A DNA stretch of 64,000 nt, from positions 6,996,448 through 7,060,447 of the forward strand of contig BDGG01000002.1 of the NCBI GenBank assembly GCA_001949185.1, in the 5' to 3' direction. Shown piece by piece: positions 1 through 64,000 of this stretch; position 1 is the first letter of the stretch, and each line of letters begins with the position of its first letter. The translations under genes were made by a program, and so were the position numbers. The notes beneath the pieces were generated by a model. It did not search any database. It was not told the DNA's origin and was given only the letters and a program-made list of their open reading frames with translations. Source of the DNA: Ramazzottius varieornatus. Its lineage: Eukaryota; Animalia; Tardigrada.

Positions 1-3000
1 TATGACTATGCGACCAATAATCGCGTTATTGCCGTCTATCATCCAACTTCCTGAATGGTACCCGATGTCAAGTCACACAGTACACGACGTATGCACGGTC
101 ATGACGTACAGCGCCACATCACTTCATACCAAATACAGTCTCTGATGAAACCCAGTATATAGGCCATTCCGCATGCAACGACCCGGCACTTTTCACCATA
201 CCTAGAAGGAAAAACGTGTCTAGCGTTCATGGGAATTTTTATGGATTAGCCCTGTTGCACTTTTGACCTCTTGGACATTCGTTTGAGCCACATCCTCAGA
301 CAAAGGTTATCAAACAGATCTTGCGCTATCATCTGTCTCGGAGCTCAGCTATTGAGCCGGCACTGCCGTTGTTAGTCTAGTTCATCCTACCACCAAAGTC
401 TGCATGGCCTCGTCTTGCAGAGTCCAGCTTTTTGTAGGAATTCTACCGACGTCATTCAAGATGCCTCCCTGTACGAGGATACTGGTCTTTTCGTTGTTGA
501 TTACCTGCTTAGTCCAAACTATTTTTGCCAGGCCCTTGTCTCCTAATTCAACGCAGGAACTAGAGTAAGTGTAGTATAATTGCTCGTTAGTCTTCATCTA
601 ATACAGGTATCTCACACCTATTTTTATGGATCGGGGAGTATTTACTAACCTGCAGTCTTGGTTGTTAGGCTAATGAGGGTGCGTCGAAGTGGAATATCTG
701 ACCAACGCCTTGCGGAGCTGGAAGCCATCATTGCCATGTCTAGAGCGAGACGAATTCAACACGCCGGTCATCACGGAAAGCTCCATAGTACGGCGTCGTA
801 CGGCTATGGAATGTTCAACCCGGAAGAAATGTAAGTCTTACTTATACCGCACTAAAGAGATGTTGTATGGTACCGGAAGTTCGTAAACACGATCTCGAAG
901 AATAAAAGAAATTCCCGTATGAGCCCTACTCCAATGGATAATGACGTGCAAGCCTGGAGGCAAAAGGTTTACCTTCGTTATAGAAGGTTTTTTTCTTTGC
1001 AGAGGATAGGTGAGTCTGAGCGACTCAAAGGACCTTCTGGGAAAAACCTGCTCCTCTCTGCTGAATGTGAGGCTCCGCTGTTACGAAAAGAAAGATCCGA
1101 CTTCCGGCTGAAGGTGCCGCATTTGGAAGCTTGACGCATCCCACTTCTGAGAATCTCCTCCTACTTTTCTAGTTTTTGTTGTGCTTAATTTATTTTCCGT
1201 TCGTCTCGAAACTTCATTTCATTCGTTTGGTTTTTTGATGCTTCGCTTAGATCTGTCGCTTTGGCGAACTTTGCGCATTCGAGTGATGACGACCTTGTGA
1301 GAGAAAATGGCAGCTAGCGCCGTTAACCGTCCAGCTATGGCTGCTAGTTGGTTATACAATAGTTATCTCGACAGATATTTGACGATCACTCGCACTATGT
1401 TCGTGTCGACTTTCTAAAGAGTAAATTATTATCAGTATTTCGTCACCTCTCGGGAGCCTTAAACTTAGCTTGTTTACGTAAGCTATACAAAGCCACGCTG
1501 CCATCATGCTGCTGTTGAAGAACCATTAGCACCAAACGGAAACGGTAACATTGACAGTTGGCTCATGCCACAGCAAGCAGGAAGTTTACTTCCGTTTACA
1601 TGCGCCCATGGAGCATGGTCCGTCCTTTGACCAGGTTCCAAGAAGTCGGTCGAACTTGTACCGTATTTCCTCCCACAAAGGATATTTCGTTTGAGAAACA
1701 GACACCTTCTAAGGGTTTGTCGCTCATAACGTCAGCCACATTTCGGACCATAAGCCTTACTGAAACCTGATGCTAAACGAAGTGGGCACGTGGAGAACTC
1801 GTGTAGGCAAGAAGAGACCAATGAAAGAAAAACTACGATTTCGGTGACATCATCCGCCGTGAAGTCGAACAGATATTCGATGGCACCATCATCAAATTTT
1901 ATACGAAATGGACCCACTTCAAGCAGATCAAACACACCCCGAGCTTAACAACTCGTGGACTAAATCTTACGGCGACATAGTTCCTCGTTCAACAACGAAT
2001 CCGCATTCTGTAGAAGAAAGTCATAGGGTATTCGGTCACACCCTTACAGTTAGCTGCCTACATTGGAATCAAGACCTGGACGTTGTTGTACTACTGTCAT
2101 ACGGAAGGCTCCTTTCCGCAAAGATCCCAGGGCTAAACAGCACAAATCTACGTGGAACGCCTTGGAGAACTAACGGTCCGAATCACCCACGTAAGCCCAG
2201 AATGAAGCCTTCAAGGCTCAAGCCTCAGATCAGACGTATAAGAAAACAACAAGGTTCGCTGGCTGCCCTTCTAGAAATTGAACTCCGTCGTGTCAGGCTT
2301 ACCTTACCAGTGCACGACTCCGGAAACAGCAGCCTCCGTAGTCCGTACTGCGAGCAGCAGGTCCATGAGTGAAGAGAGTGAGTGGGCTGCGGTCTTTCGC
2401 AAGTGCATCCATTCCGTCAGCATCCAGGCGTTGCCCACAGGCCAGAAAGTCCTCTTTCGTTCGATCGGCCTCCCATTGTCAGAAAACTGAAACATATTCA
2501 ACTCAGAATCAGCTCCCTTGAGTAATTTCTCAAAGAGACATTGACTTACGTAGTTCCTTATCTTACAGTTTCAGTAGAGTAACGATGCAAAACTGTGTAG
2601 AACGCTTCTGCAACGACGTCATTGTTTTCCCGAATTGTGATCTTGCAACAGAAGACGGAGGATTTAGGCGATGCTGTGCGCTGCAGCCAGGCTAGTCAAG
2701 CTCAGATCCCGATACAGAAACAATTCGAATACTACGGGTTACTTATACAATCCCGATTAGCATCCAAGAATGCGATTTCATCACTTTATTGTACCTGGCA
2801 CTGATAGGACACTGATTTCGCTTCTGCCGTTCTGTTATTCGCAAAGTACGGTTCCTTCCCTGATATCGCTTACGACGAGTCCTCCAGTTCTTGCTTTGGG
2901 TACTGTCTACAGAAGAACTGAGCAAGCGACGAGGACAGATCAGATGATTTCAGATCCACTGTCCGCAAGTTCACAACCCAAGATTCTGCAAACCATGCAG

Positions 3001-3384
3001 AACAGAATCAAAATTTGAACCGGAAAGGAAAAAGCGCTTAATCCCGAAACCTACAATCAAGCTCGAGAGCAATCAATGTTATCATGTGGTCGTGGCTTTC
3101 CTTGATGCATTGATCGACAGGCTGCCGCCTTCCTGAGTAGCGAGTTTGCGATATTTACTCTTCATCCACGGATTCGACCACTGCCCGATCGCGATGCAGT
3201 CATCCCCATGATCCTACTCATCCCAGAAGGAACAGTCTCGTTTATGCTCTCGATACCTTTCTGCTCACCACACCCAGGAGACTTCTTCGGTCCATCCTGC
3301 TGGTACGATACAAGGTGAGATTGAGTAGCATGAAGTGAACACTGGACAGTGGACAGCTGCCAGTTTCACGTGTTTGCCGTATGC

Positions 3385-3423
3385 CATAGCCCATAGACCA
3401 TAGACATAGCCCATAGACCATAG
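3385..3423. repeat. Tandem duplication of CATAGCCCATAGACCATAG (2 copies, 20-nt period)
   Basis: Read directly from the sequence upstream of the Slp start codon. Confidence 0.85.
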
Positions 3424-3516
3424 TATACGTACGTACTTATTGTGGTAAGCTTAAGAGTTGTTTATAGCTCGTTTGACCATCTGCTTGCTCCAGAGCGGGC
3501 GGTGCTCATATTTCCC

Positions 3517-5528
3517 ATGGCGGCGACACAGGATTCCGACAACGCGGTGGAACTGGTCCATCACCTCGAGAAACTGACCAGAGTGGAACGTGAGCAGATT
3601 CGCAAAGTGTTGGAGCGGGATGGTTCCGTGCGGAAGCAGCAAGACGATGAGTTCCGGTATGGTTTCAGAATATACTGTGATCTTTGGACTTGTATAACGA
3701 ATCGTGATCATGTTCGTTCCTGTTTCTGCCGTAGGACGCTAAAAGCTGAAATCGAGGAGCTTCAGCGTGCTCGAGATGCTGAGATCGATTTTGGTCTGGA
3801 ACGAAACGCCTGTTCCTTATGCATGATGGAGTTTGGTCATTTCTTCGATCGCGGAGCAGCTTGCCCGTGGTGTCGACGCAAGGTCTCGTTGAAACCGTTA
3901 TTGTCTTGCATTTTCCATGTTTTGACTTGTAACTTGTAGGTTTGCAAAGCCTGTCGCCTGTGTGCCTACGTTCAGAAGAAGCGAAGGTGGATGTGTACAC
4001 TCTGCACCAAAGAATGGCAACTTCGCAAGCTGTCTGGCGACTGGTTACAAGTCGGCAAGAAGACTCGCATGTCCAACACTTCCGCTGCCGTCGTTGTCCT
4101 CAAGTCCATCGTTAGTATGCAGTTCAAACAGTCCGCCAGCAAAGATAAGAAGGCCGTCTTCCTACAAGAAAGCTCCTCCGAAGCCAATACGTCTCATAAA
4201 ATTCCGAAGTTCGGTTTGGGAAAGGAAGGGAAGATCGGAACTGACGGACATGTTAGTGACTTCCGGTCACTCTATCAGATTTCATGTATCGTTATGAATG
4301 CGCTTTTGTCTTCTAGAAGCAACCTCAGAGTGACGGGCTGGTTGTAGAAAACCTGGTCAAAGGATCGACAGCTTCCCTGATGGACAAGGTGCGGGACTGC
4401 ATCCATCACGCTAAAGGTGGTATCCTCCACGTTCAAAGTGAGGCCATGGTGTACCTGAAGACCCACACTGTCAATCGCACTGCCGTGAACGGTATTACAC
4501 CTCGTCCTCTGACGTTGTCTCAAGAAAGTTCCGTCGGTCAGCCTGACTTCAGCGCGGGTTTGGCCACGTCACGAGATGAGTTCTTCACGGCACATAGCAC
4601 AGAGAACCTACATAAAAAGGGTCATTCTTTCAGTGGCACGTTCAGTTATACTTCCAGTCACTTCTTAGCTCACACAGAGAAAGGGAATATGGTCACCTCC
4701 ACACCACGTAAAGATAGTCCACATGTGAATGGTACATACTTGATTCCGAACGTAGTTCACCACGACTTGTCGTTCTCCAGTCTGACTAGCGAGCTTGAGT
4801 GTCAGGCCGTCGGTTCCACGGCTCATACTGGCGGGGATGTGGAGTTACGCGTTGAACTGGACTACGAAATGGGGACGCTGAATGTGACGATTTTTCGTTG
4901 TCGAAACCTTCCCTCGGCGGCCAAGTCGTCTTCGAAGATGCCAGACGCTTACGTCAAGGTAAGAGCTTTTTCGGGCTAAATGACGAACTTGACAGCGATA
5001 AAAAATATCCTAAACTAACATTTATCAGGGAAAAGGAGGAAGGTAGGAAAGCAAAGTCGGTAAGATCGTTTTCCGAAAGGGCGCCAGGTTTCAGCCGACA
5101 ATACGTATAACATGCGCCACTTGGGAAAACCGTCTTTTCAACTGTTTTTTGCTGAGCTCCCAAATCACGAAGACATTCCAAGATATTTTTAACAGGATCG
5201 GACATGGATAATAAACTGGACGTTTAGCTTTTGGATGTTGTAGGTCTTTCTTTGTGGATCGAAAGGTGGTCGACTGAAGCAGAAGACTAAGGTGGCGCAG
5301 AAGGGTTTCAACCCGGTTTACGACGAGGTCTTGTGCTTCTCGGTCACCAAGGAGGAAGTGGCGGACTGGTCTCTCTACATTAAAGTCTGCTACAAGGATC
5401 GACGCTTCAGTCACGCCTTCAAGGGTGGGTCCTTCCGAACTGCCGTTCTAGGAGAAACTACGGTGATGATTACAAACAGTCTGCTAGACGCGAAGCATCC
5501 GACCTGGCTGAAGCTACACCGTAAGTGA
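3517..5528 (+). CDS. Synaptotagmin-like protein / Rab effector (Rab-binding helix + FYVE-type Zn finger + one C2 domain)
   Basis: Exons ~3517-3656, 3735-3882, 3940-4250, ~4317-4958, 5244-5528 with GT-AG introns. Protein contains 'LEKLTRVEREQIRKVLERD', 'CSLC...CPWCRRKVCKAC...WMCTLC', 'SGDW' and the C2 domain 'GDVELRVELDYEMGTLNVTIFRCRNL...PDAYVKV...NPVYDEVL'. Confidence 0.85.
5035..5163. mobile_element. Palindromic ~125-bp dispersed repeat, copy in Slp intron
   Basis: aagatcgttttccgaaagggcgcc...atgcgccacttgggaaaac...gctgagctccca. Confidence 0.65.
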
Positions 5529-5534
5529 GTCTTG

Positions 5535-5558
5535 GCTGCTGCTGCTGCTGCTGCTGCT
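5535..5558. repeat. (GCT)n microsatellite
   Basis: About 8 GCT units just after the Slp stop codon. Confidence 0.9.
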
Positions 5559-5969
5559 GTTGTGGCAGAACCATGGTTTGAATTTTTATCCGTTTGTCTA
5601 AAATTCCCGTTTATTTCTTGACGATGTATTGTCCGCGGTATAAGCTGTGTGCTTTATATGGTTTACATTATTCTGTGCCAAAGTTTACCTGTGATTTTTA
5701 CTTTTGTACCAGTTTAGACTTTCTCTACCGTTCAAGCAGCACATGATATGGGGGTTGCAAATTGTGGTGTAACCAGAGTTGGGAATAGAGATACGATTAG
5801 GTTTGGCCACAATACGCCAATCGCCGTAAAGAGTTCGCCGATAAAGTTCGCTGTGGAATGTGTAGTCCACTTTGTTACGCATTCTGAGAGTTGCGCAGGA
5901 GGAGGTGTGCTAATCCAAAGAAGTTTCGAGTCAAGTCAGCAGTGAACGCGGAAGACATCCTTGGGAAAA

Positions 5970-6676
5970 ATGGTTCTAAATAGCTCTATTCTTCTTGTCT
6001 TCCTGGTTTCGGGAATCGCCACCACCGCATTCGCCGTTAATATCGTCATCGACAAACCTGCAGTGGAATTTCGAGGTGCTGCCTACTTTTTCATCTGACC
6101 TTCCTCCTTCTTTCCCGTAGTATGCTATCATGTGACGATCAACGGTAGCGTTTTTGCAGAGGATGAAACCTTCAGTTGCCGTGTTTGCCATCCTTCATTT
6201 ACGCCCGAATGCGCCAACAGGGTAGACTGCTGCGTGGATCCGGACGTCGGAATGATTCAAGGTAACGTATCGGTTTGACGGCCCTTTGCCGCGTGAAACT
6301 ATTAATAGGACCCATAGGTACATCTGATCTGTTGTAGCCTGCGCTGCGTTGGACGGGAAAGTCTGCCATAAGATCGAAGAGACGAGAGGTTCCTGTAAGT
6401 CCATCTTTGAGCTGGCGGTTCTTCCAACAGTGCGTCCAGTAACCAGTGTCTCTCATCTCACTTATTGTTTCTGCAGTCATGAACGTCACTCGTGGATGCG
6501 GGAAGCGGTTCGCCTTTGGAAGCCCTGGTCAGGCGGACACCGTATGCATCACCAACGGAAACCGGGAAGTCTGCAACTGCATCAGCTCGTATTGTAATAA
6601 TGGCAGTCGTTTCACGATTCCTGCTGTTGTCTTTGCGGTTTTGCTGACAACAAGTCTGCGCTTCGCCAAAGTTTGA
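5970..6676 (+). CDS. Ly6/uPAR three-finger, quiver/sleepless-like GPI-anchored protein
   Basis: Exons ~5970-6075, 6160-6261, 6338-6394, 6478-6676 join in frame. Signal peptide MVLNSSILLVFLVSGIATTAFA, then 'FSCRVC', 'VCHKIE', 'VTRGCG', 'VCNCISSYCN' and a hydrophobic C-terminal GPI-type signal. Confidence 0.75.
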
Positions 6677-7082
6677 AATACTGTGCTGCTAAGTTATCTT
6701 CGCGTTGCACGAGCACTCTGTGATAAAATTATCGTTTACAAGTGCTGAAGTTCCCAAGACCTTCGCATGGCGACAGACTGCATGACTGCTTGATACGGTC
6801 CTGCATTCCGCTATTCTAGACTTCTTCACGACGTAGACTGAAAGAGCTTTCAAGCAATCAAAACACCCACCGCATTACTTCGGAAGGAACAAGTTAGGAT
6901 AAGATGAAGGCTGAGAGTTAGCCATTCCACACAAAGCCAAGCAGACACGAAAGAAAGCAATCCCCGAGTCAGGCATCAGCCCAAAACTGATCACCCCAAA
7001 ACTCGCGACATCATAAGAGAAAGTAATCGCCACCGGCTTTATAAGAAGTGTGCAACAGACACAAGTATTAGTCGGAAGAACA

Positions 7083-9063
7083 TCATGCTTTAGGCTCTGG
7101 CGGAAGTAGCGCTAATAGCTCTTGGATATCCGAATCACACTGTTCATCTTCCACACACAGTCGCTGGACTTCCAGCGCGTCCTTCAGCCATTTCCTGGCT
7201 TCGACTTTCTTTCCCTCTTTGGCAAAACACTGCAAAACACATCACTCGTACAACTAAGATACTAACTTCGAACGTTTGCTAGACGGCAACCATGTTTCAC
7301 GCACCTGCATACCCCAGACTGCAGTCTTAGTGAGGTTCTTTGGTAAGGAGGTGGGATGCATGTCATTAAATTTTGCAGTTTTTCTTTACTATCTCGTAAT
7401 GGTAGAGTGATTTACCTTGGCGATGTAATACATATTACTTTTGAACATCTTTGGTTTCAGCATTTCCGCTTTGAGGAAACATTCCCTCGCATCTTTCACA
7501 TCGACGTTCGCGTATTTCCCAAACAGCGTCCGAACAGCCGTCCTCTCTAACCAGCCCAACTGCGATATTTCAAATATCCACCGCCCGAGTATGTGGTGTA
7601 GTGAAGGATCGTTCGGTCTCAGTTCCATCGCTGACTGCAGGAACTCCCTTGTTGTCAACCCATAATTAATCTTTTGGTTCGTGTCAGTGTACCTCGCGAG
7701 TCCGCCAGTCGTTAACGCTGACCATTTCAACACATCGGGCGAAGTAGCGTCTAACTTCCTGGCAGAGTCAGCATATTCTTTGGCTTCCCGGAGGAGTTCC
7801 GTTCTTCTCTTGGGATCTTTCTTTATGCATTGGTTGGCGTAGACGAAGGTGGCCTTAGCGAGCCGCCATAAGTACTGCGCGTTATCGGGGAAGAGGTCTT
7901 CCTTACTTTTGATTTGCTCGAGTGCGGCGAGAACCTGTTCGTCTGTCACGGAAGAATCAAGCATGATGTCCAGGCTTTCGAAAGGCGTGGATGATTCTGC
8001 TGTGATGTATAAAGGATCTCCTCTGAAAGTACATGGCATCAGTTACTTAACCAACTTAAGCGACAGACCTCGATGAAACAGCTAGCGAAATCATCTGGAA
8101 CTTCAGTAACAAAATTGGGAGCTCGGCTCACAAACCTCAGCAGATCGTTTTTCCAAGTAGCGCACACCTTCGGTTATCTCAACTGAAGTCATGCGCCATT
8201 TGGGAGAAAGATCAAGTCCAGCTGGTTTGCCGAACTCCCTATCACTAAAAACCTATCTCTGACTCTTCGACGACGATAGCCATTCGGACAGTCACACGAC
8301 CCATGAAGACGATCCGGACTGTAAGATAATGGATGTCTTTGCAGAAATCATGCTACCTTTCGTATTCGCGTTCAAAGGTTAATCCACTCTGCAATTCTTC
8401 GTCGAAGTAATCAGCCGATGCATCTTCAAAGTATTCCGACTCGTCATCACTCGGACTCAGGACAGGAGCCACAGGACGCAGTCCAGCCAAGGAAAGATGT
8501 AACGGATTCGCTTCCCCGTTATCTCTATGACCATTTGTCAAACGATGGTTGAATCCAGGCTCGGAGAATGACAGTGGACTAACACCATTCTTCCTCAATA
8601 TCGACTTCAGCTGTCCCGCAGGTATTCTTCCTTCTTCCGCCGCGGAGAAATACACGCTTTCTTCGGAGTCCGAGTCATAAAACTGTAACCGTCTCGAGCG
8701 TCGTCGACGTAGGAGTCCAGGCGAAACTTCAGCATCGGGTTCTTTCTGTATATGCGTAATGGTCTGCTGCACTTGCACCATGCCTTGTTGAAGGCTGCGT
8801 AACTCCTTGTGAACATCGCCCACGGACTTGGATAGGACCTCGACCTGTTGGTTCAGCTTGTCTGTCCATCTTCGGTAGAGGAATACGCCAGTGCCTCCGA
8901 CGACGATACCTACTCCCAGAGCGGAGCCAGCTATAACTAGGGTTTTACGGTCAAAGGTAGGATGGAATTCCCAAAAGCCCGATGTGGCCTCTTCAGCGCT
9001 GGTCTGGACTACCTCGTCTCGCGAGACAAGCTTCGCCGTCAGAGATTTATCCATAGGGAACAT
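7083..9063 (-). CDS. Regulator of microtubule dynamics protein, RMDN2/RMDN3 (PTPIP51)-like: TM helix, coiled coil, FFAT-like motifs, TPR domain
   Basis: Exons 9063-8357, 8022-7416, 7229-7083. TM 'LVIAGSALGVGIVVGGTGVFLY'; RMD TPR motifs 'YLWRLAKA', 'LKWSAL', 'PNDPSLHHILGRWIFEISQLGWLER', 'EARKWL'. Start codon uncertain. Confidence 0.88.
8116..8240. mobile_element. Palindromic dispersed repeat, copy in RMDN intron
   Basis: tgggagctcggc...cagatcgtttttccaagtagcgcac...atgcgccatttgggagaaagatc...tttgccgaactccc. Confidence 0.75.
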
Positions 9064-12000
9064 GGAAGACAAGTTTCCAGGCAGCACAGTATAGATGTCA
9101 TTCAGATGTCAACGGAAGTCAGATGGGGAACAAATCAGCTGGTTCGCTTCGCGTCGTCCAAAGGCGTAGTAGGCCGATCTCAGACTCGGTATCATCCCTG
9201 GGTGCTGTGTGCCTTGCTGAGATCCCTCTTTTACGAACAGCATGAAAGAAAGCTACGGGCTGCAGAGTTCAGACTTCAGACGAGTAGAACGAAAAAATTT
9301 GGAGGAGCAATCTAACTAATTTTGTGAATGAGAAATTATTTGAATCTAACCCTCGGCTTTCCGGGGCACCAAGGGCTTGCGTTACCGCTGCCGGTGCTGC
9401 CGGTGCAGCCGCTGCAGCGGCTTGCGGCTACGGCCACTGCGCACAAAATATGCGGCTTCCCCCTTGGGCGGACAAAACGAACAAGCAGCCAGTCTGCTCG
9501 CATGTTGCGTTACTGGTCCATTGATGGAAAGCCGTGGTAGCTGTTGAAACCTAAAAACCTGCGATGTATTGGATTTGAAAATTCAAAATCTTCACACCGT
9601 TACTCGTTACTCATCACTTTGTCTCAAAAACACAAAATTAGTGGTCCTTCGCAGTAACTTTTCTTCCCGACGTTGATGGAAGCGCAGTCGTTCTTTCAAC
9701 CGTATGTGTGTAGATCGGAAGTGCTGTGGAACGAGGGGGGATCGTCCAGGAACTCATTATCGAACTCGGCGGGATCTCTCTGTGGTTAGAGTTCCACAGA
9801 AGTCCTGGGTAGAATGATCATTGATCAGAAGGTAAACGAGGCTTGTGTTTCTCCCGCACTTCCTGCATCTATTGTCCGATCAATTTTCGTACCACCCATA
9901 TGCCTTTTACGCCCTCTCCTCTCCCCTGTAGACTCACGGAACAGCCGTCGATATGGTCTGCATGGTTTCCACATGCAGCGCCAAAATATTGTTGTTGAAA
10001 GGAAAAGTTGTACAACAAGTCCCCGCGTTGCCTCTTACCATCTCAATGGATCTACACCGAATACTCGGCAAGACGATTGTCTCGACTGTTTTCACTAGAA
10101 GCGGTGGCGCTCGTGATCAGTAAGGTAGGTTTGTTGCTGTCTCGTACGAGCACAGGTAATCGAGTAGTTCGCTACAGTTTCACGCAACTTTACACCGCTG
10201 GCGGTATTTCTTCTTCGCACGTCAAATACTTAAGGTCTTGCTTGTTGAATTACAGGATACAGTGCAGTGTCTTGGCGCTGTCTCTCTGGCCGACGGAAAG
10301 TGGATCATTTCCACGGGATTTACGAGCGCGGTGACGTGATATACCTCAGCTGTTCCGCTTGGCAGTCGAACTTTGACGATCAAGTATCGGCACTCGCGTC
10401 TTCACAGCCGCGCTACTGAAGGAGAGCAAAGAGATTCGAAGAGTTTCCGTAACCGATTTGGCTTCTTCGCTTTCTCTTCTTCTGGCTCATTTGGAGGAGG
10501 AACGACCAGTCAAGGGTTGGTCTTGGACGGAGAAGTTATTTGGCCGTCTCTTCCCTTGTGATGGTAGGAAGGCCGGAAAGAGCGCTTTTGTGTCTGGCCG
10601 TTTATTTACATGGCAATAGTCACGCTGTTCTTCGTTCGTCATTAGAACTTTTTCCTGCTTCTGGCCATTTACGCGAAGCATTATCATAACGCCGTGTGCT
10701 GTTTTAGTGAACAAAGACTGTCGCCGAGTTGTCTCGTGAACATCCCTATGGACGTTGCTTCTGGTGGAATGTACGGACGAAAGACGCTCGAATGGAGGAC
10801 CACGCCGGATAACCAACGATGAAAGAGTTCGGAGGTGAGACTAAATTTCTCGATTATTTTGGAAAAGGTTTTGGGAGGGGGAGGATTCGACTAATCGATG
10901 TAATGAGAGGCATTATCGCATGATAATGTTGATAGATTGGTGCGAGCGTGGTGCATATTCGGACAGGCTAGCGTCATACCATTTATCCAAACCATATTGA
11001 AAACGTTGCTTTTATGAACTCAGCTGCGTGATGATCAATTGCGGAAGTTCAGTCGGAAATCGATTTGATCGATCTTCGCGGTGAAATCGATTGACCGTGA
11101 GCTTAATTATAACTTGGCTTACAATAGCCACAATGGGGTTCTTTCTCCTGTACGAAAAATCTGTATTATGGAGGTAAAGGATGCTGTTTTTGGGTTCCCG
11201 AGGGAAAACTCTGGGTTTTTGCTCCGATGACGAGCTAGCTCAAGAGTTTATGTGTTGGCGAGTTTGTTGTCGTTCTCGTTTGAGCAGATTCGCAGCTGCT
11301 TTTCTGACTTGCATCGACAGAATGATTGATCCACATAGATGTCGAATGGCGACTAATTATAGCTCTTCAGTGATCTCATTAGGGTGGAAATTGCGTAACG
11401 GTTTTGTTGGGGCTTAAAGTTTCGAGTTGCAAACTGTGGCAGTTCCGCAGGAAAGTTTGTAGACGACTAGACGTTGAAGGGGGCATGAGGATATGTTTAA
11501 TAAGAGTAAGGCCGAATGAATGGAAAATGGTTGGCAATGAAGTTCTTTGCTTCTTTGTCGAAGTGGCTCATTTGGTCAAGAATGCCGGGTATTAATAAAA
11601 AGGTCTTATCACACTGTAGCGTGACAAAAAGCCATTGACGGTACGGGCCCTTGAAGTTTCATGACGTGTAAAACCTCTGTTTACATAATGATCGTGTTTT
11701 TCCACATTTCTGAATAATTGACCATATTCAGCAGGAAAGGCAAGTTAAATGTTCGCGTGCAGCCAGAACACGAAAGGAGCTTTACTGTACACAACACACA
11801 GCAAAGTGCATCAAACCATTAAAAGATTATATTTTTATCTCCCTATTCTCCTACGTGAGGTCGACCGAGATAGTTCTCGCACGCTTCACTTTCTTGCATA
11901 CTCAAGCAGCAGACAGAACATCCTGTTCGTTGTATGCAGGTTCCTGAGATACAGATGGGGTTAATTTAATTGCAGACATCTATGCACCTAGGCCCTACAG

Positions 12001-13908
12001 TAAACACCTGGGTCCTTGTACGCAGGTGGGTGCGTCTTGGATGGCTCTTTATTTTGGTCGTGGTGGGACTGGGCTATGGGATGTACTTCAGGCATAATCT
12101 GTTAGATTTGATCAAAGAATTAGTCGTTAACCTGGGTTTCGGTTGAGCAGATATGACAGAAAATGGTAATTTATGAGGCCTGGTGTTTCTCCGAATTTTT
12201 TCTGCCGGCTGGTTATGTTTAAACGGATCATTTGCCACGAGCTGGACATTATCTACTATAAACATCGCTGATACCGTATGTGGGCCACGATAATTTATTG
12301 CATGTGTCAAAAGCAAAAAAGTGGCTTTGCGGCGGTATTATTATAATCACTTGTCGCCCTTCTGAACTTCTTGCCGAAAAACAGTTTTATTGTTAACGCC
12401 ATCGAACCCTCGCTCGGTTCGCCGATCGCGAAAAAGGTCCATGCACGTGAGAGAACTCGCCATTAACTTCCAACGAATTCCTAATTATAATTTTATTGTT
12501 TGATTATTCAGACACATATTCCGCAATATATATCCGAGCGTATAAAAGTCGGACGTTGCTTGCATACGAAAAGTTTCATTTTGACTGACTGGACCGTGAA
12601 AAGCCTGTACGGTCTTCCTTTCAACTTTTGCTGAAAAGCCGAATGGCGGCTTCTGTCATCCACAGTTCAAAAGCCTTTGACGTCCGTGTGATAATCACAG
12701 GATAGAATTAATTTCTGGTGAGTTTATACGGATGGGAATGTCTTGTCGATTGGTCTCTCCTTTGATTGCAGTCGATTGCGCCTTTGGGCCGTATACCGGT
12801 AATGCAGGATATCGTGAGCTTCCGTCAGCCCCGCTTGATAGTGAACAGTGCTTCCGTGGAACGAAAGAAAATGCATATCACATTACTCTTCATACTGCGC
12901 TTCCTCATCAATTTTACAGTTTTACGACAACTGGCCAAGCATCGCAAGCAAGATGTTGTGTAGACAAACAAGAATGGCTTGTGCTGCCATTGAAACTGGT
13001 CACCAGAGGTTGCTCTGACCGCTATAGACTGGACAAGAGATGAGACTGTGGAATGTCTTCGAGCCGGTTCCAAAATTTATGGACGGAAAGATTCGGTCTC
13101 TGTAAGCTTATCCTCATCAGACTCGCCAAGGATTACACTTCCTTGCCGACCTAACCGAAAATATTCGGATAAAATCCATTCGCATGTCGATCAAGATGTC
13201 TGCAGTTTGAATCATCTTGGGTTACAGAAGGCTTTATAATCGATGCTGGCAAAGTCAACTCATTTTGTGGGAAGACTCTTTCCAGAAGGGCAGAAGTATC
13301 GAGGACAAACACAAGGACCTGTCAATAAGGACTACGTGCCCGGAACGTGATGGGTATCGCGTTGGAGGAACTAGGAAGTCAGTTTTACATAACATATGTC
13401 TCGTTCGTGCAGTGGCAGGTTTATGAAATTTCAGAAGCCCATCGCTTCGTGCGTGAAAAGCGTGGTCGAATCTGGATGATGAGCAGGTTTCGACACAAGT
13501 GGCTGGATTTGTGGGTTTTCGAGCTTGGAGCGTGTCTAACAAGCCTACTATTCCCAAACCTTTACTTCAGTTTTCGCAGAAGACATCTAGAATCTCGGCA
13601 GGATTGTGATGGTCACGTGTAAATGGAATCGGAATTTGAGATAGTTTCCATCCTATCCCACATAGTAACTGTTCAGCTTTTGATGTTGACCACTGGCTAG
13701 ACTAAACCAAAATTTACTGTCCCGCAGGGACGGTAAACTTTAACTGAACACTCGCTTCAGCTATGAACGGGTCGAACTAGAGGAAATTCTTAATTTGGAC
13801 AGGAATGTGTGAAACAGACTGCGGGTGGCCACCATTTTGTGGTTTCTGGAGCCTATCGGTGGACCACCGGTCACCGGTCCACGGAGTGATCACTCAACTG
13901 TGCTGCGG

Positions 13909-13924
13909 CCGGTAGATGGCGCTG
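13909..13924 (+). promoter_or_regulatory. Candidate CTCF-type site CCGGTAGATGGCGCTG
   Basis: Fits the CC(A/G)SYAGRKGGCRS consensus in non-coding DNA. Motif match only. Confidence 0.35.
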
Positions 13925-15195
13925 CCAGCGCTGTTGTCTCTGCCGCCTAAAAACGTCTCGTAATATCGACAGCGTGTTCTTAACTTAGCCCAAGTGTTCG
14001 AAGCCAGCCACCCAGCGGCGAGCGCTGGTTCACGTACGGTAGTGGGACTCGTAAGATGGAATGTTGTTCGTTTCTACATCTGTCAAATTTGAAGATTAAC
14101 CGTTGTAAAAAAATGATGTATTATGTTTTTAAGAAGGAATGCGTTTTGATTGGGTGTTGTAATGCTCGATATCCGAAGATCTGTCAATAACGTACTCGGA
14201 TGTACTCTGCGGGAGCTCCGCAACGATCAAGAGCCTGTCCACATCCATCTTATCGATGTGGAAAAAATGGCTGGCATGCGTAAAGTGGCTGAAGGCTTGC
14301 CTTTTGTCACCTTGAAATATGATCTGTGGTCGGTTATCCGTTTTTGACATGCAGTATATCGGATAAGTTGAAAAATGTCTTGCGAGGGAAAATATTTACA
14401 TGCACTTTGTGTGATTACGTTATGGAATGGCGAAGCTCAAGAGCACTGCTGCCGGCGCCATGTCGCTCTCCGTATTGGCCAAGGTCGCTCTTGATAAGCA
14501 ATTTTGACTTCATAAATCATCCAAGATCTCAGAGATAAAAACGCTCACTCGCACAAATTTCACATGAATTTATTCAAGAGAATATGACATATTTTTGTTT
14601 TATTATTCAGCAGAAATCTACCCTAACATTACCAAAAAACAGCGCATGCATAATATCTTTTAATTTTTTTGAAGCTATTAGCTGTTAGAAGCAGTCTTCA
14701 TATCGCAAAGGAAAACAAGTGAAGAGTTGGTCTGCGGAATCATCAGCGGAGTATTTGTCTGGTTAGGGGCTTAACTTGAAGATTTGAAAGTTTTCCGTTT
14801 AAATGACGGAAATGGGATCATCTGAGTTCTATTGGACGTTTCTGATTGTTATCCGAAGACGTGTAAATTGTTTGTGAGTATCCGCGAGCTTTTGGCTTCC
14901 TGCTTGCTGGAGGAATTGTCGTTGACTTAAATTTGGTGGAATGAATGGATTCTGGGGCGAGTAGGGAAGTCATCCATGGGCGTTGCCCAGCTTATCAATA
15001 TTAACTTGGGAGATTCGAGCGGCTCATTCAACAGAGCATCTGGATGCAAATCAGATGGCTGTTCTTCTCTAGTCTTTGGTCTGTTCAGGGCAGCATCTTG
15101 GCCGTTAACATTGACTGTTCATTCCAATTTGGCAGATGCGATGTTGAACAGGAAGAATCGAGTATAGTGGCTGCACTTGGAATGATCACGCCAAA

Positions 15196-18100
15196 ATGAA
15201 TTCATCCGACGTTTGTATTGCAGGCTATCCTCAAGAGACATGGCAACGCGGCGAATCTCCGGCAAACGGAAATCCCGGAAGTATATTCTACATCAAGTAA
15301 GTTGTCTTAGCCAGCAGTCAAGTTTACACTTGTTATTTCCGCCCAGAGAGCATATGACAGTGACATAAGGATACGAGTCCTGCCTCGTCAATTAATTTAG
15401 AGATGGCGAAAGAGCATGGATTGGCTCTTCCGTCTTTCTCATGGTAATTTCTAATTGAAGTTGCAGCATAAAGAATTTGGGATGCTGATCCTGGCTGAAT
15501 GAAATTGTCAGGGCGTTAATACTGTTTGTATGTTTTGCCCTGGTTCGGTGACTCGCTGTGTAAGAAAGAAAAGGATCATGGGGCCTCCCGCAGATAATCC
15601 TTTTGGGCATCTGCCTTTTGCATCCGGGTCGTCGCGCCTAAGCTCAGTTTGTGAAGGATATCTTTCCTGGCTTTCCGGACCGAACCCGCATCTTAATGAA
15701 CTCGATTCTCTGAAAATTTTTTTCCCAAATACCCACGTCAGAAATATAGAAATACGGGTTTTTCTCGCGCTCCTCGTTTGACTCGGTTCGTGACTGGAGA
15801 GCGACGCAAAAGTTAGGCGTGTTTGGGGGGGGGGGGTAGTGTGTTAGTTCACCTGGGTCAGTTGAATACGGGTATCGGCGCACATGGTGAGCAGGTTCGG
15901 GCGGTCGACTGCGCGAGTTCCCGTGGACATGGCTGTAATTTACTGCACACGTGCAGCTGACTCGTAATAGGGAAAGTAGACGCTACGGGAAAAAAACTGC
16001 GGTATCTCTGCTAATTCGGTATGTGCACAGGTGCTTAGGTGGCTCTAATTGAGGAAGCAATGAGTCGCGAAAGCCAGTCGACGAAGCCGTAGTTCCTGCT
16101 GCTCATTAGCTCTGGTCATTGGATGGACGGGGAGTTCAGTCAGGGCAGGGTGTATGGCTTCCGATTCCATATTGCCGATCGTATCGAAGCAGATGTTCCT
16201 CAACGAACCATACCATTTCACGTAGGTGGATGAGGCGGGCTATTGAAAGGCTTTAAATGTCTGCATACGAAGTATGATGGCAGTGGAAGCTGGTCAGGGC
16301 TGAATATTACAACAATGACGGATGGCTGACGGACAGACGCTGGCTACTCATCGTACAGAGCAAATTTAAAGTTGACCGGCAAGGCGAATAAGGTAACTCC
16401 ACCTTTCAACTCTTCGGTAGGAAGAGAAGGGTGTTCTTGTTTTTAGGTGAAGTTTTTATACATCTATCGATTGTGATATACCTTGACGCCGACCACGTTT
16501 GCCCACTGTTAGTTTAATGCGCGGCTTGATAAAAGCTACAGCTAACGGAGGCTGGAGTGGAGAGCATGTGTAATCGTCGAGCGTATCTCCAGGATTTCCG
16601 TTGACGGTCGACACCTATACTTCCTATACTGTGTGTGTGTATGTGTGTGTGCTGTCTATGTACGAGTGTTGGGCGTTGAGTGTGTGAAAGTCATGGTGTG
16701 GCATTCGGGATAGCTACAGAGTACACACAGCGACCCAGCCGGGAGGGAACTGTTTCCTTTTTCAGTTACAGCACATTCTTCCCGGGATCGATGAGGTTAC
16801 ATCTGACTCTGCATTTTGTGTTCGCTGTGTGACAATCCATTTGCTATTGACAAACTATTACCCATATCTTAGTTGCCATAATCGGCGCAGTTTGCCCATT
16901 GTTGGGCTTTTCCATTGGCCGGCTATTGTGTCACGAATCGGCCCTTTGTCAACGGGAGAAAAGCAGGAGAGTGCCGTCGCACACCGGTGGAGTAAACAGG
17001 GTTATCCCGAGCCGCGTGTTCCTGCCTTTCCAGCGTAATATTTAATAATGGTTGAGGCGGTCAACGACGAGTCAGTTTTGTGCAATGCAACAGCTGCGCC
17101 TGATGCTGATGCCGTTCCGAGTATCCCCAGTTCGAGTTCGGCTTCGCCAAATGGCGACACCGCCGAAGCTTCTTCCCTTGTTGCCTCCACCACGGAATCC
17201 AAGCCTGATAGCGGTGTAAATATGGACATTGAGCTCCCTGCTGGACAGGGACAGATCGGCGGGGTCCCTCCGGTCGCGCCCCCTTCTCCATCGCGCAATG
17301 TCGTCGAAGCCATGTACAAACGACTTCCTCGTTTCTACAAAGGGTAATTCCTATCTGACTATTCTGTAGAAAATTATCTACTATTTTTAATGGGATGGAT
17401 TTTGAACAGGATGTGGTTTGACGAAGGTTGCTGTTACATTGCATGTTTGTCCTTGGTGAAGCGTCGGTTTGCAATTATCGTTTGTGAAGTAGGGGTTACG
17501 TAACAAGGGCGCACTTCCTCGGCTCTATTCGGTTCACTGAACCGATTTTATGTTTTTCTTCAACGAAATGCTGGGGAAACTGATGGCGTCGAAAAGCTCT
17601 TGAGGGGTTCTCCTCTGTGATTCTTTGGTAGCTGCGTAGTTCCACATTGAAACTGGCAGCTACAGAGATTGACTCTAATGTGCGACCAGCCATAAAGTCA
17701 TTACACACATCAGCAGATGCTCTCTGGGGGGAAAAGTGGAAAAAACACATGGTCATTGCCTGCTTGTTTGAAGATGATTTCTGGTTGGTAAACAAGTGAT
17801 TTAAATTTGTCTTTTCTATTTTTTATAGCCACAAGGAACATCGAACGCAATGGGACCATCCACTCCTTACCAAAATATTTGACGAGGACATAGGTAAGCA
17901 CACTGTACACACTGTAGAAAATCTGGCTGGAAGATAACGAGGTAAAGAACTATGCCAGATACCAAAATTGTGACATACGTTGACGGTTTGACCGTCTTTG
18001 AGGATCTTTCTGGCTAATTCTGTTTGCTCGTTTAGCTGATCGAGTATGCAGAAGTCAAATTGGGTCGCCAGCTTCTCAGTACCCAACATGTACCCACTTG

Positions 18101-21100
18101 TATTGACAGTTTAAACGATGCATGTGACGGGTTCCTTGGGCTTAAAACTTGATGTGTAGCCTTATTTGCTTCATATGGTGTCACATCTTAAGTGAGGGGG
18201 AAAGTGGTTCAAAGAATTTCAGGAAAACGGGAGGAAAGGTGCATGTGCGACCGAACCCGACATGCAAACACACTTTGGACTCTTTGATGGTCAGTTGAGA
18301 CGCGCAATAGCAGGCATGGTGATATCGATGACAGAAGACTTACAGTGGCATAAGTATATTTCAATTTGAGTTTATGCTTGGCGGAGTAACGTGTCAGCTT
18401 CGCCCATCAAAGAGGAAGTACGGGCACCTGCACTTTAAACAGTCACTGCTCATAAATCCCTGCTCCTGCCATTCTTGACTTGGGTCAGTGCCGCGCAACT
18501 GCCGGTGGCAGATGGGGAAACATGTTGGTAAGAGGCTGTGAAATATATATAAGATGCCAGCAGTTATCCCATGACGAAAGTAAAGAAGGCAATATGTCAT
18601 GGCTGGACATGCGTAATTATGACTGACCGATGAATACCGCGGTCACTTTTCAGCATGCATACACGCCCACGGGGATCGCCACTTGAATAAACAATAACTC
18701 ATTCCCGGCTCCTTTCCAATGTCACTTGCGCTCTTCAAAACTCGGACGGAGACTTTTGACGGGGAAAATTGAATTTCCACGTAATCACTCATTTTTTATT
18801 CAGTAAGGACCCTCGTCTAGTCCTTCGACACGGTGACACTGCTCCTTCCAATTCTTTTCCCGTTACATCTCAAAGAAATGAACGTTTCTTCGTAAGAGTT
18901 CTCTCCACTGAGTCCTCCAAAACGTCTCTCCATTCCCGTTGCGTTCAGTTGTAATTTAAAGTCCCAGTAAACGGAAGATGGAAGTATGAGACAGTGTAAC
19001 AGAATCGCGATAGTCGTACCGTCGGCGTAATGGGGAGAGACCTCGATTTCTACTTGACTTCCTCAAGCGGATGTTGGCTCTTCCCTTCTGGGTGGGATTC
19101 GGCCAAGGTTGTCTATTGTTAGCTATCTAGTCAACAGGAAGCTCCCCAGTTTGTTTCGGGCATTACAACCATCATGCGTGCAATAAATGGAGGAATGGCG
19201 TGCTAATTCGTCTTTTTACGGATATGACCATGCAATGCACATGGGGAGATGAGTCGTTTATAAGGCTGCAATGCCGCTGCATCACTGCAATAATCCAAGG
19301 TCTTTATTGTTAGAATATTGATTACGGAGCATGGTGAAGCATGTTTCCTCCGTATTATAGGAGGGTCTTAATTACGTATTAGTGTATGCGACAGATAGCA
19401 GAAGAAGAGTCCTTCCGCCATCAGGATGTATCACAAACGATGCGTCGGCACACGCGAGATACGCTGGCCGCCATTCGTACTCGACGGAGCATGAAACTTT
19501 CATCGCGTATCAATTGCAGCAAAACTGTTTTTCACAGGAAATACAGGTTTTCATGCTGTTTAGTCGCACTTGAAAATTCTGACTTATTCTTTGAGACCTT
19601 CAGATGAGAATGGCGCGGAAAAGCCCTCTTGAAAACTTGACACAACTTTGTCCAACACCAATTTGATGGCTGCGTTTAGACCGGCTTTCAGCGCGAAGCA
19701 TAGCCAGTGTTACATTTATTCATGGCAAATTAGGCGGAAGTTACCAGTCTGCGTTCCACCCTCAGTTAACATCATCTCTCGATGCGCATAAGAAGCGTAT
19801 CAACCCCAACAAAATTTTGATCGTGAGAATTTCATGCGGAAAATAATTTGCACCCCCTTTTCGAACTTTCCGCCCATGCGTAAGATATGCAGTAGGCAGC
19901 CTCCCCCAGCGTTAGGTGAAACTCGCGAGGGTTACTCAACGTATAAAATTCCTGAGATGGCTGGCTGAATCAGTCAGGTCTCTATCGAAATGATTTCGTT
20001 CGACAGGTCCTCGGCTCTATTCGACTGTTTAGAAATTATTTCAAAGTTCAGTGCCAAGAATTTGAGGTCCTCGCACATCAGGAGGAGGACGAAAAGTCCA
20101 AAGTTATTCTGATAGTCGGTAGCCGGCTGAAAAGTGTACGGTAAAGATTGTCCTATGTTGGATAGTCCTTGTAGATCACTTTACTGCCGCGAGGTGTCGG
20201 TGCTTAAGTCAAGCAGGTCCAGTTTCACTTTCTTTGAAATTGACCATTTTACGGTGCGTGCCTCTATCGGTGTGTCGTCGTCTTAGATGATGCCGCGAGG
20301 TCAGTCCTCATTCATTGGCCCATGTGGGTGTTATTGCCGGAAGCCAGCCAGCAAGCCATGGACGAGGGCTACTAAATACTCCCAGGAGGGACAAATTCTT
20401 GCATCTAGAATGGTGTTTTCAAAATTCATTTCTGACCAAGAGATAGAGATGCACAGTGTTGCGTGTTGTGCGCGAGATAGTTGTCGAACCTGTTTTTGTT
20501 GGGAGAGCCGGTCAGCGTGTGCAGTTTAACGGTATGTCGGTAGCGCGGTAAACGAAGACAAACATGGCACTTAACTTGCAACTTTCCACTCTGCTTGCTG
20601 TCCATGGCCAGTTTTATGACCGCTCTTTTACAACGCTAACTGAATTTTCATACTTAGTCGAAATCCTAAAGGAAGTTAGTGTACTTTTCCGCCCCTCGAT
20701 CCCGCGCAACCTACATGTAAAATGAGGCTGACAGCGGGACTTTAATAATGGCGCAATCACTGGGCGATAAACTGGCAGAAAGCAATGCCGTTCCATTAGA
20801 TTAGCTACGGTTTTAATCAAAAATCTCGGCCCAAGAATAACGGAAATGATGTTGACAAGTGGCAGCAATGCATTTTAGATTGCAGAATAAAATTTTCAGT
20901 CAGTCAGTCTGCCCGCCGATCTGAGAATATTTGACGCTGAACCGGTCAACGTCAAATGGCATCTCGCAACATGTGGTCATGTTCTCAGCGCTACTGCTAT
21001 ATTCAATAAAGATTCAGCTGCAAAGTCACGTCGGTATGGCTGTTTTGTCACATCAGACCAAGGGTCAGTCTCCATTATAAATCCGCGTAAAGTGAACCCC

Positions 21101-24100
21101 GAAAGGATTTAGGACCACTCTGCAGCGATTGAGGCCATTGATTTCCTTCGATTTTCCTTTGAAGTCTTTGCATTTTACAATTTCTACGGAAGTGAAAGTT
21201 TTCCCCAGAGTGGCTTACTTAAGCAATAACCTCCGGGCGTTTTAATTGCACTAACAGCTTATGGATCGTGCCGGCAGACAAGGCAAATAAGACAAATGTG
21301 TCGCCTCCATGCGTGAAAGATGAATAACACAATTTCGTCCTCCGATGTGCTTCCTTATTTGCATCTCAACGTGGGAGTCCTGTTTACAGGGTTCCTCCAG
21401 CAGTCATCCTCCTGAGTCATTTTCTGAATAATTATCAGCTGCCGTGAGTCCGTGACACATTGAAACGCCTCAAGAGGGGAGAATTACGTTACCAAAGCGT
21501 GAAAAGGAAACACGCAATGGTGCATACTTAATTAATGACTGTCCTTTTCGACAGGAAGAGGTCCTTCCTACAAGCGATGCATGTTGAGAGCTAGGCAAGC
21601 AAAACGTACCAAATCGTTGTATCTCAGGTGGCGCACATATTCGTTGTCATTGTCTAGAAGAATGCGCCGGTGAAGATAGCGATACTGTCTGTTTGTGAGT
21701 CAGGTTCGGCGTCCTGTTTCACTCTCGCTTAGGGGACCGGGATCTTTCAACATAAGTCCTGTTTGCGCAGACATCGATTTGGTAACTTGATGCCCGTCGA
21801 ATGTCGCCAAACATTTCCGTCAGATTACACGCATGTGACAGTGTAGCACGATGCAGAGCTCTAGTGCTTGTAGGGATGCGCGTCGGGAGTCATTAGTGTC
21901 CATTACGCATACTCACAGAATCGCACTTCCTTGTCTTTAACTATCCTTGATTTCCCGAAGCATGTAACTATAGTGCTGCAATAGGAATGGCTTCCTTGAC
22001 TAACGATGGATCCTATTGGGTTACACCCTACTTCCCAATGATCTGAAGACGTAAAAGGGGCCAATTTTCCATCGTCAAAGCTAACGATTACCGTCGTTGA
22101 GAAACTCTAAAAGCTCTTAAACGATCGAAAACAAAGAACCGTTTTTTTCCGTCGAAAAAAGGGAATCGTAAGACCTCAAATTCAAGTAATCTTCCAGCCG
22201 GAAGCCGTACAAAATATTCCATGGGAGTTATTTTTTGACCAATGGAAGAGTTTAACGTGGATTTGTTTTTAGCATCCTACAACGATGTCCGTTACGCCGC
22301 CTATCGAGCAGCTTTGAAATTTCGAGCGCTATGTCATCGACTCCAGCGTAAGTAACGGCGGTGTTTATTTTTACTGGCAGTTTCGTTAGATTAACAGGAG
22401 TGTTTATTTTCTGTGAATTTAGTCCATCAAATCAAGCTGACCACCGTTCGCAATGTGCTGAAACAACATGGCTACGAAGCGGTCTATCAGAATCAGACGC
22501 TCATTCCCGTGGTGGAGCTGGAGACACTTATGGCCGACATTTACCTGAGTGCTCGCCGCGAATATCCCAGCATTGATCAGCCGGAAACGAACGCCGAGCT
22601 GTTGCTCAGCTTGTTACTGAAACTGTACGACACCAGTCGATACGGCTGTGTCAAGCTGATTTCCGCCAAAATTGGCTTGGCCCTGCTGGCATCCGGCTCT
22701 TACCTGGAGAAATGGAAGTACATTCTGGGCGAACTTTTCGACTATAATCGCAGCCTAAGTCGCAAAAACGCCAATGCCCTTCTCCATGATGTGGCACGCA
22801 TACCTGAGGTGCGGTATGAGATTATGGGCCTATGGGTACAGTGACCTGTGTAAAGTTTTCCGTTTTGGGTCGATGCAAACGCTATATCGATCTGCTGTCA
22901 CCAGCGTTTTCTAACCTAATATCCCCAGTTTTTACTCTATGCAGCCACCACATTGTTTCTTAATTTTTCATAAACTTATCCAATTTTTAATGTCGCCATT
23001 ATGGGAGACCGGCAAACGAAGCGCCCAAGAGCGTCACCCTGACTGGCGCACATTTTCATGGCGCGTGACTTGAAGCGTGCGCCACTAACGATCTTGTACG
23101 TTTTGTTGGCGGCCTCCTTTGGTTTCTTCTGTAATCTTGGTTTGTATTTAATTGTGTTTCCACTTATTTTTCGAAACTTTCAGCGAAAGAGTATTGGGTT
23201 GCTATTTTTACAAGATAAGTTTAACCGGTTATTTCTTGTCACCGTAGGTTCTCGGCGAGAAGCGTCTTTTTGGTACGCACCTGGTACCCGCAGCCGTTGA
23301 CAGCTTATGGATTCGCGGTCATCCAACTACCGTGGGATTACCGGAGGAAGGTTTCCGATACTGGTTGAGAGACGAACCGCAAACACTCGTCTGGCTCAGC
23401 ACCAGCTATCGCATTCGACAAGCCGAAAGACTGCGCCATTTCGTCAAGTGCTCAATTTGCAAAGCTTATCCTATCATTGGACTACGTTACCGGTAAACAG
23501 ACATAAAGCTGCATTCTATAGGGTTCTGCCCTGGAGCTTACATAAAACATGACGCTGTACAGACTTTGTGTGGACCAGCGATCTAATGTTATATCTGCCT
23601 TTTATAGGTGTCTTCGATGCTACAACTATAACATGTAAGTTTACGACTCAAGCGATAAAAGTATGGCGACCTGATCACCGATGATTGAAATTGTCTTTCT
23701 CTCTTTTGACATCCAGGTGTCAGTCGTGCTTCTTTACGGGCAAGTTCAACAAGTCACATAGACTGCGCCATCCTATCCGCGAGTACTGCTCACTCGTCAG
23801 CGCCGGACAGGAAACCAAGGACCTCATCAAGATTATGAAAAATCGAGTCTTCAAGGGAGAACAGTACGAACAGAAACCCCGGTAAGACATTTCGTCAACT
23901 TGATTGCTTGATTTGACGGTAGTAAGACACTATCATCGTGGAACTTGATACCGGAATTTTCTGCGTTTTCGTTATGACTTGACAGTTTCGGGCATGCAAT
24001 ATGAGTTGTTTCAGGTATATGCCAATCTTACCCGATTCGGCTTCCGCCCTGGAAGTGGGTGCTGACTCTGAGCCCGAGACCGACAATCGTTCACGTTCCA

Positions 24101-26576
24101 CTGTGCCCAGCCACACGAGCTTTGGTACTCCATCCGGAAGTGTCAACACCGTCAACAAGAAAGACTTCGAGGTCGACGTGGAAGTCATCAGCGAGTTTGA
24201 CAGACAGGGATCCAGCTTAGGCCGCAGCAACACACATATCCCGCGGTCCGTATCAGAGCCGGTCGAAGCCCACTTGAGGTTCGCCCAAAAACAGCAGCAA
24301 CACGAGCACCCACATCAGTTCCAGCAGGTCGAGGAACACGAGGAAGTGCAGCAACTGCAGCAAGTACGTCAAAGTCCAGTTCGCCAGGGAAGAAGTCCGC
24401 TGTTGGCGGAGAAAGAAGTTTTCACATCTTCTGAGGAGGAAATGCCGGTGATGAAAGAACCCAGTCGTGTACAGACCCAGAGAGAAATTAGCCAGGTAAA
24501 CGTGGGTAATGAGGCGTGGGCAAATGAAACGAGCCACATCGTTATCCCTAGCGCCGCATGTTGCCATTAAAACTGGCTGGCAGTGTGCGCTACTTGGCAG
24601 GACGCTATGGTTCACATCATTTGCCTACGTTCCACACTGGAAAGAAAAATGAGTAACTTTTTGAAGTGTTGATTGGCTGTATTGTTTGAATGATATTATT
24701 TTCCAGATAACGGCCCAAATACTCAACTATGCCGAGGTAGACGTTCTTCTGCCCAAGTTGAAGATCGTACCGTTGAAGCAGGCGGCTCAGTCAGTGAATT
24801 ACAGTCAGGTGCAAGTACCCAAGGTCCCGTTGATCCAGGAACGGAAGTATGAGGATAACCAGGCATCTCACCGAGATAACAGCAAAGAGTTTTCTTCCAT
24901 CGACTATATTGACGATAGTCCACGGAGAGAACCGCAGCGATACGATGCCGCCAGACCAACGCATCCTACCAGTCTCTACCCCGCAGTGGTCGACAAGAGT
25001 TCTGTCCAGATCCAGACGGATTCGGAGGAGTTCAGGCCAACTGGGGTAGATCGATCCCATCAAAAATGGAATCAAAATGGGCAAATAATAATTGAGTTTT
25101 GTCTTGAAGGTGAAGGGAGACAACCATTTCGAGGACAACTGGAAAATTAACGGTCAGAGGAACGCACCTAACCGGTAAGTACGTCCAGAAACTTCGGCAA
25201 GCTACCGTGGGAATGTCGACTCTGCTCAAAACTCAAGCGAAAAATTAGGCAACGATTAAAATATGCTTGCATTGTGTTGAAGAGTGATTCGTGATCAGCG
25301 CGAAGACTTGAACCAGCGACTCGCTGCTGACTCGTCGGAATCATCTTCACCTGAGCTGTTGCTGAATGGCCGGCATTATCGCCAGCCGGCAGAATACAAT
25401 GCGCGCGAACGCGAAGCTATTCTGGAAAACCACTTGGCACGCCTGGAACGGACTCTCGTCGAAGGCCTCGGACCCATCTCGGTGGCCAGCACGAATTCCT
25501 CGTCGAATGGACGACCTGTCCACCTCGAGTCTTCCTCACCGGTGTGGAAAGTCGATACACGACAAGTTACCAACGGATATCATAAGGGTAAGAAACCAAA
25601 CAGTGTAGCATTCGATTAGTGGGATGACTGATTGTATTGATCTGTTGGTTCAGCGCAAACTCAACCTGATATTCGCCCGAACCCTTACATCACTCGAACC
25701 ACCAGCTTCAACGACAACTTCCACCGAAGAACCGACTCGCGGCTTCCCCCATTCCCAGTCGACAGTGCGACGAAGGCCAAAGCGTCTTCTGATCCGAATA
25801 CTCCTATGAGAAAGCTTCCCTCTGTACCTCCACGAAAAGAGTCCGTGAGTGAAGCGGATTCTTTCAACGGCCATCCGGCTTACCACCCCATTCTCGACGA
25901 ACTCGAAGAGAAGTTAAAGTCCCTCAACGCTCCCTTGTCTCAACGCGACCTCCGCCATCCGTTCTGGCGGCATGTCAGAGACAAGTTTGAAAACTTACTT
26001 GGATCTCAAGTCACCAAACCCGGTAAGTTCCTCCGACAGAATCGCCCCTTGTCATACACCTGCGTACATCCTCGTCGCAATCTATCACAGGTCGCTGTAT
26101 GCAGGTGCTTAAACTTTCTGTATCATTTTTCTCTTTTGTTCGATTGAATGTCGTTTTGTCGAGCCAATAAGGTTGTTTTGTGCTGACATTGTTCCATTGT
26201 TGTAGCATCGAGTGTGACATATCAAAGTTACGGGAAGATCGACAAAGACTATGCCAGGACGCCGGCGTCTTATGGCAACACTTCCCATACCAGCATGTGT
26301 CATCTGGACGTGACTGACGGACTGCTGCCCGTCATCAACCAGCCCAGTCCCAATGAATCTCAATCCAGCGGCTTCTCTTCGGGTCGCGAAACTGATCTGA
26401 AGTGGGAAGAGGATAGCTATAACGGGCCAGTACCTGGACGACTTCCGGCTCACAACTACCGAGCCGTACATCGCAGCAAGTCAATGGGCATGTCGAACCA
26501 TCGACAAGTCAATGATGACATTGCACAGTTGGACAAGTTACTGGAATGGCTCGATGAATTCAAACGTTCAGCATGA
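15196..26576 (+). CDS. Short dystrophin-family protein (DRP2/dystrotelin/Dah-like): WW + EF-hand region + ZZ zinc finger + low-complexity tail
   Basis: Exons ?-15296, 17829-17893, 22273-22347, 22423-22808, 23248-23492, 23608-23634, 23717-23882 and further exons to the stop at 26576. Spliced text: 'TWQRGESPANGNPGSIFYINHKEHRTQWDHP...SYNDVRYAAYRAALKFRAL', 'EPQTLVWLSTSYRI', '[33 protein letters not shown]...HRLRHPIREYC'. True 5' end uncertain. Confidence 0.85.
16630..16651. repeat. (TG)n microsatellite
   Basis: tgtgtgtgtgtatgtgtgtgtg, upstream of the alternative first exon. Confidence 0.85.
17048..17343 (+). CDS. Alternative first coding exon of the dystrophin-family gene
   Basis: 99-codon Ser/Pro/Ala-rich ORF ending AAA GG|gtaatt (phase 2), in frame with the acceptor at 17829, giving '...RFYKG|HKEHRTQWDHP'. 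Confidence 0.65.
21585..21700. mobile_element. Palindromic dispersed repeat, degenerate copy in dystrophin-family intron
   Basis: tgagagctaggcaagcaaaac...atcgttgtatctcaggtggcgcac...aatgcgccggtgaagatagcgat. Confidence 0.55.
23002..23118. mobile_element. Palindromic dispersed repeat, copy in dystrophin-family intron
   Basis: tgggagaccggcaaacgaa...tggcgcacattttc...gaagcgtgcgccactaacgatct...ttgttggcggcctcc. Confidence 0.7.
24510..24635. mobile_element. Palindromic dispersed repeat, degenerate intronic copy
   Basis: ggcaaatgaaac...cacatcgttatccc...gtgtgcgctacttggcaggacg...catttgcc. Confidence 0.55.
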
Positions 26577-26863
26577 ACATTTCTCGTTTAAAGAATTTCT
26601 ATTTGTACTATCGTCTATTTAAAATCGGATTGGTCTGTGGTGTAAGTGAATGTTGTGTATAAAAAGAGCGCGTGGTTGTTGTGATTGTCGAAAACTTTTC
26701 TACGAATCCTTTGTACTGTAGCGCTATTTTATGACGTAAATTCTGCCCTCAACTATTTCTCCATATGCAGGTTGCTATTGAATAAGCTTAGATGTTTTGG
26801 TCAAGAGCATCTCCACAAGATACGGCTGATTATTCGAAAAGCTCATAGAGAAAGAAGGAGGAA

Positions 26864-26985
26864 ATGGGACCTAGACGAAGATACTCAACATGATCAACAA
26901 TTTTCAAGTGGCGCACGCCTTCAGCCAATAACACCCAAAACTGCGCCACCTGGGACAAAAATAAAACATTTTTGTCGAGCTCCCA
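26864..26985. mobile_element. Palindromic dispersed repeat between convergent 3' ends
   Basis: atgggacctagac...ttttcaagtggcgcacgccttcagccaataac...ctgcgccacctggga...gtcgagctcccat. Confidence 0.7.
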
Positions 26986-27097
26986 TATGTTTGTTTGTCC
27001 AGCCTGACGGAAGATTCGTACAGTTTCGAACCGTGGACAAAACAAAAAGGGAAAAGAAAGACAGGACGCGAGGACCATTCATGCAAAATGTGAGGGT

Positions 27098-29629
27098 TTA
27101 CTTCAAGTCTTTGAGGACTCTTGATTGGGGTACGACTGGGATGGACGAAATAGCATGCGTAAGCGTGTCCAGCTGTCTAACTAGCATTTTGAGCACCTGT
27201 TGCTGTTCTTCCAGCTGCTGCGCTACATTTGTGCCGTTGACGCTGAGGATAAGCTGAGGTTTCCTGGTGGTACCAGGTGGCTTCAAGTTGATGACGCTGG
27301 ACGTCCTACCCTCGTCCACTTCGTCGTTGTCGTCGAACAGATTAGAGACCTGCTTACCTTCTTGTTTCTTACCCTCCTCGGCTGACTTGGAAGCTTTTGA
27401 CGAAGCGACTGGTTGTACTACCGAAATAGCGTCAGCAGGGACTTCAGGCACTCCCATCTCGTTAGGTTTGACGACAGAAATTTCACCGAACGGGATTTCG
27501 GCCGGCTGAGCATTGGCTTTGTTATCCTGCGGAGCGTGCGGAACACTTGCACTACCAACTATCACGGTACCGGATGGGAACTCGACTGTAGATGAGTTGG
27601 AGGGATCGGGAAACGCCACTTGGAAATCTGGCTTCGGGCTTTGCACTGTAATAGTCTACAAACAACCACAATGGATGGTTTTGCGGACTTTTAAACAGAA
27701 TGAGAAATGGCGAATAGCGTACCGTGTTCGCGCAAAGTGTGGACTTTGGCGTACAATCCAACCAGCCGGTTTCATCAGGCTGCCTTTTGGACTTCTGCAC
27801 CTTGATAACCTGAGGGAGAACATATCAGAAGTCAGAAAGCCGACCACAGTTTTCAAATTTATTGGACATACCTTCATTTTGTCATTTAGCTCATAGAGCT
27901 GATCATCACCAAGCATGAACCTGCAAAATACACACTCGTTGGTTTATCTCAGGTTGATGTTTGTTTGTTTGTTTGTTTGTTTGTTTGTTTTTTGTTACAT
28001 ACTGTACCTTTTTGGAAAGTCTGATATTTTTCCGACTCACTTTCAGGCAACTTACCTTCTACCGTCCGGTGTGTTGAAGACACCGGTGACGTTCTTTGGC
28101 CCTTCGGCAATATTCGCCAACAGATTAGGACTGTACTTGGGGTTGACCGGTGGAACGCCGTCGGGCTGGTAGAAGACAAACTTCGGTCCGCTGAGGAAGA
28201 CGTAGGTGTGATGATTCAGCTGAAAGGCACCTTCCACTGGAGTCGGCACTCCGTGAAACCCGGATGATATCTGCAGTGGTTCGGGAGAAGCGATGGCACG
28301 GCGAAGCGGACGGAATTTCATGTAGGTCGAGCCCTGAAATCAATCCCGACGATTACTTTGAAGTACTCTTCCGCGCTGTAATTGCGTGGAATAACACTTA
28401 CGAAGAATAGGTAGATATGGTCTTTCATCTGCAGAGCCGCCGTGATGTTGCTGCGAGCGTTCGGGAAAATGGTCTGGACATCCACCGGCCCGCCATGACT
28501 GTCGACTGCACTACCGTTTGGAGCGATCATATGGACCTTGCCGTTCTTGAAGGCCAGAACCATGTCGTCGTGAGGCACCAAAGCGTCAAACGGATACTGA
28601 AATTTGGACAGTCAGCTGTCAACTCCTGCCACTTGACGAAGGAAAAAAACTATCGGGAAACTCTGGAAAAACTGCTGCTGTTTTTCGATAGTTTTGGAAA
28701 AAGCTTACGTCAAGGCACGCTGGTTGAACTCGTTGGCAGGTGGAGCTCCCTGATGACACACTGACGGATAGTGAGCTCGCCTGCCGCTTCTTCCGGTATG
28801 TTGCATCTCCTTCGAACTGATAAATGTTCTTCCCTCTGGCCGCATCTACGACGAAACGGAAAATGGCTATCGAGCTCATCCCAAATGAAGCTAGTCTGCC
28901 TGAGTTTGGGCTTACCGATATCAAGAGTTTTCCTCGTGTTGGCTGCAGAAAAATAGGGCACGATTACAATGGATAAAACGAGGTTAAATCAGATTGAGCA
29001 GTAAATTTTACTTGATAAAGACGCCAGGAGTCTGGCAAACATGGGCGGAAACTGGTTTATGGTTTCCGGGTGGACCAATGTAGGGTCGAACCGAATGCGT
29101 GAAACATTCTTGGCAAAACTGGAAGCCAACTCAGATCCAATTGCTATCTTCTCCGCGCTCCTGGTTACTCTTGAAGTAGTACTGCGCCGTAGTTTTGGAG
29201 TCGCTAAAATTGAACAACATTAAGATAACGTACTATTTCTGCTCCCGTTGGATTCTAGGGTACAAACATGCAGTCACTTCCGTGCGATAGTTGCGCCACC
29301 AGACGTGCTCATGCTCAGGGGAACAGGACGCATAAACGTAAGGATGTATGTTATCAATACGAATGTCGACTTACCGGTACTCGTACTGGAAGCGAAGAAC
29401 CGGGGTGGTGGAGTTACCGGATCCTACCAAGGAAAACGAATAGATTGTGCATATGATAAACTTTAAGAAGAACGATCGGATTCGAAATTGTATTTGGTAC
29501 TTGATGAGAGTCGTTGAAGTCCAGGTGAGATTTTCCTCCAGTTAGAATATTAAGTGTCGACACATTGGCCACGATTATTCCAAACGTGATAAAGGCGGGC
29601 AGCAGCATGCTGGAAATACAGGCCTGCAT
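27098..29629 (-). CDS. Secreted hemopexin-repeat protein without a metalloprotease domain
   Basis: Signal peptide 'MLLPAFITFGIIVANVST'; RKKR at ~28784-28795; blades 'CLD|YPFDALVPHDDMVLAFKNG', 'NITAALQMKDHIYLFFGSTYMKF', 'FHGVPTPVEGAFQLNHHTYVFLSG' and closing 'GWLDC'; Pro/Ser-rich tail with a Gln-rich coiled coil. About 9-10 exons. Confidence 0.75.
27957..27989. repeat. (TTTG)n microsatellite, intronic
   Basis: About 7 units read directly. Confidence 0.9.
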
Positions 29630-30141
29630 GGTTCAGGACTTTCTGTGAAACCTGGTTCCTGTACAACACGGGCACTGTTGGCGAATCGGACTGAGGTTAG
29701 GTGGTTTGCTTGATGAAAGCTCGCTGAAATTCTAAAGTGTAGTGAAGTGTTGATCCTATATATATTTTCAAGTTTCTAAGTGGAAAATGGACCGATAATT
29801 GCATAATTCTTAGGCTGGCATTTCCGCGATGACGAGAGGTCCGGTCCTTCAGTCTTTTGACCGGTAGGCCTGCTAACTGTACGGGCCTATCAAATGTCCA
29901 CTGCATGCAAACCCTCGTGATAGTTTCGATGACCAACTGATCATGACATGCATATAGCGTTTCCGCATATAATCTAACACGCTTCACGAATTTTCAAGCT
30001 ACCTTTCTGCGATGGACAGCTGCACGTGCCACATCACAAAACGGAATCTGGTGTTCGGAGACCCAACTTCGTCATGAGGATCTGCACGTATGAATTTGTT
30101 CAGGTACTTCATTCGAGAACCAGCGTCTGTCGGAACACAGC

Positions 30142-30268
30142 TGGGATGCCGGCAATTGAATTGCCCCAGATCGCTTTTCCAAGTGGCGCACACTCTTGGC
30201 CACTAAAACTGAGAGCGTGCGCCACTTGAGACAGCGATCTGGGCGAATGTCTTTTGCTGGCGTCCCGA
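30142..30268. mobile_element. Palindromic dispersed repeat, best-preserved copy
   Basis: tgggatgccggcaa...cccagatcgcttttccaagtggcgcacactct / loop / agagcgtgcgccacttgagacagcgatctgggc...ttgctggcgtcccg. Confidence 0.85.
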
Positions 30269-30938
30269 CTAACTTTTTACCGTTACTTTACCAACTTTGC
30301 TTTGAGCCGACCGTTTGAGAGAAATCCGTCTTCTTAGTACGCGGGTCCACGGAGTTCCAGCCGATACCGAAAAAAGGAGACAAATAAAACATTGGGCAAA
30401 GTGAGACATGTGGACAGCTGGTGAGGTTCTCATATGCATACAACACTTGTCTTACTCGACGCGCCACATGGCAAACAGACGTAGGCGCTTGCAAAAACTA
30501 CTTTGTTTCGCTCAAGTGTGGCCTACAATGAGCTGGCGTGACAAGGGGAAGTGGCGCTTCTTGATCAGGGATGAAACGGCCCAATACGGACAGGAAACAT
30601 TGACAGCATTGAGTAAAGCGGTGTACAGAGTACAGAGATCTAATGTTGCCCTATGTTGGAAAGTGAGCAACAGTACTCAGCTTCTGTTGTGTGAATCCTC
30701 AAGGCCCCATGTTTGAACTGTGGAACAACTTTGTTACACGGGACACTTTGCTGTGATTAAGGAAAAGACCCATTTTGAGCACTTTTGAATTTCCGTGATT
30801 TTCGCGACCCTGAATTCAGCTATCTTCGAAAATGAACATCCTACTCGAATATTCGCAACTGGCACCACCATATGGATATTGTGAATCGTAGTTGATAGTG
30901 TTTTAGTCGATTTTCTACGGTTCTTCTGTCATTTGAGA

Positions 30939-33903
30939 ATGCAGAGGAATATGCAAAGGTATTTCGACAGAGCCAAGGAGTGGTACGTGGACAATGTCCA
31001 AGCCAGTAATATCCAGCATGATTCGGAGAAGGTGGAGTTTATGCATGCGGGAGACTACGGTCATGAGGATTACGACAACTATGGCGAGCAACCTAACACT
31101 TTCGCGAACTATCAGACATATGACGAAAATGGGGAGCAGATGCCGAATGGATTTAGCAATCAAAATGGAAGTTATGGGACTTATGGTCACGTTGGTGAAT
31201 ATGAAGAGTTTTCCGAAGGTGTGGCATCCAAGCACCACATTTCGGAATGGCAGGCTGGGTGGAACGTTACCAACGCCATTCAGGTACGCGACGTATATAT
31301 CTCGTGCGAAAGTATGCTCTGGTCAGTGGATATTTTGGCAAAGTGAAAATGAGTTGGAAGAGGGTTTCGGTTATGAGATATGGGAAAGGTCGCGGGTTGA
31401 AAGCTGGTTTCTAATTTCAGCCAAATTAAAACGGTGTACGTCTTGGAGCCCATTTGTATCCAAGACATGCTCAGATGCAATCACGCACGGGAATAATCAG
31501 ATTCTAACAGCAAACAGATCGCTGTAAAAGGCAATTCAAAATCGAGCGCAAAGGCGTTTGCGCTGAACGCACTTAGAAAGCAGATGGTCCTTTACCATGA
31601 TTGCCCCAAGCACGCCTTACATGGACGAACACAGGCATGCAGACCATTAAGGAACACGGTTTGCTAAAACTTCCACACTGCAGGCGCCCGATATATCTCT
31701 TCGTATCCGTTTTCGAAGCCTGATCGGTTTTTCGGAAAGTTTTTAAATTAGATTGATACATCGCGGTCACTTCGTCTTACGGTATCGACCTTCTGAGAAG
31801 CGTGATTATCTCAGAACCTATTTACCGAAGGAAACATCAGACGGACCATGTCAGCACAGGCGAAATGTATCCGTCTGATGATGCAGTGGTCTTTATTCTG
31901 TCAACGCTAATAAGGCAATATATAAGCGTTTCAGGTTTTACACTGCTTGTTTGCTGCGCAAGCAGCTTTGCACACAGCTGGATCTAAGCAAGTAAACTTC
32001 TCCAAACACCGCTTTTTTCCTCCCGGTTCTTCTGTTCACACAAAACGCTAAACGACAGTAGCGTAGCGCAAAAAGCAGGTTCACAGCCACTTTGAGGAGC
32101 TCTTCGAAAACGCCCACAGCCATAGCGTCAATCTGCGCATATGGGAAATCTCAAGAGCCACGCCCACTTCTAAACAACCATGGCGCTCAAATAAGAATCC
32201 TTTTCGAAACTTCGCTGTGAAACAAACTGTTTTTACCGTTGGTAAAACTAACTACCGCAGAAGAAAGCAACTTCATAACTTTTATAAAATTACAAGTTGG
32301 ATACTGAATGTAGCACCGTAAAAACTTCTCGCCCGGTTTCCTGATTTTGTAATATTTCAAAATATTCGCACTAAATTGGCTGTATTTTCAGGGTATGTTT
32401 GTGGTCAGTTTCCCATATACCGTTCTCAAAGGAGGCTATTGGGCCATCATATCAATGGTCTTTTTTGCGTACATTTGTTGCCACACCGGGAAAATATTAG
32501 TGGAATGTCTCTACGAGCCCAACCTAGATGGTATACCTGTTCGAGTTCGTGGGTCCTACATGGACATTGCCACCGCTGTCTGGGGTCCTCGGTGGGGTGG
32601 CTGGTTAGTAACTGCTGCCCAGCTGATCGAGCTGCTGATGACGTGCATCCTCTACACGGTTCTTTGTGGTGACCTTATGGAGGGAAGCTTTCCAGACGCC
32701 GCCATCGGTGCGAACGGCTGGATGACCATTGCTTGCATCATCCTGCTATCTTGTGCTTTTCTCCGGAATTTGCAGTCCGTTTCTTTTCTCAGCTTCTGGT
32801 GTACCGTAGCTCACTTCTTCATCAATGCCATCATCCTCGGCTATTGTCTCCTGCAAATCAAAAACTGGCATTGGAGCGCGGCAAAATTTGAAATCGATAT
32901 TTACTCGTTTCCCATCGCTTTGGGCGTGGTCGTTTTCAGGTACGCCACTCCCAACAAGATATGAAAAATGTATCAGTTTCGTTCTGATTTTACAGTTTAT
33001 TTTGATTCAATATTTTAGATAGATGGGAGACCCAAACGAAACGTACGATTGTTATCTTGAATGACGCACGTTTCGAGCAAATAATAATCAAAACGTTCGC
33101 CACTTGACGTATCGATCTTGAACGTTTCGTTTGCCGACCTCCCAGGTAGGTTAACTGATAAGTTTACGTCTGTTAGATTTGTAAATTCGTACTGCGCACT
33201 AATTCTTGATGTATTTTCCAGCTATACTTCCCAAATATTCCTCCCAACACTGGAAGGTTCCATGGCGAAGCCCGATCGTTTCAACACCATGTTAAACTGG
33301 TCACACATTGCCGCTGCAATCTTCAAAGCTCTCTTTGCTTACGTGGGCTTCCTGACTTGGGGCTACGAAACACAAGAAGAAATAACCAATAATCTGCCCA
33401 CGCAAGGTTTTAAAGCTACGGTCAATATTATTTTGGTGATCAAGGCTCTGCTGAGCTACCCGTTGCCCTTCTTCGCGGCGGCCGACACGTTGGAGCATGC
33501 GCTGTTCCGCAACAAGCCCGAGACGCCATTTCCGTCTTTTCGCAACCCGGACGGCTCACATAAGCCTTGGGGCATCGTCATGAAGATGGGCTTGGTTTTC
33601 TCAACACTAATCATGTCCATCGTCATCCCGCATTTCACCACGCTAATGGGACTTATTGGCAACTTTACGGGGACCATGCTGAGCTTCATATGGCCTTGCT
33701 ATTTTCACATGAGACTGAAATGGGATACCCTGGAATGGTGGATCATCTCCCTTAACGTTTTCATCATTTGTCTCGGCTTCATCATTGGCAGTGTTGGGAT
33801 ATATTATTCTACGTGGGAACTGATTCGGGCGTTCCAAGGGGAAGACGTCCACAAGGTTCTACCGATCCTGGCAGCCAACATCACCCACCTGCACAAGTTC
33901 TGA
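30939..33903 (+). CDS. SLC32A1: Vesicular inhibitory amino acid (GABA) transporter, VGAT/unc-47
   Basis: Exons 30939-31283, 32392-32939, 33222-33903. Diagnostic '[24 protein letters not shown]', 'AQLIELLMTCILY', 'FSYTSQIFLPTLEG', 'KALLSYPLPFFAA', 'GNFTGTMLSFIWP'. Confidence 0.95.
33024..33144. mobile_element. Palindromic dispersed repeat, copy in VGAT intron 2
   Basis: tgggagacccaaacgaaacg...tgacgcacgttt...aaacgttcgccacttg...cgatct...cgtttcgtttgccgacctccca. Confidence 0.7.
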
Positions 33904-34212
33904 AACCCGCCAATCCGGTTCAACCATCCCAGTGATCCTTAGGCATAACTCAAAATATTATTGTACCCAGAATGTAAAATTTTCCTCTGTATTTTCCTTT
34001 CATTGTGTTGCATGCTGATCGGGTGCTTCTCTTCGTAGAGGTGCAATAAAAAACTCTACGAATTAAAAAATTTACATCTTTGTTCAAAGAGTGAGGATTT
34101 TTTCTGTGAATGTGGGTTTGAAGTTCAGTAAAAGGTAAAACATAAAAATTTCCATAAGTCTTTCTAGAAAACGAACCGGAGGATGCTTTATGTGAAATAC
34201 CTTTTGCCTATT

Positions 34213-36622
34213 TTAGAGACCGCCAAGACAAATATACTTGACGTTCTGATACTCTACGAGGCCGTAGTGTGACCCTTCGCGTCCCAAGCCGCTTTCTTTC
34301 ACTCCGCCAAAGGGTGCTTCAACCGTGCTGATCATTGCGGTGTTCGCTCCAACCTATCGATCAGAAAGACGAAGTGAATCAATCGACGCTAAGTGTAATG
34401 CCTAAGATGCTAACCGCCAGGTTCGTCGGAGATTATTCTTACCATGCCCACTTCCAGTTTTTTCGCCACTCGCCATATTTGCGCCATATCTTGGGAGAAG
34501 AAGTACCCAGCCAATCCGACAGAGGTTGAGTTGGCGATCTTGACGGCTTCCTCTTCCGTCCTGAACTTGACTATCGGCGCAACAGGCCCAAAAGTTTCTA
34601 GAACCAATCAATGCGGTTAAACGGCAAACGTCCAGCAAACATACCCTGTAAAATTTTTCACACCTTCTCGCATAATCAAAGCATCTTCTGGTACATCCCG
34701 AATCAAGGTTGGCTCAAAAAACTGTGGACCTGCTTTGTGGCCCTTCCCACCTCTCACGATCTTTCCACCGTTCGACACTGCGTCTTCGACATGCGCTGTT
34801 ACCTGCTCGAAGGACTAACATCAGTCCCAATATCATGAATGTGTTTTACACCTACCTTTTCATTTTCCGAGAATAAGATCGTCGAACCTTGTCTAGCGCT
34901 TTCCGGTTGATCAAAGGACCCTGCGTGGAGCTTTGGTCGAAGCCATTCCCAACTTTCAGCTTCTTCTCGATCTCTTCGCCCATCTTCTGGACAAACTCAT
35001 CGTATATCTTTTCCTGCACCAAAATTCGGTTGGCACATATGCACGTCTGGCCTGATGCACGGAACTTGCAAAACACAGCAGCTTCAACAGCAGCCTTTAA
35101 GTCAGCACTGTCGAAAACAATGAACGGCGCGTTGCCACCAAGCTCCATTGAAACCCTCTTCATAGTCAACGCGCTCTGCTGCATCAACAGCTAAAAAAAT
35201 CAAGCACAATCGTCAAGACTCAGTACGAAACCAAAAAACTCATCATGACAGTAAAGGGTGTAAACAGCTTACCTTTCCAACGTGCGTACTTCCGGTGAAT
35301 GAAATCTTAGCCACGAGTGGTGATTCACAAAGGACCTTTCCAATTTCTGAAGCTTTCTTACCAGCCACGATATTCACCACACCAGGTGGTATACCAGCTT
35401 CTTCGGCCAGCGCTGCCAAGGCGAGAGCTGACAAAGGTGTTTCGGCAGCAGGCTTCATAACAACCGTACAACCAGCGGCGACTGCCGCGGAGACTTTTCT
35501 GGCCAACATGGAAGACGGGAAGTTCCACTACAAAGAACAAAATAAGCTAAGTTATGCTAAAAATGTCAATACGACGGTAAAAAGAGTTCTTACCGGTGTT
35601 ATGAGTCCGCAAACTCCAACGGGCTCTTTAATAGCAAAGAGTTGACGGCCTTTAGCGGGAGCTTCGATCACTTCGCCAGTTACATGGCGAATCATCTCGG
35701 AGTACCACTCGAAGAAGGATGCGCCAGACGCTACTTCTGCTTCCGCTTCAGCTAATGGTTTTCCCTGTGAACAGTCACCATGAGCAATAGTTTACTACTG
35801 TACCTCCCATTGCAGATTCCGCTGCGAAGAAGTTTACTTACATTCTCGGCTGTCAGAATCATCGATAATTCTTTCGTGTGTTTCGTGATCAGCTCGAACC
35901 ATCTCCGAAGGGCAGCGCTCCGTTGCTGAAATTGATAAGAAAACAAGAGAAATTAATGATTGACAATTAGCACATACGGTTACGGAGTTGAAAATAAATA
36001 ACGAAAGAACTGTAGGAGAAAAGCTGAGGTCGATCCTACGTTCGATTGAAAAGTTTGCTTCAAATGAGTGATAACCTCACCTTTGGCGTCGTTTTCTTCC
36101 ACGTTTGAAATGCATGAAAGGCTGCTTCGCTGCAAATGACAGTAGCTCTTTGAGTCTGATTAGCGTTATGCGAACCAATTTTTATCGCTCGAACTCTGCG
36201 GGAACATACATTGCTCGCTGAGTGTCTTCCGGTCCACAGTCGGCCACTACACCAATCTTCTCTTGCGTCGCTGGATTTATCACGTCGAAGGTTTCCCCGT
36301 CCGCTGATCCGACCCACTTGCCGTCGATGTAGGCTTTATCCCGAATCAGCGTCGCACTGCTCATAAATTCCTGGTACTTTGGAAGGGGCTGCGCGGAAGT
36401 GGCCATCGTTCGAGCTGGAAAAAAGGAACAATACAACAACCGGAAGTAAGTAAACGCGAAGTATCAAAGACGGTTAAATCACTCACCATTACTGTCATTG
36501 GACTCGACAAGGAGTAAGGAGCATCGGCGAACTAGAGCAGAGTTCTGGAGTGGATGCTGCAGTCTAGCAAATGATGTCCGATTAGGGAAAGCGTACTTGG
36601 CAAGTCGAGAAAGGGTAGCCAT
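34213..36622 (-). CDS. ALDH5A1: Succinate-semialdehyde dehydrogenase, mitochondrial
   Basis: Arg-rich N-terminal targeting-like exon 36622-36487; 'FDVINPAT', '[11 protein letters not shown]', '[11 protein letters not shown]', '[14 protein letters not shown]', catalytic '[14 protein letters not shown]', 'ETFGPVAP', '[16 protein letters not shown]'. Confidence 0.95.
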
Positions 36623-37124
36623 GATTCAGCGATCGTTCGTATCCCAGTTAACAGCAATCTTCCGTCGCTTGTCAGGGTTTCGCGCAAGGTTTCAGTCGGA
36701 CGTCGAAGACTACACACATCTTCAGACTACTGCTGGAAGAAGGAGACTTTGTTCGGAAAGGCTTCCTCAGAGATAGGAGATATGCCAGAGATATCGCGCT
36801 AGAAAACGATAACATTCAAACAGCTGGCGCAGGTGTCAGACTGTACTTCTGTACGGTCTACAGTCACTACAGTAAGTAAGAAGTTCCATGACTTATGTTA
36901 CTAGCATCTACATGATGACACTCTTATACGCAATGCTTTATTATTGGATTTGCACCGAAACGGCGTCAAGACAGCAAGCCGTGAAATCCCATTGTTCGTT
37001 TCGCGAGTCGCTGTCCTGCACAGTGGCCAGTATGACCTGCAGCCCCGTAGAAGGAAGTATCTAATAGTTTGAAGCGGTACCGTTGTGGATACCTTGGCAA
37101 AGTCGTGCGTTGGAAGCAAGGGCT

Positions 37125-37269
37125 TATTGAGGTCCCTAAAAGGTCCGCAGTTTGGCCCTTTTTCTACGATGTCGCTAGTCAGGACCGTGCCCGGCACAAC
37201 CCGAACTGACATTCCGTAAAAACTTCATAGAAAAAGGGCCAAATTGCGGACCTTTTAGGGACCTCAATA
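37125..37269. mobile_element. Young MITE with ~40-bp terminal inverted repeats and probable TA target duplication
   Basis: Left TATTGAGGTCCCTAAAAGGTCCGCAGTTTGGCCCTTTTTCTA and right TAGAAAAAGGGCCAAATTGCGGACCTTTTAGGGACCTCAATA are reverse complements with 1 mismatch in 42 bp. Confidence 0.8.
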
Positions 37270-37641
37270 CCAGTGTTGTTTTAGTATGACTTTTCGAGTT
37301 TAACTTCTACTTACTGTTAATTAAAACTCCCCAAAACTGCCAACTTCTAATTACTAATTACTCCCGGCGCCAAACTTAAGAAGTGAAACTTTTGCTTGAT
37401 TAGAAGTCCGCGGTTTCCCGAATTAAATTTAAATTTACATTTTCGAAAATTTTAGTTCATGCAAACGGCTGATCTCTGGCCGACATCGTTCCACATAGTC
37501 TGCATGCAGCAAACCATGCAAAGCTCTGAGACGAACCTTTAAACAGAAGGCAAAAACATCAGCATAGAAATTCCAAGCAACAAATCGATAACATCTTGTA
37601 CGACACATTGCAGAATTTGCGTACTGTAGCTATATTGTGCT

Positions 37642-37670
37642 ATACTGTACTGTACTGTACTGTACTGTAC
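37642..37670. repeat. (TGTAC)n pentanucleotide repeat
   Basis: About 5 units read directly. Confidence 0.85.
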
Positions 37671-38278
37671 ATTCAGGTGCGAATTTAGACTGGGGAACCG
37701 TAAATTTAAATTAGCATAAAAAAAGTCGGAAAAGCCGGTTTCGAGGTAGTTCTACTTCTAATTTTACTAATTAAAACAATATTGCTCAATACGCCCTTGG
37801 TCGGAAGACAGTAAAAAGTTGAAGCTGCAGTCCAAGAAGTGGAAGAACGAGAAGCTACCGGTTCTCTGGGCTCCCGAAACTTGCTGTAAGGAATACAGAG
37901 GGTGTTCTAGCCAGTAACGAATGTAGAAACGTAGTATCCGCCTTCTTGTCACCAAACTTGATCATAAAATGTGGCTGTAAATAGTACGAATGCGGCAAGT
38001 CAACATTCAGGTGCGAATTTAGCATATCTCTTGTTGTATTGGAAAGGGCACTACAAAGCCAAATGGACCGTGGTCAAAGTGAAGTGGTGCCCGGACGGTG
38101 GACCCCCTGTACGTAGGGTTGTGAAGTGGCGAACCAACAAAGGATTCAAATATACGGCACATTGATGGCCATGCTTCGGTATCGCTTTTCCTCTGATCAC
38201 TTGACGAGCGCTTCCGATACCACACAAGCTCAAGGTTCATGTATTTTTGTGTCTTAAATTTTTTGGGTGCACTGAGGA

Positions 38279-38961
38279 ATGATTATCATGCACCGGACGT
38301 ATGGGAATGCCGGTTGGAATTTTAACTCGCTGCGTCTTCTGTCGATTCTAATGATTCCTGGCGTGCAAGGTATAATAATTATTAAGGGTGGAGTCCGTGT
38401 TATTCTGCCTCAATTTCATTTTCTGGTTATTCTTGGTATCTTTCAGCTTTGGAATGCTTCTCATGTGTTAGTCAAGAAGATAATAATGAGAAATGCATCT
38501 CGACCATCCAGCTTTGCGATCCCGAAATCCATGATGCTTGCAGTACCAACATTCGATGGGGAGGTACAGTATGGAAATTGCCCCAGAAAACTCGGCCCAA
38601 AAAAAAGACTGATGGGACTTCCTTTACAGTTCCTTTCTTTTGGGTGCCGGCCATCAAGAGGATGCATTATATCAGCAAATCTTGTGACAACATGAGGAGC
38701 TGTCAAACGAGGAAGCGGCAATTGGAAGACCGCTGTTATCGAGACTGGTGGGCTGATTGGCAGTGCGAAGATTGCTGCAGTGGCGACCGGTGTAATCATT
38801 ACGTCGTGGTAGGTAATCCATGGCTTCTGGTCTTTCATCTTAATTCCAGCTAATCGTTTCTCTAGTTGGCTTCGGTGAGATCTGGCCTCGATTGTTGGCT
38901 TCTCCTTATCTGTATCATCCTCCCCCTCACAAAGCAATTGCGACTCTCCAGGACGATCTAG
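38279..38961 (+). CDS. cold: Ly6 three-finger GPI protein, coiled-like (septate junction protein family)
   Basis: Exons ~38279-38369, 38447-38563, 38629-38808, 38866-38961. 'LECFSC...NNEKCISTIQLC...CSTNIRWG...HYISKSC...RDWWADWQCEDCCSGDRCNHYVV' follows the Drosophila Coiled pattern as recalled. Confidence 0.8.
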
Positions 38962-39467
38962 AACGCTACAGGGATGTCAGTCGATACCTCTTTTTCTTCG
39001 ATCTCTACCGTCTACACTATATACCTGGTTGCAGTTCTCGTTGCTTTGACAGAGTCCCCTCGTATTCGGGTTAGTGTTATCTGAGTGGTTTTGTTACGTA
39101 ATGTGGCACGTTTCCAGCGAGCCGTATAAACTTTTCTTGGGAGATTGCCAAAAACCCACTTTGCCGATAGACAAAGCGCAGGCTCTTCGCTGAACAAACG
39201 TTAGAAGACGAGTAGACCTTGAAGTCGCAAACGGCGAAGTGTATTTGCGTGTCGTAAGATTTTTCTACGGCAGAAGTGCACTTGACTTGCAGATAGGCTT
39301 ATCATCTCGTCGAGATACAGTTTGGTTCAGCGTGAAACTTCATTCGAGTTGCGCGAAAGAAGTGACACGTGCCTGGATTCGAACACACACGACGTGTTAG
39401 TTGTCCTGCTCCATCTGGAATACTGTATTTGGGATTCTACAGTCTCGAAGTCGGGATCCCTCCCAAC

Positions 39468-41229
39468 ATGTCAAGCCAGCAGAAAGCGCCCTCTGTCGCT
39501 TATGAAAAGCCTATTCAGCTAATCCGCGCGAACTTACCAGAAATCGGGAAGCGTGTCCGCGTTCCCTCCTACGATCCCGTGCCTCCTGGCTGCAACACCA
39601 TCGTCCACCTCAGCGTCGGTGGTTTCCATCGGGCTCATCAAGCGGTATACCTGGACGACCTTCTAGAAGCCGGAAAGACGGAGAGATGGCACTTGATTGG
39701 TGTGGGTCTTCTTCCCTTCGACATACCAGCGCGCGACGCCATGCAAGCCCAAGACTGTCTGTACACAATGGTGGAGCGTGATGCGAAAGGGGACAATGCG
39801 CGAATCATCTCTTCGATCGCCGAGTATTACTATGCGCCGGAAAAGACCCAGGAAGTCTTGTCGGCTATGATGAGCTCGACCTGCAAGATTGTCTCGATGA
39901 CCATTACCGAAGGAGGCTACTTCATCCATCAAGGGACGCATGAGTTCCACGAGGCACATCCCGATATCCAGCATGATTTGGCCAACCCTACGACGCCAAG
40001 ATCGTCGTTCGGATATATCCTGGAAGCCTTGAAACGAAGAAAAGCAGCTGGTGTTTCTCCTTTCACCATTCTGTCCTGCGATAACATGCAATGTAATGGA
40101 GACGTTACGAAAAAGATGATCACCGCTTTCGCGCATCTCGCGGATCCCGAATTGGCTACGTGGTAAGTCGTACACTTAATCCTCGAAAATATACATATGT
40201 CCATGTATTGGCCCACCAGCAGCAAGGCTCGTCAGAGGCCTACATATACCACACCGTCGCCAAATTTCGTTGGACATGGTATGCAGGTTTGTGTCGTCGG
40301 AAGCAGCAAGTAACCGCACACGGACAATGCCTAAGGAGGACTTTATGTTTGTACCGAGGTACCTGACGCAAATGTCTGCTTATTTCAGGCTGGAGAAACA
40401 TGGCGCTTTCCCGAACTGCATGGTAGATCGGATCACTCCCGCCACGACCGATGCGCACCGAGAGCTGGTAGAGAAAGAATTCGGCATCCTGGACAAATGG
40501 CCAGTCACTTGCGAGACATTCCGACAATGGGTCGTGGAGGACCATTTCCCCCTGGGAAGGCCCGCGTGGGAGACCGTCGGGACCCAAATGACTCCTGACG
40601 TCCTTCCGTATGAACTCATGAAGATCCGGCTACTGAACGCTAGCCATCAAGCTTTGTGCTACATCGGTATGCTCCTTGGTTACCGCTACGTTCCAGAAGC
40701 AATGGCGGACGCGAATATCACCAGGCTGTTGCGCCGCATGATGGACGAGGAAGTCAGTCCGCACTTACTTCCGGTTCCTGGTGTGAACCTTGAAGACTAC
40801 AAGAACACCTTGATTGAACGATTTGCTAATCCGGCTGTGAAAGATCAACTGCTAAGGATTGGTACGGAAGGGTCAGCCAGGATCCCAAAGTTTGTCTTGC
40901 CGTGTGTCAGGGATGCTTTGAAGGCGGACACCCCGGTCAAGTTCTTGTGCTTCACTATCGCTTCCTGGATCTACTACCTCGGACAACAGAACGACGAAAC
41001 ACACGAACCTCTTGGTTTCAACGACCCAATGCTAAGTGTTATTCAGCAGGCTGCAGTGCAGGGAGGAAACAGTGCGACGGCTTTGCTGAGTATCAAAGAG
41101 ATTTTCGGTACGGACCTGCTGGAAGACCCGAGAGTCTTTGGACAGGTCGACCAAATTTTGAAGTCCTTCTATGCTGTGGGCCCGAGAGCTACGTTGGCAA
41201 CCTATGTGCAACAAGGACACCGATGTTGA
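39468..41229 (+). CDS. Long-chain mannitol 2-dehydrogenase family protein (MtlK/UxuB type), 511 aa, probable horizontal acquisition
   Basis: Exons 39468-40162 and 40389-41229 (TG|gtaagt...tttcag|G). Motifs 'IVHLSVGGFHRAHQAVY', 'IVSMTITEGGY', 'PFTILSCDN', 'FPNCMVDRITP', 'WPVTCETFRQWVVED', 'PYELMKIRLLNASH', 'LIERFANPAVKDQLLRI'. Confidence 0.95.
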
Positions 41230-41396
41230 TAAATTCGTTGCTTCAAACACTGTTAATACACTGAACATAACACGCGCACTGGATATTTATTCGACGAGCG
41301 CAATACGGTGTGATGTAAACGAGATGAAATCCATGATTTTAGAACAGTAACTTCCAGCAAATTGGACACTAATTTTTTACAATGGAAGAAAAAGAA

Positions 41397-44171
41397 CTAG
41401 CTTCTGGTAGTCCCAGGGTTTCTAGACGGTACCCGCGGAGGCGGTACTGGCACGGGGGGTCGACGTGTGGTGGTATCTGGCCGCCCGACTATTCTTGTCA
41501 TAGGAAGAGCAACGCCTGGGCGTCTTGAGACAGTCCGAGAAGAGGAAGACGAGGAAGTCGAAGACGTTCTAGATGTACTTGATCGTGCGCTGAAGGGCCA
41601 TTGGCAGCACGGCGTCATGCTATAGAAGCCGGAAGTCCCACGTTTGATTAGGAAGGCAACCAGTAAAATCAAGGCTGCCGTCCCGAAACAAGAAGCTGGA
41701 ACGAAAACGCACATTATGAATGGTTTTTCGCTATATTTCCCCCAATTTTTCTTGCCTACCAATGATAGCGAAGAGCTTTGCAGTATCGACAGCTTCTTCC
41801 GGCTGCATAACGGCGGATAGCTCCGTGTGGTCATACGGCAGGGCTTCAACGTCAGCCACATTCCATATCCCCTGGTTAGGAGCGGTCGCACTAGGAAAGA
41901 CGGGCAGGAAGTCCGCGGGTAACGTGTGCTCCATCCGTCGCCTGAATAACCCTGTTGTCTTCGACGTCGATTGAGTTGAACCCATTGTAGAACTCTTGGT
42001 CGAATTAGTTGTAGATGTTACAGTTGTAGATGGCATCGTGGTAATATTACCAGGGACAGAAGTAGCTGTGGTTGTTTCGGTGGTACTCATGGTACTTCTC
42101 GGTGCGGCGTAAATGGGAAACAAACGTTCACCGTCCGGTGCCAAAATCCATTCATTTTTCGCTTCAACGCCGCTCTTACCTGTAATGGTAAAAGAACTAA
42201 CTGTGTGCCGTTCTACTGTGGACCTGATTCTGCATGGAAGTGCTGACTACGAACCTTGGGTCCTGGTTGAAAGTTCGTATTCTGACTGATGGAAAGACAA
42301 GCGACGATCTGGCAGCACTGGGGAGGTGTTAGGTCGAAGCTGAGTTCCTCGGTAGACCAAAGGATAGCTGCCTTGATGGAGCTGCACTGGTATGAGGCCG
42401 TTCTTCTGTTGGGGAGAGCCTTGTTTGTTGACGTACGGCCCATCACGGTAAAACGGGTAAGCTGTTGTCCAGATTTCTGGCGAATGCATCAAGCTCGGCA
42501 ATTCTATAAGCACAGGAAGCACCATCCGATAAACTGAAACTTTTCTTTCACAGGTTGGAATCATGATTATGAAGAATTATTCGCTTACCAGCTTCCCGTT
42601 CTAGATAAAAGTCATCCAGCGCAATATAGCCGTCACCAGGGGGCGCTCTAGTATTGATGGCCCCTTCGAAAATCAACTGTGAAAAGAGAGATTACGATAT
42701 GGAATGGTGGTTACGATCATATTTCGTAAGTTGGCGTATATAGCCCAAGATGATGGCAATATGTCAGTCACATTACCTGGAAGCTTCCTGCTTGAAGGTT
42801 GACGTGTCCTTCAGTCCAGTCAAACGACTGATGACCTGTTTTTTCCCATATAATTTGATCTGCACGTGCCAACACCTTCTTGAAGAGCGTCAGGCGACCC
42901 ACCGCGTTGCCTCGCATGTGATACCAGAAGCGCAGAGTAACATCAACAGGAGTTTCCACTCGAGGTCCAATCAACCTTGCTAACGCTTGAGCTGGACCAA
43001 AATATGGATGTTGATGCGGAGGAACGCCAGCTGCACCAGGTAGCCCCGGCACACTTCCGGTCCCGGGTGCACCCATCAGGTCATAGGGTTTTACGTCCGA
43101 ATTGGTATCCATGCCGGGCGGCTTCATTCCAGCAACACGAACCGGGTTGGGATATGCGCCAGGGTACTACAGTCAGAAAATATGAGATACGTGGATAAGG
43201 TTTCAAGAGATCGTGAACGTGTGAAGACTCTTACCCTGTTCAGTGGATTTTCAGTGGGGTATTGTGGATACGAAGGGTAGCTGGGTGCCTGATGGCTGTT
43301 ATAGTGGGAGTTGTAGCCACCAATCTGCCCGCCATAGTATGAGCTGACTTGAGAGGCAGCGATAAGTGGGGCTGCAACAGGCGATTTGGAGAGCGGAAGT
43401 GAGGTTGTCGGGGTGTACGACTGGGTCAAAACAGGCTGAAGAGGTTGCCGCAAAGGTTGCCGCAAAGGTCCGATGGACGGATGATGCATCAGCCTAGACG
43501 CGATACCCATCTGAGCCGCCAGAAGCTCGTCAGGCTCCGGAGGATCATAGTTATCCAGGGCGTCCGGGTCCATTATGGGGCGTCGGTAGTCTGCGCCATC
43601 CAGAAACAGGTAGAAGCCGACTACAAATGAACATTATTGGTAAAGGCTGCACCAGTGCATCTTTGACAGCCCAAAATACAGGCTGCAATGATAAGGACAA
43701 AAGCTTTATCGGGAAACTTACAGGCGTCTTTGCCGGGCGTGTGATCTCCTGCAACCTTGTAATGTCCCGTTCCGCCAGGTCCGCGATGGCGTTTCCAGTC
43801 AATCTGGTCAGCTGGAGATGTTTCTTGCGTCCATCCACATAAGCTCCTGAATTCAAGCGTATAACGGCATACCATCCAATTTGCGAGGCAGCGAAAGGGC
43901 AATCTTTTTCCCTACCAATAAATATTATTACTAATAGCTCACCATTCAAAATCGCAGGTTGTGGATAATCCCATAGTATCGACATTATAACGTGACGGAC
44001 TCCGGCCGGCATTCTGGGATGAGACTTCCTTGAGCAAAGTATCCAAAAGAATTCCTACAAGAGACCAATTATTGACGACGGCCTTATCTCCAAAAAGTAC
44101 AATGCCAACAGAAAGTACAAACCTAATAATGCAGTGATGGGCAAAGTTACGAAGATGGCTTCCATTTGCAT
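41397..44171 (-). CDS. Single-pass membrane protein with a MAM domain and a Thr-rich mucin-like stalk
   Basis: MAM motifs 'LCGWTQ...DQIDWKRHRG...DHT', 'GFYLFLD', 'ARLIGP', 'LRFWYHMRG', 'WEKTGHQSFDW', 'LIFEG', 'YIALDDFYL'; TM 'LFAIIASCFGTAALILLVAFLI'; Ser/Arg/Pro-rich tail. The 5' exons are tentative. Confidence 0.8.
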
Positions 44172-44793
44172 AGACTGCCTTCCGACATTGACCATAATGT
44201 GCGGAAGAAGCTGTTACCGGTGTGTGGTCAATTTACATTGGGATACGCTACGAACCATCTTTGGAACAATCGTGCACGAACTCGGACTGTGGCTGTCGCG
44301 GATGTCCGCGAGAGAAACTCATTACTGTCTTAAACACATGGTCGCGAAACGAGATAGAAACCGACACCACAATCACGGTAACCTTGTCAATCAACTGTCA
44401 GCTATTTCCGCGTATCTTGAGGTGGTGTATCATGTGAACGACTCTGACATGAACAACAGCTTTACTTCTAGTCAACATCTCACAAATAAAAGTCACCAAA
44501 TTCATATAAAACGATAAAAATAGAAACGTGTCCAACTAACTAGCTTTTTGTCGTATTGTGGAGTAGGTCATCGAAATCGAATAGACGAGGAGAGCATGAA
44601 GAAAGGTTGGGAGTATAAAGACAAATAAATGCGTTCCAACAAGAAGGGCAGTGTTCAACCGGAACATGACTGAAATGGCAGCTTCTTCGCCCTCACTAGC
44701 GCAAGTTATGCCCTTTCTGCTGTTGCGACATTTGTGTTGACTGCGCAATCCACCAAAAAAATGCAATAAAAATGAGCAATGCTTTCTCTTCCT

Positions 44794-54811
<10,018 letters not shown>

Positions 54812-56754
54812 ATCAGCTAGGCTTTCGCAAGTGCTGGAAAGTCCTTTGAGTCGCACCATTGTCCAGCAAGAAATAGCAAACGATAATTAGAGGGCTGCTG
54901 GGCGAACAAGCGGACCTGACCTCATAGTCAGCCTGGCCGCAAACAGCACGCCCAAAGATAGAGATTCCCTGTTAGTCGTCCGATGCGGTATCTTCTTTGG
55001 CGAGTCCTCCACTGAAGAAGCAAGCGGCAGAACGAGTCCGCCGACGTAATTACCAGCCGCGAAGAAATATTCTGCAGCTGCCTGGATGCAAGAATGAGAA
55101 AGCGTACAGTAGAGTTCCTTTCAAAGAAATGCTACAGTATCTTCGGCAAAGTGGAAGAACCTAATGGCTCTCTGCGGCATGCACGCAGGCAAAAAGTGTA
55201 GCCGCTACTGTATTCATATCTGTGGTAGTTGACTCCTCCTCGTCCTGCCTCGCGCTCATAAACGATGCAAAACAAAAATAGCTGTCATCATTGCAAAGAC
55301 ACAAGAAAATTGAGAGAAACTGGTCCTTGGTCGGAGCTAGCTTCCACAAGTTACATTTAAAGATCTAGGGACTAAGACATGGTCACAGACATGGATGGAG
55401 GCGAAGCATAAGCAGAGCAACATGTGCAGCCATGGCCGCTGATGGTTGCCTTTAGTATACATAACAGGCTCCAGACAGATGCTGGCAGTTTACAGTAGCT
55501 GCCTAATGATCAAGCTTGCAACGGAAGATGTTCCAGCTGAAATCACATCTTTTTAAGACAGTGCTCTACTTTTAGAGATGCAGATGAAGAAGAGGCCGGC
55601 TAGCGAAAAGGCATCGCGGACAGAAGCCAATGCTTGATGTATATAGTGGAGAAGATGTTCAGCTTCCTCGTCCGAAGTTAAAGCCTTCCGCGAATCGAAT
55701 CACTTCGAGAGATGTACTGTAGAACAGATATTGCAACAGTCTCAAAACTGCTCGAAACCTTCTTTGCCTATCTCTCCGGCTTCAGATGTATCCACCCAGC
55801 TTGTCCATATCTCTGTCAAAACAACTTTGTCAGAGAACGTAAACGCACATTACCTTATCCGCCCTCTTGTTAGATAAAAGAAACAATCATGTCGGGGCGG
55901 CGAAACAGCCAAGAGTCCCATCACAACAACCAAGAACCCATACACATTTACTTCCTTGTTGCTTTCCCATCACTGAAAAAACTTCTCCTCTTCCTATTCG
56001 GGAAAGTGCATTCCGTAGCATGTTGTACCGCCCATCTCTAACATGCCGTACGTAGCAATTTTTCCGGAAAGAATTTAAGCGGTAGACGAAGCCAAAGCTA
56101 AAGCTCAGTCACCATTGTAAACAGAAGGAGCTAGTAGCCAGTGGGCAAAACAAAGAAGTTTTATAGTGATAAAGTTAAGTACTTGATAAAGCAGATTGAT
56201 CTGTTTGCATATCGGCGGTCAATGTCAACGCTATGCGTGTTTTGCACGGATGAAGGCTTGTTGACACAGCAAATTAACCTGTTGCTCCACTGCGAATTCT
56301 GAAATGTGAGGCGATCGTCTACGGTTCCTGGTACGTCTACGGTACAAAGCAAGCCTATCGACGTCGTGAACGGAAAAACCCATACGACAAAAGAAAGTGT
56401 GGATTTTTACACGCAACACGCAGGAAAAACTCAACGTTGAAAAACTAAAATGATGAAAAGTAGAAGGAAGTCGTTCAGATCCAGTCCGTACGGAGATTAT
56501 AAAACTTAATCATTTTGAAAACCAAAAAAAACTCCGTTGGCAAATCACAGCAAAAACTAAGCTGCCATGGCACGAATGTGGTGAAGGGAAGAGGTATAGT
56601 TTTCAAAACGATAACATCTTTTTCTTTCGGATGAATAGAAAACATCGTTGTGTGGTCTATCGATCAATGAAATAATTAATACATACTATCACGATTGGAA
56701 TGAGCGCGACTTGGTCAATCGTTGATCATCGTCTGCTTGGTCCATACCCACGAT

Positions 56755-59700
56755 TCACGCGTCAGTAGAACTGTCTTCCACCACCAGCTTCACCTTATCA
56801 TGGGTCGGAAGGCCGGGGTCGGACGGAGTAGGGTCTAAGGCAGTAGTTCGTGGACGGGGATGAACCTTGGAAATTGTGGCACTGCTTGAAGGCGCCAACA
56901 CTGCTGATGAAGGCTCTGTAAAATGAAACTCCATAATCGTTCGGCGCTGATCGACCCCCCCCCCCAACACCATAACAGATGAAAGTATGAACGATGAAAG
57001 TACATACCAGCAATGTTAGAAAGAGGTTGGGGTTCGTACGACATGGCACGTCGGACTTCATCGGGATTGGAAGCGGCAAGCTCAGCTTGGGCTTCCAGGT
57101 TCGCCGTTGCTTCGTACATTGGGTTTGTGAAGTTAGATTTGCCGCGGTGAAATTCAGCAGGCAATGGAGTCTATGGAAAATAGGGGGTTGGTTACAAGTC
57201 CCTTCCTGTTTCATGATGTAGCTGGGAGGACTTACCATTTGTGCTTCGTCTCCATTGAAACCAGATCCGCCAAACTCGACGTTGGTTCCACTGCGGAATG
57301 CAACAGGTCCGGTGTTGGTGAAGCCTTTGTTCTTCAGGTCTCTTCTCTTGTAGTACATGAAACCAGCCAGGAGAAGACCGATGGCGATCAGGATGAGCAG
57401 AATAGGAATAACGACAGCTGCTGCATCTTTAAAAAAAATATCGAAAAGTTATTTCTCCGTTCACCGAAGGACTGGCTCGCTGGAGCTGAGTTGACTAAAC
57501 TCACTTATGCTCGGAGCAGGTAAGAAGACTCCACTTGCAGCAACGTTCTCACATGAGTATCCAGCCACACCGGGAGGGCAAACGCAGGTGACCTGAAGAA
57601 AAATTACCGAGTTAGAACCTGACAGGAATCTGGGCGATGGATGGAGAAAGCTCTGTTACATTTCCGTTGTCGGTCAGCTGGCAGTATCCATTATGTTCGC
57701 ATCGGCATCGCAAAGGTGGCGCTTTCATCTGGACGAACGCCGCATCACAGCGCTGCCTCAGTGAATCTCCCGCAATCCATCTTGACCCATCAGGGCATCC
57801 ACAGACATATCCATTCGGCGTGATCAGACAAAGATGCGAACACGGGTTACTTCCGGGTGCACAGGGGCTAACCAGCGACGTGTTGTAATACTGTTTCTGG
57901 TAGATCTTGATATCGTTCGACACACCCAGCTTCGTCTGCACCAGCTGCTTGGTCCCTTCTCCGAACTTGTTCTGTCGGTAGATGGTTCCGGTGTCTCGCG
58001 TCAACCAGTACAGCCATTGTTCAAAGACATCAAGTCGGACAGGGCGACCCAGGTCTTCTCTAAGGACCACCCGGCGATCACTTCCGTCGTAGGCAGCGGA
58101 CTCGATGATATTCTCCTTGGGATCCGCCCAGTAGATTCGGCCGTTATTGTAGTAATCAATGGTCAAGCCAGTAGGATGAGCCAGCCTAGAGTCGACAATC
58201 ACCCTAGCGTTCGAACCGTCCATCCATGCCGCCATGATGCGTGGTCGCGCTCCGATCATGGTCCAGTAGATCAAGCCTCGTCTGGGGTTAACTACTATTG
58301 CGGCGGGTTTCGAGGTGGCATCCACGAACAAAGTCTTCTGGTAGCGTCCATCCAAGGCGGCTACGTAGACGATGCCGCCGTTCGCACCATCGGCGAAGGC
58401 CACATCGCGACGCGTTCGAGGGCGTCCATCGGTCCAGTAGAGGTTACCGCCAACCCAGTCGACAGCCAGACCATTCGGCTTGTTGACGGTGGGGATGTCG
58501 AGGACTTGTGAATGTCCACTGCGGGCTTCCGAGTCGGGATGAGGAATGTAAGAGCGTTTGATGACTCGATCGTTCGTATCCGCCCAGTAGACCACATCTG
58601 CAGCACAATCGCTAAATTACGATGTACATTGATATTACGGGATTCTGTTATTGTGATTTATGGTACCTTTGGTAATATCGTAGTCGATGGCGTTGATACG
58701 ACTTTCGTTCCCGACGACGCTGTCATAAGCACCAGTGCCAGCCCGGTTGATCTTGAAGGACCGAATCTCGTTTCCGTTAGCCAGGAACATGTGTGGGAAA
58801 TCTTGCGCTATGCAGTTATTGCCGCTTGGTGTGAACCCAGGATAGCATCCGCATGTGAAACTACCCTTCGTGCTGATACAAATCTGAGAGCAATTATTCA
58901 GCTTCGAGAAGGCACACTCGTCCAGGTCGATACAAGACTTGTGGTCAATGGGCGATACCACGAAACCATCTGTACAGGAGCAGTAGAAACCGTTGGGCAG
59001 GTCGGTACATTGCTGCAGACATCCGCCATTGCTCTCTTTGCAGCTCTTGACGGCTGAATTTTTGTCAGCTGTAAAACAAGAATGAAATTTGGTTGAAACT
59101 AATGCATGAAAGGTTTCACGATGTAAAAAACGTACCGCATCCGTCTTCGTCGGCAGCTTCTGGGCAGTCTCGCGTACCATCACAGACCTTCTCTGGGGCG
59201 ATACAACTTCCGTCCTTGCATTTGAAGTCGGTTTCTTGGCATGTAGTTCTAAAGCGGGCTCCGCAGAATGTTCTTTCTTCGTCTGCGTTATCACCACAAT
59301 GGTTCGTGCCGTCGCACAGACGGTACTTCGGAATGCATTTGCCGTTACCACAGAGGAACTTGTCTGGTTGGAACTGGCAAGCTGGCTGGAGCATTGTACA
59401 GGCCTTAGTGGTCTCATCGGACCCGTCACCGCAATCGTCATCGCCTAAATGGAACCCATGTTGGACCAAGATGGTTGTGATTGTTAACATCAGACATACC
59501 GTCGCATTGCCAGTTGGGGTTGATGCAGATGCCGTTGGTACAGGCAAATCGATTGGCCGGGCAGGAGATCGACGGGTTGATGGAAGTGCAGTTAGACTCG
59601 TCCGAGTTGTCCAGACAGTCTCGGTCGCCATCGCAGACGAAGCGTCGAGAAATACAATGGCCACTGGTGCATTTGAACTGATCGGCAGTGCAGCGGAAGT

Positions 59701-62700
59701 TGGTGCAGTTTTGTTCGTCGGAAAGATCGCCGCAGTCTAAAACATCCGAGGTATGAGCAGCTCATAGTCGGCCGATGAAGTCCTAGTGAATGACTTACCA
59801 TTGTCTGCATCGCACACCCATCGCGCTTGGATGCACCGTCCATTCGTACACTTGAACTCCATCTCGGAGCACTCTCGGTAACCTCTGCTTTTACATAAAG
59901 TTGCGTCTTCGTCGGATCGATCACCGCAGTCGTCCTGGAAGTCGCAAGTCCAGCGTTGGGGTATGCACTTCCGGTTGCGACACTGGAATTCACCGCGAGA
60001 CGAGCAGTTGGGGCAGTTTTGCGGCATTTCGTCCCAGCCATCTCGGCAGTCCTAACAAGAGAAGTAATCGTTAAAAATATAGTGTTAAAAAGAATACTTA
60101 CAAGTTAGTTAAGTTTTGAAAGTCCGGTCGGTTAATATAAATCTTACCTGCTTGCCGTCACAGATATGCCAGTTTGGAATGCACCGGTAGTTGATAGCCG
60201 ATCCTTGACAGCGACTCCAGCCAGCCGGACATGTTCTATTCCTACACTGCCCAGGTGGTTCATCCGAGCCGTCGGCGCAGTCCGTGTCGAAATCGCAGAA
60301 CCAAGACCTCGGAATACATCTTCCGGTGGATTTGCACTTAAACTCGGTATCCGGGTCGCAGCTCTTGGCTTTGCAGACCGTGGGACTTTCATCCGACGCA
60401 TCACCACAATCGTCGTCCCCTGGAAAATTTAAAAAATTCAGTATATTATCTTAGTCTTAGCTTTCTACATTGGGGAATGAGATTTACCGTCGCAAGTCCA
60501 TCCACGTGGGATACATCGTCCAGTTCGAGCGCACTTAAACTGCCACTGATCACAAGGCACATTACAGTTCGCCTCGTCTGAGTTGTCGCCGCAATCATCT
60601 TTTCCATCACACATGAACAAGGGTAAAGTACAGTTGCCATTTTGACACTGGAACTGACCCGGAAGACATCGTCGAACTGGGCATGTGGCGCCCTCGTCCG
60701 ACCCGTCAGCACAGTCCTTTTCGCCGTCACACTTCCATAAGAGAGGAATGCACTTCTCATCAGGCCTACCACATCGGAACTGGTTGGCACTGCAGTTGGC
60801 TACACAAGTGTGGTCATCAGGCAACAGCCCGAAGTTGGTGGGACAAGCGCAACGGTAGGACACGGTGGAATCGTAGACACCGGGAGACAAAAGACATAAG
60901 TGAGAGCATCCAGCGTTCTTCTCCTCGCAAGGATTAGGGTACGCTGGCTGCTTCGACTTATGCCAGATACCCAGATCATATGGCCGATGGGTGGTGTTGC
61001 GGATGATGGTACCGTTCTTGTCGGTGAACATCTTGGCTTTCAGGACGGCTTGGAAGTTCCAGTCGGTAAAGTAGATGTAACCGTCTAGTGTACTCAGGGA
61101 GAAGACGTGGGGAACCACCTGAGTACCACTCAGAACCTGCACCAACAGACTTTCGTGTCAACTTATTTTGCCGCAGGATGTTGAGAAGCAGATGTACCTT
61201 TTGGCGGTTGTTTCCTTCCATATCGGACATTTCGATGACGTTCAAGTGAGCATCAGCCCATACAAGTTTGTTGGTGATATAGTCGATCGTGATAGCGTTG
61301 GGCCATCCCAGCTTCTCCATAATCAACCGCTTGAACATGGTGCCGTCCATACCGATGCGTGCGATAAAGGGCGTCAAGCCCCAATCGGTGAAATATACGT
61401 ACCTAAAAAACAAACAAAATTATATTGCAACAGTCTGAGCTAAGAAAAAATAAGCAACTGCAGAACGTTTTAAGGTCAAAAAACGAATAGCGTGATCAGT
61501 TTTCAAGCACCTGCATGCAAGGTCAACATTGGAAATGTATGACTTCATGTATGTAGGAACATGAAAAACGGGCCCACCATCCTTCCTCGTAGGCCATAAA
61601 ATTTGATCAAGAAAGCTTACCCAGTTCCGGGGTGTACAGCAACAGATCTTGGTTCACTAAGCCCGCTACGCAGTAAAGTCATACGACCAGTTCCGTTAAG
61701 TTCCGCAACGGCCAGTTCTTTGACAACGCGATCCGCCCAGTACATCTTCTTGCCTATCCAGTCAATCGCCAGACCTTCTAGCCCATTGACTTGATGGCGC
61801 ACCAGCACTTCCTGTGAAGTATTCGGACTACTGATATTCAACCTGACTATCCTTCGTGTCTCCACATCCGCGTAGTAGATCCTGCCCTCAGCAATATCGA
61901 AGTCGATGGCGACGACGTTTCTTAGCTCGCTCTTGACCACTCGCAGAAACTTGCCGTCGGTCGTCAGGTTGCGGATGTAGTATCGGTTACTGAAGATCAG
62001 CCAAGGTTCATCGTTGTCGGTTCGCTTGCAGCTCTTGCCGTCGTTCATGCTTTGATAGTAGGTGGTGTTACATTTGCAGATGTAGGAACCTGGGGTGTTG
62101 AAGCAGTACTGATCACAAGCTCCTGGCACCTCCAAGCACTCGTTGACGTCGCGGCAAGCTTTCTTGTCTGCCATGAGTGTGTACCCAGCGTTACACGCGC
62201 ACTTGTAGCCCAGCTTCTGATTGATGCAAATCTGACCACATTGGTTCTCTTCGATGTGGAGACATTCGTTGATGGGCTTGTGGCAGCGATTGGGGTTCTC
62301 CGGTGACTCGTCACTGGAGTCGTTGCAGTTTGGCTTACCGTCACAAACCAGAGCTTCGGATATGCAAGCTCCATCTTTACACTGCCACTCGCCAGTGGCG
62401 CACTCTGTTTGTGTGCAGTTCGCCTCGTCGCTGTTATCTCTGCAGTCCTGGTCTCCATCACATTTCCAGTCTTTGGGAATGCATCGTCCCGATGAACAAG
62501 CAACCTGGTTGACTTCGCAAGGTTTGTACTGGCATTGAGCTCCCTCGTCCGAATTATCCCCTGAATATCAGCATATCGTCTACTAGGTGGGAATGAACGA
62601 GAGCCAAAGAAAAACTCAACCAGGTTGTTTTCCCAAAAGGGCGCAGTGTCCAACCAATTTCAAGTGCGCCGCTTGAGGGAAAGCGACTTGGTTGCCATAT

Positions 62701-64000
62701 GGAGATGCAACCAACTTACCGCATTCATCTTCGTGATTGCACTTGAACCTCTCGCTAATACAACGCCCGTTAGCGCACTGGAACTCATTAGACTGACAAG
62801 GCGTCGGAGCTGGGCAGCCTTCTTGTCGTTCATCTTCGCCGCCTGCGCAGTCAGGTTCGCCGTCACAAACCCACTGTCTGTAGATACAAGGGTTGCGACC
62901 AGCGGCTCTGTTGGACGGACACTCGAATTCGTTTGGTGAGCAAGTGTGGTTTCGGCACTGTGTTAGCGACTCGTCCGAGCCATCCGGACAGTCAGCGTCA
63001 CCGTCACATACAAAGATTTGCGGGATGCAGTTTCCGTTCGTGCAAGTGAACAAGTTCCCGTAACACGTCCTTGCTGTCGAGTTACAGTATCCCACTGGTT
63101 CATCGGCTCCGTCACCACAATCGTTATCTAACAGATAAATGAACATGTGTCTTCTATTCAAATAAAATCAGCTAAGAAAAAACCCGAACTCACCGCCATC
63201 GCAGTACCACGTTCCAGGTATGCAGCGCATATTAGGGCATCGGAAGGAGTTGGTGGGGCAAGTAGTCTTTGCACAGAACATTGGGTTCTCGTCACTGTTG
63301 TCACCGCAATCGTTATCTAAGATAAGAAATAGCTGGTAGATGATTGAATGTGAAATGATTCTGATCGTAAAAACTTACCGCCATCACAAAGCCAGTACGG
63401 ATCGATGCAGATATTGGTCGTGTTGCACTTCAGGGTATTTCGCTGGCAGGTGCGGTTGACCGTTGGACAGTTGAGGATGTTCTCATCAGACGTAGAGTTA
63501 TCCTTGCAGTCGTTGATGCCATCGCAGACTTGGTCTTGACTGATGCAGCGGGAATTCTCGCAGGTGAACTCGTTGTCGGCACACTTCTTGTAGACGCAGT
63601 TATCTTCATCCGACATGTCGCCACAGTCATCTACCAAGTAACGAAAATGTCCCTTATGTTACCATTTAGTCAGTGTTTTAACGAAGTACCTTCATGGTCA
63701 CATCTCCAGCTGGCCGAAATGCACTTGCGGTTGGCGCACTGGAATTCGTTGCTTCCGCAGGATCGGACTGCGCAGTACGCCTTGTCTTCGTCACTGTTGT
63801 CTCCGCAATCGTCATCACCTACGAAGCAGGACCAACATTGTACTGACGAAGGTCCTCAGGGTTATCGACGAACAAGGCTCACCGTCACATGCCCATTGCC
63901 TCTGGATGCATTTTCCGTTGTGACAGAAGTAGTTCGAGGGATCGCAAGTTTGGTTTATGGGAGCGCAGTAGGTTCCTGCGTTGACTAGTTCGAAGCCTTC
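56755..64000 (-). CDS. LRP2: LRP2/megalin, C-terminal part (continues beyond the window end)
   Basis: Clusters of LDLa repeats, EGF modules and two YWTD propellers; TM at ~57360-57420; cytoplasmic '[11 protein letters not shown]', 'FTNPMY' (NPxY) and megalin-like terminus '[10 protein letters not shown]'. Confidence 0.9.

Follow-up and report, generated by a model that had tools for sequence, protein, structure and literature searches.

Two mannitol 2-dehydrogenases (M2DHs) of solved structure, that of P. fluorescens (PfM2DH; 1LJ8/1M2W) and 7RK4/7RK5, are the described enzymes with which the gene considered here is best compared. The division of labor among the catalytic residues of PfM2DH has been worked out: Lys295 is the catalytic acid/base, Asn191 and Asn300 form the oxyanion hole, and Glu292 acts as a proton gate (PMC3307286).

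A still closer counterpart lies in another tardigrade. In S4 Data of Yoshida et al. 2017 (PLoS Biol, PMC5531438), the Hypsibius dujardini (exemplaris) gene bHd13020.2 is listed as a case of horizontal gene transfer (HGT), with a best nonmetazoan match (A0A031GEF3_9BURK) of 536.6 bits, a best metazoan match (W2TKX4_NECAM) of 307.4 bits, and an HGT index of 229.2. It is marked there “Phylogeny_and_expression_and_perdurance,” with the tree class “prokaryotes” and the flag “hiexp,” and it is given the domains Mannitol_DH_N and Mannitol_DH_C, the orthogroup OG0008444, and a Ramazzottius varieornatus homolog, RvY_05740.1 (PMC5531438). In the RAxML tree of S5 Data, bHd13020.2 adjoins Haliangium, three Oxalobacteraceae entries (Janthinobacterium among them), and one unclassified Moduliflexus-like bacterium (PMC5531438). 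The gene appears in that work in supplementary tables only—its structure, catalytic residues, and function are not discussed—and our literature search found no paper in which RvY_05740 is named or a mannitol dehydrogenase of tardigrades is treated in the text.

In this paper, we have tried to follow one R. varieornatus gene through a single stretch of DNA of 64,000 nucleotides, which we call the window. The gene is almost certainly RvY_05740, because no second locus of the family exists in the genome; it is thus already known from the published HGT catalog of 2017, and we do not offer it as a new discovery. What we find here agrees with the published pair bHd13020.2/RvY_05740.1 in family, domains, and bacterial neighbors, and that pair was recorded as a high-likelihood transfer from prokaryotes, expressed and common to both tardigrades. 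The two differ in gene structure, with seven predicted introns in the Hypsibius model and one in the window gene.

Gene Structure, Splicing, and Linkage

The genome that we searched (G000) comprises 55,842,812 bases in 200 contigs, with the window at ~7.0 Mb on contig C2 and the gene ~7.03 Mb into that contig. A profile search of the whole assembly found the family's two Pfam domains, PF01232 and PF08125, at this one locus only, making the gene single-copy. Its parts and its neighbors are collected in Table 1.

Table 1. Features of the dehydrogenase gene and its surroundings, in window positions
Feature	Position	Strand	Details
VGAT-like Aa_trans transporter	32395-33903		flanking animal-type gene
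Small spliced gene upstream	38183..38966	+	introns of 77, 66, and 57 nt; GT..AG joints in X4, X5, and X8
Minimum 5' UTR	39173..39467	+	from the start of a 2006-nt contig, run X4
Exon 1 CDS	39468..40162	+	231 codons + 2 nt; ATG at 39468
Spliceosomal intron	40163..40388	+	226 nt, GT-AG, phase 2
Exon 2 CDS	40389..41229	+	TGA stop at 41227-41229
3' UTR	41230..41480	+	contig ends at 41404 (X4) and 41480 (X5); overlaps 3' end of convergent MAM gene
MAM-domain gene, 3' exons, convergent downstream	41180..43166	-	introns of 64, 75, 85, and 100 nt; CT..AC joints in X5 and X8
Type IV collagen C4 domain	45103-45624	-	flanking animal-type gene

Joined, the two exons make a coding sequence of 1536 nt and a protein of 511 aa. 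The initial annotation had described an open reading frame of just this length, with polyol dehydrogenase motifs and a 226-nt GT-AG intron, and its figures were reproduced exactly from the sequence and the list of open reading frames. The translation holds the motifs VGGFHRAH, TITEGGY, SCDN, MVDRITP, and MKIRLLNASH. Exon 1 encodes the greater part of the Rossmann NAD-binding domain, preceded by an N-terminal extension; VGGFHRAH and SCDN (which carries the oxyanion-hole residue Asn206) fall within this exon. Exon 2 encodes the end of the Rossmann domain (VDRITP, with Asp245) and a helical C-terminal domain with Lys310, Asn315, and His318. The donor site reads TGG/GTAAGT and the acceptor site TTATTTCAG/G; splicing rebuilds ...ELATW/LEKHGAFPN..., which is colinear with intron-less bacterial proteins (...LAQWLGEHCSFPN...), and the conserved ...W/L... 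of those homologs is regained at the exon junction.

The intron matches nothing but itself in the genome, with no second copy found elsewhere, and on that ground we rejected the idea that it is a repeat or the remnant of a transposon. It is two to four times as long as the eight introns of the two adjoining genes (57-100 nt).

Contigs from several sequencing runs were aligned over positions 37600-43400 of the window. The 40162/40389 junction, which had at first been drawn from the genomic letters, is found exactly spliced (226 nt skipped, GT..AG) in contigs of runs X4, X5, and X8, which represent three studies; these runs are classed as RNA-like by guess, a guess supported by the absence of the intron from their contigs, and the intron is retained in the DNA run X1. 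Two contigs are nearly full length for the dehydrogenase (39173-41404 and 38600-41480), and the X5 contig, which extends 5' to 38600, may be merged with the gene upstream. A 13.9-kb DNA contig of X1 is colinear with the window over 37741-43400 with zero differences, though it is not independent evidence if the assembly was made from X1, as may be the case. The strain behind X5, which is ~1% divergent, carries the gene between the same flanking sequences on both sides (38600-41480). Over 38183-43318, run X5 also departs from the assembly by an insertion of 23 nt after 41270, within the 3' UTR of the dehydrogenase, and by the loss of 2 nt at 39056.

Could the gene be a bacterial contaminant or the product of a chimeric assembly? 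The family is typically microbial, and the assembly itself may have been built from the DNA run that covers the locus; both points would suit such an origin. A contaminant, however, would hardly have a GT-AG intron that is removed in transcripts of three studies, a 3' UTR that overlaps the transcript of the MAM-domain gene, a host-like base composition (see below), a place 7 Mb inside a scaffold, or the same flanks in a divergent strain. Because the intron is spliced out in RNA-like contigs, the flanks are colinear, X5 shows the same context, and the neighbors are of animal type, we give contamination and chimerism next to no credence. The argument made from the sequence at the outset, that the intron and the tight linkage oppose contamination, has thus been borne out by the RNA splice and by a colinear DNA contig over both flanks.

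The gene also looks at home in its composition and in its pattern of change. GC at third codon positions (GC3) is 0.605 in the dehydrogenase coding sequence, and the adjacent VGAT-like and collagen IV C4 exons have 0.59-0.61. Between the window and X5, there are 11 coding differences, of which 9 are synonymous and the other 2 are conservative (I16V and R498K); set against 13 differences in 1119 noncoding bases of the same X5 contig, this pattern indicates purifying selection.

Family Membership and Catalytic Residues

The two exons were scored separately against profiles and databases. Exon 1 matches Pfam Mannitol_dh (PF01232) at 6.9e-30 and 105 bits (cut-off 27), and exon 2 matches the tail of the same profile (positions 148-198; 6.7e-14, 52.8 bits) as well as almost all of Mannitol_dh_C (PF08125; positions 1-188 of a 190-position profile), at 4.2e-52 and 176.9 bits (cut-off 30.7). 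With both Pfam domains and the catalytic Lys/Asn residues in place, the protein belongs to the long-chain polyol-specific dehydrogenase/reductase family. The top PDB matches for both exons are the two solved M2DHs, 7RK4 (9.4e-60 for exon 1 and 3.9e-71 for exon 2) and the P. fluorescens enzyme (1LJ8; 1.8e-50 and 1.1e-67). At E values from 1e-50 to 4e-71 per exon, the tardigrade protein and these enzymes would have the two-domain long-chain fold in common.

The catalytic Lys295 of PfM2DH and its two oxyanion-hole residues, Asn191 and Asn300, align with tardigrade Lys310, Asn206, and Asn315 at a constant offset of +15, and the gate residue Glu292 is kept as Glu307. The active-site residues Asp230 and His303, as well as Arg373, all three of which we take to have substrate-binding roles in the PfM2DH structure, are likewise conserved. 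The tardigrade protein differs from PfM2DH in an N-terminal extension of ~15 residues, in a short C-terminal extension (...QQGHRC), in Leu at the place of Glu293, and in Arg at the place of Lys381 (an exchange also found in the bacterial sister clade). A further difference is that its gene carries an intron.

Because every catalytic residue of PfM2DH is kept, interconversion of mannitol and fructose is the predicted reaction: the enzyme would catalyze, reversibly, D-mannitol + NAD+ <-> D-fructose + NADH. It is from sequence that we infer activity, substrate, and cofactor, and it is similarity, with the two solved M2DHs as best PDB matches, that suggests EC 1.1.1.67.

Sequence is a poor guide to substrate specificity in this family, and the same fold might serve mainly for another substrate, be it D-arabinitol, D-sorbitol, or D-fructuronate/D-mannonate. 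NCBIfam, indeed, ranks D-arabinitol 4-dehydrogenase (NF043014) and fructuronate reductase (NF011611) as the nearest models for both exons, and sorbitol dehydrogenase 5ITG and YdfI 4IM7 are lower-scoring but clear PDB matches. Against this, with the exons scored apart, NF043014 reaches 111.2 + 194.5 bits (a sum of ~306 for a cut-off of 600) and NF011611 reaches 141.3 + 189.7 bits (~331 for a cut-off of 603), so that both fall below threshold, at only about half of the cut-offs, and the solved M2DHs 7RK4 and 1LJ8 remain the best matches on both exons. We regard another main substrate as unlikely, and we keep mannitol and fructose as the predicted pair.

A reading of cofactor preference from the position of PfM2DH Glu68/Asp69 was dropped as not diagnostic: the Asp is kept here, but it is also kept in 5ITG, a Gluconobacter sorbitol dehydrogenase, and the G. 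oxydans enzyme is reported to be NADP-preferring. As to location, the product is probably a soluble protein of the cytosol, because its N-terminus is hydrophilic, with no signal peptide, and its C-terminus is not SKL-like.

Bacterial Relatives

For a word-seeded search of 5.8 billion proteins, the query was exon 2 within its 319-aa open reading frame, which brought 500-aa relatives into range. The 120 matches listed are 56-63% identical to it and all bacterial or metagenomic in look; every named match among them is bacterial (Verrucomicrobiota, Janthinobacterium, Competibacteraceae, and Chthoniobacterales). Among GTDB species genomes, the matches were Janthinobacterium at 61-62%, Competibacteraceae at 59-60%, Massilia at 59%, and Verrucomicrobiota at 57-58%, followed by Abditibacterium and Moduliflexus at 55-56% and by cyanobacteria and actinobacteria at 46-54%. 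The closest relatives found are thus proteins of Janthinobacterium/Massilia, Candidatus Competibacteraceae, and Verrucomicrobiota (55-63% over exon 2 and ~53-56% over exon 1). They are colinear with the tardigrade protein across the intron site, and their genes are intron-less. Their names come from automatic annotation only, and we found no biochemical characterization of these nearest homologs.

Trees were built on exon 2 only (272 columns), with no named fungal sequence and with one named eukaryote, P0142. In a quick tree of 101 rows, window exon 2 falls inside a bacterial clade of 28 rows (SH-aLRT 99), and in a careful tree of 39 rows, the corresponding clade of 27 rows has support of 95/93; homology search and phylogeny, which the initial annotation had named as the way to check its claim of a foreign gene, therefore place the tardigrade gene within bacteria. 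The stem of the tardigrade lineage is long, at 0.63 substitutions per site in the 39-row tree. The AU test did not reject a tree in which 23 inner-clade bacterial rows are grouped without the tardigrade-like rows (p = 0.51), and because the position inside the clade is not fixed by this test, the donor can be named just as a bacterium of or near the clade.

Another explanation for the gene would be vertical inheritance from an early eukaryote, followed by loss in most animals. A few “metazoan” database entries do exist (Necator, Lasius, Acyrthosiphon, Rhodnius, and Amphimedon) in the S5 Data tree, but they sit there in long-branched groups away from the tardigrade gene (PMC5531438); scattered as they are, they could be either contaminants or independent transfers. 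Vertical descent also fits poorly with a tardigrade gene that lies within one bacterial subclade at ~60% identity. The M2DH structure 7RK4, which we take to be fungal, scores far lower on exon 2 (243 bits vs. ~368 for the best bacteria). We judge vertical descent to be highly improbable and return to a bacterial source.

The relatives with eukaryote-like features deserve a closer look. P0225, from an exhaustive representative search, is a fragment of 101 aa that is 86% identical to the tardigrade C-terminus, and it has in common with the window protein a one-residue insertion and a ...YVQQG(H/Q)RC tail, both of which are missing in bacteria. P0072 is a full-length protein of 490 aa from a 1.8-kb JGI contig; a scan of JGI metagenomes with P0072 as query gave a best match of 65% and did not bring back that contig. 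P0267, from the same search as P0225, is a product of 166 aa encoded on a 46.8-kb ENA contig. Over its middle 126 residues, it is 91% identical to P0072, and on either side the similarity breaks off sharply, as expected for an exon read into introns; it has the look of a single 126-aa exon from an intron-bearing homolog. In the careful 39-row tree, the window protein and P0225 are together sister to P0072 and P0267 at 94/93, with both branches long. Such a grouping would fit one old transfer common to several intron-bearing lineages, and P0267 and P0072 may come from another tardigrade lineage.

In a profile search that started from the tardigrade-like pieces, there was no named protein of a tardigrade, a fungus, or another animal among the matches, and the same was true of a search with the Dermamoeba homolog as query. 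That homolog, P0142 (EukProt, from the transcriptome of the amoebozoan Dermamoeba algensis), is a family member with a poly-Ser insert, and its nearest relatives are unnamed metagenomic proteins. It may be either a further eukaryotic acquisition or a contamination.

Origin and Physiology

Horizontal-transfer claims in tardigrades have had a troubled history. The initial annotation had proposed a domesticated foreign gene, and here the linkage to animal genes, the RNA-verified intron, the host-like GC3, the differences between strains, the nesting in a bacterial clade, and the published Hypsibius analysis all agree in support of one. Taken as a whole, then, we hold with good confidence that a bacterial mannitol 2-dehydrogenase became, by horizontal transfer, a tardigrade nuclear gene, kept under purifying selection, whose product would now serve as an NAD-linked mannitol/fructose enzyme. 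The gene acquired would have been a bacterial long-chain (PSLDR-type) mannitol 2-dehydrogenase, and its donor would have been related to the Oxalobacteraceae/Competibacteraceae/Verrucomicrobiota clade of soil and freshwater bacteria. After the transfer, it would have gained a spliceosomal intron, UTRs, and a host-like codon composition and would have been held under purifying selection since. With RNA splicing, linkage, composition, selection, and phylogeny in hand at one place, the locus could serve as a clean positive control for tardigrade HGT, and the interest that remains is in its physiology.

What might such an enzyme do for the animal? At first sight, it had been read as part of a “polyol pathway,” and this part of the initial reading does not hold: there is one enzyme only. 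No second locus in the genome carries PF01232 or PF08125, which leaves no mannitol-1-phosphate route, and with no other component of a mannitol cycle at hand, the gene connects mannitol to the hexose metabolism of the host in a single step. As such, it would be the sole entry point for mannitol into the metabolism of R. varieornatus. Mannitol is abundant in fungi, in lichens, and in many algae. Dietary mannitol could be oxidized by the enzyme to fructose, which host hexokinase or fructokinase would then pass on to glycolysis, with no further foreign gene needed. Because bacterial enzymes of this class act in oxidation, we lean, slightly, toward oxidation of dietary mannitol over synthesis.

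The reaction could also run the other way, with fructose reduced to mannitol as a compatible solute, a hydroxyl-radical scavenger, or a sink for NADH in desiccation, freezing, or hypoxia. The PfM2DH reaction is reversible (PMC3307286), the gene has been retained and is expressed in an anhydrobiotic animal, and the Hypsibius ortholog bears the mark “hiexp” (PMC5531438). However, our literature search found no report of mannitol in tardigrades, and the gene was not accompanied by a dedicated fructose-supplying or mannitol-1-phosphate step; a weak further point is that neither gene identifier occurs in any other supplementary file of Yoshida et al. 2017 among the first 200 of 273. On balance, we think a reductive role rather unlikely, and a link to desiccation is speculation.

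Hypsibioid tardigrades are known to accumulate little or no trehalose. It is tempting, and to our minds decidedly doubtful, to go one step further and suppose that they make mannitol of their own from fructose, as an overlooked small-molecule protectant or redox sink that aids anhydrobiosis and radiotolerance; if this were true, mannitol would have to be counted among the osmolytes, glass formers, hydroxyl-radical scavengers, or redox sinks of tardigrades. Whether the role is nutritional, which we favor a little, or protective is directly testable, because R. varieornatus is open to germline knockout by DIPA-CRISPR (PMC11175437).

Neighboring Genes

The small gene upstream had been called a Ly6 gene. 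It is indeed a spliced gene, and it has the CCxxDxCN cysteine motif typical of Ly6/uPAR proteins, but Pfam gives no match for it and does not recognize Ly6/uPAR; the gene itself stands, and its label is one taken from the motif.

The convergent gene downstream had been said to stop ~170 bp away and to encode a MAM domain, and both statements were right: the match to MAM (PF00629, 3.2e-10, on the minus-strand exon 42777-43166) is real, and the last coding open reading frame of the gene stops at 41397, 168 nt past the stop of the dehydrogenase. The 3' ends of the two genes, dehydrogenase (+) and MAM (-), overlap over 41180-41480, and the terminal MAM exon (41180-41695, in an X8 contig) reaches into the dehydrogenase coding sequence. 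Farther along, the type IV collagen gene (-) lies within 45103-52000, with triple-helix repeats at 46469-46999, and the region of 46-52 kb has a raised GC content of 0.54-0.55 vs. ~0.47.
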